From Clostridiales bacterium (GTDB lineage Bacteria > Bacillota > Clostridia > Caldicoprobacterales > UBA3941): 64,000 nucleotides of DNA. The DNA lies in NCBI GenBank assembly GCA_012735575.1, contig JAAYGY010000023.1, positions 10,374 to 74,373 on the forward strand. Direction: 5' to 3'. The notes beneath the pieces are model-generated. The model saw only the letters and a list, made by a program, of their open reading frames with translations, was not told the DNA's origin and searched no databases. How positions within the stretch are numbered: position 1 is the stretch's first letter; each line of letters begins with the position of its first letter. Position numbers and translations under genes: made by a program. Shown here piece by piece: positions 1 to 64,000 of the stretch.

Positions 1-791
1 AACATTTTATATTCTTGTTTTTTTAGAGTTTGAGAGGGAGCCACTACTATACTATCCCCTGTATGAATACCGACAGGATCAATGTTTTCCATATCACATA
101 CTACTATACAATTGCCTTTTCTATCTCTAATTACTTCAAATTCGATCTCTTTCCATCCAGCTACAGATTTTTCTATCAATACCTGACCTACCCGACTTAA
201 ACGTATACCATCTTGGGTTATGGAAATAAGTTCCTGCTGATTATATGCTATACCACCACCAGTTCCTCCTAAAGTGTAAGCTGGTCGAACAACCACAGGA
301 TAGCCAATTTGGTCTGCAAAGGCTACAGCGGTTTTTATGTCATTAGCTATGGTACTTTGAACAACAGGTTGTCCAATCTGTTTCATGGTTTTATTAAAGG
401 CCTCTCGATCTTCCGCTTTTTTTATTGAATCTACAGATGTGCCCAAAAGCCTGACTCCTTGAGCATCTAAAAATCCACTTTCTGCTAGCTCCATAGCAAG
501 ATTTAAAGCGGTTTGTCCTCCCAAGGTTGCCAATAAACTATCGGGTTTTTCCTTGGCAATAACTTTTTTAACTACTGTGGGAGTTAAAGGTTCTATGTAA
601 ATATGATCCGCCATATTTGTATCGGTCATTATGGTAGCAGGATTACTATTTATCAGTACTACTTCAACACCCTCTTCTTTTAAGGCAGTACATGCTTGAG
701 TGCCAGCATAGTCAAATTCTGCTGCCTGTCCTATAACAATAGGTCCTGAACCAATAACCAGCACCTTTTTTATATCCTTATCTAAAGGCAT
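1..791 (-). CDS. carB: carbamoyl-phosphate synthase large subunit (5' part, runs off window start)
   Basis: Manual translation from ATG 791: [34 protein letters not shown]...[10 protein letters not shown]...TLGGQTALN, the canonical CarB N-terminus. RBS AAGGAG upstream. Confidence 0.97.
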
Positions 792-830
792 ATCATCTAC
801 TCCTTGTATTACTTTTCTTCAGTTTACTTT

Positions 831-1775
831 TTAGAAATAAGTTTTATTACTTATCAATGCTTTATGGATCTCATCTTTCATATTTATTACTTCTGCTCGT
901 GAAGCTAAGCCAAACTCTCGAGAATTAAATTGATTCTTCCAAGGCTTATTTTTATAAGCGCACATTATGCTTCTAGAAGCGTTTATAATAGAACCTAGTC
1001 CCCTATTATCAAATCCACCCATGATATCTTGAGCCCTTCCGCCCTGTGCGCCATATCCTGGAACTAAAAAATAAACATTAGGCATTAATTTTCTTAATTC
1101 AGATAATTGATGAGGATAAGTAGCTCCTATAACAGCACCTACGCTACTATATCCGTAATTGCCTATTAAATCTTGCCCCCAGTCATTTACCTTTTGAGCA
1201 ACCTTTTCATAAACTTTATATCCGTCCGTTGTTACTAGATCTTGGAACTCCCCCGAAGAAGGATTTGAGGTTTTTACAAGAACAAATATACCCTTATTGT
1301 TTCTTTTGCAGTTATCTATAAAGGGTTTTATTCCATCAGTACCTAGATAAGGATTGACAGTAATCATATCTACGGGAAAAGCTTGAGCATATTCTCTATA
1401 AAGAGGAGTATAACCTATATATGCATTTGAGTATGCTTCTGCAGTTGAACCAATATCATTTCTCTTTACATCTCCAATAACTATCAATCCTTTTGATTTG
1501 GCGTAATTAGCAGTCTCTATAAAGGTCTTTAATCCTGGTAGTCCATACATTTCATAATAAGCTACCTGAAGTTTCACAGCCGGTATGAGATCGTGAATAT
1601 TGTTTAGTATTTCTATGTTAAAATCCAGTATAGCCCGGGCTGCTGTTTCCAGACTGATATCTTGTTTAAAATATTTATCCAGTAGGTTTTGAGGCAAATA
1701 TTCCAATCTTGGATCCAGGCCGACAACTATTGGAGTTTCCTTTTCAATTATCTTACTGATTAATTTGTCGATCAA
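831..1775 (-). CDS. pyrF: orotidine-5'-phosphate decarboxylase (long type)
   Basis: VGLDP, AVKLQVAYYE, DVKRNDIGST and LVPGYGAQG motifs. TTG start. Confidence 0.95.
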   Translation of the reverse strand: MIDKLISKIIEKETPIVVGLDPRLEYLPQNLLDKYFKQDISLETAARAILDFNIEILNNIHDLIPAVKLQVAYYEMYGLPGLKTFIETANYAKSKGLIVIGDVKRNDIGSTAEAYSNAYIGYTPLYREYAQAFPVDMITVNPYLGTDGIKPFIDNCKRNNKGIFVLVKTSNPSSGEFQDLVTTDGYKVYEKVAQKVNDWGQDLIGNYGYSSVGAVIGATYPHQLSELRKLMPNVYFLVPGYGAQGGRAQDIMGGFDNRGLGSIINASRSIMCAYKNKPWKNQFNSREFGLASRAEVINMKDEIHKALISNKTYF

Positions 1776-3061
1776 ATTAAAACCTCCTTGTCATATACTA
1801 CTTTTCCATCTACAATGGTATATATTACCTTTCCCTTTACCTTTTTACCATGAAAAGGAGTATTTTTTCCTTTGGAATAAAAATTATCTCTGTTTACTAT
1901 ATACTCTCTCTTGGTATCAACTATGGTTATATCAGCTGGAAGGCCAAGGCCCAACTCACCACCGGGAATACCTAATATTTTAGCTGGAATGGTGCTTAGC
2001 TTTGCTACCAGTTCTTCTAATGATAGTATTCCTGTATCCACTAAATGGGTATATGATAGAGAGAAGGCTGTTTCAAAACCAGAAATTCCACTTGCTGCTA
2101 AGTTAAATTCTACGTCCTTTTCATCTCTATGATGGGGAGCGTGATCTGTTGCTATTATGTCTATGGTACCGTCTTTTAAACCTTCCTTAATGGCATCTAC
2201 ATCTCGTTGAGTTCTGAGGGGCGGATTTGCCTTTGCGTTGGTATTATAATTCTCTATCCACTCGTCAGTAGCCGAAAAATAATGAGGTGCAGTCTCGCAG
2301 GTTATGTGAACCCCTCTAGATTTTGCCCTGCGAATAATATCTACTGCTCCTTCTGTACTTACATGGGCTATATGAACTGGTACTCCTGTTATCTCAGATA
2401 AAATTACGTCTCTTGCCACCATTACGTCTTCAGCAGCTCGAGTAATGCCTTTTAATCCTAACATGGTTGAAACATACCCCTCGTTCATAACTCCTCCTGC
2501 TACTAGTGACTTATCTTCGCAATGGGAAATAAGCAATAATCCAAACTGCTTGGCATATTCCAAAGCTAGTCTCATAAGGTTAGCATCTGAAATAGGATCA
2601 CCATCATCGGATAAAGCCACCGCACCTGCCATTTTCATTTCACCCATCTCAGTTATGTGCTTACCTTTTCTACCCTGTGTAATAGCTCCTATGGGATATA
2701 CCCTTACCTTGCCCTCAGAAGCAGCCTTTAGTTTTATATATTGAATCATGGCGGCATTATCTATGGCAGGCTCAGTGTTTGGCATACAGGCAACACTAGT
2801 AAATCCTCCTGCTGCTGCACTTGCTGTACCCGAGATAATATTTTCTTTATATTCAAATCCAGGCTCTCTAAGATGACAGTGTGCATCTATCAGTCCAGGA
2901 ATAACCCACAGGCCAGTTGCATCAATTATCCTATGGGCTTTATTCGTTAAGTCAGTGCCAATGTCTATTATAGTATTATTTTTAATTAATATATCTTTTT
3001 CTAAAAAAACTCCGCCTTTCCCGTCAATTATGTTTCCATTACTGATACACAGTAGCATCAT
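1772..3061 (-). CDS. pyrC: dihydroorotase
   Basis: [26 protein letters not shown] and ATDHAPH motifs. Confidence 0.96.
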
Positions 3062-3986
3062 ATTTCCTCCTTTGACGAGTTATGAGATAAAGCAGTGCCA
3101 TACGTATTGCTACGCCATTGGTCACCTGTTCCTGGATGTGAGAATGAATGCCATCTGCTATATCAGATGTAATTTCAATTCCTCTATTTATAGGGCCAGG
3201 ATGCATCAGCAATACATTTTCCTTAGCTAGTTTAAGTCTTTCCTTATTAAGGCCATAGATTTGAGAGTACTCTCGAAGAGAGGGCAATAACCCTTTTTGC
3301 TGGCGTTCTTTCTGTAATCTGAGCACCATTACCACATCTGCCTGATCCACTGCTTCCTCAACGCTATTGCATACTTTTGCTCCTGTTTTATCTAATTCTA
3401 TAGGTAACAATGTAGATGGTCCTGCAACTGCAACTTCAGCACCCATCTTACTCAATCCCCAAATATTGCTACGTGCTACACGGCTATGGTATATGTCGCC
3501 AATGATTGCCACTTTTAATCCCTTTATAGTACCCTTATTTTCCCTTATGGTAAACATATCCAGCAATCCTTGAGTGGGATGTTCGTTCATACCGTCTCCA
3601 GCATTTATAATAGATACATTTACGTGCTTGGCTACAATATGAGCAGCACCGGACATAGGATGACGAATTACAATAACATCTGCTCCCATCCTTTCAATAG
3701 TTTTGCATGTATCTATTAGGCTTTCACCTTTGGAAACACTACTTGAGGAAGCTGAAATATTAGCTGAACTAGCACTCATATATTTACTGGCCAACTCAAA
3801 GGATAGTCGAGTTCTGGTACTATTTTCATAGAAGAGATTAACTATGGACTTGCCTTGAAGATGAGGCGTTCTTTTATTATTTTGCTGTAATATATATTTC
3901 ATAGTTTCAGCAGTATTTAAGATTTCTACAATCTCCTGCTGATTCATGGTTCGAAGTCCTAAAACATCCTTTCTTTTTAAAGCCAT
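3039..3986 (-). CDS. pyrB: aspartate carbamoyltransferase catalytic subunit
   Basis: [23 protein letters not shown] and MHPGPINRG motifs. Start moved to ATG 3986 (MALKRK); ORF track starts at 4043. Confidence 0.96.
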
Positions 3987-4056
3987 GTTTTCACCGCTTT
4001 CTTTGTGGGTATTTACAAAAAAGAGTAATAAGCTATTGCTCACTACTCTTTTGATA

Positions 4057-5283
4057 CTAAATATCTTCAGGTAAGACTTTATTTAAAATTACACCGATTA
4101 ACGCCGCTAGACTCATTCCCGATAGGGTAACTCCTGGGATTAGGGAAAATTCTACACCACTTAACCCCATTACCAACATCAATGAGATAATTATAAGGTT
4201 ACGGCTGTTAGTAAAATCAATTTTAGCATCAGCCAATGTCCTTAAACCTATACTTGCAATCATTCCAAATAGCAGTATACTAACTCCTCCCATTACCGGA
4301 GTAGGGATAGATTGTAAAAGAGCGCCTATTTTGCCACATAGACTTAAAATAATAGCAAATATAGCTGAAAGTCTTAATATAAATGGATTATATACCTTAG
4401 TAACGGCCAATACTCCTGTATTTTCACTATAGGTAGTATTTGCAGGACCACCTAAAAGTCCAGCAAAAGCAGTTGCTACACCATCTCCAATTAAAGTTCG
4501 ATGAAGGCCGGGATCCTGAAAGAAATCCTTGCCCACCACTGCACCATTGGTGGTTATATCTCCTATATGCTCCATGAAGGTAACAATAGCTATTGGTGCT
4601 ATAAGTGAAATAGCTGTAATGTCAAATTTAGGTAACTGAAAATCAGGTATTGCAAAAAAGGGGGCTTCTTTGATAAGTGAAAAGTCCACAAAACCGAAGA
4701 AAATTGACACGATATAACCAACTATAATTCCAAGTAATACAGGTACTAATCTAAAAAAACCTTTTACGAATATGGATACTATAACCATGGTTGCTACCAC
4801 TGCTAAAGCAATAATCCAACGTTGTCCAAGAGTACCTATATCAGCGGTTACAATATTTCCAGATATTACACCAGGACTAAGGGTTAAACCAATTATTGCA
4901 ATCATAGGTCCTGTAACCAGAGGTGGAAAGAAACTGCGAATTTTTTCAACACCAAATATCAACACTAAAATAGCCAACACTACATATAATAAGCCAGCCA
5001 CTATAATTCCTCCACCAGCATAAGCAATACCTTGATTTTGAACTACAGTTTGAATAGCAGCTATAAAAGCAAAACTAGATCCAAGAAATGCAGGAACTTT
5101 TCTTTTTGTGATAAAGTGGAAAATTAAAGTACCAACTCCGGCTGTAAATAGGGCCACTGCTGGATCTAAACCTGTTAACGCAGGTACTAGTACTGTGGCT
5201 CCAAACATGGCAAAAACATGTTGGATAGCTAAAAGAATTGTTTTCCAAGGGTTGAGTTTTGTGTCTTGAATACTTTGTTGCAT
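4057..5283 (-). CDS. uraA: uracil permease (NCS2 family)
   Basis: [14 protein letters not shown] and the NCS2 signature TTYSENTGV. About 12 hydrophobic segments; sits in the pyr operon. Confidence 0.93.
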
Positions 5284-5332
5284 TATAAATCCTCCTTCGT
5301 AAATTTATCATGATTTTTTACAATATATAGGC

Positions 5333-5367
5333 AAAAAAAATGCCTTGATTTTAAAGCTATCAAGGCA
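5333..5367 (-). terminator. attenuator terminator between pyrR and uraA
   Basis: Minus strand TGCCTTGAT-agctttaaa-ATCAAGGCA followed by T8. Confidence 0.85.
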
Positions 5368-5394
5368 CAATACAACAAAATCTTGCTGTATTAT

Positions 5395-6022
<628 letters not shown>

Positions 6023-6071
6023 TTAAAGAGTACATATTATCTCATTTTATTATATATTTCCATATCTTTAA

Positions 6072-6102
6072 CCTTGCCAGACTCACGGGACCAGCTTAAA
6101 GG
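6072..6102 (-). promoter_or_regulatory. PyrR-binding loop 1
   Basis: Minus strand CCTTTAAGCTGGTCCCGTGAGTCTGGCAAGG is a PyrR loop variant with GAGUCU in place of GAGGCU. Confidence 0.85.
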
Positions 6103-6119
6103 TTTTTTTATTTTTAATG

Positions 6120-6148
6120 ATTATATCATATTCTTTATTCACTGTCTA
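6120..6148 (-). promoter_or_regulatory. SigA-type promoter of the pyr operon
   Basis: TAGACA-N17-TATAAT with TGn extended -10. Confidence 0.75.
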
Positions 6149-6152
6149 TACT

Positions 6153-7088
6153 CTATTTAGTATTTTTTGATATACTTCGAAGCTTGGTTAACAATTCAAT
6201 AAAATATGGGGGAAGAGGTGCTCTAAACTCCATAAATTCTCCTGTAGTAGGGTGAACCAAACCTAGCATTATAGCATGGAGTGCTTGACCTTTTAAGTTA
6301 AACTTTTGCTTCTTGGAACCATACATTAGATCACCAACTATTGGGTGTTGAATATAGGACATGTGTACCCGAATCTGATGAGTTCTACCTGTCTCCAATC
6401 TAGCTTCCACTAACGTATATTCCCCAAATCTTTCCAAAACACGAAAATGAGTAACCGCATTCCTACTTCCCGGTCCTGGTATAACAGCCATTTTCTTGCG
6501 ATGTACGGGATGCCGCTTTATAGGTTCATCGATAGTGCCCTCATTTTCTATTATATTGTTTTCTACAATAGCCCAATAGACCCTAAGAAGGCTCCTTTCG
6601 GCAATTTGACGAGCCAGATGATGGTGCGCATGATCATTTTTTGCTATAACCAATAACCCTGAAGTATCTTTGTCTAATCGATGAACTATTCCAGGGCGTA
6701 TCTTTCCATTAATGCCAGAAAGATGTTCACAGTGATACAAGAGTGCATTTACCAGTGTACCTGAATAGTTTCCAGGTGCAGGATGAACTACCATCCCCTG
6801 AGGTTTATTGATGACTGCAATATCATCATCCTGGTATATTATATCCAGTTCTATATTTTCTGGTTCTAAAGATATTTTTGTAGGTGGCGGGATTGAAACT
6901 TCAATCTTTTGTCCTGCTTTAAGTCTATAGTTAGACTTTATTTTCAAGCCATCTACCTCTACCAGTCCGTTTTTTATTATCTCTTGCAAAAAAGAGCGTG
7001 ATAGGTCTGGTAATTTATTTGCCAAGAACTTATCAATACGTTGTCCATTGTAGGATTGATTTACTTGAAAAAAATGTTTCTTATCCAT
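6153..7088 (-). CDS. rluD: RluA/RluD family pseudouridine synthase
   Basis: N-terminal S4 domain (RIDKFL), VHRLDKDTSG and TGRTHQIRVH motifs. Probable start ATG 7088; track starts at 7100. Confidence 0.92.
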   Translation of the reverse strand: MDKKHFFQVNQSYNGQRIDKFLANKLPDLSRSFLQEIIKNGLVEVDGLKIKSNYRLKAGQKIEVSIPPPTKISLEPENIELDIIYQDDDIAVINKPQGMVVHPAPGNYSGTLVNALLYHCEHLSGINGKIRPGIVHRLDKDTSGLLVIAKNDHAHHHLARQIAERSLLRVYWAIVENNIIENEGTIDEPIKRHPVHRKKMAVIPGPGSRNAVTHFRVLERFGEYTLVEARLETGRTHQIRVHMSYIQHPIVGDLMYGSKKQKFNLKGQALHAIMLGLVHPTTGEFMEFRAPLPPYFIELLTKLRSISKNTK

Positions 7089-7100
7089 TGATTTACCCAC

Positions 7101-7562
7101 TTATACAACTTCCTTTTCTACCTTATCCGCTACAAAAAGAATGTAATAAGCCAAGAGTATTGTTCCCGTTACTACAAAGCAGTCGGCTACATTGAAAACT
7201 GGAAAATCAATCAAAGTGAAATGTAGCATATCAACCACATATCCAAACCTAATCCTATCAATCAAATTACCTATGGCCCCTCCTAGTATCATAGAAAGGC
7301 TTATCCTTAAAACTATGCTAGTGTTTGACTGAGTTATAAGGAAATAAATCATTAGTACACATATAATTGTAGTTGTTATAATAAAAAACCATCTATGGTT
7401 TTGGAGAATTCCAAAAGCAGCTCCCCTATTTTCCACATATGTAAGGTTAAAAATGCCTCGGACTATCTCTATACTGCCTATATCCTTCAAGCGGATTACT
7501 GCTAGATATTTAGTAAGCTGATCTATAAGTATTATAGATAGTATTATTAGTACTTCGATCAT
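7101..7562 (-). CDS. lspA: lipoprotein signal peptidase II
   Basis: DQLTK, NRGAAFG, GAIGNLIDR and FNVAD motifs. Confidence 0.96.
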   Translation of the reverse strand: MIEVLIILSIILIDQLTKYLAVIRLKDIGSIEIVRGIFNLTYVENRGAAFGILQNHRWFFIITTTIICVLMIYFLITQSNTSIVLRISLSMILGGAIGNLIDRIRFGYVVDMLHFTLIDFPVFNVADCFVVTGTILLAYYILFVADKVEKEVV

Positions 7563-7619
7563 TGGTATCCCCCTATTGTAATATTTTCTATCCCATTATA
7601 GCATATAGACATTGGACTT

Positions 7620-7652
7620 AAAAGAAGGAGCTGGGAAATCATCCAGCTCCTT
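7620..7652 (-). terminator. intrinsic terminator after the yteA-family gene
   Basis: 10-bp stem AAGGAGCTGG/CCAGCTCCTT with T-tract on the minus strand. Confidence 0.8.
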
Positions 7653-7660
7653 ATAATTTT

Positions 7661-8344
7661 CTATTTATTTTTATTATCTTTTTCTGTATCCTCCCCTGGG
7701 ATTTGTTCATTATAGTCCTGATTATCTATTGTTTCAACTCTCTCGGTAAATCCAATATTTTCTTGACTATCATAATAAGCATTTCCGTAATTTATAAACC
7801 GATTAGTACTTATGTCCTGAGGACCACTTGAGCTTCCATATTGTTGAACATCCTGCCAGGCATCTTCTCCATCATAGACAACATTATCGCTGTCATCCAT
7901 AAATGTTCTACCAAAGGGGTAAGAAAGAACATCTTCTTCTACGGGACGGTCCTTGTCCCAGTTATGTGGAGCAACTTCATGGTTTTTCTGGCAGTTTATA
8001 CATAGCTTGGCAATTGGCTGTGCATCTAATCTATCAAAACCAATATTATGGCCGCAATAATCACATATTCCATAACTACCATCTTCTATCTTTTTTAAAG
8101 ATTCTTGTATATCAGCTAAGTGTTTAGAGCTATGCTTTTCTAAAGAGTAACTTTTTTCCTGTTCAAAAACCTCACTAGCGGTGTCGGCAGGATGATTATC
8201 ATAGGAGGATAATTCACCAAGATCTTCCTTTAAATTAGAATCTTCAATAAAATTCTTATTTGATTTTAAAACTTCTTGTGTGGCTTTCATTTCCGATAGA
8301 AGTTTTTCCTTAAAATAATTTAATTCATAGTTTTTCATTCTCAT
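7661..8344 (-). CDS. TraR/DksA C4 zinc-finger protein, YteA-family sporulation regulator
   Basis: ELSSYDNHPAD and YGICDYCG...RL...P...LCINC (C4 Zn finger), with an acidic C-terminal extension. Occupies the ylyA position upstream of lspA. Confidence 0.85.
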   Translation of the reverse strand: MRMKNYELNYFKEKLLSEMKATQEVLKSNKNFIEDSNLKEDLGELSSYDNHPADTASEVFEQEKSYSLEKHSSKHLADIQESLKKIEDGSYGICDYCGHNIGFDRLDAQPIAKLCINCQKNHEVAPHNWDKDRPVEEDVLSYPFGRTFMDDSDNVVYDGEDAWQDVQQYGSSSGPQDISTNRFINYGNAYYDSQENIGFTERVETIDNQDYNEQIPGEDTEKDNKNK

Positions 8345-8490
8345 TTGGAATACTCCTTTATAATATACTCAATTGTATACATTATATGAGTATTCCCTAT
8401 TCTTGAAATAATAATTAATAAATTAGGGCAATTTAAAAGTTAATGCGTTACAATAATAATGACTATTCCACATTAATGATCATTATTGAT

Positions 8491-8976
8491 TTAGCCTTTG
8501 GGCAAACTTTCATTATCTATATCTTCATATGTAGGAATTTCCTGTTGAAGGATTTCTAGCTGTGTTTCCAACAAATTTTTAAAACGGGACCTAAAGACTT
8601 GCATTTGCTTTCTGTATTCATCAAATTCTTTTTTAATTTCTAATACTTTAGTATGAGCGTTATCTATTATTTCGCGAGCTTTCCCTTCTGCTTCTTTAAT
8701 AATTAATTCAGATTTTTTTTGAGCAGATTCTGTCAACTCATCAGCGGTCTTTTGAGCGGTCACCAAAGTTTCTTTCAAAGTGTTTTCCATAGTTTTATAA
8801 TTATTTATTTGATCAACTACCATTGATAGGCGATCTTTTAAATCGATATTTTCTTTATACAATCTCTCAAACTCTTCTACTATTTCATCCAAGAACTGGT
8901 CTACTTCGTCTTCATCATAACCTCTAAAAGATCTTGTAAATTCCTTATTATGTATATCCATGGGAGTTAATGCCAT
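8491..8976 (-). CDS. divIVA: DivIVA cell-division protein
   Basis: LTPMDIHNKEF.RSFRGYDEDEVDQFLD followed by a coiled coil. Confidence 0.95.
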   Translation of the reverse strand: MALTPMDIHNKEFTRSFRGYDEDEVDQFLDEIVEEFERLYKENIDLKDRLSMVVDQINNYKTMENTLKETLVTAQKTADELTESAQKKSELIIKEAEGKAREIIDNAHTKVLEIKKEFDEYRKQMQVFRSRFKNLLETQLEILQQEIPTYEDIDNESLPKG

Positions 8977-9005
8977 GTTAATTCCTCCTCTAAATCAATT
9001 AATTT

Positions 9006-9764
9006 TCATGTAAACCTATAGATAATAACAGCTATTCTATTTTTTTTAGTAAAGCCTGTTATTTCGGATATTTTAATCCTACCAGATCCCCTTAATGTAA
9101 TTATGTCTCCCTCTTTTATTTGAAAGTCAGGCTTGGTGATTTGCTCCCAATTGACAAATAATCTACCCTCTCGAATAAGGGGGAGTATTTTATTTCTGGA
9201 GTATCCAAATCCAGTACTAGCCAAACAATCAAGTCGCATAGAAGAAACTGTGGTATGTATACTTTTGTATTTTGGTTCAGGCAAATCCAAATTGGCTAAA
9301 TCTATTTTAGATAGTTTTACTTTTGCTCTACCTATTGTTGCTAGATTTGCTAGAACAAAATTAGATATATCTTTCATCATTATTACATAAGCGATATTTT
9401 TCTTTACAATGATATCACCTATTGTATGTCGCTCTATACCCAGCCCCAAGACAGATCCAAGTATATCTCTATGACCTAAATTAAAGAATTTGTCATTCCA
9501 TTCAACGGATAAACAAGAATAAGGGAATAAGTTATCATCAAACTCCATCCAATGTGGATATATAGCAAAAATTTTACGCTCCGCTGTTGGATATCCACCT
9601 GATTTTTTATAATTTATTTCTATAGATTTTTCTAGATATCTTTCAACATAAACTTGAGTAGCAGGATCCAAAAACCACGTTGTATTCCAGTTTTGATTAC
9701 GAATAACCCATCTAACTAGATCTTCCACTTTTGCTATTGTCAGTTTAACATCTTGGCTTTCCAT
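9006..9764 (-). CDS. ylmH: YlmH/Sll1252 S4-domain RNA-binding protein
   Basis: FLDP, GGY..AER, HRDILGSVLGLGI.R and VSSMRLD motifs, C-terminal S4 domain; context. Confidence 0.9.
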   Translation of the reverse strand: MESQDVKLTIAKVEDLVRWVIRNQNWNTTWFLDPATQVYVERYLEKSIEINYKKSGGYPTAERKIFAIYPHWMEFDDNLFPYSCLSVEWNDKFFNLGHRDILGSVLGLGIERHTIGDIIVKKNIAYVIMMKDISNFVLANLATIGRAKVKLSKIDLANLDLPEPKYKSIHTTVSSMRLDCLASTGFGYSRNKILPLIREGRLFVNWEQITKPDFQIKEGDIITLRGSGRIKISEITGFTKKNRIAVIIYRFT

Positions 9765-9767
9765 TAG

Positions 9768-10049
9768 CTATAGCAGTCCCCTTAGTATAGATGCTATTAT
9801 AGATAAAGTAATATATGCAAATAGAGGAGAAAAGTCAATGGGTATACCGGATGTGTTCAATCTTCTAGTAAGAGTACGGAAAGGTGCTACTATGGGCTCA
9901 ATAAAACGGCCTAAAAAGACCCTGACAGGATGCATTGGTTCCAGCACCCAAGAAAGTAAGGAATTTATTATAATCGCCCATGATAATATATTTATGAACC
10001 AAATAAGGCTAACTATAAGTTGTCTTAACAATAGACTGTGTCCAAACAA
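9768..10049 (-). CDS. ylmG: YggT/YlmG family membrane protein
   Basis: LLSWV...EPIVAPFR...IDFSPLF pattern; context. Confidence 0.88.
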   Translation of the reverse strand: MFGHSLLLRQLIVSLIWFINILSWAIIINSLLSWVLEPMHPVRVFLGRFIEPIVAPFRTLTRRLNTSGIPIDFSPLFAYITLSIIASILRGLL

Positions 10050-10060
10050 ATTGTTACCTC

Positions 10061-10534
10061 CTACTCCTCATCACTTTTTCTACTTGATAGAGTAAAAAAA
10101 CTCTTTCCTTTTAATTCTTCCGGTATATTTCCCACTATATCGATATTACTTGGTGCTATGACAAAGATACCCCTTGAAACTTTCTGTATTGTCCCGTCCA
10201 ATGAATAAACAGCACCACTAATAAAGTCCAGAACTCTTTGAGCCAGGTCTGCATCCAGTGCATCTAAGTTTACAACTATAGGTTTTCGATTCTTTAGGTT
10301 ATCAATGATATCTTGAGTATCATCGAAGGAAAGAGGCTGATAAACCACGACTTTTACATAGGATGTTGTATGTATATTGACTACCTTTCCCTTTTTCCCC
10401 TTCGATTGAAATTGAGGTTCTATGAGATCATCATGGCTTCTAACAGAGGTATCTTCAATATCTGGTTCTTCAATATCCTCAAGAATTGTTTCTTCCAGGC
10501 CTATAATGTTTAAAATCTTATTAAAAAGCGACAT
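10061..10534 (-). CDS. sepF: cell division protein SepF
   Basis: VVNL...AQRVLDFISGAVYSLDG...FVIAP. Confidence 0.94.
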   Translation of the reverse strand: MSLFNKILNIIGLEETILEDIEEPDIEDTSVRSHDDLIEPQFQSKGKKGKVVNIHTTSYVKVVVYQPLSFDDTQDIIDNLKNRKPIVVNLDALDADLAQRVLDFISGAVYSLDGTIQKVSRGIFVIAPSNIDIVGNIPEELKGKSFFTLSSRKSDEE

Positions 10535-10571
10535 AATTCATCCTCCTCTTTTTACTTACAATTATCATAAT

Positions 10572-11255
10572 TTATTTATCCTTAAAAATTCCTCTACCTA
10601 TTCTGACCATATTAGAACCTTCCTCAATAGCAATCTCAAAATCACTGGTCATTCCCATAGATAGATACTGCATATCAATATGGTCTAGCTCTTTAGCTTT
10701 TAGCTCTTCAAATAAATCTCTAAAACGCTTAAAGCATTCTCTTATAGCAACAGTATCATTGGTGTGAGGTCCAATTGTCATTAGACCTTTAACTTGAATA
10801 TTGGGGTAGTTTACAAGTTCCTCTACAAAAGTAAACAAATCTTCTTCATAGATACCCGATTTCGTAGTCTCTCGCGACATATTTACCTGTATTAGTACCT
10901 GTATTTTATTCCCAATTGCTCCTGCTCTTTTATTTAACTCTCGAGCTAGAGAGATTCTGTCTAAAGAATGGACAAGGTCCACCTTATCTATAATATATTT
11001 AACCTTGTTAGTTTGTAAAGGCCCAATCAAATGCCAACTAATTTTTTTTCCGATATTATGATATTTTTTTACTAACTCTTGTACTCTATTTTCTCCAATT
11101 ATAGTTATACCTGCATCTATAGCTTCTAATACTTTTGTTGTAGGAATATTTTTACTAACCGCTACAATTGATATCTCATTAGGATCTCTATTTGCTGTTA
11201 ATGCTGCTTTTTTTATTCTGTTTCTTACTTGTTCAATGTTTTCTTTGACACACAT
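10572..11255 (-). CDS. yggS: PLP homeostasis protein YggS/YlmE
   Basis: VAVSK, GENRVQE, WHLIGPLQTNK and SMGMTSDF...GS.MVRIG motifs. Confidence 0.95.
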   Translation of the reverse strand: MCVKENIEQVRNRIKKAALTANRDPNEISIVAVSKNIPTTKVLEAIDAGITIIGENRVQELVKKYHNIGKKISWHLIGPLQTNKVKYIIDKVDLVHSLDRISLARELNKRAGAIGNKIQVLIQVNMSRETTKSGIYEEDLFTFVEELVNYPNIQVKGLMTIGPHTNDTVAIRECFKRFRDLFEELKAKELDHIDMQYLSMGMTSDFEIAIEEGSNMVRIGRGIFKDK

Positions 11256-11306
11256 TTATATACATCACTCCAAATACCTAAGAAGACTTATGATATTTAC
11301 AAGGAT

Positions 11307-12515
11307 CTATTCTATAATTACTATATCATTGACCTCTATAATATCGTTATCTTTGGCTTTCTCTATTATTGCCCAATCATCGTCTAAAGCCTTAACTTTG
11401 ACTTCTATATATTTAATATCTCCATTATGATCAATCTTGACGCCTGTTTTATTGTTTTTATAAATAATGGCTTTCCTAGGAATCATTAAACCCTCAGCCT
11501 TTATACCAATCTCAATATGTATATTGCGTACCTCTAAAACACTTTCGATACTATCTACCATCTCCAGAACAACTAAGGTTGAATCATCAATATAATCAAC
11601 CTTATATACTTGGGCATTTATTATTTCTTCGGATAAACCTAAAAGCTTAAGGCTAAGAGTATCACCTTGTTCATAAAAGATATTCTTATGGGGGATTAGA
11701 GATACAATATACCATTTATTAGATGATACAATTTTAAATAGGGGAATCTCTAATAGATGGTTTTCCGTGTCCGATACTAAAGGTTTATGATCTCTTAGAG
11801 ATAAAAATTGTTCTACTGTAAGGTAATCTATATCTTTAGGTGAAATTATATTCTCCAATCCATCTAATTCAAAGCTTATAAATCCAGATTCTGGTGCTTT
11901 AATTTCTATTTTCCATTCTTCTAATTTGTTCTCTATTTCTTTTTCTTGACTATATAGCTGTTCTAAATATTTACTAGTAGAATCTTTCTTATCTAAAATT
12001 TCCTTTTTTCTGTCCAGCAAGCCTCTAAGTTGATTTTCATATATCCCCATACTGTGGATTTCATCTTTTTGGATATTATATTGGATGGTATACAATATAG
12101 TATTTATATTATTCTCTATTTTTTCAAAATCGTTGTCCATTATCTCTTGAACTAAATTCTTATTTTGATAATCCCAGATCTTTTGTTTAATATTATACAA
12201 CTCGACTATCAACTTCGAATCATAGCCCTCTTTATATACTATTGCCAATAACTCATCCTCTTTTACTTCCTGTCCTTTAGATACAAAGAAATCTACTTTT
12301 CCATAATACTCAGAAGTTGGATAGGCCCTTTCCTGTCTAATAACTAAACCTTGACCATGATCCCATGTAGTAATCTCTCCATATTTAACAGTATCATATA
12401 AAGGGGGGTTAATCGCTAGTGTTACAACATAATAAAAAAGAGCTAGAATCATGGCAAGGAAAATAAAAAACCTAAATCTGACTCTCCTACCGGCGAATAT
12501 AATTCTCCGTGCCAC
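11307..12515 (-). CDS. membrane-anchored HlyD-like (periplasmic adaptor fold) protein
   Basis: Basic N-terminus plus one TM helix, VSKGQEVKEDELLA lipoyl-like half, coiled coil, IKAPESG second half, and GLMIPRKAI C-terminal motif. Confidence 0.7.
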   Translation of the reverse strand: MARRIIFAGRRVRFRFFIFLAMILALFYYVVTLAINPPLYDTVKYGEITTWDHGQGLVIRQERAYPTSEYYGKVDFFVSKGQEVKEDELLAIVYKEGYDSKLIVELYNIKQKIWDYQNKNLVQEIMDNDFEKIENNINTILYTIQYNIQKDEIHSMGIYENQLRGLLDRKKEILDKKDSTSKYLEQLYSQEKEIENKLEEWKIEIKAPESGFISFELDGLENIISPKDIDYLTVEQFLSLRDHKPLVSDTENHLLEIPLFKIVSSNKWYIVSLIPHKNIFYEQGDTLSLKLLGLSEEIINAQVYKVDYIDDSTLVVLEMVDSIESVLEVRNIHIEIGIKAEGLMIPRKAIIYKNNKTGVKIDHNGDIKYIEVKVKALDDDWAIIEKAKDNDIIEVNDIVIIE

Positions 12516-12548
12516 TTAAAACTTCACCCCTTTACATAATAATTATTA

Positions 12549-12573
12549 CTTCTCTACAAAAACAAAAAATCCT
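12549..12573 (-). promoter_or_regulatory. candidate SigH promoter of the hlyD-like-yggS-sepF-divIVA cluster
   Basis: AGGA-N17-GAAG against the SigH consensus AGGA-N17-GAAT. Confidence 0.45.
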
Positions 12574-12656
12574 CCCAAAATTAGAAAATACTTTGTAGGG
12601 AGTTATATAAAAACAAAAATGACAAATACAAGAGCATACCGTGACAGTTAAATCTA

Positions 12657-13082
12657 TTATTTGGGGCATATGGTTTTTGTGATTTTTACTTGATTACCAT
12701 TTTCATTGAACTGTATTTTACTACATAAGGCATTGACCAACATCAAGCCTCTTCCCCCTTCGGACATCTTAAGACTATCACATTCAGGAGGATGTTGATA
12801 AAATTTCTTATAATCAAATCCCTGACCTTCATCTTTAATAAAAATATCCAAAGTAGTTGAATCTACTTCTTCAATTGCAACATTAACTTTTTTATTACAA
12901 AATCCCTTATTTCCGTGTAAAATTCCATTGGAAATAAGTTCGTTTAAAACTAAACGAAACTCAAAATACTCATCCTCATTTAATGGATTCCATGCATTAA
13001 TACAATCCATCATTTCATTGATTAATTTTCTCACTTTTAAAGGATTGCTCCCAGTAATCTGTTTTTTAAAGAGCAGTTTCAC
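12657..13082 (-). CDS. RsbW/SpoIIAB-like serine kinase (HATPase_c_2), catalytic motifs intact
   Basis: N-box NELISNGILH, G1 DEGQGF and G2 EGGRGL. Probable start GTG 13082 after GGAGGT; track starts at 13115. Confidence 0.85.
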   Translation of the reverse strand: MKLLFKKQITGSNPLKVRKLINEMMDCINAWNPLNEDEYFEFRLVLNELISNGILHGNKGFCNKKVNVAIEEVDSTTLDIFIKDEGQGFDYKKFYQHPPECDSLKMSEGGRGLMLVNALCSKIQFNENGNQVKITKTICPK

Positions 13083-13116
13083 CAACTTTACCTCCACATA
13101 CTTAATAGTATACATT

Positions 13117-13164
13117 AATTAATTATTATATTTTTACCACAATTAATTATTATATTTTTACCAC
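13117..13164. repeat. perfect 24-bp tandem duplication
   Basis: AATTAATTATTATATTTTTACCAC at 13117-13140 and again at 13141-13164. Confidence 0.97.
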
Positions 13165-13183
13165 TTTTACAATGATATAAAAC
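13158..13183 (-). promoter_or_regulatory. candidate SigB-type promoter for the downstream kinase gene
   Basis: Minus strand GTTTTA-N14-TGGTAA against the SigB consensus GTTTWW-N12-14-GGGWAW. Confidence 0.5.
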
Positions 13184-13210
13184 ATTGAATGATCGAATTG
13201 AGTCTTATTC

Positions 13211-13972
13211 TTATATAGTTCTCTTTATATAGGATCTAAATCGCTCCAATAGTCTCCGTTCCATTCGGGAAATATACATTTGAGACACTCCAATCTCTTC
13301 AGCTATCTCTCTTTGGCTACGTTCATTGTAAAAACGTTCATAAAGTACCTTTTTTTCTGTATCTCCCAAACCAGACATGATTTTTTCTATGACGTCTCTA
13401 TCCTCCACTAAAGAATAATTCTTTTCTTCCTTGCCAACCATTGCCATTAAATCAGTTTCGTTATTTTCATCAATATAATAGTCTAAGGAAGCAGTATTAG
13501 TAAGATAACTGGACTCCATAAGCTCTAAAACTTCTTCAGTGGAAATATTTAGATATTCACCAATCTCTTCTGGCTTGGGACTTCGTCCTAATTGATTGGA
13601 TAAATGTGCTTTGGCACTTTCTACTTTTTTTATCATTTCGCTTTCTTTGCGTGGTAAACGTATTATCCGGCTCTTGTCTCGAAAATGATTTTTAATTTCT
13701 CCAATTATGGTAGGTGTGGCAAAACTTGAAAACTTATATCCTCTGTTTATATCAAAACGTTCCAAAGCCTTTATCAAGGCCAAAGAGGCCACTTGAAATA
13801 AATCGTCGTATTCAACTCCTCTATTGACAAATTTTTTGGCGATTATTTCTGCAATATAAAGATAATGCTGGACTAGCTCATTTCTAAGATTAATATCACG
13901 AGTTTCAGAATATTCTCTAAGTAGTCTTTCTATATTATCATTTTCGGTCGCATTATTTCTTTTTGCACTCAT
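13211..13972 (-). CDS. sigB: SigB/SigF/SigG family sigma factor, SigB-like
   Basis: DDLFQVASLALIKALERFD, FATPTIIGEIK.HFRDK and SQREIAEEIGVSQMYISR motifs; gene order rsbV-rsbW-sigma. Confidence 0.8.
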   Translation of the reverse strand: MSAKRNNATENDNIERLLREYSETRDINLRNELVQHYLYIAEIIAKKFVNRGVEYDDLFQVASLALIKALERFDINRGYKFSSFATPTIIGEIKNHFRDKSRIIRLPRKESEMIKKVESAKAHLSNQLGRSPKPEEIGEYLNISTEEVLELMESSYLTNTASLDYYIDENNETDLMAMVGKEEKNYSLVEDRDVIEKIMSGLGDTEKKVLYERFYNERSQREIAEEIGVSQMYISRMERRLLERFRSYIKRTI

Positions 13973-13975
13973 TAA

Positions 13976-14374
13976 TCAATTAGACCCCCCACAACCTTTA
14001 TGCATACATACTGCCCTCATTATACCATTATCAGTTTTAAATTCTACATTATCCATCATAGAGCCTAAAATATATCTACTTAACTGGGCCTGGTCTATAT
14101 CTTGCACTGATACATTGCTTTCTACCCATTCTCCTTGTCCAGAAATATCAATATGAATCTCTTCATTTAAATTTTCAAATCTTATCAATAGCTCCATAGG
14201 CCTTACTACCTGATTAAGAACAAGTATTATTGCTTCTGCCACTGACATTTTTATATCCTCTATTTGATCAATATCAAAGCCTAATCTGCTGGCAAAAGCT
14301 GCACTGGTTAAACGTGCCACCATTACATATTCTGGCTTAGCAGGTACTGTCAAAGTAATAATATCATTGCTCAT
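13976..14374 (-). CDS. rsbW: RsbW-like anti-sigma factor with degenerate kinase motifs
   Basis: N-terminus typical of RsbW (VPAKPEYVMVARL...GFDIDQIEDIK.SVAEA) and position between rsbV and sigB. N, G1 and G2 boxes are lost. Confidence 0.75.
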   Translation of the reverse strand: MSNDIITLTVPAKPEYVMVARLTSAAFASRLGFDIDQIEDIKMSVAEAIILVLNQVVRPMELLIRFENLNEEIHIDISGQGEWVESNVSVQDIDQAQLSRYILGSMMDNVEFKTDNGIMRAVCMHKGCGGSN

Positions 14375-14694
14375 ACTTCTTGCACCTCTATTGTAAAAAT
14401 TTTATCAAGGCCAGTTATGACGAAAATCTTGTGTATATAAGGTTTTAGATTCTTAATGGTGATCTGACCATCATATTCCTTAACTCGTCTTAAGGCACTG
14501 ATTAAAACCCCTAGGCCTGTGCTATCAATATAGGTTAAGTTCTCACAATTTAGTATAATATTTCCAGGATGCTGCTCTATAAGTTTATGTAACCTCTCTT
14601 TTAGTTCGGGCGCATTGTATATATCAATTTCACCATCTAAAGAAATGCACCAGGTATTGGTTTCAGATTTAAATTTCTCTTTTAAAACCACCAC
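14371..14694 (-). CDS. rsbV: STAS anti-sigma factor antagonist
   Basis: GEIDIYNAP.LK and LTYIDSTGLGVLI (phosphoacceptor Ser). GTG 14694 follows AAGGAG; track starts at 14745. Confidence 0.88.
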   Translation of the reverse strand: MVVLKEKFKSETNTWCISLDGEIDIYNAPELKERLHKLIEQHPGNIILNCENLTYIDSTGLGVLISALRRVKEYDGQITIKNLKPYIHKIFVITGLDKIFTIEVQEV

Positions 14695-14791
14695 TGTAAT
14701 GCTCCTTTCTTCTTTTGTTTTTTTATAGCATATTTTTAATATCATTCTATTTATCTACAATGGACTTTTTCTTGAATCAAATATTATAAAT

Positions 14792-14800
14792 ATTATACCA
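14792..14800 (-). promoter_or_regulatory. extended -10 SigA promoter candidate for rsbV-rsbW-sigB
   Basis: Minus strand TGGTATAAT (TGnTATAAT). Confidence 0.45.
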
Positions 14801-14939
14801 CAAAATATATTCATTTTGTTTATGAGTTAAACTATATTAGAATTATATTATTAACTAAAAATATTATATAAACGATAAATGATGTAATCAAACATTTTTT
14901 GCTCTATAAAGGTCAGCTAAAAAATTTTTGATAAAGGGC

Positions 14940-14968
14940 TTGACATAATTAGTGAAATATTGTATAGT
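14940..14968 (+). promoter_or_regulatory. SigA promoter of the tRNA operon
   Basis: TTGACA-N17-TATAGT followed by GC-rich CGTCGCCCG. Confidence 0.75.
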
Positions 14969-14997
14969 ATAATTCGTCGCCCGAAAGCATAAAGTAA

Positions 14998-15074
14998 CGG
15001 GGTGTAGCGCAGTTTGGTAGCGCACGTGCTTTGGGAGCATGGGGCCGGGGGTTCAAATCCCTCCACCCCGACCA
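14998..15074 (+). tRNA. tRNA-Pro(TGG)
   Basis: Cloverleaf CGGGGTG/CACCCCG, anticodon loop TTTGGGA, TTCAAAT, encoded CCA. Confidence 0.97.
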
Positions 15075-15092
15075 TTATAGCTTTCGATTTGT

Positions 15093-15167
15093 GGCCCCTT
15101 GGTCAAGCGGTTAAGACACCGCCCTTTCACGGCGGTAACAGGGGTTCGAGTCCCCTAGGGGTCACCA
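15093..15167 (+). tRNA. tRNA-Glu(TTC)
   Basis: GGCCCCT/AGGGGTC acceptor, anticodon stem CCGCC/GGCGG with loop CTTTCAC, CCA. Confidence 0.97.
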
Positions 15168-15175
15168 TAATTTAA

Positions 15176-15252
15176 GGGCCTTTAGCTCAGTTGGTTAGAG
15201 CAACCGGCTCATAACCGGTCGGTCCGGGGTTCGAGTCCCTGAAGGCCCACCA
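15176..15252 (+). tRNA. tRNA-Ile2(CAT), lysidine type (not Met)
   Basis: CAT anticodon in GGCTCATAACC context and GGGCCTTTAGCTCAG 5' end resemble Firmicute tRNA-Ile2 rather than elongator or initiator Met. Confidence 0.85.
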
Positions 15253-15263
15253 TTTTTCATATT

Positions 15264-15340
15264 GGCCCGGTAGTTCAGTTGGTTAGAATGCCAGCCTGTC
15301 ACGCTGGAGGTCGAGGGTTCGAGTCCCTTCCGGGTCGCCA
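15264..15340 (+). tRNA. tRNA-Asp(GTC)
   Basis: Anticodon loop CTGTCAC, TTCGAGT, CCA. Confidence 0.97.
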
Positions 15341-15348
15341 TATTTTTT

Positions 15349-15424
15349 GCCTCGGTAGCTCAGTTGGTAGAGCAGCAGACTGAAAATCTGCGTGTCGGTG
15401 GTTCGATTCCGCCCCGAGGCACCA
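15349..15424 (+). tRNA. tRNA-Phe(GAA)
   Basis: GCCTCGG/CCGAGGC acceptor, loop CTGAAAA, CCA. Confidence 0.97.
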
Positions 15425-15453
15425 TCTATTTTGTGTAAGTATTATAAAGATAT

Positions 15454-15541
15454 GCGAAAGTGGCGGAATTGGCAGACGCGCTAGATTCAGGTTCTAGTGA
15501 ACAATAAGTTCATGGGGGTTCGACTCCCCCCTTTCGCACCA
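15454..15541 (+). tRNA. tRNA-Leu(CAG)
   Basis: GCGAAAG/CTTTCGC acceptor, loop TTCAGGT, long variable arm TGAAC-aataa-GTTCA, CCA. Confidence 0.96.
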
Positions 15542-15545
15542 AACC

Positions 15546-15571
15546 AAGGGTTGCTTAAATGCAACCCTTTT
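15546..15571. terminator. terminator between the convergent tRNA operon and cheR
   Basis: AAGGGTTGC-ttaaat-GCAACCCTT followed by TT. Confidence 0.8.
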
Positions 15572-15579
15572 AAATTTAA

Positions 15580-16353
15580 CTATATTTTTTTATAGAAAAA
15601 AGTTTGAACTGATTTAAGATTATATCTTTGAGGAAAGATAATCTGTTCAGTACTGCCTACAAATAATATTCCGTCCTTTGCTAGAGCATCATGAAATTTT
15701 AAGTAGAGTTGGCTCTTTGCTTCTTCAGTGAAATAAATTAATACATTTCGACATATGATTAAATGACAATTATTCGGAAAGGGATCAACTAAAAGATTAT
15801 GACGTTTAAATTCAACTCTTTGCTTTATTCTATCGTCTATCTTGTATAATCCATCTTTAACAGTGAAATATTTCCTTACATATTCTTTAGGCAAGGATTG
15901 AAGGCTTTTCGCAACATATATGCCCTCTTTTGCTTTCTCTAAAGCTTCTTTATCTATATCAGTTGCTAATATCTTGATTTCTTCTAGGGGAAAAAATTCA
16001 TGTAATAACATTACCATAGAGTAAGGTTCTTCTCCTGTAGAACATGCAGCGCTCCAAACTATTAATTCACCATACTTTTTTATGAGTAATGGAAGTATAT
16101 CTTTTTTTAGCACTTCCCATTGACTAGCATTCCTAAAAAATTCGGATACATTAATAGTAATATAATTTACAAAATGCTCTAATAAATCTTTGTCGGATAT
16201 TAATGCTCTATAAAATTCATCATATTGGCTGTAATTATTTCTACTTATTAATGAATCAATCCTTCTCTTCATCTGTCTTTCTTTGTAACAGGATAAATCA
16301 ATATTTGTCAGCTTAAAGATGGCTTTTGTAAAATCCTCATATGTCCAACTCAT
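15580..16353 (-). CDS. cheR: chemotaxis protein methyltransferase CheR
   Basis: ITINVSEFFRN, WSAACSTGEEPYS, ILATDID and ICRNVLIYF motifs. Confidence 0.93.
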   Translation of the reverse strand: MSWTYEDFTKAIFKLTNIDLSCYKERQMKRRIDSLISRNNYSQYDEFYRALISDKDLLEHFVNYITINVSEFFRNASQWEVLKKDILPLLIKKYGELIVWSAACSTGEEPYSMVMLLHEFFPLEEIKILATDIDKEALEKAKEGIYVAKSLQSLPKEYVRKYFTVKDGLYKIDDRIKQRVEFKRHNLLVDPFPNNCHLIICRNVLIYFTEEAKSQLYLKFHDALAKDGILFVGSTEQIIFPQRYNLKSVQTFFYKKI

Positions 16354-16418
16354 TGATAAAACCCCTTATCCATTTTAAAATTTTATATATGCTTGTATAG
16401 TCTATCATAAAATTGCAT

Positions 16419-16446
16419 AAAAAAAAAGCCGTGATTAACACGGCTT
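16419..16446 (-). terminator. intrinsic terminator downstream of ispH-rpsA / candidate sRNA
   Basis: AAGCCGTG-ttaat-CACGGCTT continuing into a T9 tract. Confidence 0.88.
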
Positions 16447-16480
16447 CATGTAAAGGGGGTCTCAATGTGTTTGTGAGGTC
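16419..16480 (-). ncRNA. candidate ~60-nt small RNA with exposed anti-SD/anti-start sequence
   Basis: Preceded by GCATA-N17-AATAATA (SigG consensus), contains CAAACACAUUGAGACCCCCUUU and ends in a strong terminator. Boundaries inferred. Confidence 0.45.
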
Positions 16481-16538
16481 ATTTATATTATTAACCATAT
16501 AGTTTTTTTTATGCAAAATAAATATTAATTAATCTAAA

Positions 16539-18803
16539 TTAATTAAAGTCTTCTGGGAAAAACTCACCTAAAGTAATAGTCATGTCTTCTTTTTGAAACT
16601 GTTCCTGTTTTTCTTTTGCCATTGGTGGCTGTGATTTTGCCTCTTCTTTGGGCAATAGTTCTCTAATACTTAAGCTTATTCTTCTGGTTTCAGAGTTGGA
16701 ATCCAATACTTTGGCATTGATTTCTTGTCCAATGCTAAGCTCGTCTTCTACTTTCTGTATTCTTTTATTGGAAACTTGTGAAATATGGACTAATCCATCT
16801 ACTCCTGGCTCTAGCTCAATAAAAGCACCAAAGGAAGTAATACGTACCACTTTTCCTCTTACAGTTGAACCAACAGGATATTTTTCTTCTACATTATCCC
16901 AAGGATGGGGCAAAGTCTGCTTATAACCTAATGAAATCCTTTCATTTTCCTTGTCTACAGATAATACAACTACTTCAACATTTTCATCTTCGCTTAAAAC
17001 CTCATTAGGATGCTTTACATGTCCCCAAGATAGGTCAGAGATATGAATAAGACCGTCAACTCCTCCAATGTCTACAAAAGCCCCAAAGTTAGTCAAACGC
17101 TTAACTACTCCCTTTATTCTCTGGCCTTCTTCTAGTGAATCAAATAGTTTATGACGTCTTGCTTCTTCTTCAGCTTCTAATATTACTCTCTGAGAAGCTA
17201 CTACTCTTCTACGGCTTCTCTCTAATTCAATTATTCTAAGACGTAAAGTTTGACCCACAAAGGTGCTAAGATCCTCAACATATCTATTTGAAAGTTGAGA
17301 AGCAGGTACAAAAGCACGGATACCATTAATTCTGGCTATTACTCCACCTTTTACAGCTTCAGTACATACAGCTTTAAATTCTTCTTGGTTTCTAAACCCA
17401 TTTTCGATAGCTTTCCACGCTTGTCTTCTTTCTACCGATTTACGTGACAGGACTACATTTCCTTCTCCGTCATTTACTTTAAGAACCTCCACTTCTGCTT
17501 CGTCACCAGGCTTAAATACATCAAGGGGAGTCTGGCCTTCCTCTAAGCTTATTTCATCGACAGGTAATATTCCGTCTGATTTATATCCTACATTTATTAT
17601 GACCTCTGATGGATTAACAGACAGCACTTTCCCTTTTACAATCTGGCCAGGTCTAAGGGAGACCATTGTTTCTTCAAATCCTTCCATGGTAGTGACTTCA
17701 TCTGTTGTCTTCTCAGTTTTTTCGGTGGTTTCAACATTTTCATTAGCTGAATCATTATCACTTTCGGCAGTTATTTCGTTATCAGATTTTTCTTCAGAAA
17801 TAGTTTCTTCAGAAGTTTCTTCGATGGTGATTCCTGCATGATTTGATTCTTTATTTGAATCAACCTGTTGGGTTTCATCTGCTTTAATATTTTTTTCTTC
17901 AGCTGTTTCTGTATCATTAACCACCTTTTGTGTTTCATTTATAGCTTCGTTAATTCTTTCTTTGCTATTTTCATCAAATACGTTCATCTTTTCAATTACC
18001 TCCTTGATGATCCAATCAGGTGTAGAAGCGCCGGCTGTAACACCCACTACATCCTGTGAATCAAAAACACTAAAATCAATATCATCTACTGTTTCAATAG
18101 CAAATGTATTTTCACAGTATGATTTACATATATTATATAATTTTTTTGTATTGGAGCTGTTTTTGCCACCAATGACCAACATAACATCAACGGCCTTGGC
18201 AATAGATTCGGCTTCTTTTTGACGCTCAGCTGTAGCATAGCAAATGGTATTATATTCTGTTAAATCTTTTACCTTATGTTTTAGTTGATTTACAAGCTCA
18301 TCCCATTTACTAAGTGCTGTAGTAGTCTGAGCTACAACACAGGCCTTATCAAAGTCTGGCAGCCTCTTTACATCCTCTATATTATTTATAACATAAGCTT
18401 GATTATCGCACCAACCTTTTATACCTATAACCTCAGGATGATTATTTTCCCCTATTATTATAATTTCATATCCATTTTTGTGATGTTTTTCCACCAACTT
18501 ATGAATACGCTTAACGTAAGGGCAGGTAGCATCAATATATTCTAATTCTTTTGAGGCGATTTGATCATAAATTTCTTTTCCCACTCCATGGGAGCGAATT
18601 ACTACCTTTCCTTCTGCAACATCTTCAACTGTTTCAGCAACTCTAACCCCCTTTTTATTAAGTTCCTCTACAACTGATGGATTATGAATAATAGGCCCCA
18701 AGGTGTATAGGGGAAGAGCTTGATCAAGGTTTTCGTACACAGAATCAATAGCGCGTCTTACTCCAAAACAAAAACCGGCATTGGGTGCCAAAATTATTTT
18801 CAA
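16539..18803 (-). CDS. ispH: bifunctional 4-hydroxy-3-methylbut-2-enyl diphosphate reductase / ribosomal protein S1
   Basis: IspH Fe-S cysteines GFCFGV, DATCPYV and NTICYAT, plus VTAGASTP. A ~100-aa acidic linker is followed by four S1 repeats (YKSDG, FVPASQ, GLIHISD, GLVHISQ). TTG start. Confidence 0.96.
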   Translation of the reverse strand: MKIILAPNAGFCFGVRRAIDSVYENLDQALPLYTLGPIIHNPSVVEELNKKGVRVAETVEDVAEGKVVIRSHGVGKEIYDQIASKELEYIDATCPYVKRIHKLVEKHHKNGYEIIIIGENNHPEVIGIKGWCDNQAYVINNIEDVKRLPDFDKACVVAQTTTALSKWDELVNQLKHKVKDLTEYNTICYATAERQKEAESIAKAVDVMLVIGGKNSSNTKKLYNICKSYCENTFAIETVDDIDFSVFDSQDVVGVTAGASTPDWIIKEVIEKMNVFDENSKERINEAINETQKVVNDTETAEEKNIKADETQQVDSNKESNHAGITIEETSEETISEEKSDNEITAESDNDSANENVETTEKTEKTTDEVTTMEGFEETMVSLRPGQIVKGKVLSVNPSEVIINVGYKSDGILPVDEISLEEGQTPLDVFKPGDEAEVEVLKVNDGEGNVVLSRKSVERRQAWKAIENGFRNQEEFKAVCTEAVKGGVIARINGIRAFVPASQLSNRYVEDLSTFVGQTLRLRIIELERSRRRVVASQRVILEAEEEARRHKLFDSLEEGQRIKGVVKRLTNFGAFVDIGGVDGLIHISDLSWGHVKHPNEVLSEDENVEVVVLSVDKENERISLGYKQTLPHPWDNVEEKYPVGSTVRGKVVRITSFGAFIELEPGVDGLVHISQVSNKRIQKVEDELSIGQEINAKVLDSNSETRRISLSIRELLPKEEAKSQPPMAKEKQEQFQKEDMTITLGEFFPEDFN

Positions 18804-18846
18804 AAAACTACCTCTTTTCTAAAGGGAAGTATCCCTACTTATTATT

Positions 18847-18871
18847 TTTCGCTATAATAAAATTAAATCCT
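18847..18871 (-). promoter_or_regulatory. candidate SigH-like promoter upstream of ispH-rpsA
   Basis: AGGA-N17-GAAA. Confidence 0.35.
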
Positions 18872-18920
18872 TCTTTTTTTTAAAAAAATATAAATTTACT
18901 TGAAGTTGTTACTAAAAATT

Positions 18921-19502
18921 CTAGCTTTCCATTAAGTCCTTGAGAGAATTTTCCATTTCTCTTGCCATAGAATCTAATAATTCAGTACTAGATTTTTGTG
19001 AATACTGATGATCTACGTCCAAGGCTTCACCAATTCTTATATTTATTGGCTTAAACAATCTATACTGTCCCAATATTGCTATTGGAATTATTTTAGCTTT
19101 AGATCTATGGGCAATAGATGCTATTCCATGGGAAAAATGCTGTACTTCTCCCTCCCTATTTCTAGTGCCTTCAGGGAAAATACCAAATACTTTACCTTCT
19201 CTCAAAACTTGTAAAGAGTTTTTAATAGCTGAAATATCTGCTGTTCCTCTTTTTACAGGGAAAGCACCTAGTTTTCTCAGAATATAATTAAATAATGGAT
19301 TTTTGAATAATTCTACTTTAGCCATAAAATGTATCTTTCGTGGAAGAATACATCCAATTACAACAGGATCCAATAGGGAAATATGATTTGAGTAAACAAT
19401 GGTCTTCCCGGATTCTGGAAAGTTTTCCAAACCCTCTACTTTAGGACGATATAATAAAAAGACCAAAGGCCGGATTAGCCCCCTTATAATTTTGTAAAAC
19501 AT
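18921..19502 (-). CDS. plsC: 1-acyl-sn-glycerol-3-phosphate acyltransferase
   Basis: NHISLLD (HX4D), FMAKVELF and FPEGTR motifs. Confidence 0.92.
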   Translation of the reverse strand: MFYKIIRGLIRPLVFLLYRPKVEGLENFPESGKTIVYSNHISLLDPVVIGCILPRKIHFMAKVELFKNPLFNYILRKLGAFPVKRGTADISAIKNSLQVLREGKVFGIFPEGTRNREGEVQHFSHGIASIAHRSKAKIIPIAILGQYRLFKPINIRIGEALDVDHQYSQKSSTELLDSMAREMENSLKDLMES

Positions 19503-19513
19503 ACTATTCCTCC

Positions 19514-20545
19514 TTATCCTTTGCGCAAAGAGCCTCTAATATGCCCTAAAATCTCGTTTGTTACTTGCTCAATGGATTTATCTGTTGAATCTATAACAAT
19601 AGCATCCTCTGCTTGTTTCAAAGGCGCAAAACTACGGTTTTGATCATTAATATCCCTTTCATGAATACTCTGCCTTATAGACTCTATATTTTGTTCCACC
19701 CCATTTGCCTTCATTTCTAACCATCTTCTTTTTGCTCTTTCATCTAAGGAAGCAGTTAAATAAAATTTAAATGAGGCATTTGGCAATACATATGTTCCTA
19801 TATCCCTACCATCCATGACCAAAGAGTTTTTGCTAGCTATATTACGCTGGATGTCGACTAGCTTTAGACGAATTTCAGGTATGGTGGCAACTTTGGAAGC
19901 AGCTTGAGAAACTTCGGTAGTTCTTATTAAAGAGGTTACATCCTTACCATCCATTATTATTTTCTGTTTGCCATGGTCATATCTTACCTGTAAGTCTGTT
20001 TTATTTAGAACGTTAACAACCTTTTGATGATCATTCAGATCTATGTTAGATTTAAGCATCTTATAAGCTACTGCCCTATACATGGCTCCAGTATCTAAAT
20101 AAAGTATGTTTAGAGTCTTAGATATTGCCTTGGCAATAGTGCTTTTACCAGCGCCTGCTGGTCCATCAATAGCTATGGTTAAAATTTCATCAGCTAAGTC
20201 AGGTCTTAATACTTTTGCCTTTTCCAGATATACATGTTTTACATCTTTAGGTTCAGATACCTGAATATGCATCAAAACCCGGATACATCTTTCCAGACTT
20301 CCCTTTACATACATTTCCTGGCAGCAAAACAAGGGTATATCAACCATACCCATTTGACGTGCAGCGACGGCAGGATACTGGGCATCTAAATCCTTAGTAC
20401 CTGTAAATATAATGCTAACTATATCCTTATAATCTATACAATTTCTTTCAATGATAGTCTCCAATAAAGTAGTGGTTCTGGTCAATATCTGTTGAGGAGT
20501 ATTCTCCTCGACTGTAGTAGCTCCCCGTATTGCATAAAATATCAA
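19514..20545 (-). CDS. cmk: fused AroH-type chorismate mutase and cytidylate kinase
   Basis: aa 1-~118 AroH (IRGATT, YPAVAAR, CCQEM, CIRVLMH, HVYL...LRPDL). Remainder Cmk (IAIDGPAGAGKST, YLDTGAMYRA, VMDGRDIGT, RDINDQNR..APL). Confidence 0.92.
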   Translation of the reverse strand: MIFYAIRGATTVEENTPQQILTRTTTLLETIIERNCIDYKDIVSIIFTGTKDLDAQYPAVAARQMGMVDIPLFCCQEMYVKGSLERCIRVLMHIQVSEPKDVKHVYLEKAKVLRPDLADEILTIAIDGPAGAGKSTIAKAISKTLNILYLDTGAMYRAVAYKMLKSNIDLNDHQKVVNVLNKTDLQVRYDHGKQKIIMDGKDVTSLIRTTEVSQAASKVATIPEIRLKLVDIQRNIASKNSLVMDGRDIGTYVLPNASFKFYLTASLDERAKRRWLEMKANGVEQNIESIRQSIHERDINDQNRSFAPLKQAEDAIVIDSTDKSIEQVTNEILGHIRGSLRKG

Positions 20546-20559
20546 TTTTCCTTTCCTCC

Positions 20560-20973
20560 TTATATAGCTCTATGTCCTAGACCTATTGCCACTTCGTTGA
20601 GATGAAGTAGCCCTATACCAAAAAATAAGGCTACACTAACATGATCATGATATCTAGCAATAGCAATCTTTCCTCCTACACTCAAACCTATGGCTTTAGG
20701 CATGATTTGTGATACTGCCTCTCTTGTGGCACCAGCAACAGCGCCTTCTTCAGCATGGGAATCTTGTATTACACCTTCTCTTTTAGCAGCAACCACAGCT
20801 CTTTCAATAATCTTGTTTATGGAATTAATAAAATCACCACCATAATCAACAGCAACAGTCCTTATCCCAATTTTTAAACATTCTTCCTTTAATGTATTCT
20901 CTTCGTTACGGCTCTTAGTCAAGCTCATTTGAATTGCAATCCTAGCAACTTCACGGCTACCTAATAAATTCAT
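20560..20973 (-). CDS. HutP-family RNA-binding protein (divergent)
   Basis: IERAVVAAKREGVI...GATREA...GKIAIAR...VAIGLGH pattern of the HutP family. Confidence 0.8.
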   Translation of the reverse strand: MNLLGSREVARIAIQMSLTKSRNEENTLKEECLKIGIRTVAVDYGGDFINSINKIIERAVVAAKREGVIQDSHAEEGAVAGATREAVSQIMPKAIGLSVGGKIAIARYHDHVSVALFFGIGLLHLNEVAIGLGHRAI

Positions 20974-21168
20974 ATTTAATCTCCTTCTTCTATAATCTTT
21001 GATTATATCTAAATATCTCTCTTATTCTTAGGTCTTCAACTTGTATAACTTTATTTGCAAATATATTTCCATATAATTACCAGTAAATAACTAGCAGATT
21101 GATACAATTTCATTTCTTTATTATTCATTACCATTATAAAGGAGCTTGCCATCTTACACAAGTTAATT

Positions 21169-21642
21169 TTAGTATAGGGGTGGAAGTCTGTATAGTTTTC
21201 CTGCTGTAATTATGATTTTTTTATAATTTTCAGGTAGATAATGTGATGGCTTTGCCTCTATAATTACTTCATAGGTCCCGTGAGTATTTGTTGCATCAAT
21301 TTCCAGAACATCCATGGAAGAAACATTAACTCTTGCAGGTTTGTTGCTCTCTATTCTTTTAGCAGGAATGCCGTTTACTTTTACTATTATTACATCACCT
21401 TTTTTTACTTTTGTCTTGAAATCTATAACAACAGAGTTTTGTATAATATTATTGATACTAATAAAACCTTTAGCGTAATCTAAAGCAATATTGACATCTT
21501 TAATACAGTAAAAATAGTTAAAAACTTGGATTATAATTAGAAAAGTAATTAAAAATAAACCTATTTTAAGTAAAATAGGTTGTACATTGAAAGCAATGCC
21601 GATCCATATATCCATTTTATTAGCTTTAAATCTATTATCCAT
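21169..21642 (-). CDS. hypothetical protein with N-terminal TM anchor and C-terminal beta domain
   Basis: ORF with hydrophobic ILLKIGLFLITFLIIIQVF and KVNG...DVLEID segment. Start uncertain (track 21693). Confidence 0.7.
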   Translation of the reverse strand: MDNRFKANKMDIWIGIAFNVQPILLKIGLFLITFLIIIQVFNYFYCIKDVNIALDYAKGFISINNIIQNSVVIDFKTKVKKGDVIIVKVNGIPAKRIESNKPARVNVSSMDVLEIDATNTHGTYEVIIEAKPSHYLPENYKKIIITAGKLYRLPPLY

Positions 21643-21741
21643 TGTCCATTCACCAAATCCAATTAAATGAGAAACCAATTTTGAAAAATTCAATATTACT
21701 AATGACTGTTATATGTCTATCCTAACCATCAAAAATGGGGT

Positions 21742-22350
21742 TTATTCAAGATGACATGTGTCGTTTAAATAAACAATGGAATTTCTATCCTTTTGAATAT
21801 TTAATAGGCTTAAACTAGCTTGGCTTATTTTGAAATGAGTTAAAAGATTAAGGGGTATCCCTGTTAGGCAGAGAATGATTATCTTGGTTGTGGCGGCATG
21901 GGATACTATTAGAATGTTATCATTGTTGTTTTGATGTTTTACTTTAATCATATTTAAAAAAGAAACAATCCTATCGTGTACAGATAACAGGCTCTCTCCG
22001 CCCTCTGGGGCAAAGGTTAATTCATTACGCCATTTAGCCAATTGACCAGGAAATTTCTTTTCAATTTCATGAATAGAAAGACCTTCCCAGCAACCAAAAG
22101 ATACTTCTCTAAGAAGTGGGCTGGAAATGGGTTTTATAGATATTTTGTTTCCAATTATCTCCGCAGTTTCCTTAGCTCTTAACAGATCACTACAGTATAT
22201 GTTATTAATATTTTTATTTTTTTTCAAATATTTACCTAGCTTTAATGCCTGACTTCGGCCAAAATCTGTAAGGTTTGTATCTTTAATTCCTTGTGTTTTC
22301 CCTAAACGGTTCCATTGAGTCTCTCCATGCCTTGTTAAATATAAGAGCAA
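21742..22350 (-). CDS. histidine phosphatase (phosphoglycerate mutase family)
   Basis: LTRHGET.WN...QG, SDL.RA.ETA, LRE..FG.WEG and VSHA motifs. Confidence 0.9.
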   Translation of the reverse strand: MLLYLTRHGETQWNRLGKTQGIKDTNLTDFGRSQALKLGKYLKKNKNINNIYCSDLLRAKETAEIIGNKISIKPISSPLLREVSFGCWEGLSIHEIEKKFPGQLAKWRNELTFAPEGGESLLSVHDRIVSFLNMIKVKHQNNNDNILIVSHAATTKIIILCLTGIPLNLLTHFKISQASLSLLNIQKDRNSIVYLNDTCHLE

Positions 22351-22382
22351 TGTTTTCCCTTCCTTTGCAATTATAGCTTATA

Positions 22383-23240
22383 TTATTTACTTACATATAC
22401 GTCATATTTATCCCATATGTCTTCTAGAATAGAAAAACCTGAAGCTACTTCAGGACTTTTTCTCATCCCAATACCTACAATTAGTGCATTTATTAGGCTT
22501 AAAGGAGCTACTAGAGAATCAACAAAGGATGCCATATCGCTTCTAGCAAGTAAAGTATAATCAGAATTAGAAGCTAGTGGAGAAAGAGAACTATCAGTTA
22601 ATGCTACGGTTGTAGCTCCTCTTTCCTTAGCAAAGGACATGGCCTCTATAGTTCTAGTTGCATATCGGGGATAACTAATCCCTATGAGTATATCTTCACT
22701 ATTTATGTGTATCAACTGCTCCAATATATCATTAACTCCCGAGGTAACAATTCTAACATTGCTGAAAATAAAACTTAGATAATAGCCCATAAATTGTGCT
22801 AAAGGTGCAGCACTTCTTAGACCTAATACATATATGTTCCTTGCATTCAGAATGCTGTGAATCACTTGATCAAAAACCCCAATATCAGCTTCTTCTATAG
22901 TTCTACGGATATTGTTCATATCTGCCTTTAATACATTTTTTAGAATCATTGATTGATCTAAGTCAGAGGACATTTCTATTCTTTGGACAGTAGTCAGCTT
23001 ATTCCGTATAAGCTCTTGAAGGGCTTTTTGAAGTTTGGGATATCCATCATATCCTAACATATTAGCAAACCGGACCACAGTAGATTCGCTAACCCCTACC
23101 ATTTCACCTAACCTAGAAGCGGTCATAAAAGCTGCTTTATCATAATTGTTAATGATATATTCTGAAATCAGCTTCTGGCCTTTGCTCATTCTCTTAAAAT
23201 TTGTATTAATCCGATGGATTAAATTATGCTTTTCCGCCAT
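22383..23240 (-). CDS. MurR/RpiR family transcriptional regulator (HTH + SIS)
   Basis: MSKGQK.I.EYI, VSESTVVRFA..LGY.GY, ISYPRY and LTDS..SPLA motifs. ATG 23240 follows AGGAGG. Confidence 0.92.
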   Translation of the reverse strand: MAEKHNLIHRINTNFKRMSKGQKLISEYIINNYDKAAFMTASRLGEMVGVSESTVVRFANMLGYDGYPKLQKALQELIRNKLTTVQRIEMSSDLDQSMILKNVLKADMNNIRRTIEEADIGVFDQVIHSILNARNIYVLGLRSAAPLAQFMGYYLSFIFSNVRIVTSGVNDILEQLIHINSEDILIGISYPRYATRTIEAMSFAKERGATTVALTDSSLSPLASNSDYTLLARSDMASFVDSLVAPLSLINALIVGIGMRKSPEVASGFSILEDIWDKYDVYVSK

Positions 23241-23308
23241 TATAATCCTCCTGAAATTCATGATTTATAGCCTAAAGCAATTTTATTTTATCATAAACTA
23301 CATAATTT

Positions 23309-23338
23309 GCATAGTCTTCTAGGAACATCCTAATAATA
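23309..23338 (+). promoter_or_regulatory. candidate SigG promoter of the + strand orphan gene
   Basis: GCATA-N18-AATAATA matches the SigG consensus GHATR-N17/18-MAWAMTA exactly. Confidence 0.55.
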
Positions 23339-23373
23339 ACTTATTATATTATAAATTAGGATGAGGTGAGTCA

Positions 23374-24015
23374 GTGGTTCAAGTTGATGATGCAGGTAGT
23401 GGAAGTCTTGTAGGAGGCACATGTATAGCTATTCTCCGAGTAGATACAGGTGAATATAAATATGAATTTATTCCTGTTAGTCTATATCAGAATGGGAACT
23501 TTTACCGCAAATATTATCTTGAAAAATGTAAGGATATAGTTATCAATCTGTTAAAAGACCTTCAAGTGAGTAAAGAGGAAAAGATTGAGATATGTCAAGG
23601 ATATATGTTTGATGCTGTTAGAAAGTATTTAGAGGAAAAGGGATATAATTGGAGAAGCACAAGGATATTGGATCCATTACAGTCCATAATAGAACAAACC
23701 TTTAATGAATATGCATTGGAATTAGGGGTACCCATTCAATATGTTAAGTATACAAAATATCCCTTACACTTTCATCGTATTCTAAGATGGGTATACGCCG
23801 ACTATCAAAAACGTTGTAAGATGTGTAAAACCGATTGGAAAAGCTTTAAGAAATATGGTTATCTGAATCTATCTATTTCTTATGATCATTTATACAAAAA
23901 GAATTATACTTGTTTGCGGTGTGGTAAAAAAATAATTCCAGGCAGCAAAGTCAAAGTTTTAAATTATATAAGCAACCGCCCTAATACGATTTATCTGCAC
24001 ACCAATTGTAATTGA
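23374..24015 (+). CDS. conserved hypothetical protein: RNase HII-like N-terminal motif plus C-terminal CxxC...HxxC zinc finger
   Basis: GTG start after GAGGTG. VDDAGSGSLVGG resembles VDEAGRGPLAGP; CLRC...HTNC at the C-terminus. Ends at a terminator. Confidence 0.8.
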   Translation: MVQVDDAGSGSLVGGTCIAILRVDTGEYKYEFIPVSLYQNGNFYRKYYLEKCKDIVINLLKDLQVSKEEKIEICQGYMFDAVRKYLEEKGYNWRSTRILDPLQSIIEQTFNEYALELGVPIQYVKYTKYPLHFHRILRWVYADYQKRCKMCKTDWKSFKKYGYLNLSISYDHLYKKNYTCLRCGKKIIPGSKVKVLNYISNRPNTIYLHTNCN

Positions 24016-24025
24016 TATAAAAATC

Positions 24026-24062
24026 AAGCCCAGAGGCATGTTCAAAGAATTGCTCTGGGCTT
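24026..24062. terminator. bidirectional terminator between the orphan gene and oadA
   Basis: AAGCCCAGAG...CTCTGGGCTT inverted repeat. Confidence 0.75.
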
Positions 24063-24071
24063 AAAATGATC

Positions 24072-25469
24072 TTAAACTGGATGAGTCATTTCTTCCATAT
24101 TGACAAGGGTGCTGTCTATTTTATACTTTTGAGCTTGACGATATTTGAAGAATTCTAAAGATACCTGTGGGAATGATGCATAGGATAATACATCTTCTTC
24201 CTGTTCCATATATTCCTTTATTTCTTCTCTATATTTGTCTAATTCTGGAGGAATATCGTCTGCAGGACGATGTTCTATAACTGGGGCATCCCCTATAATG
24301 GTCTTTCGAATTTCATCACTTACTTTGCCGGGTAGACGCCCGTACTCCCCTCTGATGAGAGCTTTTGATTCGTTGGTTATCATTTTGTATCTCTCACCTG
24401 TTAAAACGTTGAGCACTGCTTGAGTTCCTACAATTTGACTGGTAGGAGTTACAAGTGGAGGGAATCCAAAATCTTCTCGTACCCGTGGAACCTCCTTAAG
24501 AACTTCCTCAAATCTATCCTCGGCATTCTGCTGTTTTAGCTGAGACAGAAGATTGGATAGCATTCCACCTGGAACTTGATATATCAAAGTATTTATATCT
24601 ATATTTAATACTCTGGGATTTAAGAAACCTTCGTCAGCCAGTCTTTTTGCTACGCCTTTAAAATGATCAGCTATTTCATTTAATAGATTTAAATCTAAAC
24701 CTGTGTCCCATTCGGTACCCTGTAATGTAGCTACTAATGGTTCAGTTGCTGGTTGGGCAGTACCATTACCTAATGGAGACAAAGCTGTATCTACTACGTC
24801 TGCGCCAGCCTCAATAGCTTTCAGATAAACCATATCTCCAGTACCAGTAGTATTATGAGTGTGTACCTGGATAGGCACTTTTACTGTCTTTTTTAACTTG
24901 CTAACTAGCTCATAGGCAGTATAGGGTAAAAGCAAATTAGCCATGTCTTTTATACATATAGAATCTGCACCCATATTTTCCAATGTCTTTGCAAGATCAA
25001 CAAAATAATCAATTGTGTGTACTGGGCTTATAGTATAACATAAGGCTGCTTGAACGTGTCCCTTATATTTTTTGGTAGCCCTGATAGCCTGTTCCATATT
25101 CCTAACATCATTTAGAGCATCGAATATACGAATTATATCAATTCCATTTTCTATAGATTTTTTTACAAATTCATCTACAACATCATCAGCATAGTGTTTG
25201 TAGCCAAGTAAGTTTTGGCCTCGTAATAGCATTTGAAGTTTGGTGTTGGGAAGTGCTCTTCTTAAAACTCTTAGCCTTTCCCAAGGATCTTCTTTTAAGA
25301 AGCGGAGGCAGGAGTCAAAGGTAGCTCCACCCCACACTTCCATAGAATGATATCCTACTTTATCTAATTTATCTGCAACGGGAAGCATATCTTCCAGGCG
25401 CATTCTGGTCGCGGCCTGGGATTGATGGGCATCCCTTAAAATGGTATCAGTTATTTTAACCTTTGCCAT
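24072..25469 (-). CDS. oadA: oxaloacetate decarboxylase alpha / pyruvate carboxylase B-type carboxyltransferase without a biotin domain
   Basis: LRDAHQS..ATRMR, WGGATFD, IKDMA, HTHNT and QVPGGMLSN motifs; no MKM. ATG 25469 follows AGGAGG. Confidence 0.88.
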   Translation of the reverse strand: MAKVKITDTILRDAHQSQAATRMRLEDMLPVADKLDKVGYHSMEVWGGATFDSCLRFLKEDPWERLRVLRRALPNTKLQMLLRGQNLLGYKHYADDVVDEFVKKSIENGIDIIRIFDALNDVRNMEQAIRATKKYKGHVQAALCYTISPVHTIDYFVDLAKTLENMGADSICIKDMANLLLPYTAYELVSKLKKTVKVPIQVHTHNTTGTGDMVYLKAIEAGADVVDTALSPLGNGTAQPATEPLVATLQGTEWDTGLDLNLLNEIADHFKGVAKRLADEGFLNPRVLNIDINTLIYQVPGGMLSNLLSQLKQQNAEDRFEEVLKEVPRVREDFGFPPLVTPTSQIVGTQAVLNVLTGERYKMITNESKALIRGEYGRLPGKVSDEIRKTIIGDAPVIEHRPADDIPPELDKYREEIKEYMEQEEDVLSYASFPQVSLEFFKYRQAQKYKIDSTLVNMEEMTHPV

Positions 25470-25491
25470 ATTATAACCTCCTAAATTAAGA

Positions 25492-26652
25492 TTAGCCAAA
25501 TAGGTTTAGAAATACCCCGGCTGCAACTGCAGAGCCAATAACTCCTGCCACATTAGGTCCCATAGCATGCATAAGCAAAAAGTTACCTGGATTCTCCTTT
25601 TGACCTACTACTTGAGACACACGAGCAGCCATTGGCACAGCAGATACTCCAGCAGAACCAATTAAGGGGTTAATTTTTCCACCTGTCAACTTACACATAA
25701 CTTTGCCTAAGAGAACTCCTCCTGCTGTTCCACCAGCAAAGGCTAGCAATCCTAGACCGATTATTTTTAAGGTATCTGGAGTAAGGAAATTTTCTGCTGT
25801 TGCTGTAGCACCGACAGTAACACCTAGGAAAATTGTAATTATATTCATCAATTCGTTTTGTGCAGTTTTATTTAATCTATCAACTACAAAACTTTCTCTA
25901 AAAAGATTTCCCAGCATTAGCATACCTACTAATGGTGCTGCTGATGGCAGTAATAGAGAGACCAAAGTCGTAACAATAATAGGAAATACAATCTTTTCCA
26001 ATTTGGAAACTGGGCGTAACTGCTCCATAACAATTTGGCGTTCTTCTTTTGTGGTTAGAGCCTTCATAATAGGTGGTTGTATAATTGGTACTAAAGCCAT
26101 ATAAGAATAAGCTGCTACGGCTATAGCACCAAGATATTCTGGAGCTAACTTACTAGTTACAAATATGGCAGTTGGTCCATCGGCACCACCAATTATGCCA
26201 ATGGATGCTGCAACATTGGCGGGAAAACCTAGTAAAATAGCTAAAATAAAGGCTACAAATATTCCCAATTGAGCAGCGGCCCCTAGTAAAAGACTTTTGG
26301 GATTTGCTATTAGTGGACCGAAATCTGTCATAGCACCAACACCCATAAAAATTAATGGGGGATAGATGCCTAGTTTTACACCCATATATAAGTAATATAA
26401 TAGTCCTCCCGGTTGGAAATTCGCCTCTCCATAAACTCCTTGGGGAGGATCGTTCAGACCGGCCAGAGGTAAATTAGCCAATAGCATTCCAAAAGCTATT
26501 GGTAAAAGCAGCATTGGCTCATACTCTTTTTTAATAGCAAGATACAACAACACAAAGGATACTATTATCATTACACCTTGCTGCCATGAAATTTGTGCAA
26601 AACCTGAATCAGATAAAAAACCAACAATTACATCTACAAATGGTTTATCCAT
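25492..26652 (-). CDS. oadB: Na+-translocating decarboxylase beta subunit
   Basis: [33 protein letters not shown] and [14 protein letters not shown] motifs. Confidence 0.93.
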
Positions 26653-26683
26653 TAAAACTCCTCCTTGTTGCTATTTGGTATTT

Positions 26684-27100
26684 TTATTTAATGGCAATTA
26701 TAACATCTCCAGGATTAACTGATGCACCAGTAGCAACTTGGACGGAAACAACCTCACCATCTCTAGGGCTCATTATCTCATTTTCCATTTTCATTGCCTC
26801 TAAAATAGCTATTACATGTCCTTTTGATATTTTATCGCCTACTTTTACCTTTACGTCCAATATGGTTCCTGGCATAGGCGCTTTGATTGTTTCGGCATCT
26901 TGAGGAACTGCGCCACCTGTTGCAGGCTTAGAAGTTTCACTTTTTTGTGGTGCAGGTTGAGGTGCAGCAGTTGCTGCGGCTGGTACTGTTGTAGGTGCAG
27001 AAGGTGCACTAACAGTTACAGGGTTAGATGTTCCTTGACCTACTTCTTCCACTTCTACTTCATAAGATTTTCCATTAACAGTTATAACAAATTTTCTCAT
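26684..27100 (-). CDS. mmdC: biotin carboxyl carrier subunit (MmdC-like)
   Basis: ITVNGKSYEVEVEE, Ala/Pro linker and biotinylation motif EAMKMEN. Confidence 0.88.
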   Translation of the reverse strand: MRKFVITVNGKSYEVEVEEVGQGTSNPVTVSAPSAPTTVPAAATAAPQPAPQKSETSKPATGGAVPQDAETIKAPMPGTILDVKVKVGDKISKGHVIAILEAMKMENEIMSPRDGEVVSVQVATGASVNPGDVIIAIK

Positions 27101-27144
27101 CTTAGTATGTCCTCCTTTAATATTCTCATTTCTTTAATCAATTC

Positions 27145-27540
27145 TTATAATCTTCCAGCGATTTGCTGGTTTCGTCCTGTTATATTCCAAACAGGAGAAT
27201 TGTAAGGTATCCTTTTCACAGATCTAACTATTATGTCATGTGTTGAACGATTTAATGATGCCGCTATAGCAGCAGTTATAACTGCTATTAATTCTTCTTC
27301 ATCATCTGTCTCAGCATTGATACTTTCACTAGTAGTTGATGGGGAAATATTCATACTGGCTGAGCCTGTCTGGTTGATATCTTTATCTGCAGGGCCAGTT
27401 TCTTTCTTGCTCTTGTGTTGACTTGCATTGAGTATCTTGTTCATAAACTCAATAACACATATCAAGGCAATTAGAGCAACAAAAACTGTACCCATTCCTA
27501 AAACGATTACCTTAATACTCATTAGTAGCTGTTCTAACAT
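27145..27540 (-). CDS. OadG/MmdD family anchor subunit
   Basis: N-terminal TM GMGTVFVALIAL, EEELIAVITAAIAA and C-terminal W...GR motif. Confidence 0.85.
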   Translation of the reverse strand: MLEQLLMSIKVIVLGMGTVFVALIALICVIEFMNKILNASQHKSKKETGPADKDINQTGSASMNISPSTTSESINAETDDEEELIAVITAAIAASLNRSTHDIIVRSVKRIPYNSPVWNITGRNQQIAGRL

Positions 27541-27567
27541 GATAACCACCTCTCTTTCAGTGCACTA

Positions 27568-29118
27568 TTACACTGGTATATTTCCATGTTTTTTGGCAGG
27601 TCTGTTTTCCCTTTTACTTATTAACATCTCTAATGCACTGGCTATTCTTGGTCTTGTGGCTTCTGGTTCGATAATATCATCTATATAACCCCTAGCTGCT
27701 GCAATATAGGGATTTGCAAATCTATTTCTATACTCCTCAATCTTTTCCTGTCTGGTTTGCATTGGATCTTGAGAGTTTTCGATTTCTTTTCTAAATATGA
27801 TATTGGCCGCTCCCTCGGGTCCCATAACTGCTATTTCAGCAGTAGGCCATGCAAATACTAAATCAGCTCCCAGATGTTTACTGCTCATGGCAATATAAGC
27901 ACCACCATAGGCTTTTCTTAGAATAATATTAATCTTAGGAACTGTAGCCTCTGAGTATGCATATAGGAGTTTTGCACCATGTCTAATAACTCCGCCATGT
28001 TCTTGATCCACTCCAGGTAAATATCCGGGCACATCGGTAAAAGTGACCAAGGGAATATTAAAGGCATCGCAGAAACGGACAAAACGTGCTGCCTTATCTG
28101 AAGCATTTATATCTAAAGCCCCAGCCTTCACATTGGGCTGATTAGCAACAATACCTATAGTCTTACCATTTATGCGCCCAAATCCTACTACTATGTTGGT
28201 TGCATACAAGGCATGTACTTCAAAGAAATCCCCGTTATCTACAACAGCTCTTATAACATCCTTAACATCATAAGATTTGTTGGGGTTATCAGGTATTATG
28301 GAATTAAGTTCAGGAGCTAAACGATTTAAATCATCACTGCACTCATATAAGAGTGTATCTTCTAAGTTGTTTTGGGGAAGAAAACTTAAAAGCTTTCTAA
28401 TGGACTCAAAACATGATTCTTCAGAATCACTTAAAAAATGAGCTACACCACTAATCTCGTTATGGGCTGTAGCACCACCTAATTCCTCTGCCGAAATAGA
28501 TTCACCAGTCACAGCCTCAACTACCTGTGGTCCTGTAATGAACATTTTGCTAATGTTGTTCACCATAAAGACAAAGTCTGTTAAGGCAGGAGAATAAACG
28601 GCTCCACCAGCACAAGGACCTAATATGACTGAAATTTGAGGAATAACTCCCGAAGCTAATGTATTGCGATAAAAAATGTCCCCATAACCACTTAAGGCAT
28701 CTATTCCCTCCTGAATTCTCGCGCCTCCAGAATCATTAATGCTTATAATGGGACATCCCATCTTCATAGCCATATCTTGAACTTTTGCAATTTTTTTGGC
28801 ATGCATTTCACCTAAAGAACCACCAATAACAGTAAAATCCTGAGCATATAGATAAACTGGTCTTTCTTCAATGGTAGCATACCCTGCTACAACTCCATCC
28901 CCAGGAGCATTTACGTTATCCATGCCAAAATCATTAGAGCGGTGCTGCACAAAAGCGTCGATTTCAACAAAGCTGCCGGGATCTACAAGCTTTTCGATTC
29001 TTTCACGTGCAGTCAATTTCCCGCTTTGATGCTGCTTTGCAATTCTATCAGGTCCTCCACCTTGGCGAATGGCGACCTTGCGATCTTGCATTTCCTGAAT
29101 CTTCTTTTCTACGCTCAT
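27568..29118 (-). CDS. mmdA: acyl-CoA carboxyltransferase (methylmalonyl-CoA decarboxylase alpha / PccB-like)
   Basis: GKLTARERI, DSGGARIQEG, GPCAGGAVY, DVPGYLPG..QE, RKAYGGAY and KKHGNIP motifs. Confidence 0.88.
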   Translation of the reverse strand: MSVEKKIQEMQDRKVAIRQGGGPDRIAKQHQSGKLTARERIEKLVDPGSFVEIDAFVQHRSNDFGMDNVNAPGDGVVAGYATIEERPVYLYAQDFTVIGGSLGEMHAKKIAKVQDMAMKMGCPIISINDSGGARIQEGIDALSGYGDIFYRNTLASGVIPQISVILGPCAGGAVYSPALTDFVFMVNNISKMFITGPQVVEAVTGESISAEELGGATAHNEISGVAHFLSDSEESCFESIRKLLSFLPQNNLEDTLLYECSDDLNRLAPELNSIIPDNPNKSYDVKDVIRAVVDNGDFFEVHALYATNIVVGFGRINGKTIGIVANQPNVKAGALDINASDKAARFVRFCDAFNIPLVTFTDVPGYLPGVDQEHGGVIRHGAKLLYAYSEATVPKINIILRKAYGGAYIAMSSKHLGADLVFAWPTAEIAVMGPEGAANIIFRKEIENSQDPMQTRQEKIEEYRNRFANPYIAAARGYIDDIIEPEATRPRIASALEMLISKRENRPAKKHGNIPV

Positions 29119-29184
29119 TCATAACCCTCCATATATAATATTGAAAGTGTAAAATTACACATTCTCGCCTATGTTCTATTATTC

Positions 29185-29206
29185 TACATCAGAATCCTTT
29201 TTTCCT
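29185..29206 (-). promoter_or_regulatory. weak SigH-like promoter candidate upstream of mmdA
   Basis: AGGA...GAAT with an 18-nt spacer, one longer than the consensus. Confidence 0.25.
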
Positions 29207-29247
29207 TCTTATTTTTCTATTTATTTTTTGAATATATGTAGTACTTT

Positions 29248-29697
29248 TTAACCGCATGTGTGGTTAAAAAACTTTTCTACATCCAAAAAACTAAAGGAAT
29301 CTGTTCCTATATCATCAATAATTAATTTCCCAATTTCATTACTTTGTAAAAGACTAATACTTTCTGATCTTTCAAAACCAACACAACTGAAGGCATTATC
29401 TATTTCTTTTTTATAAAAAATGATTTTAATATTGTATCTATCTAGAATATATACAGATGCTCTTAACAACCCTTCTTTAAGCTCATCATACTCAGGCCCT
29501 TCTGGAACTATAATCATCTGTATCATTGCACTTTGTTTATGGGTATATCCTGTAAGACCCCCTTTAATAGTACCATCGATATCAATTAATACACCAAATT
29601 TTTCTCCTATAGGAGGTACAGTTAGCAAGGGTCTTAAATCATCATTTGAATAAATAACCTGAAGATCTTCTATATCCATTTTTCTAAAGTGCAGCAT
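29248..29697 (-). CDS. hypothetical protein, possibly a degenerate GNAT fold
   Basis: RBS AAGGGGG; 149 aa. Starts with FRKMDIEDL, has LLRA and CVGFE segments, ends FFNHTCG. Confidence 0.7.
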   Translation of the reverse strand: MLHFRKMDIEDLQVIYSNDDLRPLLTVPPIGEKFGVLIDIDGTIKGGLTGYTHKQSAMIQMIIVPEGPEYDELKEGLLRASVYILDRYNIKIIFYKKEIDNAFSCVGFERSESISLLQSNEIGKLIIDDIGTDSFSFLDVEKFFNHTCG

Positions 29698-29715
29698 ATA
29701 TTCTCCCCCCTTCTG

Positions 29716-30444
29716 TCAATCCTTACTCAATACTATAGCTTTTAATTCTTCAACTTCTTTTTGAGTCAAGAATCTCCAATCTCCTACTTTTAAAGATCCT
29801 AGTGCTAGATTCGCAAGCTTCTCTCTTCGTAGATGCACTACGGGATGCCCAATAGCCTCAAACATTCTTCTAACCTGTCTATTCTTACCCTCATGTATAA
29901 TAATTCTAAACACAGAATTATTATCACTGCTTTTAATTCTTTCTACCTGAGCAGGCCAAGTGGTATAGCCACCAATATTGACACCTTTTCGAAGCGTTTC
30001 AATATCTTTTTCTCTGGGGTTGCCTATCACTTTCACATAATACTCTTTTTTAATCTCATATTTCGGATGGGTTAAATAATAGGCTAAATCTCCATCATTT
30101 GTAAGCAGTAATAATCCTTCTGAGTCATAGTCCAACCTTCCAACAGGGTATATTCTGCTATGTACATCACCAATTAAATCCAATACAGTGGGACGGCCTA
30201 GAGGATCAGAAACACTAGTAATATAACCTGTGGGTTTGTTTAAAAGTATATATATATATTCTTTTTCTGGACTAATTACCTTTCCGTCAACTCTAACTAT
30301 ATCTATAGCAGGATTAATTTTTACACCCATTTCATGTACTGTTTGTCCATTAACCGACACTCGGCCTTGTTTGATAATTTTTTCACAACTTCTTCTGGAA
30401 GCAACTCCACATCTAGCCATATATTTTTGTAATCGTTCAGTCAA
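29716..30444 (-). CDS. rluB: RsuA/RluB family pseudouridine synthase
   Basis: ERLQKYMARCGVASRR, LNKP.GY, PVGRLDYDSEGLLLLTNDG and HEGKNRQVRRM motifs. TTG 30444 likely. Confidence 0.92.
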   Translation of the reverse strand: MTERLQKYMARCGVASRRSCEKIIKQGRVSVNGQTVHEMGVKINPAIDIVRVDGKVISPEKEYIYILLNKPTGYITSVSDPLGRPTVLDLIGDVHSRIYPVGRLDYDSEGLLLLTNDGDLAYYLTHPKYEIKKEYYVKVIGNPREKDIETLRKGVNIGGYTTWPAQVERIKSSDNNSVFRIIIHEGKNRQVRRMFEAIGHPVVHLRREKLANLALGSLKVGDWRFLTQKEVEELKAIVLSKD

Positions 30445-30604
30445 TGACAAAACCCCTTGCAAATTTTAGTAAAAAACTAGGAAACAGATCACATAATCTA
30501 TTATACACTAACATAGATAGAATACAATATTATTAATCCTGTTTCTAGTTAAATTTATCTTAGATAAAAATTTATCAATTTCAAGGATTGTATTTCCTCA
30601 TAAT

Positions 30605-30630
30605 AATAAGGCAGTTTTAGCTGCCTTATT
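30605..30630 (-). terminator. terminator after ytfJ
   Basis: AATAAGGCAG-6nt-CTGCCTTATT. Confidence 0.75.
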
Positions 30631-31084
30631 GAGTAAACTCTTTTGTAAGGGTGGTACCCTGTTTTTTTATTTTGTTTTTGTCAATTAAATCTTGAATTTG
30701 ATCAACTACCTGTGGTACTAACTCAACAACCCTGTCTACTGTTGTATTAAAGTTTACTGGTAATAGTTTAATTTTATCCTTACTTACCACCAGGAAAGCG
30801 ATTGGGTTTACTGACACACCTGCTCCAGTTCCACCGGCAAATGGTAAAGAATCTTGACTAGAAGTATTAGTAGAGTCAGAGATCCTGTTAATCTTGTCTC
30901 TTGATACATCTTCGTTGTATTCTCCTCCACCGGCTACAAACCCGAAAGACACTCTAGATACTGGTATTATTACTGTACCTTCAGAGGTTTCAACAGCATC
31001 CCCCACGATAGTGTTTACATCAATCATTTCTTTAATATTTTCCATTGTGGTTGTCATTATATTTTCAATAGGATGCCCTTCCAC
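30626..31084 (-). CDS. ytfJ: GerW/YtfJ family sporulation protein
   Basis: HPIENIM.TTM..IKEMIDVNTIVG, IPVSRVSFGF.AGG and FAGG.GAGVSV.P motifs. Confidence 0.92.
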   Translation of the reverse strand: MEGHPIENIMTTTMENIKEMIDVNTIVGDAVETSEGTVIIPVSRVSFGFVAGGGEYNEDVSRDKINRISDSTNTSSQDSLPFAGGTGAGVSVNPIAFLVVSKDKIKLLPVNFNTTVDRVVELVPQVVDQIQDLIDKNKIKKQGTTLTKEFTQ

Positions 31085-31688
31085 TGATATCACCACCTTT
31101 TATACTGTGTAAAAGCATTCTAATTGCTGTAATAATAATATGACCTAGTTTCAGTTTGATTATACAATCCAGTGCCAGATCTAGTTTTGCTTCATTAAAA
31201 TAAGGCGTCAGCTTTATCTTAGTGTTTTTTATATTAAATTTGTTAGGTAAATACCCTTTTAGAGACATTAGAACAGTCATTATAGAGCCAAATACCAATG
31301 CAGTATGTGCTGCATCCTGCAAGCCAAGTTTTAGATCTATATTAATATTTGTTATTATGATTTTTAATAATAAATCCCTAAAGTAACCTGAAAACCTTGT
31401 ATATTTTGTACGTTTTTGTCTAAACAGATAAAAAATTTCCTCTACATTGAGACGATGCTCCAGCTCAGAATTAGCTTTACTTATGATTATATAAAGGATC
31501 CCCTTTTCTGGAGCAATAAAAGTAAAATTAAACTTTAGATGAATTAACCCACGTAACAATCGAAGGACTAATACAGCATTGTTCTTTTTATTTTGGATTC
31601 TTACATTGACACCTATTTCAAGAGTGAGAAAACTAAAAAAAATAATGATGCCCACTAAAATAACAAAAAAATAAATCAATCCATACAC
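31065..31688 (-). CDS. ytfI: DUF2953 / YtfI-like protein
   Basis: N-terminal TM, GL.DAA.TAL..G motif and C-terminal KLGHII; adjacent to ytfJ. Confidence 0.8.
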   Translation of the reverse strand: MYGLIYFFVILVGIIIFFSFLTLEIGVNVRIQNKKNNAVLVLRLLRGLIHLKFNFTFIAPEKGILYIIISKANSELEHRLNVEEIFYLFRQKRTKYTRFSGYFRDLLLKIIITNINIDLKLGLQDAAHTALVFGSIMTVLMSLKGYLPNKFNIKNTKIKLTPYFNEAKLDLALDCIIKLKLGHIIITAIRMLLHSIKGGDISGRASY

Positions 31689-31760
31689 CCCATCATATAG
31701 CTATATTTGCTATTTTTTCACAATCAATAAAAAAAATACATGGGGTGGGATTGACATATA

Positions 31761-32279
31761 TTATTCCTGTAAAGGAGGCAAATCTTCCAAGGATGATAGT
31801 CCAAAACTTCTTAGAAATAAATTTGTTGTTCCATATAGTATAGGTCTACCTGGAGCATCTAATCTCCCTACTTCTTTAATCAAACCTTTATCAATAAGTA
31901 CATTAATAGCATATTCACATTTTACACCTCTAATCAATTCTATATCCATGCGAGTAATAGGTTGTCTATATGCTATAATAGATAGAGTCTCCAAAACAGC
32001 CTGGGATAAGGTTTGTTTCTTATCAGATCCGAAAAACTTATCTATGTACTCTCCATATTCGGGTCGTGTGGCCAACTGGTAACTGTCATCTACTCGTATC
32101 ACTTGTAGACCTCTACGTTCAAAATTAAAAACATCAATAAGTCTTTCCATTAGCTTTCTTACTTTTCTTACATCCATATTCAAAAATTCTGCTATTCTTT
32201 TTGCTGGAATAGCATCTCCAGACACAAATAAAAGAGATTCAATAAGACCCATAATTTCACGTTCATCCATATCTTTCAC
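31761..32279 (-). CDS. scpB: SMC-Scp complex subunit ScpB
   Basis: IESLLFVSG, LETLSIIAYRQPITR and GRPILYGTT..FL..FGL..L..LP motifs. Confidence 0.96.
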   Translation of the reverse strand: MKDMDEREIMGLIESLLFVSGDAIPAKRIAEFLNMDVRKVRKLMERLIDVFNFERRGLQVIRVDDSYQLATRPEYGEYIDKFFGSDKKQTLSQAVLETLSIIAYRQPITRMDIELIRGVKCEYAINVLIDKGLIKEVGRLDAPGRPILYGTTNLFLRSFGLSSLEDLPPLQE

Positions 32280-32998
32280 TTAGCCCTCCTAATAATGATG
32301 TCTTCAAATTGCCCTTGTTGAAATATGCGTATCTGATTATCCTTTAACATTTCCAGTAAAGCCAAAAAGGTTACAACAACATCAGAACGGTAATAGTGTT
32401 CTTCAAAGAGCTGAAAAAAACTACATTGAACTTTTTTATTTAAAATTCTCTTTATTTGATTTATTCTTTGAGAAACAGTAATGGATCGCTTATGAACAGG
32501 ATAAAATATTCTTTCTGTTCTATGGAACTTCTTTTGCGCCATCAATTTTACAAATGCTGAAATAAGATCATTAACATCCCCTTCTATTATAGATGTTGTG
32601 GATTCATCTTTTTTATATACCAATTCTTCAGGCAACTTATAATAGATATTGGAATATATTTTTTTCCTTTCTTTTAGTTTCTCACTGACTTCTTTGTATT
32701 TTTTGTATTCTGCTAATCTTCTAATTAGGTCTTGTTCTGGATCAAATTCATCGTCTTCTTGAATTTGGGGTTTAGGAAGCAGTGCTCTAGATTTTATATA
32801 TAACAAAGTAGCAGCCATAACCAAGAATTCACTAGCAATTTCTACATCAAATTTTTTCATTTTATCTAAGTAATCTAAATACTGTTCAGTGATTTCAGTA
32901 ATAGAAACATCTTCGATCTTTATTTTGGCTTTAGATATTAAATGTAGCAATAGATCCAAAGGCCCTTCAAATAGATCTAGTTTAACATGATAATCCAT
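32276..32998 (-). CDS. scpA: segregation and condensation protein A
   Basis: FEGPLDLLLHLI, SEFLVMAATLL.IKSR.LLP and TFLALLEM motifs. Confidence 0.96.
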   Translation of the reverse strand: MDYHVKLDLFEGPLDLLLHLISKAKIKIEDVSITEITEQYLDYLDKMKKFDVEIASEFLVMAATLLYIKSRALLPKPQIQEDDEFDPEQDLIRRLAEYKKYKEVSEKLKERKKIYSNIYYKLPEELVYKKDESTTSIIEGDVNDLISAFVKLMAQKKFHRTERIFYPVHKRSITVSQRINQIKRILNKKVQCSFFQLFEEHYYRSDVVVTFLALLEMLKDNQIRIFQQGQFEDIIIRRAK

Positions 32999-33023
32999 AT
33001 GATCCTCCTACCTTGAACTATCT

Positions 33024-33689
33024 TTAAAGGAAAAGACCCACAAGCCAGGCTGTAAATCGATCCAGATACCTATAAGTAAAAGTATAAGGAAAACTAATTA
33101 TAAAGCTAAAAATATTAAAAATTATCATAGCAAATAGTATTATTATGCTATATCTTTCTAATAGCCAGAATAATTTAATGTTCTTTCTAAAAAATAGAGT
33201 TTTAACTATTTTATATCCATCAAAGGGGGGAATTGGAATTAAATTCAAAAAAGCAAAGATTATATTCAAAGAAACTATCTTATATAATATTGATAATAAA
33301 ATAGCCATACCACTATTAATACTACCATAATTATTAAGTGAAAAAGTTCCACCTAATATATGAATTATAAAAAAGGCGAAAAAAGCTAAAACTATATTTG
33401 CCATGGGACCAGCTATAGATACTAAAATATCACCCCATCTACGGTTTCTAAAATTAGATGAATTAACTTGCACTGGTTTAGCCCAACCAAAACCAAATAT
33501 AGCAAACATAATCAAGCCGATCCAGTCAACATGCGCAAGAGGATCTAATGTAAGACGCCCCTGCATCTTTGGTGTAACATCTCCCATATGATAAGCTATA
33601 AAAGCATGTGCAAATTCATGGAAAGAAAAAGCGAGAAAAATTGCTGGTAAGCTATACAATATATCAATTAAATTTAATCTACTAATCAT
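33024..33689 (-). CDS. site-2 (M50) membrane metalloprotease
   Basis: HEFAH, GRLTLDPL, FGWAKPV, SIAGP and NLIPIPPFDG motifs. Confidence 0.92.
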   Translation of the reverse strand: MISRLNLIDILYSLPAIFLAFSFHEFAHAFIAYHMGDVTPKMQGRLTLDPLAHVDWIGLIMFAIFGFGWAKPVQVNSSNFRNRRWGDILVSIAGPMANIVLAFFAFFIIHILGGTFSLNNYGSINSGMAILLSILYKIVSLNIIFAFLNLIPIPPFDGYKIVKTLFFRKNIKLFWLLERYSIIILFAMIIFNIFSFIISFPYTFTYRYLDRFTAWLVGLFL

Positions 33690-33824
33690 TAAGCGGCCTC
33701 CGTTTCTTCTAACTATAAACTGGTATAGAGGGGTATTTTTATAACTTTATATATTTCATTGTAACATGACAAGCATTTAATTAGCATTAATTGACTTCTA
33801 AATAGACTTTATTTATTATAACAC

Positions 33825-33850
33825 AAAAAAGTGTGCTTCAGCACACTTTT
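33825..33850 (-). terminator. terminator after dacF
   Basis: AAAAGTGTGC-4nt-GCACACTTTT followed by further Ts on the minus strand. Confidence 0.8.
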
Positions 33851-33867
33851 CATCTATGTCACAACGA

Positions 33868-35058
33868 TTATTCATTTTTTTGTTCCAGTTTGTTGTAGGA
33901 AGCTGATGCCCAATTTCTAATAATTTGCTTAAAATAATCATAGATTCCTGCTTTGTCTATATCGCGATCCGCTAAAATATCTACTGTACCTATATCTTTT
34001 CCATTTTGTTTAATAGTCATATAGCCAATCTTTTGACTTTTTATTATTGGTGCCTTTATAGGTTGTTCTATTATATTGTCAACTTGATATTCACTTTGTT
34101 CACCTTTCTTTTGTAACAATGAAAAATCACTAGCAGCCAAACCTGATATCACCTTTTCCTTTCCCCCAGTAACTGCAATATTTCTTTCAACCACAGAATC
34201 TTTTTTTATTAAAGGAACGGCGTCATAGTTAGCAAAACCGTAGTCCATTAATTTTGCCGCTTCAGAAAATCTAAGTTGTGATGTAGGTGCGGCTAATACA
34301 ATTGATATAAGACGTAAATTTCCTCTTTTTGCAGTAGCAGCCAAACAGCTCTTAGCTTTTGATGTAGATCCTGTTTTTATCCCATCACACCCATCATAAA
34401 AACGTACCAGACGATTAGTATTGGTAAGCATAGTGTTATTAGCAGATTCCTCTAGATTATCCAACCATATGGTACTCCACTGGAAAAATAGAGGATATTT
34501 AAGCAATTCCCGAGACATGATGGAAATATCATATGCTGTAGAATAGTTGCCTTCGTCAGACAAACCCGTACAATCTGAGAAATTAGTATTTTCCATTCCA
34601 AGTTCTTTAGCTTTTTCATTCATACCTTTAACAAAGGTTTCCACAGTACCAGAGATTTTTTCAGCTAAGGCTACGCTGGCATCATTAGCCGATGCTACAA
34701 TAATAGCTTTCAAGAGAGCAGAAACTGGTAATCTTTCACTTGCCTCTAAAAACACCTGGGATCCTCCCATACTGGCAGCATATTCACTTACTGTGACTTC
34801 ATCTTCTAGGCTTATTCTTCCTTCTTCAATAGCTTCCAATGCCAAGAGCGTTGTCATTATCTTTGTAATACTAGCAATAGGCAGTTTGTCATGGGGGTTT
34901 TTCTCATATAATATGGTACCTGTATCATAATCCATCAACAACGCTGATTGAGATTGTAGATCAAAGGGCAGTTCTTGAGCATTGATTTTCAAAGGCCAAA
35001 GCATTAAGATAGAAAGGCATAAAAATAATGCCGTCACTCTGGTCAATTTGTTGTGCAA
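33868..35058 (-). CDS. dacF: D-alanyl-D-alanine carboxypeptidase (S11), DacF-like
   Basis: Signal peptide, ASITK (SxxK), SAN, KTG and MGGSQVFL motifs. SigF-like promoter upstream. Confidence 0.85.
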   Translation of the reverse strand: MHNKLTRVTALFLCLSILMLWPLKINAQELPFDLQSQSALLMDYDTGTILYEKNPHDKLPIASITKIMTTLLALEAIEEGRISLEDEVTVSEYAASMGGSQVFLEASERLPVSALLKAIIVASANDASVALAEKISGTVETFVKGMNEKAKELGMENTNFSDCTGLSDEGNYSTAYDISIMSRELLKYPLFFQWSTIWLDNLEESANNTMLTNTNRLVRFYDGCDGIKTGSTSKAKSCLAATAKRGNLRLISIVLAAPTSQLRFSEAAKLMDYGFANYDAVPLIKKDSVVERNIAVTGGKEKVISGLAASDFSLLQKKGEQSEYQVDNIIEQPIKAPIIKSQKIGYMTIKQNGKDIGTVDILADRDIDKAGIYDYFKQIIRNWASASYNKLEQKNE

Positions 35059-35102
35059 CCTTATCCCTCCTAAATTTAATATTAAACAGATTTATTTATC
35101 AT

Positions 35103-35132
35103 TAGATTCTCCATTAAGGAAGGATGTTATGC
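35103..35132 (-). promoter_or_regulatory. SigF-type promoter of dacF
   Basis: GCATA-N15-GGAGAATCTA against the SigF consensus GYWTA-N15-GGNRAYAMTW. Confidence 0.65.
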
Positions 35133-35207
35133 AATATATGAATCTAAACCATGGTGATGGCATTTATATTGTGTAAAACAAATCATTGCTGAGTAAGTTG
35201 CAACAGG

Positions 35208-36059
35208 TTATTTATAACTATCCAATATATGCGTATATATTTGGGTAGTAGATAAATCGGAATGTCCTAAAATTTCTTTAACGACACGAATATCTGTTCC
35301 ATTGTTTAATAGGTGGATAGCAAAAGAATGTCTTAGGGTATGGGGAGTAATATCTTTATTAATTTCTGCTTTCTGTGTATAAAATTTAACAATTTTCCAA
35401 AAACCTTGTCTGGTCATTCTTTTGCCATGGAAATTTACAAACAATGATTTTTCATTTTTTCTGCGAACTAATTTATTCCGACTTTCTTTGAGATACAACT
35501 CCAAATAGATAAGAGCTCTGTCACTCAAATTTATGATTCTTTCCTTGTTTGAACTGTGGCATTTGATTCTTGAGTTATTTATATCTACGTCCTCTATATT
35601 TAGGTTTATAAGTTCCGATACTTTTATGCCTGTACCATACAAAAGTTCCAACATGGCCTTATCCCTAATAGCCTTTGGATTATCACCCTGGGGCTGATCC
35701 ATAAGTTTATTAACTTCATTAATAGTAAGAATACTAGGAGGTTTTCTTTGATTTTTTGGCCCTTCTAAATTTTCAGTTGGATCATTAAAAATTATACTCT
35801 TTTCAACTAAGAACCTATAGTAGCTCCTAATGGAAGATAATTTTCTTAAAATTGTAGATGGTGAAATTCCCTCTTCTTCTCTCTTATCAAGATAGCTTTG
35901 AATATGGGATTTATTGACTAGGTAGATGTCGTAAATTCCGATAGAATTCATATAATCTTTATATTGCCTGATATCTCTCATATAACACTCTAATGTATTA
36001 GAAGATAAGTACTTCTCGTTTCTTAAATATTCCTCATATTGAGCAAAATCATCATTCAT
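35208..36059 (-). CDS. xerD: XerD/RipX-like tyrosine recombinase with altered catalytic residues
   Basis: LSSNTL..Y.RD, RKLSSIRS.Y.FL, TRQGFWK and HTLRHSF..HLL.NG.D.R.V...LGH..STTQIY motifs; position after spoIIM. Reads TGIKVSEL in place of TGxRVSEL. Confidence 0.85.
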   Translation of the reverse strand: MNDDFAQYEEYLRNEKYLSSNTLECYMRDIRQYKDYMNSIGIYDIYLVNKSHIQSYLDKREEEGISPSTILRKLSSIRSYYRFLVEKSIIFNDPTENLEGPKNQRKPPSILTINEVNKLMDQPQGDNPKAIRDKAMLELLYGTGIKVSELINLNIEDVDINNSRIKCHSSNKERIINLSDRALIYLELYLKESRNKLVRRKNEKSLFVNFHGKRMTRQGFWKIVKFYTQKAEINKDITPHTLRHSFAIHLLNNGTDIRVVKEILGHSDLSTTQIYTHILDSYK

Positions 36060-36103
36060 AAACAAAACTCCCTGATAATTTTAAATTGTAACTTGTATTA
36101 CAT

Positions 36104-36128
36104 ATTCAACAAAAAACTTTGAACTCCT
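36104..36128 (-). promoter_or_regulatory. SigH-type promoter upstream of the xerD-like gene
   Basis: AGGA-N17-GAAT, exact spacing. Confidence 0.6.
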
Positions 36129-36164
36129 CTTTTTATAAAGTATTTATTTTACTAGACTTATCCA

Positions 36165-36770
36165 TTATCGGAAAATCCAGATAAATAATGGAAACAAGAA
36201 GGGTGAAGCAAAAGTTTCAATGAGCACTCCTATTAACAATACTATGAAAACTATAGCAATTTTTGCAGTATACTTACCAATTTTGTTATGTCCATGATCC
36301 TTTTTTAGTGAAAATAACATAGATATTATACCCATAGAGATGTAGCAAGGGACATATACAATTGATTGAGGGAGTATGCATACTAAAGAGAACAAAAATC
36401 CTCCGATTCTATAATTTTCTATCATAAAGCCAATGGTAAAGCCAAAAGAAAATCCCCTTATCCCTATAGTGGTTAATATAAAAGGAGAACCCCATATAAA
36501 GAGCCCAAAAAACCAAATAAAAAATGCAGTAACAAAATGTTGCCATAAGGATTCTCTAAAAATAGCCCAACGATTTATGGAAACACCTTGTTGGCTATTA
36601 AAAAATTCCTGTAGAAAATTACTGACATTTAACTTTTGTTGGGATGATAATGATATAACTGTAAAGGTACCAGTCATGATACCGGTTATAAAAACAAATA
36701 TTATTAATAGATAGGCAACTGGATTATCTTTTATGTGTAAAACCCATTGTCTCTTCAATATTTCCCACAA
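36165..36770 (-). CDS. spoIIM: stage II sporulation protein M
   Basis: F..GI..GTF, GIRGFSFGFT.GF, LPQSI..VP and IE.F.SP motifs; context. Confidence 0.9.
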   Translation of the reverse strand: MWEILKRQWVLHIKDNPVAYLLIIFVFITGIMTGTFTVISLSSQQKLNVSNFLQEFFNSQQGVSINRWAIFRESLWQHFVTAFFIWFFGLFIWGSPFILTTIGIRGFSFGFTIGFMIENYRIGGFLFSLVCILPQSIVYVPCYISMGIISMLFSLKKDHGHNKIGKYTAKIAIVFIVLLIGVLIETFASPFLFPLFIWIFR

Positions 36771-36821
36771 GTGCCAGTCCCCCCTTGGACCCTTGCAAAG
36801 TATTTAAGAATATTCATAATG

Positions 36822-36851
36822 ATAAATATGCTATACATAAAAAATATATGC
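36822..36851 (-). promoter_or_regulatory. candidate SigE promoter of spoIIM
   Basis: GCATATA-N14-CATATTTAT resembles the SigE consensus (tCATATt / cATAcaaT) imperfectly. Confidence 0.4.
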
Positions 36852-36852
36852 T

Positions 36853-37935
36853 TTATTTACTGTTTTGCATTAAAGCATAATCTACAACTGCTCCTGCAGC
36901 ATAGAAGAATTCTGGATCATCATCAATCCCCCTTCCCATTGTTGTAGGATTTAATCCATATCTGGTTAATGAGCAGATTATTGTTCTTCCATTTCTTATA
37001 GCTATAGGATGTTTAGATAAAATACCAGATTCTCTAAGTTGCTTCAAAACATAATAGTTCTTTTTGCTATCCATGTAGGGCAGAACGATTGGAACAGGCC
37101 TTATAACCAGTTCTTTAAACATATTGATAAAATGGTGACTAATTCCATAATGACGACTGCGGACATCTTTAAAAGAGATTCTTGGTACAAATAATGCCTG
37201 TGCACTCTTGCTATGACAGAAATCAAGGTAAAATCCTAGTTCTAATCCACTAAATCCAAATGATGTGCCTGTACCCATAATACCAGGCCCCATTGATATT
37301 ATTGATGCATCCATATTTAAAATATTGGTAGCTAGCTGTAGTGCAGTATATATATTTACACATTCATAATCTCCTCCAAATGCATTACCTATAGAAATAA
37401 CTGTATCAAGCAATCCCTTAGATTTTAACAACCTTATATTCTTACTGAACCAAACAGGCAGAGCACCATGATCTGTAATTATACAAGCTATCTTTTTTTT
37501 ATTCTCACTACGAAATTTTATATGGGCACATAAAGGTACAATCATACTGTGTAGTTCTCCGATAAAAATCAGCTTCCTTTTAAGATCAAGCTTTTCATTA
37601 AATTTTTCATGTAATAGGCTATCCTGTTCTTCAGCGAATAGAATATTTATTTGATTAGGCGTATATTTCAATTTCATACCATGACCATACCCAGGTAGTT
37701 TTTGAGAAGTAGGGCTGTTAAAATTGGCCATAATATAATGATATCCTCCTGTACCAAGATTTAATGTAGAGGCTGTCGTGTTAACTAAAACTATGTTACC
37801 TGGATTAACTGGACCTGTCATTTCAATATAATTTATAGCTTTTTTGCAAGGATGATCTATATCAAGGAAGATTTCTTGTATGTATTCTTCGGCCTTTTCT
37901 ATTTTTTTTACTACGGCTTTTTTAAATTCTATCAC
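36853..37935 (-). CDS. DUF3866 family protein
   Basis: VNTTA..LNLGTGGYH, MKLKYTP.Q, ELHSM, GNAFGGDYE.VN and MGPGI.GTG..FGFSG motifs. Confidence 0.85.
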   Translation of the reverse strand: MIEFKKAVVKKIEKAEEYIQEIFLDIDHPCKKAINYIEMTGPVNPGNIVLVNTTASTLNLGTGGYHYIMANFNSPTSQKLPGYGHGMKLKYTPNQINILFAEEQDSLLHEKFNEKLDLKRKLIFIGELHSMIVPLCAHIKFRSENKKKIACIITDHGALPVWFSKNIRLLKSKGLLDTVISIGNAFGGDYECVNIYTALQLATNILNMDASIISMGPGIMGTGTSFGFSGLELGFYLDFCHSKSAQALFVPRISFKDVRSRHYGISHHFINMFKELVIRPVPIVLPYMDSKKNYYVLKQLRESGILSKHPIAIRNGRTIICSLTRYGLNPTTMGRGIDDDPEFFYAAGAVVDYALMQNSK

Positions 37936-37939
37936 TTAA

Positions 37940-38767
37940 TTATGACCTCTCTTTCTTTAGTTGACCAAAACTATCCATATATTTTAACAAAGGTATAGAG
38001 TCTATAATATTAGACAAAGACTTAAATTCGGCAATAATGTGTAAAAATATTAGTATGATAAAAAGAGCATATTTAACTCCAGGATAGGCAGCTTTTAATA
38101 TATAAAACCCTAAAACTCCGCCTAAAAGGTTAGCACCTGTATCTCCCAACATATAAATTTCCTCCATCTCACCTCTTGTATATATTGTAAGACTGCTATA
38201 TATGGGCAATAGAATCCAAATACTTCTTAGTCCAGAGGATACAGATATAAACAATGTAAAAAGAATAAAACCTTTGATACCACGACCAGGTCGTAAATCC
38301 AATAGATTAATAAAATTAACGCATAAACAAAATAATATAGTATTTAAGGCTATATCTATAACATTTGAATAGTAAACTGCTGAAATCAAGGTTCCTATTA
38401 TTACAGAAACTATAAGCTTGATAATTCCAGTAGAAAGTTCCCCTGACATCATACTTTTTATATGTCCTTTAAAACCCTTTGAAGTGCTGGTTTCTAAGGA
38501 ATCATCTATATATCCTATTAATGTCATCGATAATAGCAAAATTATATAGATAAATATGTTATCTAAACCTATTAGCTTCCATAAAGTAAGTGCAGATAGC
38601 ATGCATGGGATAAAAAAAATAAGCCCTGCTCCATTAATCACATCCCTGCCTGAATAATTAGTTACAATCATATTCTTTTTATACAGTGTTTCTATAAGCC
38701 TAGGCTTTATATATAGAGTAAGAACTAATGCAGTTATGATAGATATAAGATGCAAAAAAGCACTCAC
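37940..38767 (-). CDS. MraY/WecA-like (GT4) membrane protein
   Basis: Multi-TM protein with GYIDD, NFINLLDLRPGR and MLGDTGANLLG motifs. Confidence 0.78.
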   Translation of the reverse strand: MSAFLHLISIITALVLTLYIKPRLIETLYKKNMIVTNYSGRDVINGAGLIFFIPCMLSALTLWKLIGLDNIFIYIILLLSMTLIGYIDDSLETSTSKGFKGHIKSMMSGELSTGIIKLIVSVIIGTLISAVYYSNVIDIALNTILFCLCVNFINLLDLRPGRGIKGFILFTLFISVSSGLRSIWILLPIYSSLTIYTRGEMEEIYMLGDTGANLLGGVLGFYILKAAYPGVKYALFIILIFLHIIAEFKSLSNIIDSIPLLKYMDSFGQLKKERS

Positions 38768-39465
38768 TGATTTGCCTCCTCTTGATAAAGAGTTCTTAGT
38801 TTTTTTTGCAATACTACTATCAAAATATCAAAAAATTGTTTCCCTCGATGAACAAATCCTTTATAGTCTCTGCCAGTGATTCTGTGACTAATATCTATTG
38901 GTACCTCTAAGATACGCAAATTTCTTTGTACAAGATCAACAGTCATACCAAACTCAATTCCATATCTTTTATAGTTTAATAGATCCTTGTCCAATACTTC
39001 TCTTTTAAAAGCTCGCTGACCAGACAATATACTAGAGCATTTTTTACCTGTTAAATATTCAAATGCTCTTTGAGCTAGTCTTCTAACTATTCCAAATCCC
39101 CCTTTACCAGGTGTAGGAGCTATTTTACCTATGGTCACTTCAGCCTTATTTTCTAATAAAGGGTATACTAGCTTTGTGACTTCCTTAGCAGTTGCACCAA
39201 TATCGGCATCTAAAAATACTATTATTGAGTTGTCCAGATGATCTATTCCCTCTTTTAAAGCATATCCTTTGCCTCTATTTTTATTTAGAGTTATAAGCTT
39301 TACTCCTTCCTTTTTTGCAATTTCTCCAGTTCTGTCCACAGATCCATCATCGATAACCAATATATCTTTGACTAAATCTATTTTTTTAAGAGCCTTAAGG
39401 GTGGCTCCTAAACGATCTTCTTCGTTATAAGCAGGGATTATTATCCCTATATCTTTTCTATACAT
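38764..39465 (-). CDS. family 2 glycosyltransferase
   Basis: IIPAYNEE, VIDDGS.D, NRGKG.A, FLDAD and SGQRAF motifs. Confidence 0.9.
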   Translation of the reverse strand: MYRKDIGIIIPAYNEEDRLGATLKALKKIDLVKDILVIDDGSVDRTGEIAKKEGVKLITLNKNRGKGYALKEGIDHLDNSIIVFLDADIGATAKEVTKLVYPLLENKAEVTIGKIAPTPGKGGFGIVRRLAQRAFEYLTGKKCSSILSGQRAFKREVLDKDLLNYKRYGIEFGMTVDLVQRNLRILEVPIDISHRITGRDYKGFVHRGKQFFDILIVVLQKKLRTLYQEEANQ

Positions 39466-39486
39466 TTTCTTCCTCCATTTAACATG

Positions 39487-40407
39487 CTATTCTATTTCTC
39501 CAAACTCTTCTTTATCATAATACGTGTTATAGGGGAACAGCTCTTCTGGTAAAATACCTTGGCTACCTTCTCTATATCCATAGTTTCCTGTATTTCCATA
39601 GAGCAAGGATATTAGACAAAGTTTTCCATACAAAGTATTAACATGGTCAACAGTGGAAATACCTATTTTTTTATATTGATTTGCATCAATAAAACTAGTG
39701 TCCTGATTTTCAACAATAATTATGGGAATATTATTTTCTTTACATAATCCTATAAATTTTTTATTAAATTGATCTATATTTTTCTTGCTGCTACTTTTAT
39801 CATTACAGGCTAATATAATAACATCGAAGTTATTATTAATACCAATGGAGCTGCGTAATAGGTTTAATTCATCCAATTCTTTACATAATGGTGTATAGGA
39901 TCCCATATAAAAGCTGTTCATAAGATTTTTTGCTAATTCAGAGTATAATTGGGATTTATCTTCACCTATCTGAGTTGAAGCAAATATTGCACCATTTATT
40001 GGTTGATTATCTTCAAAAAGCTTTGAAGCAAAGGTTATGCTTGACTCAATGGAAGCACCTGAAATCTTTAATAGGCCGATGATGCTGGAAAAATCGCCCT
40101 GGTCACCTAGTTCTACCAAGCTAACCTTTAGGCCATCTAGCTTATTTTTTACAATGGCATTGAATATCAGTTCATTTATTTTCTTACTTTCTCTTTCAGA
40201 TTCCTCTAAAGATGCAAGGGATTCTTTTAGTTGATGATTTTCACTGCGGATAGCTACAAACTCTTCTTCTAATCTTTGTGCTATTATACTGTGCTGGTTT
40301 TCTAATACATCCTTATTTTCCAGAGAAATTCCAATAATAATGCCTAAGCCTAAAGACAAAAAAACGCTTATTAATAATATAAGATAGTATTTCATATTCA
40401 ACATCAA
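39487..40407 (-). CDS. SteB/MctB-like (DUF3186, 'copper transporter') protein
   Basis: N-terminal YY...LISVFLSLGLGIIIG TM, coiled coil and C-terminal STVDHVNT..GK...G.YG; downstream of steA. Confidence 0.8.
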   Translation of the reverse strand: MMLNMKYYLILLISVFLSLGLGIIIGISLENKDVLENQHSIIAQRLEEEFVAIRSENHQLKESLASLEESERESKKINELIFNAIVKNKLDGLKVSLVELGDQGDFSSIIGLLKISGASIESSITFASKLFEDNQPINGAIFASTQIGEDKSQLYSELAKNLMNSFYMGSYTPLCKELDELNLLRSSIGINNNFDVIILACNDKSSSKKNIDQFNKKFIGLCKENNIPIIIVENQDTSFIDANQYKKIGISTVDHVNTLYGKLCLISLLYGNTGNYGYREGSQGILPEELFPYNTYYDKEEFGEIE

Positions 40408-40436
40408 AGTCCACCTTTAAGTCAAGTTTTGAGATT

Positions 40437-41558
40437 TTATAATCCTAAAAGTATCCTTACACGCAAAGATACCAATTGATATAATTCCTTTAGTATAGGA
40501 GACGATTTTGCCACAATTGTTAAAGGGAACAGCACCGCTAAAAATAAAGCAGCAATATAACCTGGTTTCAATCGATTCTTATATAATTCGCTTACTCCTT
40601 TAGCGTCAACTACCTTGTGACCTACTTTCATTTGCACTAGCATGGTACTAGCCATACCAGGTCTGCCCTTTTCTAAAAAATCAATCATGTTGTTATGACT
40701 ACCTACTGTTACTATTAATTCAGCATTTTTTTCATATGCAAGAATTAAAGCTGCATCTTCACTAGTACCTACAAAAGGAAATTTTACAGCTTTTAACCCT
40801 AAATTATCAATTCGTTTCATTCCTGGGCAGCTCCCATCTGGATAAGCATGAACAATAATTTCACTACATGTTTTTAGACAACTATCACTAACACTATCCA
40901 TATCTCCTATAATGATGTCTGGATGGTAGCCGAAATCTAAAAGGGCATCCCCTCCTCCATCTACTCCTATCATGACTGGATTCACTTCTTCAATATAGGT
41001 ACGTATAGCCTTGAGATCTTCAAGATAATTATTACCCCTGATCACAATTAGTACATGACGCCCCTCAATGTTGGTATATATATTTGGTAATGTTACGGGG
41101 CTTATTATTAGCTCTTTCTCTTTTTTGGCATAATCTAAAGTGTTTTCAACAAAACTATTTAAAACATACCAGAGATTAGTGCTAGCTTCCTTCATTTTCA
41201 ATTCAATGTCTTCTTGTGTCAATAGTTTTATATCGCACAAATATGATCCATTTACTTTTAACTGATTTTCATCAATTTCTAAGAAGTCATTATTGGATAT
41301 CTTGTCAAAGGCTTCCTGACCTATATTATCAATTATAGGAATACCTGCATTAATTAGAATTTTAGGTCCTCTATTTGGATATTTACCACTGGCTGAGGAA
41401 ACTGCATTTATCACTGCCTTTACTTTCTTTTCAACTAATTGTATTGCTGCCACTCCATCGATATCCATATGATGAATGACAGCAATATCATTTGGTGACA
41501 ATTGAGATATAAGGGCTTTAGTTCTGGTATTCTTTTTTGCTCTCCCTTTAATTAACAT
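40437..41558 (-). CDS. steA: SteA-like putative cytokinetic ring protein (thiamine pyrophosphokinase-like domain)
   Basis: IGVDGG.DAL, IIGDMDSVSD, GTSED.A and FLEKGRPGMAST....KVG.K.VDAKGVSELY motifs; C-terminal TM. Confidence 0.82.
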   Translation of the reverse strand: MLIKGRAKKNTRTKALISQLSPNDIAVIHHMDIDGVAAIQLVEKKVKAVINAVSSASGKYPNRGPKILINAGIPIIDNIGQEAFDKISNNDFLEIDENQLKVNGSYLCDIKLLTQEDIELKMKEASTNLWYVLNSFVENTLDYAKKEKELIISPVTLPNIYTNIEGRHVLIVIRGNNYLEDLKAIRTYIEEVNPVMIGVDGGGDALLDFGYHPDIIIGDMDSVSDSCLKTCSEIIVHAYPDGSCPGMKRIDNLGLKAVKFPFVGTSEDAALILAYEKNAELIVTVGSHNNMIDFLEKGRPGMASTMLVQMKVGHKVVDAKGVSELYKNRLKPGYIAALFLAVLFPLTIVAKSSPILKELYQLVSLRVRILLGL

Positions 41559-41589
41559 TTCCCCCACCTCGTTCTTAATTCCTACTATC

Positions 41590-41618
41590 TATCATTTACA
41601 TATTATTGCTAATTATTC
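41590..41618 (-). promoter_or_regulatory. candidate SigG-like promoter of the steA operon
   Basis: GAATA-N17-AATGATA, one mismatch to MAWAMTA. Confidence 0.35.
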
Positions 41619-41620
41619 AC

Positions 41621-41648
41621 AAAAAAACAGCCCCATTTTTGAGGCTGT
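41621..41648 (-). terminator. terminator after spo0A
   Basis: ACAGCC...GGCTGT followed by T-tract. Confidence 0.75.
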
Positions 41649-41664
41649 CTCTTGATATTGGATA

Positions 41665-42489
41665 TTATCCTATATTTCTCGACTGCATTCTTAATTTATC
41701 TGCTACCATAGCAATAAATTCACCATTAGTTGGTTTCCCTTTTTCGTCATGAATAGTATAGCCAAAGAGTTTGTTTATAGTTTCTATACGACCGCGGCTC
41801 CAAGCTACTTCAATGGCATGCCGTATTGCTCTTTCTACTCTACTAGGAGTAGTATTAAATTTTTTTGCTATACCAGGGTACAATTCTTTTGTTATACCGT
41901 TCAAAAGTTCTACATCTTTTACTACCATGAAAATGGCTTCCCTTAAATATTGGTATCCTTTAATATGTGCAGGTACTCCTACTTCATGAATTATATTGGT
42001 TATATCGGATTCTAAGGAATTATTTCTGTTAACCGTATTAACAGGCTGATATGGGATTTCAGGGTTTTCCATTATCATACTGGTAGCACGTCGTTGTATT
42101 TCATGATCTAAGTCATGAGTTATTTCTCTTACACGTTTTACCAATAATTCTAAATCAAAGGGCTTAACAATATAGTAATCAGCACCCATTAATATGGCCC
42201 TTTGTGTTATTTTGTCTTGTCCCACAGCTGAAAGTATAATTATTTTTGGATATGAATCTAATTTTTTCTGATTTAATTTTTCTAGTACACCTAAACCATC
42301 TAGATGAGGCATAATGATATCCAGTATAACTACGTCAGGATTTGATTGCAATATCATATCAATAGTTTGTAAACCATCGTTAGCAACTCCGACAACTTCT
42401 AAATCCCCCTGTTTTTGTAAATACTCACTGATTATATCACAAAAATCCTTGTTATCATCAGCAATTAGAACTGATATTTTTTCTTTCAT
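41665..42489 (-). CDS. spo0A: sporulation master regulator Spo0A
   Basis: Receiver domain [10 protein letters not shown]...[38 protein letters not shown] and KPTN.EFIA motifs. Confidence 0.98.
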
Positions 42490-42624
42490 ATTGTTAACCC
42501 CCCATAATCTTTAAATAACTTATTTAACATATAAATGGATACCAAAGGTGAAAAATAGAAGAATATTGGAATTCTGAGTGATTTAATACCAACAAGATGA
42601 TTATTTATAAGCTCTTTTAAATAT

Positions 42625-42659
42625 ATTCGACAATGAACTGTATTTTCCTTCCTGTCGAT
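42625..42659 (-). promoter_or_regulatory. SigH promoter of spo0A with 0A boxes
   Basis: AGGA(42649-46)-N17-GAAT(42628-25). 0A box TGTCGAA at 42626-42632 (minus strand) overlaps the -10; near-match TGTCGAT at 42653-42659. Confidence 0.8.
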
Positions 42660-42698
42660 ATTAAAATATTTGCCTAGTTTATAACTTCAAAACATTGA

Positions 42699-44003
42699 TT
42701 AATTATGATCAATTATTTTATTGGATTCCTCCAGCATCCATTCAATAAATATCCCATATCCTTTTTTAGGATCATTAACAAATACGTGAGTGATGGCGCC
42801 TACTATTTTCCCATTTTGAATAATAGGACTTCCACTCATCCCCTGTACTATTCCTCCCGTACGCTCTAGTAGTAATGGATCTTTGATTTCAATCACCATT
42901 CCTTTTGCACTTGCTTTATCCTGATAATTTATCTTTTGAATCTCAACATCAAACTCCTTAATTCCTTCTTCATCAATAGTAGACAATATTTTGGCTGGCC
43001 CTAACTTAACATCATGTTGATAGCATATAGGGATAGGTTCCCCTAATATGTTTGGATTAAAGTTTTTATTCATCTTACCATATATTCCATACTGCGTATT
43101 CTTAAGTATATCTCCAATAACCTTCTGTTTGTTAGAGAAGGCGGCTTTAAGCTCTCCCGGATTTCCCTTTTCACCTTGTTTAATATCAATTATTTTGGAT
43201 TCCATTATTTCACCGTTTTTTATGGATAGCATAGTTCCAGTATCTACATCTGTAATAGCATGTCCTAATGCACCAAAATTATTTTTTTCTGCATCATAGA
43301 AAGTTAGTGTTCCAACACCTGCTGTACTATCCCTGACCCATATTCCTAGCCTAAATTTACCATCATGATAGTCCTGGACAGGCATTATATTTGTTATAAA
43401 AATTTGGTTACCTCTAATTATTTCTAATTCTAAGCCTTGGTGTTTAGCAATATTAACTAAGTCAGAAAGATGTTGTGCATTTTTTACCTGTATTCCATTT
43501 ACCTTATCTATTATATCACCTGGTCTCAATCCTGCATCCAATGCAGGATTATGTGCTATACCTTCCTTATCGTAGAATTCTGATATTCCGACTAATAATG
43601 CTCCTTTAGTATATAAAGATACTCCTATAGAACTACCACCTGGATATAGTTTTTTTGGTGGATTTACCTTTACTTGTATATTCTTTATTGGTATTAGACC
43701 AAATAGTTTAAAATCCAAGGAGACATCCCCTTGATTTATAGGTTCTATAAGCAAGGATTCTCCTGGCTCATATATATATTGATCTTTTAAGGAATTTCCA
43801 TTGAATTTTAGTACATTAATATTATCTCCTTCAATTTTTACAGGTAAGGGCATTTGCAACTGTAAAGTTTTTGTGTCACCTAAAAAAATATGAATTTGTG
43901 TAGGAAGTCGTTTAATATCTTGAACATAAGGCGAATAATTTAATAATAAAAATAACAAAGCTAAAATGATGCCCAATAGTTTTTTTGTTGATGACTTAGC
44001 CAT
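42699..44003 (-). CDS. spoIVB: SpoIVB peptidase S55
   Basis: PGG.SIGV, PDZ domain, WVRDSTAGVGTLTF, ALGHAITD and TGGIVQGMSGSPIIQ motifs. Confidence 0.97.
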   Translation of the reverse strand: MAKSSTKKLLGIILALLFLLLNYSPYVQDIKRLPTQIHIFLGDTKTLQLQMPLPVKIEGDNINVLKFNGNSLKDQYIYEPGESLLIEPINQGDVSLDFKLFGLIPIKNIQVKVNPPKKLYPGGSSIGVSLYTKGALLVGISEFYDKEGIAHNPALDAGLRPGDIIDKVNGIQVKNAQHLSDLVNIAKHQGLELEIIRGNQIFITNIMPVQDYHDGKFRLGIWVRDSTAGVGTLTFYDAEKNNFGALGHAITDVDTGTMLSIKNGEIMESKIIDIKQGEKGNPGELKAAFSNKQKVIGDILKNTQYGIYGKMNKNFNPNILGEPIPICYQHDVKLGPAKILSTIDEEGIKEFDVEIQKINYQDKASAKGMVIEIKDPLLLERTGGIVQGMSGSPIIQNGKIVGAITHVFVNDPKKGYGIFIEWMLEESNKIIDHN

Positions 44004-44066
44004 ATTCTGGTATTCTCCTGTCTTACCTTTAATTTTGATGCTTTTTTAATTTTATATAAATTAAGA

Positions 44067-44095
44067 TAACCCCATAAAAGTGATTTATACTAGTT
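44067..44095 (-). promoter_or_regulatory. candidate SigF/SigG promoter of spoIVB
   Basis: GTATA followed after ~14 nt by GGTTATCTTA; imperfect. Coordinates approximate. Confidence 0.3.
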
Positions 44096-44114
44096 AAGAA
44101 TGCGTAAAAGAGAC

Positions 44115-44142
44115 AAAAAAAGAAAAGGGAGTTACCCTTTTC
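44115..44142 (-). terminator. terminator after recN
   Basis: GAAAAGGG-5nt-CCCTTTTC followed by T-tract. Confidence 0.7.
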
Positions 44143-44172
44143 CAAAATAAATCTAATTATGATCAAATTTTT

Positions 44173-45906
44173 TTAAACAATTTTTCTTTTGTATTCTTGT
44201 GCCATACGAATCAACTCAGATGCATGTTTCATGTTAATTTTTGATAAAGTCTTACCTCCTGTCATCCTAGCTATCTCCTCTTGCCGCTGCTTATTATTAA
44301 GTTTATTTGCTATAGTTCTAGTATGCTTGTCCATATATAACTTTTCGATTTTATAATGACTATCCGCCATCGCGGCAATCTGAGGAAGATGAGTTACGCA
44401 TATAACCTGTCTGGTTCGGGATATATTCCCCATTTTTTCTCCAACCACATGTGCTATATTACCACTTATTCCTACATCTATCTCATCAAATATTAGAGTA
44501 GGAATATCATCGACTTGTGCTAATATGGTTTTGAAAGCTAGCATGATACGAGACATTTCACCGCCGGATACTATTTTACTTAAAGGTTTAACAGGTTCTC
44601 CTGGATTAGTAGAAATCATAAACTCTATCATATCATAACCATTAGGAGTTAATCTATCTTTAATTTCTAAAGTATCCGATAAATTATCTATGGATTCTAT
44701 ATTAACCTTAAATAAAGCCTTTTCCATTCCAAGTTCTGTCAGCTGATCTTGCAATTGATCTTCAAAGATTTTGGCAGTTTCTTTACGATACTTCGATAGA
44801 ATGTGACAGGCTTCGAGTAATTCATTAAAAATATCTTCTTCTTGTTTTAATAACTTACCTAGAATCTCCTGACTGTTTTCTAAAGTATTCAGTTCTTCTT
44901 TAATATTATCTAAATACGAGAAAATATCACTTATATTGGGTCCATATTTTCGCTTTAGGCTCCTTATAGTTTCTAAACGTTTTTCTATTTCGTCTAGTCG
45001 ATAGGGGTCATGTTCAAACTCATCTCTATAATTTCTTACTTCAAACACTATGTCTTCTAACAGATAAAATATCTCTTCCAATCTCTGGTTTAGGGAAGAT
45101 AAAATTGGATCAATATCAGCAATTTGTTTAAATTGAGATACAGCATTTCCAATAACATCAAAAGCAGAATGATAGCTATTAGAGCCTGAGTAAATGTCCT
45201 GATAAACAGAATTAATAACACTTATAATTCTTTCTGCATTATTCAATCTATCACGTTCATGTATTAAACCCTCTTCTTCGTCTTCTTTTAAGTTGGCACT
45301 TTCAATTTCATTTATCTGGTATTGAAGTATATCTTTCCGTCTTTCACCATCTAATTCTAGATGAGATAGTTTCTTAATTTTTCTATGAATTTCTTTCCAA
45401 GAATCATATAGTTCCTTTACCTTTTCCTTAGCTTGGGAAAGCTTTGCTCCTCCCAACATATCCAATAGCTCCCTATGCTCCTCAACTCTTAGTAAAGATT
45501 GATGTTCATGCTGTCCATGAATATCAACTAGAAACTTACTGATATTCTTTAGTATTGAAAGAGTAACTATTCTACCGTTAATCCTACATATATTTTTTCC
45601 ACCTGCAGATAACTCTCTTACTAACAATAAACTACCATCTTGTTCCATTTCTATTCCCAAATCATCTAAAACTTGAGTCATATGGGGATGATTTGATATG
45701 TCAAATAAGGCTTCAACTAAAGCATAATCTTTACCTGTTTGTATTAGATCTCTATCAGCCCTATCTCCTAAAATTAGGTTGACTGCATCAATAATTATAG
45801 ACTTACCGGCACCAGTTTCACCAGTAAGTATATTTAGCCCTTTATCAAAATCCAAATTAATGTGATCTATTAAAGCGAGATTTTTTACAGACAAATGCAT
45901 GAGCAT
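44173..45906 (-). CDS. recN: DNA repair protein RecN
   Basis: LTGETGAGKSII, DIHGQHEHQ, SGGEMSR and IFDEID...VICVTHLPQIAA motifs. Confidence 0.97.
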   Translation of the reverse strand: MLMHLSVKNLALIDHINLDFDKGLNILTGETGAGKSIIIDAVNLILGDRADRDLIQTGKDYALVEALFDISNHPHMTQVLDDLGIEMEQDGSLLLVRELSAGGKNICRINGRIVTLSILKNISKFLVDIHGQHEHQSLLRVEEHRELLDMLGGAKLSQAKEKVKELYDSWKEIHRKIKKLSHLELDGERRKDILQYQINEIESANLKEDEEEGLIHERDRLNNAERIISVINSVYQDIYSGSNSYHSAFDVIGNAVSQFKQIADIDPILSSLNQRLEEIFYLLEDIVFEVRNYRDEFEHDPYRLDEIEKRLETIRSLKRKYGPNISDIFSYLDNIKEELNTLENSQEILGKLLKQEEDIFNELLEACHILSKYRKETAKIFEDQLQDQLTELGMEKALFKVNIESIDNLSDTLEIKDRLTPNGYDMIEFMISTNPGEPVKPLSKIVSGGEMSRIMLAFKTILAQVDDIPTLIFDEIDVGISGNIAHVVGEKMGNISRTRQVICVTHLPQIAAMADSHYKIEKLYMDKHTRTIANKLNNKQRQEEIARMTGGKTLSKINMKHASELIRMAQEYKRKIV

Positions 45907-45964
45907 GTGACAGCCCCCCCAAAAATCGTCTTTTTGGACTATCTCATAATTCTAAATAACCCGT

Positions 45965-46417
45965 TTATCTCTGTATTAATTTATTAAAACGATCTATAAC
46001 CTCTATTACTGATTCGTTCTCTCGAATAACCACCATGATTGTATCATCGCCAGCAATAGATCCTACGATTTCTTTCCAATTAAGTGCATCTATTGCTGAT
46101 GCGGCTGCTTGCGCACTCCCCGCAAGAGTTTTTATAACTACTAGGTTATTAGCATGGTCAATTGATAATACTGATTCAGCAAATACACGTATTAGCTTTG
46201 GTGAGATATCTACATTGTTGCTATCAATAACGGCATATTTATATACTCCTGAAGGAGCCAGCACTTTGACTAAGCGGAGTTCTTTAATATCTCTGGAAAC
46301 AGTAGCTTGGGTAACATCTATCCCTTCTTTTCGCAATTCTTCTGCTAATTCCTCTTGGGTTTCTATGTCTTTTTTTTCGATAATCTCTAATATTTTAGAA
46401 TGGCGGTTATATTTCAT
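45965..46417 (-). CDS. argR: arginine repressor
   Basis: TQEEL...[13 protein letters not shown] and G.IAGDDTI motifs. ATG 46417 follows GGAGGT. Confidence 0.96.
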
Positions 46418-46472
46418 TTTGGATAATACCTCCATTATTTTCTTTATTTTATTATATCATTATTTATTGCCA

Positions 46473-47318
46473 TTATTTTGTTATCTTTTCGTGAACTAAA
46501 TCAAAAAAATTCTGATCCTTAGTACGCAGTAACTGCACATAAATATCGGCCTTTTTCACAAAAAGCTTATCACCAGCGGAAAGTATTGTTTCAGCTTGAC
46601 CGTCAGCAGTTAAGGTAATATTGCGGTTCTGGCTTATAACCTCAATCTCCACTATATCGTTACTGTTGGTTATAATTGATCTTGCATTTAGAGAGTGAGG
46701 GCATATAGGCGTAAGAATAAGGCATTCCAGACTTGGGTTTACGATGGGACCTCCAGCAGAAAGTGAGTATGCAGTAGAACCAGTTGGACTAGAAACTAAT
46801 AGACCGTCTCCTGAATAACTGTTTATCTCATGACCATTTATACTTGCCTTAAGATGAATAATTCTGGAAACCAGCTCTTTCATTATGCCTATATCATTAA
46901 AAGCAAGAAAAGTATGATGTTCCTTCTTGTCTCTAACTACTGTTCCACAAAGCATCATTCTTTTTTCAATATAATAGTGGTTTTCCTTTAGTGCTAACAA
47001 AGCTTCTTCTGCACAAGTCAAATCTGTATCTGTCAGAAATCCCAGGTTTCCCATATTAATTCCTATTATAGGCTTGTTAAACTTAGCTGCCTGTCGTGCT
47101 GCCTGAAGCAAAGTACCATCGCCACCTAGAGAGATAATAATATCAGATTTTAAAAAAAACTCATCACCTTCAGCAGGTATACCTTTATTAATAAGATTAC
47201 ATATGTGGGGCGCTACCAATACTTCAATATCTAAGTTATTTGCAGTTTCCACTATCCAGCTGGTCTTTATTCCCTGGGCATCTTTTGACAAATTAGTGAA
47301 AAGTCCTATTCGTTTCAA
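46473..47318 (-). CDS. nadK: NAD(+) kinase
   Basis: LGGDGTLL, GNLGFL, FND and DGL.VSSPTGSTAYSLSAGGP motifs. Confidence 0.95.
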   Translation of the reverse strand: MKRIGLFTNLSKDAQGIKTSWIVETANNLDIEVLVAPHICNLINKGIPAEGDEFFLKSDIIISLGGDGTLLQAARQAAKFNKPIIGINMGNLGFLTDTDLTCAEEALLALKENHYYIEKRMMLCGTVVRDKKEHHTFLAFNDIGIMKELVSRIIHLKASINGHEINSYSGDGLLVSSPTGSTAYSLSAGGPIVNPSLECLILTPICPHSLNARSIITNSNDIVEIEVISQNRNITLTADGQAETILSAGDKLFVKKADIYVQLLRTKDQNFFDLVHEKITK

Positions 47319-47328
47319 ATAAATCCCC

Positions 47329-48171
47329 CTATTCTTTTAACTCTCTATGTGCAGACTCTACAACCTTATTAATCAATTTTTCAATATCGTGAAAATTCTC
47401 CTCAATACTCTCTTGATCTGAACTATTTTTATATAAATGTACAAGAAACTCAAAATTTCCTTTTGGCCCCTTAATAGGCGAAAAGCTTAGATTTTTTATA
47501 TGAAAACCTAGCTGCTTGGAGACCAATAAGATTTCCTGCAAAACCTCTTTATGTGTTTCTGGCGATCTCACAACCCCTTTTTTTCCTACTTTATGCCGTC
47601 CAGCTTCAAATTGGGGTTTTATTAAAGCAATTAAATGGCTGTCCGGAAGTAAAACATCTTTAACAACAGGCAAAACCAGTTTTAGTGAGATAAAAGCAAC
47701 ATCAATTACAGCACCCTGGGGCAAATCTTCAAAATTATCTTTGGTTACATTTCTAATGTTTGTTCTCTCCATTACTACTACTCTGCTATCTTGTCGTAAA
47801 CTCCATGCTAATTGACCATATCCAACATCAATAGCATATACCTTTTTGGCACCATGTTGCAAAAGACAATCAGTAAATCCTCCAGTTGATGCACCTACAT
47901 CCATATAAACTCTATTTTTAACGGGCGGCTTGAATAAATCTAGAGCTTTTTTTAGTTTTAAGCCCCCTCTACTTACAAAGGGAATATGATTATCTTCAAT
48001 ATATATATCATCTTCAGGAGATACCAGAGTTCCTGCCTTGTCTATTTTTTGCCCAGCTACATAAACTGCGCCTGATAAAATAATGCGTTTTGCCTTTTCA
48101 CGGGATTCCACCAGCCCTTTTTGGACTAATACTACATCAAGTCTTTGTTTTGGCATTGTGGACATATACAT
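47329..48171 (-). CDS. tlyA: TlyA family rRNA methyltransferase
   Basis: RLDVVL, FVSRGGLKL, DVGASTGGFTD, DVGYGQL and LIKPQFEAG motifs. Confidence 0.95.
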   Translation of the reverse strand: MYMSTMPKQRLDVVLVQKGLVESREKAKRIILSGAVYVAGQKIDKAGTLVSPEDDIYIEDNHIPFVSRGGLKLKKALDLFKPPVKNRVYMDVGASTGGFTDCLLQHGAKKVYAIDVGYGQLAWSLRQDSRVVVMERTNIRNVTKDNFEDLPQGAVIDVAFISLKLVLPVVKDVLLPDSHLIALIKPQFEAGRHKVGKKGVVRSPETHKEVLQEILLVSKQLGFHIKNLSFSPIKGPKGNFEFLVHLYKNSSDQESIEENFHDIEKLINKVVESAHRELKE

Positions 48172-50065
48172 TCTCCTTATTGAAATTTAAAAAACTTAAT
48201 ATTCTTTGGGCTACACTATTAGCATCAAGAGATACTAGCTCAAATAACTCTTCTACTCTTCCTTGAGGCACAAAATTATCTGGAATTCCTAAATTTAAAA
48301 TATGTACATCAAGGTTATTACTAATAGCATAATTATTTATTGCACTGCCAAAACCTCCTGATAATACATTATCTTCTAATGTAATCCAATTTAATTGACA
48401 CTGGGATAGAGTTTTTAAGGTTAACTCATCTAGAGGTTTTATACATCTGGCGTTTATAACCTGGCAGCTGATACCCTTCTGTAATAAAAGTTTAGATGCT
48501 TTAATAGCTATCTCTAACATTTTACCAAAGGATAATAAGCTGCAATCAGTACCATTAATCAATATTTCCCAATTATAGGGATTGAATTCACTGTCTCCTT
48601 TGTGGGGATATGAACTTATCAGTGAAAGATCTGTATATCCTTTGGGATACCTTATAGCAACCGGTCCATTATGATCTATGGTATAATCCATAATGTCCCT
48701 TAATTCATCAGTATCTTTTGGAGCAAATATAGTCATGTTTGGAATATGACTGAGATAGTTAATATCAAACACCCCCTGATGGGTTTCTCCATCTTGGCCT
48801 ACTAAGCCAGCACGATCAATAACAAACCTAACAGGAAGGTTTTGAAGACAGACATCATGAAGTATTTGGTCATAAGCTCTTTGAAGGAAGGTTGAATAAA
48901 TTGCTACATAAGGTTTTAATCCATTGACAGCTAATCCTGCGGCCATGGTTACAGCATGCTGTTCTGCAATTCCTACATCGAAAATTCGGTGAGGGAATAT
49001 TTCTTTAAACTTCATTAAACCAGTAGACTCCAGCATTGCTGCCGATATAGCTACTACCTTCTCGTCATTGCGAGCTAGTTCAACTAATTTATTACCAAAA
49101 GTTGTTGAGAAAGTCGGGACATTTTTCTTGCGAGCTTTGCCAGTCTTCATAGTAAAAGGAGGAACACCATGAAAAAATTCCGGATTATCTTCAGCAAATT
49201 CATATCCCTTACCTTTTTGGGTAATAACATGGATGAGTACAGGCCCCTCCATTTTTGTAGCTTGTCCCAGAACATTAATCAAACTGCTGATTTTATGACC
49301 ATCAATGGGTCCTAAATATTTAAAACCCATTTCTTCAAATATCATACCATGAACCACTAAAGATTTAAAACCTCTCTTAACCAGTTCCATACCTTTGGCT
49401 ATCGGCTGGCCTATTCTAGGTAACTTATCTAATAGATTCTGTGTACCCCTTTTTATCCAATTATATTCAGAGCTAGCCCTAATTTTAGAAAGATGCCCTG
49501 CCAGGGCTCCAACATTATGAGATATTGACATTTCATTATCGTTAAGTATAACGATTAAATTAGTTTTACTATGACCTGCGTCATTTAATGCTTCAAACGC
49601 CATTCCACCTGTCAGTGCACCATCCCCAATAACAGCTATAACATGATAATTATCATGGGCTTGTAAATCTCTTGCTCTGGCTATACCTAGTGCTGCTGAT
49701 ATAGAAGTACTGCTATGGCCTGTTTCAAAAATATCATGGTTGCTTTCCTTGCGTTTAGGGAAACCACTTAATCCTCCAAATTGTCTTAGGGTGTCAAACT
49801 TGTACTTTCGTCCAGTTAGAATCTTATGAATATAGGATTGATGACCTACATCCCAAATCAATTTATCATGAGGGCTATTGAAAACATAGTGGAGCGCAAT
49901 AGTAAGCTCCACCACACCCAGATTGGACGCTAAATGTCCGCCAGTTTTAGAGACACTGTTTAAAACAAAGTCCCTTATCTCCTGGGATAATATTTCCAAA
50001 TCTTCTAGTGTCAATGCTTTAAGATCCTTCGGTGATTCGATAGAATCAAGCAATGAATATTTCAT
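48137..50065 (-). CDS. dxs: 1-deoxy-D-xylulose-5-phosphate synthase
   Basis: GGHLASNLG.VELT, WDVGHQ.Y.HK, GDGALTGGMA.EALN and DVGIAEQHA motifs. Confidence 0.98.
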   Translation of the reverse strand: MKYSLLDSIESPKDLKALTLEDLEILSQEIRDFVLNSVSKTGGHLASNLGVVELTIALHYVFNSPHDKLIWDVGHQSYIHKILTGRKYKFDTLRQFGGLSGFPKRKESNHDIFETGHSSTSISAALGIARARDLQAHDNYHVIAVIGDGALTGGMAFEALNDAGHSKTNLIVILNDNEMSISHNVGALAGHLSKIRASSEYNWIKRGTQNLLDKLPRIGQPIAKGMELVKRGFKSLVVHGMIFEEMGFKYLGPIDGHKISSLINVLGQATKMEGPVLIHVITQKGKGYEFAEDNPEFFHGVPPFTMKTGKARKKNVPTFSTTFGNKLVELARNDEKVVAISAAMLESTGLMKFKEIFPHRIFDVGIAEQHAVTMAAGLAVNGLKPYVAIYSTFLQRAYDQILHDVCLQNLPVRFVIDRAGLVGQDGETHQGVFDINYLSHIPNMTIFAPKDTDELRDIMDYTIDHNGPVAIRYPKGYTDLSLISSYPHKGDSEFNPYNWEILINGTDCSLLSFGKMLEIAIKASKLLLQKGISCQVINARCIKPLDELTLKTLSQCQLNWITLEDNVLSGGFGSAINNYAISNNLDVHILNLGIPDNFVPQGRVEELFELVSLDANSVAQRILSFLNFNKENVYVHNAKTKT

Positions 50066-50230
50066 AATTATGCCTCTTTCTTTTCAGTCAAATCTTATTT
50101 TCCCTAGATTAGTCTTTAGACCATAATCTGTGTTATTTTGCAATTATCATTGTTATTATTTTTGAAAAATTAACTCTAAATAAATAAGCTTTATCAATTG
50201 TCAAATATATCCATAAAAAATATTTAACTA

Positions 50231-50674
50231 TTAGAAAAAAATCTGCGATATAAGAAATCCTAGTAATGCACCAGCAAAAACTTCAATAGGAGTATGGCCC
50301 AGCAACTCCTTAAGCTTTTCTTCAGGAATACTCCTTTTTGTTTGAATTTGTTCCAGAATGTCATTAAGAACAGCAGCTTGCTTTCCCGCTGCTCTTCTTA
50401 CGCCAGCTGCATCATACATAACAATTAATGCAAAAGTAATAGCTACAGCAAAAATAGGTGAGTCATATCCTTCTAATTTTCCAACACATGTTGCCAAAGA
50501 CACTACAAAAGCAGAGTGGGAACTTGGCATACCACCAGCACCAACAAAACGTCTAACATCAAGTTTTTTATTAAGAATCAATGTCAGTATTACTTTTAGT
50601 AGTTGTGCTACAAACCATGCTAACAAGCTAACCCAAATTATGTTATTGTAAAGTAATTGAGTAAAAGAGTCCAT
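50231..50674 (-). CDS. divergent PAP2 family (DUF212) membrane protein
   Basis: GGMPSSHSA, VMYDAAGVRRAAGKQA and LGHTP.EV motifs. Confidence 0.92.
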   Translation of the reverse strand: MDSFTQLLYNNIIWVSLLAWFVAQLLKVILTLILNKKLDVRRFVGAGGMPSSHSAFVVSLATCVGKLEGYDSPIFAVAITFALIVMYDAAGVRRAAGKQAAVLNDILEQIQTKRSIPEEKLKELLGHTPIEVFAGALLGFLISQIFF

Positions 50675-50684
50675 GACTTTCCTC

Positions 50685-51578
50685 CTAGTTGTGACGATCG
50701 ATGATGAAATTAGCTAATTGTATAAAAAATTCACCTTCTGGGCCAAATATTGATATTTGAGCTATAGCATTATCGCACAGTTCTTTGGCAATGGACCATG
50801 ATTTTTCTAAACCATATTTATCTACATATGTAGCTTTATCCTTTTCCCTATCTCTGCCAGTCATTTTGCCTAGCTTTTTATCATCTCCCACAACGTCCAA
50901 AATATCATCTATTATTTGAAAGGCCAATCCTAAGGATTTTCCATATTCTAAAAGAGCTTTTGATATATTCTCAGGAGGGTCTTCCAACATAATACTAGCC
51001 TTTAAGGAAGCCATAAACAGAGCACCTGTTTTATGCTCATGGATATATTGTAGTATATCAGGGTCAATATCCTTGCCTTCATTTTCTAAATCAACTACCT
51101 GACCACCTATCATACCTCTAATTCCTGCAGCTTTTGCGATGGTATTAATAGCATTAAGATGATTTATAAGCTTTTCAGGACGTCTTAGAGCATTATCTAT
51201 CATAGTTTCATATGCTAAATTAAGCAAGGCATCCCCACATAAAATAGCAATACCTTCACCAAAAACCTTATGATTTGTAGGGACACCCCTTCTAAAATCA
51301 TCATTATCCATAGCTGGAAGATCATCATGTACTAAAGAATAGGTATGAATCATTTCTAATCCTCCTGCTAATGGTAGAGATTCTTCTAAATCCCCTTCTA
51401 ATAATTTGTGTGATGCTAGTAACATTACAGGGCGAAGGCGCTTACCTCCTGCAAAAAGACTATATTCCATAGAATCAAATATAATTTTCGGATATTTTTT
51501 CATGCTATCCAGTGTTATTCGTAAATAATCATTTACTTTTGTTGCTAATTCATCGTATTGTTTCTTAAACATAACCAT
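50685..51578 (-). CDS. ispA: farnesyl/geranylgeranyl diphosphate synthase
   Basis: GGKRLRP, HTYSLVHDDLPAMDNDDFRRG and FQIIDDILD motifs. Confidence 0.93.
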   Translation of the reverse strand: MVMFKKQYDELATKVNDYLRITLDSMKKYPKIIFDSMEYSLFAGGKRLRPVMLLASHKLLEGDLEESLPLAGGLEMIHTYSLVHDDLPAMDNDDFRRGVPTNHKVFGEGIAILCGDALLNLAYETMIDNALRRPEKLINHLNAINTIAKAAGIRGMIGGQVVDLENEGKDIDPDILQYIHEHKTGALFMASLKASIMLEDPPENISKALLEYGKSLGLAFQIIDDILDVVGDDKKLGKMTGRDREKDKATYVDKYGLEKSWSIAKELCDNAIAQISIFGPEGEFFIQLANFIIDRHN

Positions 51579-51579
51579 A

Positions 51580-51834
51580 TTATTCCTCTACAAATGATAT
51601 TTCCTCTAATTCTCCGTTCTGATTTTTCGTTAAAATTTTTATCTCTTGCTGAGCTTTTTCCAGTATTTGATTACAATGCTGAGACAAAAGAATACCTCTC
51701 TTGTACAGCTCTACCGCCTCTTCAAGAGTAAGATCAGATTCTTGACTCTCCAATTTCTCAATGATTTCCTCAAGCTCAGCAATAGCCTCCTCAAAATTTA
51801 ATGAAGTTATAGACTTCTCCAATTCAGTATTCAT
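51580..51834 (-). CDS. xseB: exodeoxyribonuclease VII small subunit
   Basis: FEEAI.ELE.II..LE...LEEA...Y..G..L...C...L..A. Confidence 0.93.
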   Translation of the reverse strand: MNTELEKSITSLNFEEAIAELEEIIEKLESQESDLTLEEAVELYKRGILLSQHCNQILEKAQQEIKILTKNQNGELEEISFVEE

Positions 51835-53053
51835 TGGCAGGCTCCTTTTCTTTACTAGTTATATTACAAGTAGCATTGCCATCCGTCAAGTGAATTTTCA
51901 CTTTCATATTTTCATGCAACTGATCAATAGATCTTATAATATCTCCTTTTTCAATATCAGTAACGATACTAAATCCTCTCATCATTATAGAAAGAGGATT
52001 TAAAATTTCCAAATATGAAACAGCTCTAACAAATCTATCAGACTTTGTACTCATTACATTGGTCATATTTGCCCTTATTTTCTCCATAGCATAATCCAAT
52101 CTTTGATCATATGCAGCAAACCAGCGCTCAGGATACTTCAAAACATAACTATTGGATAGATTATTAAGATAATTATCCAAATCTTTCAATTTGTGAGTTA
52201 TCGAATCCTGAAGTCTTCTATTTAATATATTTAAAGTCTCATATATATTTGATATTTCAGTAACTGCTATTTCACCAGCAGCAGAAGGTGTAGCTGCTCT
52301 AACATCTGCTACTAAATCAGCAATAGTAAAGTCGGTTTCATGACCTACAGCAGATATTACAGGAATTCTAGAACTAAATATAGCACGGGCTACTTTTTCT
52401 TCATTAAAAGCCCATAGCTCTTCTATGGACCCCCCTCCTCTTCCTACAATCAGAATATCTATATCCTCCCGAGTATTGGCATAGTTAATAGCAGCACTGA
52501 TCTGATCCTTGGCATACTCGCCCTGAACCATTACAGGTATAATTAAAATATCTACTGTCGGATTTCTCTTTGATATTACCTTAATAACATCATGAACAGC
52601 AGCTCCAGTATGGGACGTTATAATAGCAATTCTCTTAGGATAAGCAGGTAGGGGCTTTTTATACTCTTGTCTAAATAGACCTTCTTCCCTCAGTTTATTT
52701 TTCAAGGTTTCAAAAGCAGCATATAATTCTCCTATCCCATCCTTCTCCATATATCGTACATATAATTGATATTGTCCATCCTTGGAATATAAAGAAATAT
52801 TACCCCTTACTAAGACAGACATCCCATCGGATGGGATAAAGTTAAGACTTTCTCCATAGTATTTAAAAAATACACACTTTATACGTGCCTGATTATCTTT
52901 TAGAGTAAAATACATATGTCCTGAAGAATGTCGTTTAAAATTAGATATTTCCCCCCTTATCCATAGGTCTTGGAGTAAAGGATCATTATCCATAAGGCTC
53001 TTCACATAGTTATTAACCTGTTCTATTGTAAATATCTGTCTATTCATTACCAT
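51824..53053 (-). CDS. xseA: exodeoxyribonuclease VII large subunit
   Basis: [31 protein letters not shown] and GHETD.TIAD.VAD.RA.TPS motifs. Confidence 0.96.
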
Positions 53054-53888
53054 AAGCAGCCAGTATAGTATTTTTAAGCAGCATGGTGATAGTCATAGGG
53101 CCTACTCCTCCTGGTACAGGAGTAATCCATCCTGCCTTATGGACAGCCTTATCAAAGACAACATCTCCCTTAAGTTTTCCATCTACCCTTGTAGTTCCAA
53201 CATCTATTACAATAGCTCCTTCTTTTATATATCCATCATCAATAGATTCAGGTCTACCCATAGCAACTACCAATATGTCTGCATTTTTTGATATTTCCTT
53301 AAGTTTTTTCGTTTTAGAATGGCATATGGTTACTGTAGCATTTTCTCTAAGGAGCATTATGGCTACAGGTTTACCAACTATATTACTGCGCCCTATTACT
53401 ACTGCATGCTTGCCAGTAATATCTTGCCCAGTTTCTTTTATCAAGGTAATAATACCTTTGGGTGTGCAAGGTTCAAAACCCATTTGGCCAACAAAAAGTT
53501 TTCCAGTTGTTACAGGATGAAACCCGTCTACGTCTTTCATAGGATCAATTGCACTGATGACAGCATCTTCGTCAATATGACTAGGTAAAGGAAGCTGTAC
53601 CAGTATTCCATGAATGCTTTTATCATTATTTAATGTATTTATTTCTCGTAGCAGCTCATCTTGAGATATATTCTCTTCCATATATATAACTCGAGACTCA
53701 ATTCCTATTTCTTTGCATGCTTTTTCCTTATTTCTTACGTAAATTTGTGATGCTGGATCCTTACCCACAAGTATAACCGCTAGACCAGGAAGGTATCCTT
53801 TCTCTCTGCTTAGCTTCTGAATATCATTCTTTAAAGAACTTCTTATTCTACTAGCTAAAGCTTTTCCATCTATAATTTTCGCTGTCAT
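53040..53888 (-). CDS. folD: methylenetetrahydrofolate dehydrogenase/cyclohydrolase
   Basis: [33 protein letters not shown] and [11 protein letters not shown] motifs. Confidence 0.97.
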
Positions 53889-54032
53889 TAATAATCCCTC
53901 CTATTATTAATTTGATGTAGAAGACCAGTAATTTCAGCTCAAGTAAAAATATTAATTATACTTACAAGCAAGTATTAACTATGATTCTATTTATTTTGAT
54001 GGATAAGTAATAACTAATACAAATACAAGGGG

Positions 54033-55016
54033 TTAAAATCCAATCATATTGTTTTTGTGATAATCAGTATAGTACTTTTGAAGACCTAGTAGCGCAACTC
54101 CAACAGCATTATCCCTAGATAAATTAGGTTGAGCGTACAAGAGCCTTATAGATTTATCATACTTTTTAAGTCTTATTTCAAGATGCTGACGTATTATACT
54201 ATTGGATGAAACTCCACCTACCATTAAAATATTTTTTATTTTTCTTTCTTTAATAGCATTTGCAATCCATTTCTCCAAGGTTTTCACTAAGCACATAAAA
54301 ACTGCCAGCGCTATGTCTGCTGGATTTTCCCCTGCCTCTATTAACCTTCTCGCGTGGGTTTCAGCACCTGAAAATCCTATCTCATCTTTTCTTACAAATG
54401 AAGGAATAATAACCTTTCCCCGTTGTCCTTTAAGTGCTAATTCTTCTAATTTTGGTCCTGCCGGAAAAGAAAGACCCAAAGCTACTCCTACCCTGTCAAC
54501 AAACTGGCCAGCATGTAGATCCTGTGTTTTACCAATAATAGAAATATCAAAACCAGCTTCTTTTTTATTAACATCCAGCATTTCCGAAGTACCGCCAGAA
54601 AGATGAATAGCTATGAAGTTATCTTCATTTAGACCTTCTACTGAAGATAAGGCAGCCATTATATGACCTTCTTGATGAGTTGTGCCATAAAAAGGAACCT
54701 TTAATAAATTGGCCATAGCTTTTCCAACTAGATAGGATACCATAAAAACTGGCATATATGATTCCATTACTGGCCTGGGTTTTGCACTGCTACATATTGC
54801 TACAATATCTAAATTTTGAGTATTATATGAGATTAAGCTAGTGATATCTGGCAAATTATGTAGATGCTGAAACAAAGCCTTTGATTGACTTATGCCGCGC
54901 TGTCCCTCATCTACTTTTAGTAGAATCTCACCATTAGAAATCAGGTTGCCTTTTAGATCTACTGCTGCCATGGATGTTGTATAACAACTGGTGTCAAACC
55001 CCAATACTACTTTCAT
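54033..55016 (-). CDS. TsaD/Kae1-like ASKHA protein (divergent paralogue, often labelled O-sialoglycoprotein endopeptidase)
   Basis: LGFDTSCYTTS, THQEGH, HLSGGTSE, GQFVDRVG, FPAGP.LE, VGGVSSN and RDNA motifs. Confidence 0.8.
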   Translation of the reverse strand: MKVVLGFDTSCYTTSMAAVDLKGNLISNGEILLKVDEGQRGISQSKALFQHLHNLPDITSLISYNTQNLDIVAICSSAKPRPVMESYMPVFMVSYLVGKAMANLLKVPFYGTTHQEGHIMAALSSVEGLNEDNFIAIHLSGGTSEMLDVNKKEAGFDISIIGKTQDLHAGQFVDRVGVALGLSFPAGPKLEELALKGQRGKVIIPSFVRKDEIGFSGAETHARRLIEAGENPADIALAVFMCLVKTLEKWIANAIKERKIKNILMVGGVSSNSIIRQHLEIRLKKYDKSIRLLYAQPNLSRDNAVGVALLGLQKYYTDYHKNNMIGF

Positions 55017-55444
55017 TGATTCTCCAGCCCCTTATTTTTTTCGAGAGATTCCATTCTTATGAAATTCCCCAAAATTCCATTAATAAATGAACTGGACTTT
55101 TCGCTGCTATATTTTTTTGCTAACTCCACAGCTTCATTGATTGACACGCTATAAGGAATATCCTCTCTGTATAGTATCTCAAACATAGCAAGTCGAAGAA
55201 TAGCAAGATCCACCTTAGACATCCGATCTACGGTCCATTCCTTGGCATATTTCTCAATATAAATATCTATCATCGACTGTTTTTGGTCCATTGAATAAAG
55301 AATCTCTCTTATGTATTTTTCATCATTTTCAATCAATTGAAATTCTTCTATAAGGGCTAATAAAGATTCTTCATGGTGTTCACCAGCTATGTCTTTTTCA
55401 TACAGTAGTTTCATTAATGCCTCTCTCGCAAATTTTCTAGCCAT
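55013..55444 (-). CDS. nusB: transcription antitermination factor NusB
   Basis: W...RM..VD.AILRLA.FE and SINEAVELAK.Y...SSSFINGIL motifs. Confidence 0.96.
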   Translation of the reverse strand: MARKFAREALMKLLYEKDIAGEHHEESLLALIEEFQLIENDEKYIREILYSMDQKQSMIDIYIEKYAKEWTVDRMSKVDLAILRLAMFEILYREDIPYSVSINEAVELAKKYSSEKSSSFINGILGNFIRMESLEKNKGLENQ

Positions 55445-55509
55445 CTATTTCCTCCGAATAATATATACCAGTAAATTGGATTTTTTATTTATATATTAAT
55501 AATAATTCT

Positions 55510-55728
55510 TTAACTGTTAGGTAATATTCTGTCCAAAAAAGAGATAAACTTTTCTTTCTTATCGGATATTCCACCTATCAAGTAACCGATGATTCCGCAC
55601 AATGCAAGAAATAAAGTCTTCCAAAATCCTATTATTAATATAACTACTCCTAATATAAAACCCAATAATACACCTAAAAACTTTCCACGATGGTTTGTCA
55701 ACAATTCATTTAGCAATTCCCTAAACAC
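55510..55728 (-). CDS. DUF2273 small membrane protein
   Basis: HRGK..G.L.G....GFWKT.F...GY.IG pattern; context with amaP/asp23. GTG 55728 likely. Confidence 0.82.
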   Translation of the reverse strand: MFRELLNELLTNHRGKFLGVLLGFILGVVILIIGFWKTLFLALCGIIGYLIGGISDKKEKFISFLDRILPNS

Positions 55729-55742
55729 TTCTATACACCCCC

Positions 55743-56309
55743 TCATTGAACCTTTGATCTTTGTTGAGGTGTTAATAGATTATCAATATATATAAAGATC
55801 TCCTTTACTAGAATACCAGAATAGTTTTGAACATATTCTTTTACTTTTTTCTGTATAGCTGCCGAAATTTCAGGCAATACAACATCGGGCATGAGAAACA
55901 GTTTAAGCTGTATCTTAATCCCATCGTCTTCTGTTATAATATTTATTCTTACATCTTTGACTTCATTAAAGCCACGTACCGCTTTCTGTACCATGATCTC
56001 TAAAGCTTGAATTGATACCCTAATAGCTCCTAGGTCTGTATGTTTTACCAAAGCATTGCTTAGAACCTTAGGTCTTGAACGGGTAAAGAGCAATTTAAAA
56101 CTAATAACTATAAAAATTAAAGAAATTAATGATGCTATTAATAGCAACTGCCAATTAAACTGTATATTATGGAGAGCCGCGTTCACTTGGCTTACTGGAA
56201 TTATATTGACTCCTATTGCTACACATGCCACTAAAATAGCTAAAGATAATAGCAAAATAATAAAGGTATATATAGTTAGTAATAGCCGATCTAAGAATTT
56301 GATTTTCAT
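55743..56309 (-). CDS. amaP: alkaline shock response membrane anchor AmaP
   Basis: Two N-terminal TMs, G.IRVS..ALE and Asp23-like C-terminal domain. Confidence 0.85.
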   Translation of the reverse strand: MKIKFLDRLLLTIYTFIILLLSLAILVACVAIGVNIIPVSQVNAALHNIQFNWQLLLIASLISLIFIVISFKLLFTRSRPKVLSNALVKHTDLGAIRVSIQALEIMVQKAVRGFNEVKDVRINIITEDDGIKIQLKLFLMPDVVLPEISAAIQKKVKEYVQNYSGILVKEIFIYIDNLLTPQQRSKVQ

Positions 56310-56360
56310 TAGCTCAACCTTCCTTTATATTGATTTTTTGTAAAAATCATACATGCAATA

Positions 56361-56384
56361 ACCCTCTGATCTTTATCAGAGGGT
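56361..56384 (-). terminator. hairpin after asp23
   Basis: ACCCTCTGAT-4nt-ATCAGAGGGT; weak T-tract. Confidence 0.6.
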
Positions 56385-56392
56385 CTATACTT

Positions 56393-56782
56393 TTATTGGG
56401 TCATATCACTAGGCTCTTTTTCCTTAGAATCTTTGTGAAATTCAATTCCTTGTATGTATATATTTACCTCAACAACTGACAAACCGGTCATAGTCTCAAC
56501 TGATTTCTTTACATTTTCCTGAACATTCCATGCTACTTCTGGAATCTGAACCCCATATTCAACAATCATGTATAGATCAATCGAAGTTTCTTTTTCACCA
56601 ACTTCTACTCTTACACCCCTTGTAGGAGTTTTTTTGCCGAACTTTTCAACAATTCCTGCACTCATAGATGCTACACCTTCAACCTCTAGTGCTGCAAGAC
56701 CAGCAATAGTGGCTACTACATCATCAGCAAATATAACCTTACCACGTTCTTCGCGAACTGTTTGAATAGATTCTTCTATCAA
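56393..56782 (-). CDS. Asp23/Gls24 family envelope stress protein
   Basis: G.V.FADDVVATIAGLAA..VEGV, GVRVEVG and NVQ..VK..VE.MTGL.V.EVN motifs. TTG 56782 follows GGAGGTG. Confidence 0.92.
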   Translation of the reverse strand: MIEESIQTVREERGKVIFADDVVATIAGLAALEVEGVASMSAGIVEKFGKKTPTRGVRVEVGEKETSIDLYMIVEYGVQIPEVAWNVQENVKKSVETMTGLSVVEVNIYIQGIEFHKDSKEKEPSDMTQ

Positions 56783-56840
56783 ACTAATCACCTCCGTAAT
56801 TAATAGGATTTCATTGTACATGATAAAATTGATTTACTCT

Positions 56841-56869
56841 ATTATAGCAGAATGCCTGAGCATTTACAA
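56841..56869 (-). promoter_or_regulatory. SigA promoter of asp23
   Basis: TTGTAA-N17-TATAAT with TGn extension. Confidence 0.65.
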
Positions 56870-56880
56870 ATAATTCATGT

Positions 56881-56905
56881 AAAAAAATCCCGTAAGGGAT
56901 TTTTT
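56881..56905 (-). terminator. terminator after recA
   Basis: AAAAATCCC-4nt-GGGATTTTT followed by T-tract. Confidence 0.8.
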
Positions 56906-57920
56906 ACTCTTTGTTATCATTATTATGAGATCTATAGGTATCTAAGCCATACTCTTTTAGAACCTTTAATTCAATTTCATCTCTTATATCCTTATTCTCT
57001 TTTAAAAATTGTCTGGCATTTTCTCTGCCCTGACCTAGACGAATATCACCATAGGAATACCAGGCACCACTTTTATTTACAATGTTCTTAGAAGCAGCAA
57101 GATCCAGTATAGACCCTTCTTTGGATATGCCTTCACCATATATGATATCAAACTCAGCTTGTTTAAAAGGAGGAGCAACTTTGTTTTTTACCACCTTGAC
57201 CCGTGTTCGATTTCCTACCATATCGGAACCCTGTTTTAATGTTTCTACCCGACGTACATCCAAGCGAATAGAGGAGTAAAATTTCAATGCTCGTCCACCA
57301 GGTGTAACCTCTGGATTTCCAAACATCACTCCTACCTTTTCCCTTAGCTGATTTATAAATATAGCAACAGTATTTGATTTACTTATTATTCCTGATAGTT
57401 TACGTAGTGCTTGGGACATTAAACGGGCTTGTAGTCCAACATGGGAATCCCCCATCTCCCCTTCTATCTCAGCTTTAGGAACCAATGCTGCAACAGAATC
57501 TATAACAACAACATCTATAGCACCGCTCCTAACTAGTGCTTCAGTAATTTCCAAAGCCTGCTCCCCGGTATCGGGCTGAGATATCAATAGGTTATCTAAA
57601 TTTACACCCAGTTTAGCGGAATAATTTGGGTCCAGGGCATGTTCAGCGTCGATAAATGCGGCAGTTCCACCTAATTTTTGTGCTTCAGCAATAACGTGAA
57701 GAGCAACAGTAGTCTTACCAGAAGATTCTGGTCCAAAGATCTCTACTACTCTGCCTCTTGGTAAACCTCCTACTCCCAACGCCACATCTAAGTCTAGACA
57801 TCCTGTAGGTATAACTTCCACGTTCAGATGGGTATCTTCACCTAATCTCATAATAGAGCCTTTGCCAAATTGCTTTTCAATTTGTGCTAAGGCCATATCA
57901 AGTGCTTTTTGCTTTTCCAC
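56904..57920 (-). CDS. recA: recombinase RecA
   Basis: [33 protein letters not shown] and KNKVAPPF motifs. No intein or intron. Probable start GTG 57920; track starts at 57962. Confidence 0.98.
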
Positions 57921-57989
57921 ATCTATTCCCCGAATCAGCCCGGGGCTCACCTGCCTTTCCATATAATAAAATCAAAAAGCGCTTTGATC

Positions 57990-58001
57990 GAACGTCTGTT
58001 C
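57990..58001. promoter_or_regulatory. LexA/DinR (Cheo) box
   Basis: GAAC-GTCT-GTTC, in CGAACGTCTGTTCT, just downstream of the recA promoter. Confidence 0.88.
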
Positions 58002-58008
58002 TTGATTT

Positions 58009-58037
58009 ATTATATAATATTATTCGTGAGTAGTCAA
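58009..58037 (-). promoter_or_regulatory. SigA promoter of recA
   Basis: TTGACT-N17-TATAAT. Confidence 0.82.
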
Positions 58038-58056
58038 TCCCTTCTATCCTTTGATC

Positions 58057-59304
58057 TTAGTCTATTTTCTTGTTTAATAATGCACGTCTTATGGAATCCA
58101 GGGCAATAGAGGCTGATGATTGCTGGACTCTTTTTCTGTCTCCTAATAAATTATATCTGTTGACAGTTAGAAATCCTTTATTATCTGCAACTGCTATATA
58201 TACTAGACCGACTGGTTTATCCTTCGTTCCTCCACCAGGTCCCGCGATACCAGTTACTGCTATTCCTATATCAGCCCCTGAAGTTTTTATTATTCCCTTA
58301 ACCATTTCTTCAGCTGTTTCTCTGCTCACAGCCCCATACTTAGCAATAGCATCTTTGGAAACTTTCAATATTTCTATCTTTGATTGATTACTATAGGAAA
58401 CAATTCCCTGAAGAAAAACCTTAGATGCCCCTGGAATACTAGTTATTCTTTCCGCAATCAATCCGCCTGTGCATGATTCAGCAGTAGCTATTGTTTTACC
58501 TGATTCTATTAGTAAATTCACAACTACACTCTCTAAAGTATCATCATCTACTCCATATACTACATCGCCCAATCTTTCCCTTATTTTTCTTTCTATAGGC
58601 TGAATTAATTTAAAAGGGTCTTCATTTCTTGATGTTTTAGCGGTAAGCCTAATAGATAATTCCGATACGCCTGCTAAAGGAGCTATAGTAGGATTGCTTT
58701 GGTCAATGAGCAAGTCCTTAATTTTTTCTTCCATATCAGATTCACCTATGCCATATATCTTGAGCACCCTTGATACAATTTTTTCACTACTTCTATTTTC
58801 CAGATAAGGGATCACATGCTCTTCGAACATGGGTTGAAGTTCTCTTGGAGGACCAGGAAGTATTATGAAAATTTTATTATTATATTCTAATATAGCGCCT
58901 GGTGCAGTACCATGATTATTTGAAAGAATAATTGATCCTTTTGGGAAATACGCTTGTTTATAGTTGTTTTGGCTAATAGTTCTTCCTCTCTTAGCAAAAT
59001 AATTCTCTATTCTGTCGACACTGGGTTGATGTAATTCTAGAGGAATTCCTAAAAATTCGGCAATTGTTTCTTTAGTTATATCGTCCATAGTAGGGCCTAA
59101 TCCCCCTGTGGTAATTATTATATCTACTCTATCCACAGCAATTTCTAAGGCTTTTTTAAGACGTTTACTATTATCTCCAACTACTGTATGATAAAAGACG
59201 TTAATACCTAACTGGGAAAGCTTTTGTGATATATATTGGGCATCTGTATTGGATATTTGGCCTAACAAGAGTTCGCTTCCTACACCAATTATTTCAGCAT
59301 CCAC
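58057..59304 (-). CDS. cinA: competence/damage-inducible protein CinA
   Basis: VGSELLLG, TGGLGPT.DD, GTAPG, LPGPP.E and AESCTGG...GTGIAGPGG motifs. Confidence 0.95.
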   Translation of the reverse strand: MDAEIIGVGSELLLGQISNTDAQYISQKLSQLGINVFYHTVVGDNSKRLKKALEIAVDRVDIIITTGGLGPTMDDITKETIAEFLGIPLELHQPSVDRIENYFAKRGRTISQNNYKQAYFPKGSIILSNNHGTAPGAILEYNNKIFIILPGPPRELQPMFEEHVIPYLENRSSEKIVSRVLKIYGIGESDMEEKIKDLLIDQSNPTIAPLAGVSELSIRLTAKTSRNEDPFKLIQPIERKIRERLGDVVYGVDDDTLESVVVNLLIESGKTIATAESCTGGLIAERITSIPGASKVFLQGIVSYSNQSKIEILKVSKDAIAKYGAVSRETAEEMVKGIIKTSGADIGIAVTGIAGPGGGTKDKPVGLVYIAVADNKGFLTVNRYNLLGDRKRVQQSSASIALDSIRRALLNKKID

Positions 59305-59372
59305 TATAATTAACCTCCTTACAAGTTAAGTATTGATTATGTTAATCTCCTGTATAATGATGTTGGTTATAT

Positions 59373-59915
59373 TTATACAGTTTCTCTTAACACATTTCGG
59401 TTCTTATATATGTAATCTATACCAGATAATATGGTTACTATAGTTGCTAAATATATAGAAATAGTATCAAAAGGAAAGTCTATCAGCTCAAAAGGAAAGT
59501 TGTTAAGGAGTATAGAAACTATTGATACAATTTGTATTATAGTTTTAACTTTGCCCAACCAACTGGCAGCAATGACAATTCCTTTGGATGCAGCTATAAC
59601 TCGGAAACCGGTGACAATAAACTCGCGACTAATTATTATTATTGCTACTACAGAAGAAATCCGTCCCATTTCTACTAATATTACCAGAGCAGAGGTAATT
59701 AACAGTTTATCTGCCAATGGATCCAAAAATTTGCCTAAATTGGTAATCTCATTTCTTTTTCGAGCTATATAGCCGTCCATACTATCGGTACTAGCAGCTA
59801 AAAGAAAAATAAAAGCTGCTACATAATTACTGTAAGGAAAATTGCTTAACAAGCAAAGGATAAATAATGGAATTATAAATATCCTAGTAAAAGTAATTCT
59901 ATTTGCTAAATTCAT
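59373..59915 (-). CDS. pgsA: CDP-diacylglycerol--glycerol-3-phosphate 3-phosphatidyltransferase
   Basis: NLANRIT..R, TD..DGYIARK...T..GKFLDPLADK and GKVKT motifs. Confidence 0.95.
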   Translation of the reverse strand: MNLANRITFTRIFIIPLFILCLLSNFPYSNYVAAFIFLLAASTDSMDGYIARKRNEITNLGKFLDPLADKLLITSALVILVEMGRISSVVAIIIISREFIVTGFRVIAASKGIVIAASWLGKVKTIIQIVSIVSILLNNFPFELIDFPFDTISIYLATIVTILSGIDYIYKNRNVLRETV

Positions 59916-61248
59916 AGTGATCCCCCAATAAATCGTAATCATAAGCCTTTGTAATCTTTACCGGCACAAAATCTCCAGGTTTTAAAGCTTCATCGCTTAT
60001 CACATAGACATGACCATCAATTTCTGGAGCCTGTCCATAATGGCGGCCTAAATAAACACCTGGTGAATCTTCGCCTTCAATAAGTACATCTAAAATCTTG
60101 TTAACATATTTTCTATTAAATTTTTTTGATATTCTTCTTTGCAAAGCCATTAGGGAGTTCTTCCGATTTTCTTTAGTTGTATCATCAACTTGATCCGAGA
60201 AATCAGCTGATGGTGTTCCTTCTTCTCTGGAATAGGCAAATACTCCAGCATGATTAACAGGACAATTTTCTATAAATGCTTTCAACTCCTCAAATTCATT
60301 CCCACCCTCCCCAGGGAAACCTACAATAAAGGTAGTTCGTATAACAACATCAGGAACTTTTTTTCTAATTTTGTCTATCAGCTGTTTGGCTTGTAACATT
60401 GAAAAACGCCTGTTCATCCTTTGTATAATAGTGGGATTTACATGCTGCAGAGGGATATCTAAATACTTACAAATTTTATTCTCACTGGCTATTATGTCTA
60501 ATAACTCGTCGGTTATTCTATCTGGATAACAGTATAGCAGCCTAATCCATTTTAAGTTTTCTATTTTGCAAAGCTCTTTTAAGAGGCTGACAAGATTGCT
60601 ACCATCATATAAATCTAAACCATACCTGGTAATATCTTGGGCGATAACGATTAATTCTTTAACGCCTTTTTGGGTTAATGCTTTGGCTTCTTCTATAAGG
60701 CTGGGCATACTTCTACTACGATATTTTCCTCGAATATATGGAATTGCACAGTAAGAACAGTGGTTATCACACCCTTCTGCAATTTTTAAATAGGCAGTGC
60801 CCGGTAGCGTTGTAAGAATTCTATCAGGATTCTGTTCTAATATTTCCCAATAATATGGGGAAGCCTGTAGATATTCTTTTTCGTCCCTTTCCTTTATAAC
60901 CTCTAATATATCAGTATATCTAGAAGTTCCTACAACATTATCAATTTCAGGTATTTCCTCCAGTAGTTCATTACCATAACGCTGTGCTAGACAGCCTGTA
61001 ACAATTAGTTTTTGGCATTTCCCTTGTTTTTTGTAAACTGCTTGTTCTAAAATTGTATCTATGGCTTCTTCTTTTGCAGATTCTATAAACCCACATGTAT
61101 TAATAATAATAACATCAGCATCTTTAGAGCAGTTTACAATCTCATATCCTTCTCTACTAATAAGTCCCAGCATAACCTCTGAGTCTACTTGATTTTTTGA
61201 GCATCCTAAGGAGATCATGCCTACTTTTAGTTTATGATAGTTTTCCAT
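59899..61248 (-). CDS. rimO: ribosomal protein S12 methylthiotransferase
   Basis: SLGCSKN.VDSE, INTCGFI, radical SAM EGCDNHCSYC and TRAM domain with APEIDG. Confidence 0.95.
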   Translation of the reverse strand: MENYHKLKVGMISLGCSKNQVDSEVMLGLISREGYEIVNCSKDADVIIINTCGFIESAKEEAIDTILEQAVYKKQGKCQKLIVTGCLAQRYGNELLEEIPEIDNVVGTSRYTDILEVIKERDEKEYLQASPYYWEILEQNPDRILTTLPGTAYLKIAEGCDNHCSYCAIPYIRGKYRSRSMPSLIEEAKALTQKGVKELIVIAQDITRYGLDLYDGSNLVSLLKELCKIENLKWIRLLYCYPDRITDELLDIIASENKICKYLDIPLQHVNPTIIQRMNRRFSMLQAKQLIDKIRKKVPDVVIRTTFIVGFPGEGGNEFEELKAFIENCPVNHAGVFAYSREEGTPSADFSDQVDDTTKENRKNSLMALQRRISKKFNRKYVNKILDVLIEGEDSPGVYLGRHYGQAPEIDGHVYVISDEALKPGDFVPVKITKAYDYDLLGDHYEFSK

Positions 61249-61263
61249 ATCTAATCTTCTCCC

Positions 61264-63585
61264 TTATTCACTATATAGTTCTTCAAATTCTTCTTTGCTT
61301 ATAAGGACTTTTCTTGGTTTACTGCCCTCAAATCCACTGACAATACCTCTCGCTTCCATTTCATCAATCATACGTGCAGCCCTTGCATATCCCACGCGCA
61401 AACGTCTTTGTAACATGGAGATGGATGCTTGTCCTGCATCTATCACTATCTCTATAGCTTCTGGCAGAAGCTCATCACAATCGTCATCTATATGCTCCTC
61501 TTTATCTGCAGCAATCTCTTCAATCACATCCATATCATAGGATGGTGTCTGGTATGCAGCTTTTATATGATTAACTACATCATCTACTTCCTTCTCTGAT
61601 ACAAAACATCCTTGAACTCTTATAGGTTTGCTGGCACCTACCGGATAAAAGAGCATATCGCCTCTCCCCAGGAGTTTTTCAGCTCCTCCCATATCCAATA
61701 TAGTTCTAGAATCAGCATGAGATGATACAGCAAATGCAATTCTAGAAGGTATATTTGCTTTAATAAGCCCTGTAATAACATCCACCGATGGACGTTGGGT
61801 AGCAATTACTAGATGGATACCAGCAGCCCTAGCCATTTGTGCTAAACGGCAAATAGCGTCTTCTACATCTCCTGGAGCTACCATCATCAGATCTGCCAAT
61901 TCATCAACAATTACAATAATCTGAGGGAGTCTCTTTTCATCAGGCTCTTTTATCTTCTCATTGTAGCTATGTAAATCTTTAACACCTTTATTAGCAAACA
62001 ATTTGTATCTGTTACTCATTTCCTGTACTGCCCAATTTAAAGCTCCTGATGCTTTTTTGGGATCTGTCACTACCGGTATCAGCAGATGAGGAATTCCATT
62101 AAAATGGTTTAATTCTACTACTTTAGGATCAATTAGTATAAGCTTTACATCTTCTGGAGAAGCTTTATAAAGAATACTAACAATAAGACTATTAATACAA
62201 ACACTCTTGCCAGAACCAGTAGCACCAGCTATTAACAAGTGAGGCATCCTGGCAATGTCTGCTATAATAACTTTACCAGCAATATCCTTACCTAAAGCAA
62301 AACTTAATTTTGATGAATGCTTTTTGAAAGCGCTAGATTCTAAAACCTCTCGAATAAGAACTGGTGATATATTCTTATTAGGCACTTCTACTCCTATGGC
62401 AGCTTTTCCAGGTATGGGTGCCTCTATTCTTACACCAGAAGCCGCAAGATTTAAAGCAATATCATCAGCGAGATTTACTATTCGACTAACCTTTATCCCA
62501 GGTGCAGGTTGGAGCTCGTATCTGGTAATAGCTGGTCCTCTACTGACCTGGAGTACTTTAGCAGAAATTCCAAAGCTGGCCAAGGTGTCTTCTAATAGCT
62601 TAGCATTATTCCTCATTTTAGATCCACTTATTTTAGACTCTTTTGAATTATCAGGTTTATTTAATAATTCTATGGGTGGAAAGGAATAGAGCATGGAATC
62701 TGCGTCCTTCTGTGACGGCGGTATATGGATAATTTCATCCTTATCATCTTCAACTGAAATTGAAGATTTTTGACTTTTATTTCTTTCTTCTATTTTATCA
62801 TTTTGACTACTATATTCAATAATTTTAATCTGATTGTCTGTTTCTACTGGTTGATTTTTCTTGTCATGATTCTCAAATGCATCCTTTAGGTGCACAGGAT
62901 CTTCTTGTTCTTGACTAAACGTATCAAATTCAATTATTTCACCTTCGAAAGATTTATCATTTCCTCTTATTTTATCCCGGTTAACTATCTCCTTAGTCCT
63001 GTCTTTTATAACTATTTTTCCCTTTAACTTAGAGTATAAACTAGTGCCCAATTGCTTAAGAGAAAGATTTGTTAACAATAAAATATCTATAAGAAACAAA
63101 ACTATAAGGAATAAATAACCCCCTAAAAACCCAAATAATTTATAAATAACATAAACCAGTGGTGAAAACAATGCACCTGCTCCACAGATCTCAATACCTT
63201 TATTATATGAATCTACTATAAAAGGCCAAAGTCCAGTTTTGTCCAAATCATCTATATAAAAGAGATGAATCAACTGGAAAATAAGCACAACTGAGAACAT
63301 GGTCAATGCCAATTTAGCTTTGTTAATTTTTTTATAATACGTCATGATAGTTAATGCACCTACTAATACGATAAAAAGAGGCATTATATAAGCTATAATA
63401 CCAAATAAGCCCTTTAAGATCCTATCAAAATAAACACCAATTATACCTGCAGAGGATGTATATATACTTAGTAATGCAAAGAATCCCAAACCAATGACAA
63501 AAATGCCTATGAGCTCATATTTCAAATTATTCTTTCTTTTTCTTTTAGCTTTAGTTTTCTTTGAATTAGCCAATTTTTTGGCCAT
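61264..63585 (-). CDS. ftsK: DNA translocase FtsK/SpoIIIE
   Basis: N-terminal TMs, PHLLIAGATGSGKS, VDELADLM, ATQRPSVDVITG and gamma domain SMLQRRLRVGYARAAR. Confidence 0.96.
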   Translation of the reverse strand: MAKKLANSKKTKAKRKRKNNLKYELIGIFVIGLGFFALLSIYTSSAGIIGVYFDRILKGLFGIIAYIMPLFIVLVGALTIMTYYKKINKAKLALTMFSVVLIFQLIHLFYIDDLDKTGLWPFIVDSYNKGIEICGAGALFSPLVYVIYKLFGFLGGYLFLIVLFLIDILLLTNLSLKQLGTSLYSKLKGKIVIKDRTKEIVNRDKIRGNDKSFEGEIIEFDTFSQEQEDPVHLKDAFENHDKKNQPVETDNQIKIIEYSSQNDKIEERNKSQKSSISVEDDKDEIIHIPPSQKDADSMLYSFPPIELLNKPDNSKESKISGSKMRNNAKLLEDTLASFGISAKVLQVSRGPAITRYELQPAPGIKVSRIVNLADDIALNLAASGVRIEAPIPGKAAIGVEVPNKNISPVLIREVLESSAFKKHSSKLSFALGKDIAGKVIIADIARMPHLLIAGATGSGKSVCINSLIVSILYKASPEDVKLILIDPKVVELNHFNGIPHLLIPVVTDPKKASGALNWAVQEMSNRYKLFANKGVKDLHSYNEKIKEPDEKRLPQIIVIVDELADLMMVAPGDVEDAICRLAQMARAAGIHLVIATQRPSVDVITGLIKANIPSRIAFAVSSHADSRTILDMGGAEKLLGRGDMLFYPVGASKPIRVQGCFVSEKEVDDVVNHIKAAYQTPSYDMDVIEEIAADKEEHIDDDCDELLPEAIEIVIDAGQASISMLQRRLRVGYARAARMIDEMEARGIVSGFEGSKPRKVLISKEEFEELYSE

Positions 63586-63625
63586 GATACCACCTCAGTT
63601 ACTAGTCAATATTCTATCCCAGTGC

Positions 63626-63667
63626 AAAATTCAACAAGCACAGTGATTTCTGTGCTTGTTGAATTTT
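63626..63667. terminator. 18-bp perfect hairpin after uppP
   Basis: AAAATTCAACAAGCACAG-tgattt-CTGTGCTTGTTGAATTTT. Confidence 0.8.
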
Positions 63668-63671
63668 ATAG

Positions 63672-64000
63672 TTAATGAAGCACCAGGGAGTATAGAATAA
63701 TCAAAATACCAGCTCCCCAACAATAGTATGAAAAGTAATGTAATTTGCGCTTGTTTATTAAGTTTACTAGGAGTTTAATAGCAAAAAAGCCAGAAACAGC
63801 TGCTACAACAAATCCGATAAGAACAGGGAAGCCATCGGCTAATTCAAGTCCCTGTTCTAAAATCTTCTTTCCTTCTAATACAGCTGCACCTAAAATAGCA
63901 GGAATAGAGAGTAGGAATGAAAATTTTGTTGCAAGTTCCATATTAAATCCTCTCAGCATGCCCGCAAAAATAGTAGAACCTGAACGTGAGATTCCAGGAG
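63672..64000 (-). CDS. uppP: undecaprenyl-diphosphate phosphatase (3' part, runs off window end)
   Basis: Manual extension gives PGISRSGSTIFAG...FSFLLSIPAILGA, the BacA signature. Confidence 0.93.
   Translation of the reverse strand, partial: PGISRSGSTIFAGMLRGFNMELATKFSFLLSIPAILGAAVLEGKKILEQGLELADGFPVLIGFVVAAVSGFFAIKLLVNLINKRKLHYFSYYCWGAGILIILYSLVLH

Follow-up and report, generated by a model that had tools for sequence, protein, structure and literature searches.

A SigB-like partner-switching locus of Clostridia with a degenerate RsbW and a separate kinase-type protein

Gene layout and promoters of the locus

Four co-oriented open reading frames on the minus strand of the window (the 64,000-nucleotide stretch of DNA analyzed here, from a Clostridiales genome of the order Caldicoprobacterales) encode, in this order, a STAS protein, an RsbW-like protein, a sigma factor and a second RsbW-like protein. 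This is the rsbV–rsbW–sigB order with an additional RsbW-like gene that the initial annotation had proposed, and the residue strings quoted there (VAEAIILVLNQ, DISGQG, QLSRYILGS, NELISNGILH, DEGQGF, EGGRGL and IDSTGLG) are all found in the translations. The first gene (14371–14694, minus strand) encodes a 107-residue, rsbV-like anti-sigma antagonist that scores 81 bits on the Pfam STAS model and 92 bits on TIGR00377; its start is a GTG codon with the ribosome-binding site AAAGGAG ahead of it, and the longest open reading frame begins at 14745. The second gene (13976–14374, minus strand) overlaps the first in an ATGA start/stop and encodes a 132-residue RsbW-like pseudokinase, the presumed anti-sigma factor, referred to here as psW. 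The sigma factor gene (13211–13972, minus strand; 253 residues) starts 3 nt past the psW stop codon. The last gene (12657–13082 or 13085, minus strand) encodes KIN, an intact, single-domain HATPase_c_2 protein of the Ser-kinase type (141–142 residues; 59 bits on Pfam HATPase_c_2), whose homologues start with MKLLFKK.

Sigma70 regions 2, 3 and 4 were all found by Pfam in the sigma factor, a probable group-3 member of the SigB/SigF/SigG family that is 70–95% identical across the order and scores 232 bits on TIGR02980, slightly below the cut-off of 234.35. Among the equivalogs SigB scores highest, but its 180 bits fall short of the cut-off of 315; the label ‘SigB’ as used here therefore reflects the family and the type of promoter, with no equivalog-level match. 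The rsbV-like protein retains the phospho-acceptor Ser attributed to it at the outset; the residue lies in YIDSTGLG and does not vary among the 40 homologous loci. We rejected identification of the locus as the sporulation spoIIA operon because the genome has a separate, canonical spoIIAA–spoIIAB–sigF–spoVA locus on contig C30. Two further small STAS proteins are encoded in the genome as orphans, one on contig C42 and one on contig C23, the latter with a weak SigB-type motif upstream.

Two types of promoter can be read at the locus. An extended −10 element of the SigA type, TGgTATAAT, lies upstream of rsbV (14792–14800, minus strand), and TGnTATAAT occurs at the equivalent position in 21 of 21 related loci; no GTTT..GGGTA motif was found there. 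A conserved SigB-type promoter lies ahead of KIN (13153–13184, minus strand) and consists of TGTTTTA, a spacing of 17 nt between GTTT and GGTA, and then GGTAAAAATAT. The pattern GTTT-N16–17-GGTA is present in all 22 sigma–KIN intergenic regions of the order. Outside the order, most of 19 loci have a GGGTA −10 with a G/ATTT −35, and in several of these the −35 is weaker (ATTTTA, within the sigma coding sequence). Scored with the derived matrix, the KIN promoter is the top site genome-wide, and the SigB-type motif is enriched: 15 sites in the genome reach at least 18 bits, versus 1–2 in shuffles. SigB recognizes promoters of the type GTTT-N12–15-GGGTA, and the sigma factor of the locus presumably uses the motif seen here. 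An exact 24-nt tandem duplication repeats the −10 of this KIN promoter (13117–13164; Tandem Repeats Finder: period 24, 2.0 copies, 100% match), and the same-genus loci L015 and L016 have a single copy of the unit. No terminator-like hairpin was found between the sigma gene and KIN.

The degenerate RsbW and the intact kinase-type protein

The initial annotation held that the protein in the RsbW slot had lost all three GHKL ATP-binding boxes. Comparison with the HATPase_c_2 model and alignment with Bacillus subtilis RsbW (PDB 6M36) agree with this description: the boxes are degenerate in psW and intact in KIN. In RsbW-type kinases the N-box Asn binds Mg-ATP and lies four residues past the catalytic Glu (E-x-x-x-N). 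In psW, Leu51 lies at the position of the N-box Asn53 (the segment reads E47-A-I-I-L51), the G1 Asp is absent and AQLS stands in place of GGLG in the G2 box. The ATP lid is ∼12 residues shorter than that of B. subtilis RsbW, and a 5-residue loop (86–90) is found instead in the AF2 model. The N-box Asn is missing in 40 of 40 RsbW-slot proteins of four-gene loci. On Pfam HATPase_c_2, psW scores 31.2 bits (cut-off 27.4), and it lies below the NCBIfam equivalog level for both RsbW (72 bits, cut-off 145–155) and SpoIIAB (36 bits, cut-off 135).

The AF2 model of psW (pLDDT 90, pTM 0.86) has a GHKL-type α/β fold with an N-terminal β1-α1 docking/dimerization element, and its best PDB matches in Foldseek are RsbW 6M36 (TM up to 0.93 on target), SpoIIAB and UsfX. 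The N-terminal half of RsbW is retained. With the B. subtilis crystal structure as reference, five of the six RsbV-contact residues are also kept: R21, D40, K42, E47 and Y101 of psW correspond to R23, D42, K44, E49 and Y118, and S48 is replaced by Ala. Its gene position and conserved N-terminal half suggest that psW may bind and inhibit the sigma factor. A reading of psW as a pseudogene in decay is rejected, since its dN/dS versus its nearest relative is 0.08, which indicates purifying selection, and 34–83% identity is kept over the order.

The downstream gene had been described as a paralogue with intact ATP boxes, and the boxes are kept well beyond the present genome. KIN keeps the catalytic Glu, the N-box Asn, DxGxG (G1) and GxG (G2), and across 41 loci its N box NELxxN (here NELISNGILHG), its G1 box DxGxG (here DEGQGF) and its G2 box GRGL are invariant or near-invariant. 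The ATP lid is present in the AF2 model (pLDDT 83), the structural matches of which are RsbW and SpoIIAB, and KIN too is below the equivalog level (38 bits for RsbW, cut-off 145; 32 bits for SpoIIAB, cut-off 135). The psW and KIN profiles have no detectable similarity (hhalign probability ∼1%), so KIN is not a simple sub-functionalized duplicate of psW; the idea that the two are recent duplicates is rejected on the same value, and by these profiles KIN is a separate lineage. RefSeq names both small proteins ‘ATP-binding protein’, a label that masks the predicted inability of psW to bind ATP and that recognition of the module would correct.

A protein with the complete RsbW/SpoIIAB architecture and all of the ATP boxes could itself bind sigma. 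KIN might then be a fully classical RsbW that has merely been displaced, the true anti-sigma factor as well as the RsbV kinase, with psW as an accessory (a decoy, an adaptor or an anti-anti-sigma-like protein). There is a precedent for a kinase-less RsbW paralogue with a role other than that of an anti-sigma factor in RsbW3 of Mycobacterium smegmatis, whose partner is RsbW1 instead of sigma (PMC7693655). We nevertheless consider this arrangement rather unlikely. It is psW, not KIN, that holds the translationally coupled slot beside the sigma gene. The docking half at the N-terminus of RsbW is likewise seen in psW, together with the residues that touch RsbV, whereas the N-terminus of KIN is dissimilar. 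A sigma-dependent promoter would also be a poor arrangement for a protein that holds sigma before induction, and RsbW2, the intact kinase of M. smegmatis, does not bind SigF (PMC7693655).

Distribution across Clostridia and candidate phosphatases

The STAS–psW–sigma–KIN order is found in 21 of 21 related Caldicoprobacterales loci and, among 20 loci of other Clostridia families, in 18, so that linkage of KIN to the sigma gene is kept in 39 further loci in total. Ruminiclostridium cellulolyticum, where ACL74784 and ACL74786 are encoded next to the STAS and sigma genes, and Thermoclostridium stercorarium are among the four-gene holders. Wherever KIN is linked and the locus can be interpreted (40 loci), the RsbW is dead. 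Fourteen three-gene Clostridia loci, on the other hand, encode an intact RsbW (EACTNA, DxGxG and GLG) and have no KIN downstream, and no KIN-like match was found in their genomes; a matrix scan of six of these 14 for a SigB-type promoter ahead of rsbV gave nothing convincing. In these counts, which are not adjusted for phylogeny, the distribution of the two states, dead RsbW with KIN and intact RsbW without KIN, is strictly complementary. Some families (f33 and f54) have a dead RsbW without an adjacent KIN, and in one such genome, G409, no KIN-like match was found at E ≤ 1e-8. Within the order, 34 of the 39 genomes encode KIN, and the genomes that lack it also lack the sigma factor. The arrangement is not peculiar to this genome but a Clostridia-wide module. 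We found no description of it in the literature searched, and absence there is not proof.

The strict co-occurrence of the psW and KIN genes is also what one would see if the two proteins formed an obligate pseudokinase–kinase hetero-oligomer, in which the dead subunit provides the docking face for sigma and RsbV and the live subunit provides catalysis. Both AF2 models contain the β1-α1 element that mediates RsbW dimerization. These N-terminal dimer elements are, however, dissimilar in sequence, KIN is unlinked in some families, and the two genes have different promoters, implying a changing stoichiometry. An obligate complex of this kind seems improbable to us.

In the sigma-less variant L110, the genes for STAS, psW, KIN and a REC-PP2C lie in a row, which ties KIN to a STAS/phosphatase pair. 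This gene row bears on the substrate of KIN, which could in principle be a mere regulon member acting on one of the orphan STAS proteins or on a non-STAS protein, with RsbV controlled without phosphorylation. Two additional STAS proteins are at hand as targets, and the motif upstream of the C23 gene would fit a shared regulon. Against such a role, RsbV has kept its Ser without exception even though psW should be unable to phosphorylate it, intact RsbW and KIN exclude one another in distribution, and KIN lies beside STAS and PP2C even where sigma is missing; we hold it to be very improbable. Instead, the invariant Ser and the way in which KIN and intact RsbW replace each other across loci point to RsbV as the predicted substrate of KIN, phosphorylated at that Ser.

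As the initial annotation stated, no PP2C gene lies in the window; the four SpoIIE-family matches of the genome are all on other contigs. Neither RsbU/RsbP nor stressosome genes were found in the window. For the role of input phosphatase, a membrane MASE3-PP2C on contig C89 is the strongest candidate, with a REC-PP2C on contig C67 as second. Full-length MASE3-PP2C is present in 16 of 16 sampled genomes of the order, and 38 of its 39 other holders also have the sigma factor, versus ∼33% of background genomes (raw counts that ignore kinship). One genome of the order, G015, has kept MASE3-PP2C and lost the sigma module. The C67 protein, which is encoded in a che-like cluster, was downgraded as a likely phosphatase because, of the four families in the order, only two have orthologues of it. 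We nominate MASE3-PP2C as a candidate stress input for this SigB-like sigma family.

The proposed circuit and its relation to known systems

The reading that we favor, and regard as probable, is that of a SigB-like partner-switching module in which the two jobs of the classical RsbW are divided between psW, as holder of sigma, and KIN, as the RsbV kinase. A pseudokinase that holds sigma and a separate kinase that resets RsbV had been proposed in the initial annotation. The proposal has gained comparative evidence (the conserved gene order, the complementary distribution, the invariant Ser and ATP boxes, and the promoter before KIN), and from this evidence we infer the two roles.

The protein–protein contacts, the phosphotransfer and the phosphatase are all predicted elements of the scheme, which would operate as follows. 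A SigA-driven rsbV–psW–sigma transcript would be the source of psW, a lid-less GHKL pseudokinase that would bind sigma or, alternatively, unphosphorylated RsbV, with no use of ATP. KIN would serve RsbV alone, inactivating this antagonist by phosphorylation of its conserved Ser. With a SigB-type promoter of its own and no terminator ahead of it, KIN would be supplied at a basal level by read-through and induced when sigma is free. The resulting feedback would be purely negative, in that RsbV would be re-phosphorylated and sigma returned to psW. The activating input would come from a PP2C phosphatase encoded elsewhere.

It is possible, if on balance doubtful, that this scheme extends to a large part of Clostridia, including culturable cellulolytic species, as an independent split in which sigma, anti-sigma and antagonist are SigA-constitutive, the kinase is the sole sigma-induced component, MASE3-PP2C is the conserved sensor and the whole forms a pure negative-feedback or pulse circuit. 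If so, the candidate regulon in this genome (rubredoxin, superoxide reductase, pyruvate formate-lyase and PEP carboxykinase) would suggest a pulse of oxygen/redox adaptation. Reviews list the SigB-like factors of cellulolytic and digester Clostridia as ‘function not reported’, and R. cellulolyticum and T. stercorarium would be tractable hosts for the module. The module can also be viewed as a clean natural experiment: the anti-sigma and kinase functions can be separated genetically, and the 14 three-gene relatives are built-in controls.

The RsbV–RsbW–SigB and SpoIIAA–SpoIIAB–SigF systems of B. subtilis have the same order of antagonist, anti-sigma and sigma, with genes that overlap or abut. 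Common features include the DSTGLG phospho-Ser in the STAS protein, the RsbW fold and the RsbV-contact residues, and the predicted target promoter is likewise of the GTTT-N-GGGTA type. In B. subtilis one RsbW does both jobs, whereas here the protein in the slot has lost its kinase boxes and the predicted kinase comes from a fourth gene. The whole rsbV–rsbW–sigB–rsbX unit of B. subtilis is induced by sigma-B. Since rsbW itself is among the induced genes, the textbook circuit also has delayed negative feedback; in the clostridial locus, by contrast, the sigma-type promoter is on the kinase gene only.

The sigB operon of Clostridioides difficile (rsbV–rsbW–sigB, with the phosphatase RsbZ) also belongs to the class Clostridia. 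It is driven by sigma-A only, has no positive autoregulation and has its PP2C elsewhere, and we read the clostridial four-gene locus likewise. The C. difficile RsbW has been described as an active kinase, and it is of the three-gene, intact-RsbW type seen in 14 other Clostridia loci and not of the split type.

A division of anti-sigma and kinase functions has a counterpart in mycobacteria. In M. smegmatis, RsbW1 is an anti-SigF factor without kinase activity and RsbW2 is the sole kinase of RsfB, as proven by experiment (Oh et al. 2020, PMC7693655), and the earlier claim that such logic is absent from known circuits was overstated. Both systems combine an anti-sigma factor that is encoded beside the sigma gene and is kinase-less (predicted to be so in Clostridia) with a separate RsbW-like protein in which the N, G1 and G2 boxes are intact. 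In M. smegmatis no kinase other than the intact RsbW paralogue acts on the STAS antagonist, phosphorylation of the conserved Ser inactivates the antagonist and a PP2C phosphatase opposes the kinase; the same logic and the same opposition are predicted for the clostridial module. The psW model also matches the structures of M. tuberculosis UsfX (8JZT and 8IH8).

The layouts differ, however. The mycobacterial kinase and its substrate share a transcript (rsfB–rsbW2) at a distant locus, beside a histidine kinase and a REC-PP2C, whereas here the antagonist is grouped with the pseudokinase and sigma, and the kinase gene comes after the sigma gene with a sigma-type promoter ahead of it. KIN is next to a REC-PP2C only in the sigma-less L110, and an extra antagonist of the RsfA or RsbW3 type is absent from the clostridial locus. 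The phylum is different as well, and it seems likely that the clostridial split arose independently of the mycobacterial one, which suggests that loss of kinase activity from an anti-sigma factor, compensated by a dedicated kinase, has occurred at least twice (in Actinobacteria and in Clostridia).

The four-gene locus and its two RsbW-like proteins

The locus consists of four minus-strand genes flanked by a tRNA cluster and by the ylmE/sepF end of the division cluster. The STAS gene (rsbV, 14371–14694) scores 81 bits against STAS (Pfam) and 92 bits against the anti-sigma antagonist family (NCBIfam), and its stop codon overlaps (ATGA) the start of the gene for psW (13976–14374), the 132-aa protein in the RsbW slot. 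psW matches HATPase_c_2 weakly (31 bits) and the RsbW equivalog at 72 bits against a cut-off of 145–155 (Pfam, NCBIfam). The sigma factor gene (13211–13972, 253 aa) begins 3 nt past the psW stop; its product scores 232 bits for the SigB/F/G subfamily, with SigB the top equivalog (180 bits against a 315 cut-off, NCBIfam). KIN, a 141-aa protein with a clear HATPase_c_2 match (59 bits), is encoded at 12657–13082/13085 after a gap of ~125 nt. These domain scores agree with the order rsbV–rsbW–sigB plus a second RsbW-like gene read in the initial annotation. A canonical spoIIAA–spoIIAB–sigF–spoVA locus is found separately on contig C30 of the same genome, and the window locus is therefore not the sporulation operon. 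Six plus-strand tRNA genes (Pro, Glu, Met, Asp, Phe and Leu; 14998–15541) occupy an apparent 835-nt gap from cheR to rsbV, and this neighbourhood is preserved in several relatives.

Alignment with Bacillus subtilis RsbW (PDB 6M36) upholds the reported loss of all three ATP-binding boxes from psW. The first 50 residues are 40–50% common to RsbW, but the N box reads E47-A-I-I-L51, with Leu at the Mg-ATP-binding Asn position, the G1 Asp is absent, G2 has AQLS in place of GGLG and ~12 residues of the ATP lid are gone as well. A confident AF2 model (pLDDT 90, pTM 0.86) has a five-residue loop joining β3 to α3 at the expected lid site, and its closest structural matches are RsbW, SpoIIAB and Mycobacterium tuberculosis UsfX. 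The RsbW-slot proteins of all four-gene loci are short (127–135 aa as called) and lack all three boxes. psW is the fastest evolving of the four genes (34–83% identity over the order Caldicoprobacterales), with a dN/dS of ~0.08 against its nearest relative indicating clear purifying selection. psW keeps Arg21, Asp40, Lys42, Glu47 and Tyr101, which correspond to RsbW positions engaged in hydrogen bonds to RsbV in the crystal structure, and it could therefore plausibly still swap RsbV for the sigma factor, without the ability to phosphorylate it.

KIN, as originally noted, retains the boxes: the catalytic Glu, the N-box Asn, DEGQGF and GGRGL are present in the sequence and an ATP lid in the AF2 model. 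The boxes are conserved in 41/41 loci and the RsbV phospho-acceptor Ser, also noted at the outset, in 40/40. KIN might instead be the true anti-sigma factor, form a heterocomplex with psW or work on another substrate; all three alternatives are disfavoured, and the conserved RsbV-contact residues in psW and the invariant RsbV Ser count against them jointly.

Distribution of KIN and of intact RsbW

A scan of species-representative genomes yielded 21 close loci. Their MAGs, assigned to Caldicoprobacterales or 'Clostridiales', stem mostly from anaerobic digesters, and every locus has the gene order STAS–psW–sigma–KIN–HlyD_2–YggS. KIN is present in 34 of the 39 genomes of the order (19/20 genera), and order genomes without KIN are also without the sigma factor. 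In the class, 74 of 399 sampled genomes carry a KIN-like gene. The synteny survey over Clostridia bore out linkage of the second gene to sigB: 18 of 20 loci fetched from other families share all four genes and their order, and exact look-up places the module in Ruminiclostridium cellulolyticum (ACL74784–ACL74786) and Thermoclostridium stercorarium, where both small proteins are annotated merely as 'ATP-binding protein' or 'anti-sigma regulatory factor'. The module is a conserved arrangement and no local oddity. One long-read MAG has a second copy (JBMNJE010000009.1, 4445–6416) with frameshifted STAS and KIN genes and a truncated psW, either a pseudogenised duplicate or a product of long-read indel errors.

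In a sigma-factor search, roughly one in three of the sampled Clostridia proved to have a related sigma factor. Among 20 sigma loci without a linked KIN, 14 encode a full-length RsbW with EACTNA, DxGxG and GLG intact and have no fourth gene; no KIN-like match was found in their genomes (399-genome class sample). The rest encode short degenerate RsbW proteins, one with a weak KIN immediately downstream. Three genomes with degenerate-RsbW loci lacking a linked KIN have an unlinked KIN-like gene elsewhere, and another, G409, has no KIN-like match at the threshold used. Dead RsbW pairs with KIN and live RsbW with its absence, in raw counts that ignore shared ancestry. Such a complementary pattern would be expected of a KIN that makes up for the missing kinase activity, and it too weighs against all three alternatives. 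Four loci of families f33 and f54 (L129, L138, L139 and L140) encode still shorter RsbW-slot proteins (111–128 aa, zero ATP boxes); there the RsbW-slot gene adjoins the sigma gene and KIN is not adjacent, a KIN-like gene being unlinked in three of the four genomes and undetected in the other. This may mark a more advanced stage of the split.

Promoter layout

The sigma–KIN spacer carries TGTTTyr and GGTA(A/G)AAATAT, with 16–17 nt from GTTT to GGTA, in 22/22 order loci, fitting the SigB-type consensus GTTT-N-GGGTA. In other families a GGGTAwAwAT −10 again lies shortly past the sigma stop, often with the −35 (GTTT or ATTT) within the final sigma codons. When a matrix derived from the KIN-spacer sites was scanned over the whole genome, the KIN promoter was the top-scoring site, and 15 sites reached at least 18 bits, versus 1–2 in composition-preserving shuffles. 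Upstream of rsbV, all 22 loci compared have an extended −10 of housekeeping type (TGnTATAAT) and none has a SigB-type motif. Because the spacer holds a SigB-type promoter and the window sequence has no terminator-like hairpin between the sigma gene and KIN, KIN expression probably combines basal read-through with sigma-dependent induction. Gene position and promoter layout argue jointly against KIN as anti-sigma factor, a psW–KIN heterocomplex or another KIN substrate.

At 13117–13164 an exact 24-nt tandem duplication (GTGGTAAAAATATAATAATTAATT twice) gives the KIN promoter a second −10 element; the segment is single-copy in the two same-genus relatives. The second copy has no −35, and therefore probably merely lengthens the 5′ leader. 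In another relative, the rsbV promoter region upstream of STAS (about positions 440–670 of locus L022) occurs twice in tandem, the unit taking in TGaTATAAT and ~70 nt beyond. The next-best SigB-type sites in the source genome (C100:463, C72:37393, C72:29935, C56:25619 and C39:6522) precede genes for rubredoxin, desulfoferrodoxin (superoxide reductase), GTP-type PEP carboxykinase, pyruvate formate-lyase and an ArsP_2-type membrane protein; the sites of this one genome hint at a regulon of oxygen/redox and central metabolism.

Phosphatases, the proposed circuit and known systems

All four PP2C genes of the genome lie outside the window, in agreement with the initial annotation. Two of the genome's phosphatases are candidates for the input to this sigma family. 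One is an RsbY-like REC-PP2C (384 aa), encoded in a che-like cluster (C67:21530–25476) alongside CheY-like receivers, CheC/CheX-like proteins and a short CheR-like gene; only two of the order's four families have orthologues of this REC-PP2C. The other is the membrane phosphatase MASE3-PP2C (568 aa, C89:11905–13611), with full-length homologues in 16/16 sampled genomes of the order; one genome of the order retains it without the sigma factor. Elsewhere in the class, by our count, 38 of 39 full-length holders also have a SigB-like sigma (background ~33%), with both split and canonical modules represented. In a Clostridia genome of 1.2 Mb, STAS, dead RsbW, KIN and REC-PP2C genes are consecutive and the sigma gene is absent (L110, G160:C6:1400–9900, ~3269–5557). 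This partner-switch has an output other than an adjacent sigma factor, and its gene row ties KIN to the STAS/phosphatase pair.

In the proposed mechanism, psW would exchange RsbV for the sigma factor without phosphorylating RsbV, KIN would phosphorylate the RsbV Ser and, under stress, a PP2C would strip the phosphate; the freed sigma factor would then boost KIN, closing a negative loop. The finding is real, well conserved and mechanistically coherent, and the initially proposed mechanism, in which psW holds the sigma factor and a separate kinase resets RsbV, is the best-supported reading and, we judge, reasonably likely to be correct.

Our literature search found no paper describing the clostridial split module, and a review enters 'not reported' for SigB in C. 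thermocellum and C. cellulolyticum. Like rsbV of the loci compared here, C. difficile sigB is described with a housekeeping-type promoter and no SigB-type motif upstream. The split mechanism itself has a precedent. In M. smegmatis, RsbW1, encoded next to sigF, is an anti-sigma factor without kinase activity; RsbW2 has intact N, G1 and G2 boxes, shows no binding to SigF and acts as the sole kinase of RsfB Ser-63; and a REC-PP2C adjoining rsbW2 dephosphorylates RsfB (Oh et al. 2020, PMC7693655). The division of labour is therefore already established. The clostridial module differs in belonging to another phylum, in placing the antagonist with the pseudokinase and sigma genes and the kinase after the sigma gene, and in dedicating a sigma-type promoter to the kinase.

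Follow-up and report, generated by a model that had tools for sequence, protein, structure and literature searches.

The present locus raises the question of why a single operon should encode two different carboxyltransferases beside a Na+ pump and only one biotin carrier, and what these proteins might accomplish together. The window, which is the whole stretch of 64,000 nucleotides that was analysed, belongs to a metagenome-assembled genome from a biogas reactor; this genome is 96.3% complete, and the absences described below rest on that completeness. A single minus-strand operon of five genes was observed at 24072-29118, with intergenic gaps of 18-44 nt, and profile searches recovered each gene at the position and in the family that a sequence-only reading had previously assigned to it. 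The features are listed in the order of transcription.

27568-29118, minus strand: MmdA/12S/PccB-type acyl-CoA carboxyltransferase (CT), 516 aa; Carboxyl_trans, 672 bits
27145-27549, minus strand: OadG/MmdD-like membrane anchor, 134 aa; OAD_gamma, 71 bits
26684-27100, minus strand: free biotin carboxyl carrier, 138 aa; Biotin_lipoyl with the EAMKME motif
25492-26652, minus strand: OadB-type Na+-translocating carboxybiotin decarboxylase, 386 aa, intact; OAD_beta, 548 bits
24072-25469, minus strand: OadA/5S-type oxaloacetate/pyruvate carboxyltransferase, 465 aa; HMGL-like and PYC_OADA
24017-24060, minus strand: terminator-like hairpin 3' of oadA, with an 8-bp GC-rich stem (GCCCAGAG/CTCTGGGC), a 17-nt loop and a T-rich tail

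The hairpin was read by eye and was overlooked by the consensus scan because its loop is long. The open reading frame of oadA extends up to a TTG at 25499; however, the ATG at 25469 is probably the start, since the relatives and the NCBIfam alignment begin at residue 11. The operon is transcribed, as contigs from digester metatranscriptome RNA libraries (four studies, at least 99% identity) span the five genes and the four junctions.

The operon is best explained as a split-subunit, Enterococcus-type Na+-translocating oxaloacetate decarboxylase that has gained a 12S/MmdA-type acyl-CoA carboxyltransferase. The OadA protein, the only PYC_OADA protein of the genome, has neither association nor biotin domains, and scored 796.6 bits against the 'oxaloacetate decarboxylase subunit alpha' model NF008985 (cut-off 718), 539 bits against V. 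cholerae OadA (2NX9) and 473 bits against the 5S subunit (1RQB). The motifs RDAHQS, IKDMA and HTHN are legible in its sequence, and their residues are presumably the metal-site ligands and the carbamyl-lysine. OadB matched Salmonella OadB (6IVA) with 408 bits. In that alignment OadB is conserved opposite D203, Y229, N373, G377, S382 and R389, which we take to be the essential residues according to mutagenesis in Klebsiella. In the carrier, an N-terminal MRKFVITVNGKSYEVEVEE motif is joined through an Ala/Pro linker to a biotinyl domain that bears EAMKME (Lys104). The carrier aligns with NF010643, the model of full-length OadA, over positions 481-594 of 595, matches the 1.3S entries 1DCZ and 1O78 across the biotinyl domain and, at its N-terminus, presumably resembles the 1.3S assembly peptide of the Propionibacterium transcarboxylase. 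In the anchor (59 bits against TIGR01195), an N-terminal transmembrane helix is separated by a variable linker from a C-terminal module that is conserved (DEEELIAVITAAIAASLN...P.WN). Thus, the components of a Na+-translocating oxaloacetate decarboxylase (EC 7.2.4.2) are encoded, namely an OadA-type carboxyltransferase, an OadG-type anchor, a biotin domain accompanied by an association segment and, by alignment, an OadB with the residues for Na+-coupled decarboxylation. The carrier motif and the anchor module are conserved in five-gene operons and in related operons without the beta subunit alike, and in some of the latter the anchor lacks the transmembrane helix and keeps the module. These observations suggest that the module binds the soluble core, and that the helix tethers this core to the membrane when the beta subunit is present.

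The additional transferase is the sole Carboxyl_trans protein found by profile search in the 96.3%-complete genome. The top NCBIfam match of this CT is TIGR01117 (mmdA), at 906.5 bits under the cut-off of 998.8, and among solved structures T. maritima 1VRG is closest (777 bits); 12S 1ON3 scored 679 bits. A glutaconyl-CoA decarboxylase (GcdABCD) was discarded as a candidate, as the CT is not a GcdA-type alpha subunit (only 118 bits against 3GF3, versus 777 for 1VRG). At the specificity position D422 of PccB the CT carries Ile409, not Asp; this Ile is at least 90% conserved within the CT clade and is found also in Desulfobacterota transcarboxylases and some loci of the methylmalonyl-CoA decarboxylase (MMD) type; it permits the use of acetyl-CoA without being diagnostic of it. 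Phylogenies were built for both transferases: the CTs of beta-less operons group with those of five-gene operons in a single clade (SH-like support 99), apart from the alpha subunits of MMD in Negativicutes and Bacteroidota, and the OadA tree is mostly congruent with the CT tree. Because CT identity amounts to 59-94% over 23 aligned operons and the invariant catalytic glycines are retained, the CT is not a relic.

The gene content of the genome narrows the possible roles of these proteins. When the genome was searched for accABCD, pyc, mutAB and mce, no biotin carboxylase was found (no match to PF02785), so that both acetyl-CoA carboxylase (ACC) and pyruvate carboxylase (PYC) are missing; AccA and AccD were likewise not found, as PF03255 and PF01039 match the operon CT alone, and AccABCD was rejected as a candidate. 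Neither this genome nor the order (0/39 genomes) yielded a methylmalonyl-CoA mutase. A true epimerase was not found in the genome, where the best VOC-family protein reached 43.6 bits (cut-off 115), and the alpha subunit of citrate lyase was not found either. Hence, the lack of biotin carboxylase, mutase and epimerase, which the sequence-only reading had noted for the window, extends to the whole 96.3%-complete genome. On the other side, FAS II is complete (fapR-plsX-fabH-fabD-fabG-acpP-fabF, fabZ and fabI) and a GTP-dependent PEP carboxykinase (PEPCK) is encoded (1039 bits). The operon is unlinked to the fab cluster, and a FapR-like box was not found upstream of it, though one stands before fapR. 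Since the genome encodes no biotin protein besides the carrier, both transferases must share it, as had been supposed.

Herein, we propose, as the rather likely reading, that the split oxaloacetate decarboxylase and the CT act as an ATP-free oxaloacetate:acetyl-CoA transcarboxylase replacing ACC, with a Na+-pump branch. GTP-PEPCK, whose gene is present, would convert PEP and CO2 to oxaloacetate, and OadA, judging from its family and the conserved metal-site motifs, would transfer the carboxyl group of oxaloacetate to the single biotin carrier with the release of pyruvate. The carboxybiotin could then meet either of two fates: the CT would pass the carboxyl group to acetyl-CoA, yielding malonyl-CoA for FAS II, so that the trio of CT, carrier and OadA would stand in for ACC; or OadB would decarboxylate it and export Na+, conserving energy on the path from PEP through oxaloacetate to pyruvate. 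Carboxybiotin may be split between these fates, and all five proteins may reside in one particle. In a genome without ACC, the operon is plausibly the only malonyl-CoA route for fatty acids. The earlier proposal, in which the complex would switch between transcarboxylation in place of ACC and Na+ pumping from oxaloacetate or (methyl)malonyl-CoA, is strengthened in part by the absence of ACC, the complete FAS II, the oxaloacetate supply through PEPCK and the co-occurrence of CT and FabF described below; pumping from methylmalonyl-CoA finds no support in view of the missing mutase and epimerase. A caution concerning the pump is that, in the same complex, it could waste carboxybiotin needed for lipid synthesis.

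The distribution of these genes was surveyed in the order and in the class. In the order (39 genomes, 20 genera), biotin carboxylase and mutase were found in 0/39 genomes, and CT in 32, OadA in 38, OadB in 39 and FabF in 35. Among 150 Clostridia genomes of 90% completeness or more, 48 genomes from 23 families hold a close MmdA-like CT without mutase; FabF is present in all 48 and biotin carboxylase in two, and this type of CT was found in 0/51 genomes without FabF. These results support the view that, across Clostridia, the CT tracks FabF and excludes biotin carboxylase, even though the genomes counted are related, which makes the counts look more independent than they are. At the thresholds used, 9/99 FabF-positive genomes hold neither biotin carboxylase nor CT, which implies another malonyl-CoA source or a detection gap in the class. 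Moreover, divergent CTs adjoin OadA in eight genomes without FabF, seven of which also lack biotin carboxylase, so not every CT-OadA operon serves FAS II. The beta subunit is optional, being present in 12 of the 20 operons fetched; the other eight still hold CT, carrier and OadA. The best explanation is that a transcarboxylase forms the conserved core and that the beta pump is an accessory, repeatedly gained or lost in Clostridia. In the control genome of Thermotoga maritima, CT, PYC_OADA, OAD_beta and FabF were matched, and biotin carboxylase and mutase were not. The five-gene, pump-linked layout is common in Clostridia, and its role is a predicted one.

Several other explanations were weighed against this evidence. 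The operon might be only an oxaloacetate decarboxylase Na+ pump, with the CT as a second acyl-CoA input (malonyl- or methylmalonyl-CoA) or a relic and with FAS II fed from an unrecognised source. OadA, carrier, anchor and OadB do make up a full split decarboxylase as in E. faecalis, and both the nine FabF-positive genomes without biotin carboxylase and CT and the divergent operons of FabF-less genomes agree with such a view; nevertheless, we regard it as improbable, because pumping is impossible as a function in the 8/20 beta-less operons, the conservation of the CT is not that of a relic, FabF accompanies the mutase-free CT in 48/48 genomes, and neither a methylmalonyl-CoA route nor a malonyl-CoA route other than the CT was found. 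Far more remote is the reading in which a Na+-pumping methylmalonyl-CoA decarboxylase of the classical kind belongs to a succinate-to-propionate pathway and OadA is a passenger unrelated to it. The Veillonella and Propionigenium enzyme (MmdABCDE) shares a same-family alpha CT, a delta/gamma-type anchor, a free carrier, a beta pump and the order alpha-delta-gamma-beta, corresponding to mmdA-delta-gamma-beta here, and mmdA is the top match of the CT; however, that match falls below its cut-off, the CT lies in another clade, an OadA-type transferase is added, and mutase and true epimerase are missing. In addition, all 14 mutase-bearing Clostridia sampled carry the mutase on the contig of the CT, a few kb away, and in the ten of these whose OadA is not a full-length pyruvate carboxylase, OadA is on another contig, distant or absent. 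The mmdA equivalog score, the clustering with MMD alpha subunits and the methylmalonyl-CoA source that EC 7.2.4.3 would entail are thus lacking, and propionate-type methylmalonyl-CoA decarboxylation is rejected as far as genomics goes.

A slim chance is given to a reversed pump, in which a Na+ gradient would drive OadB to carboxylate biotin from CO2 or bicarbonate and the transferases would make malonyl-CoA and oxaloacetate, replacing the ATP-dependent biotin carboxylase of ACC and PYC. Such reversal would suit a genome with no biotin carboxylase of any kind and one carrier common to the pump and both acceptor-specific transferases, and in 1984 Dimroth and Hilpert reportedly found that in vitro such pumps, run in reverse by a Na+ gradient, carboxylate pyruvate and acetyl-CoA. 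Yet GTP-PEPCK already supplies oxaloacetate, transcarboxylation must be how the beta-less operons of sister families work, one family of the same order among them, and a fermenter that spends ATP on its Na+ gradient would save nothing. It is also possible, albeit on the unlikely side, that a soluble transcarboxylase (CT, carrier and OadA) and a membrane oxaloacetate decarboxylase (OadA, carrier, anchor and OadB) draw on common subunit pools and never form one particle. The beta-less forms indicate that the soluble trio is self-sufficient, and the transcarboxylase of P. shermanii is soluble; against this, the anchor module retained without its helix in some beta-less operons suggests binding to the soluble core, and the order CT-anchor-carrier-beta-OadA mixes parts of both enzymes. 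A wider, distinctly improbable extension would make the five-protein particle a bidirectional carboxybiotin hub that replaces the ATP-dependent biotin carboxylase of ACC and PYC, drawing carboxybiotin from oxaloacetate or, with OadB running backwards, from CO2 according to the Na+ gradient and the acetyl-CoA supply, and spending it on malonyl-CoA, oxaloacetate or Na+ export. If so, a single swinging arm would link lipid synthesis with anaplerosis and membrane energetics.

The proposed transcarboxylase with its pump branch can be compared with several known systems. The membrane oxaloacetate decarboxylase of Enterococcus faecalis is given as OadA/OadB/OadD/OadH in the part of PMC6193673 that cites Repizo et al. 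2013. It shares with the present operon the split alpha subunit (a carboxyltransferase without biotin domain and a free biotin acceptor), the OadG-like small subunit and the OadB Na+ pump; however, the present genes lie outside a cit locus in a genome without citrate lyase, a 516-aa acyl-CoA carboxyltransferase heads the operon, and oxaloacetate would come from PEPCK instead of citrate. As in the methylmalonyl-CoA:pyruvate transcarboxylase of Propionibacterium (EC 2.1.3.1), which accepts acetyl-CoA too (PMC8085960), 12S-, 5S- and 1.3S-type subunits are encoded together, the 12S- and 5S-like transferases scoring as given above (679 and 473 bits). Assignment to EC 2.1.3.1 as a soluble enzyme of the methylmalonyl-CoA pathway was rejected, since anchor and OadB stand in the operon and the genome is without methylmalonyl-CoA metabolism; acetyl-CoA is the proposed physiological acceptor here. 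A fused acetyl-CoA/pyruvate transcarboxylase of Entamoeba histolytica is reported to make malonyl-CoA using acetyl-CoA plus oxaloacetate, as PMC8136499 relates in citing Clark 2007 and Barbosa-Cabrera 2012. Both cases concern an anaerobe without ACC and ATP-free malonyl-CoA synthesis, proposed here, but the Entamoeba enzyme is a single eukaryotic polypeptide without pump or anchor and serves fatty-acid elongation. The transcarboxylase idea itself is not new, as the Clostridium thermocellum genome-scale model iCth446 recruited a 'putative transcarboxylase' (Clo1313_1523-1526) for malonyl-CoA as a gap-fill, not from experiment, in an organism stated to be without standard acetyl-CoA carboxylase (PMC5414155). 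The reaction proposed and the missing standard ACC are thus the same, whereas the C. thermocellum cluster has four genes instead of five. We take these four genes to code for a CT together with a small gamma-like protein, the carrier and OadA, and not for OadB, which would fit the beta-less form of the operon.

Pfam and NCBIfam searches bore out the five-gene operon that had been proposed from the sequence alone, identifying five closely packed open reading frames on the minus strand (24072-29118):

27568-29118, minus strand: Carboxyl_trans protein (CT, the MmdA/12S-type acyl-CoA carboxyltransferase), 516 aa; top NCBIfam match TIGR01117 (mmdA), 906.5 bits, below the cut-off of 998.8
27145-27549, minus strand: OAD_gamma protein (anchor), 134 aa, by Pfam/NCBIfam
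26684-27100, minus strand: biotinyl carrier, 138 aa, with the motif EAMKME; its whole length aligns with the final ~115 positions of full-length OadA/PycB models
25492-26652, minus strand: OAD_beta protein (OadB, the Na+ pump), 386 aa, by Pfam/NCBIfam
24072-25499, minus strand: HMGL-like + PYC_OADA protein (OadA), 475 aa; NF008985, 796.6 bits (cut-off 718)

The OadA protein passes NF008985, the model for "oxaloacetate decarboxylase subunit alpha", and neither Pfam nor NCBIfam finds a biotin domain in it. Its real start is probably the ATG at 25469, as indicated by the length of 465 aa in relatives and by a model alignment that starts at residue 11. The oadA stop codon is followed by a GC-rich hairpin and then a T tail; a consensus scan for promoters and terminators revealed no usable promoter, with fewer matches than in shuffled sequences.

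The lack of biotin carboxylase, methylmalonyl-CoA mutase and epimerase, which the sequence-only reading had noted in the window, was found by whole-assembly searches to extend to the genome, a MAG of 2.59 Mb in 105 contigs that is 96.3% complete (window on contig C101). The sole Carboxyl_trans and PYC_OADA proteins of the assembly are those of the operon. Biotin_carb_C gave zero matches in the whole assembly and the ACCA model matched just the operon's CT; therefore, the genome has neither acetyl-CoA carboxylase (ACC) nor pyruvate carboxylase. No mutase was found in the assembly, and verified epimerases from methylmalonyl-CoA decarboxylase (MMD) loci retrieved only a VOC-family protein, whose 43.6 bits fall short of the 115 required by TIGR03081. 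The Biotin_lipoyl matches of the genome are the operon carrier, which alone has the C-terminal AMKM, and two lipoyl E2 acyltransferases, so that the carrier which they had been proposed to share is the only one usable by both transferases. Fatty acid synthesis (FAS II) is complete, with fapR-plsX-fabH-fabD-fabG-acpP-fabF on contig C6, fabZ, and fabI (392 bits, cut-off 370); a FabK candidate obtained through Pfam NMO was rejected, since the top match was a pyrD-like gene adjoining pyrK and carB. The genome encodes a GTP-dependent PEPCK (1039 bits); neither an ATP-type PEPCK nor citrate lyase alpha was found in it. A FapR-operator-like box (ATGACCAGATACTAA) lies upstream of the fapR-plsX-fab cluster (G000:C6:17618-17760, in the window's own genome) and none was found upstream of mmdA (window 29119-29247); if the operon supplies FAS II, co-regulation by FapR is not visible in these upstream regions.

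Gene content was also surveyed across the window's own order, in 39 genomes from 4 families and 20 genera. Biotin carboxylase and mutase were each present in 0/39 genomes, CT in 32/39, OadA in 38/39, OadB in 39/39, and FabF in 35/39. The pump lies within the operon in three families (f1, f2 and f4), and the fourth (f3) has the form without the beta subunit plus a separate OadA-OadB pump. CT and FabF have been lost together in two genomes (G014, G015), a pattern broken by three incomplete MAGs (G016, G013, G018); this co-loss is at best suggestive.

In a census of 150 genomes of the class Clostridia with a completeness of 90% or more, biotin carboxylase was detected in 34/150, FabF in 99/150, a close MmdA-like CT in 62/150 and mutase in 14/150. 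In all of the latter (14/14), the mutase is encoded a few kb from the CT on the same contig, and these 14 CTs are true MMDs. The mutase-free CT occurs in 48 genomes of 23 families, with FabF in 48/48 and biotin carboxylase in 2/48, and in 0/51 FabF-less genomes; as the census genomes are partly related and not independent, Fisher values overstate the significance of this pattern, which still covers many families. The 99 FabF-positive genomes are divided as follows:

Transcarboxylase type and biotin carboxylase in FabF-positive census genomes
transcarboxylase type without biotin carboxylase: 46/99
transcarboxylase type with biotin carboxylase: 2/99
biotin carboxylase only: 26/99
neither: 25/99 (10 with mutase-linked CT, 6 with divergent CT, 9 without CT)

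Thus, only 28/99 FabF-positive genomes have biotin carboxylase, and in this 150-genome sample canonical ACC is the less common solution. The control genome of T. maritima shows the same profile, with matches for CT, OadA, OadB and FabF and none for biotin carboxylase or mutase. In ten FabF-positive genomes lacking biotin carboxylase (G044, G064, G079, G096, G097, G109, G126, G135, G152, G177), the mutase-linked MMD alpha is the sole close CT and may also serve as a malonyl-CoA source; OadA is present in 9/10, encoded on a different contig. Divergent CTs (Carboxyl_trans E-values 1e-105 to 1e-120) lie ~2.8-3.2 kb from OadA in seven further genomes (G061, G078, G082, G106, G108, G112, G134), a spacing that fits a pump-containing operon. 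FabF and biotin carboxylase are both absent from these seven genomes, and therefore their divergent CTs cannot supply malonyl-CoA to FAS II.

The five-gene order was seen again in a Monoglobus MAG (locus L005) and in 12/20 operons fetched from other Clostridia families; the remaining 8/20 and locus L008 have CT-(small G)-carrier-OadA without beta. A FastTree phylogeny with 100 CTs places those of the five-gene and beta-less operons of Clostridia in a single clade (SH-like support 99), separate from the MMD alpha of Negativicutes/Bacteroidota and from Desulfobacterota transcarboxylases, within which beta was gained or lost at least 4 times; the OadA tree is mostly congruent. The nearest solved structure to the CT is Thermotoga maritima 1VRG (777 bits), followed by PCC beta subunits and the 12S subunit 1ON3 (679 bits); glutaconyl-CoA decarboxylase was rejected as an identity, similarity to GcdA being just 118 bits. 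The OadA best matches V. cholerae OadA 2NX9 (539 bits), with PycB and 5S next. The OadB aligns full-length with Salmonella OadB 6IVA and keeps the residues that align with D203, Y229, N373, G377, S382 and R389, the positions regarded as essential.

The PDB includes S. coelicolor PccB and its D422 N/A/I/V mutants, marking D422 as an engineered substrate-specificity site. At this position, the window CT has Ile (GGAYIAM), at least 90% conserved in the CT clade; other transcarboxylase-type loci have Ile/Leu, and PCC-like loci Asp/Cys. Because Ile/Leu is shared with those other loci, the residue would permit acetyl-CoA as substrate without proving its use. The carrier N-terminal motif MRKFxIxVNGxSYEVEVEE is almost invariant in five-gene and beta-less operons. 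The anchor C-terminal module (ELIAVIAAAIA...P.WN) is also conserved, and in beta-less operons it is retained in OadG-like proteins that have lost the TM helix (L108:2179-2451 and L115:3377-3571, in two fetched loci); this persistence suggests that the module may bind the soluble transcarboxylase core. A complex prediction of CT against carrier residues 1-45 and anchor 78-134, each as an alignment, gave no answer, with a score of zero.

With gene presence and absence, phyletic pattern and residue conservation as the observed facts, the best-supported interpretation is an Enterococcus-type split Na+-oxaloacetate decarboxylase joined at the operon level to a 12S-type transferase. The Enterococcus enzyme has a split form like the OadA, carrier, anchor and OadB found here (PMC6193673). 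PEPCK would supply oxaloacetate, from which OadA would transfer the carboxyl onto the single biotin carrier; the carboxyl might then pass either to acetyl-CoA, yielding malonyl-CoA in place of ACC, or to OadB, driving Na+ export. Substrate choice, direction, the partition between these fates and a single-particle architecture are what we infer for these enzymes.

Methylmalonyl-CoA decarboxylation of the propionate type, which the sequence-only reading had also entertained, did not hold: the CT falls below the TIGR01117 cut-off, mutase and epimerase were not found in the assembly, and the CT clade is separate from the MMD alpha of Negativicutes/Bacteroidota. If the complex were a pump only, with OadB as the sole outlet, the beta-less operons and the 48/48 association with FabF would be left unexplained. 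It is possible that the pump runs in reverse as a Na+-driven carboxylase, a role that is unnecessary given the presence of PEPCK. The operon, joining decarboxylase and 12S-type transferase, is a real and widespread variant of known biotin enzymes, for which transcarboxylation to malonyl-CoA would be the proposed activity.

ACC is regarded as the universal and essential gateway to bacterial fatty-acid synthesis, and as one that drugs can target. If the proposal is true, a large fraction of the Clostridia of gut, rumen and digesters makes malonyl-CoA without ATP, with the net reaction PEP + CO2 + GDP + acetyl-CoA -> pyruvate + GTP + malonyl-CoA, and a Na+ pump sits inside the operon of the malonyl-CoA enzyme in about half of the fetched operons (12/20). 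Such a route would alter metabolic models and ATP yields, how isotope data are read, and the range of bacteria expected to respond to ACC inhibitors; it would also provide an ATP-saving module for engineering products derived from malonyl-CoA.

Several reports bear on this proposal. The P. shermanii transcarboxylase takes acetyl-CoA as acceptor (PMC8085960), and a fused Entamoeba enzyme is reported to make malonyl-CoA via the same transcarboxylation (PMC8136499). The C. thermocellum model iCth446 assigns Clo1313_1523-1526 to the reaction, as the organism "lacks a standard acetyl-carboxylase" (PMC5414155), and Thermotogales and Spirochaetes have been noted as without the ACC biotin carboxylase (PMC3199775). 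Beyond these four and PMC6193673, our literature search found nothing on a named oxaloacetate:acetyl-CoA transcarboxylase or on mmdA with fatty-acid synthesis, and it turned up no experiments on a bacterial transcarboxylase-type enzyme or on the pump-containing form. New here are the audit of the whole genome, the finding that biotin carboxylase and mutase are missing from all 39 genomes of the order, and the mutase-controlled census of the class.

About 99% of the words sampled from the window recur in metagenomes of anaerobic digesters and biogas systems. RNA-library contigs from four studies, at 99% identity or higher, cover the five genes and bridge every gene junction; being contigs with possible DNA carry-over, they are consistent, if weakly, with transcription as a unit. 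Contigs from a single run extend from mmdA into the flanking 149-aa reading frame (29248-29697, minus strand). On the other side lies a 213-aa reading frame (23374-24015, plus strand) with only a sub-threshold SprT-like zinc-ribbon hint, neither frame having a Pfam family above threshold, and an RpiR/SIS-family regulator is encoded immediately downstream of the operon (22383-23261, minus strand). The genome has two extra OadB paralogs, neither of them close to an alpha subunit or carrier gene. One (G000:C72:97130-98412) has an in-frame TGA at the relatives' Gly position, and a small OadG-related ORF of 45 aa comes after it; the other (G000:C79:3758-5576) is frameshifted, and the 215-aa protein encoded ahead of it matches nothing in Pfam or NCBIfam. 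Most genomes of the order likewise have a second OadB copy of this type.
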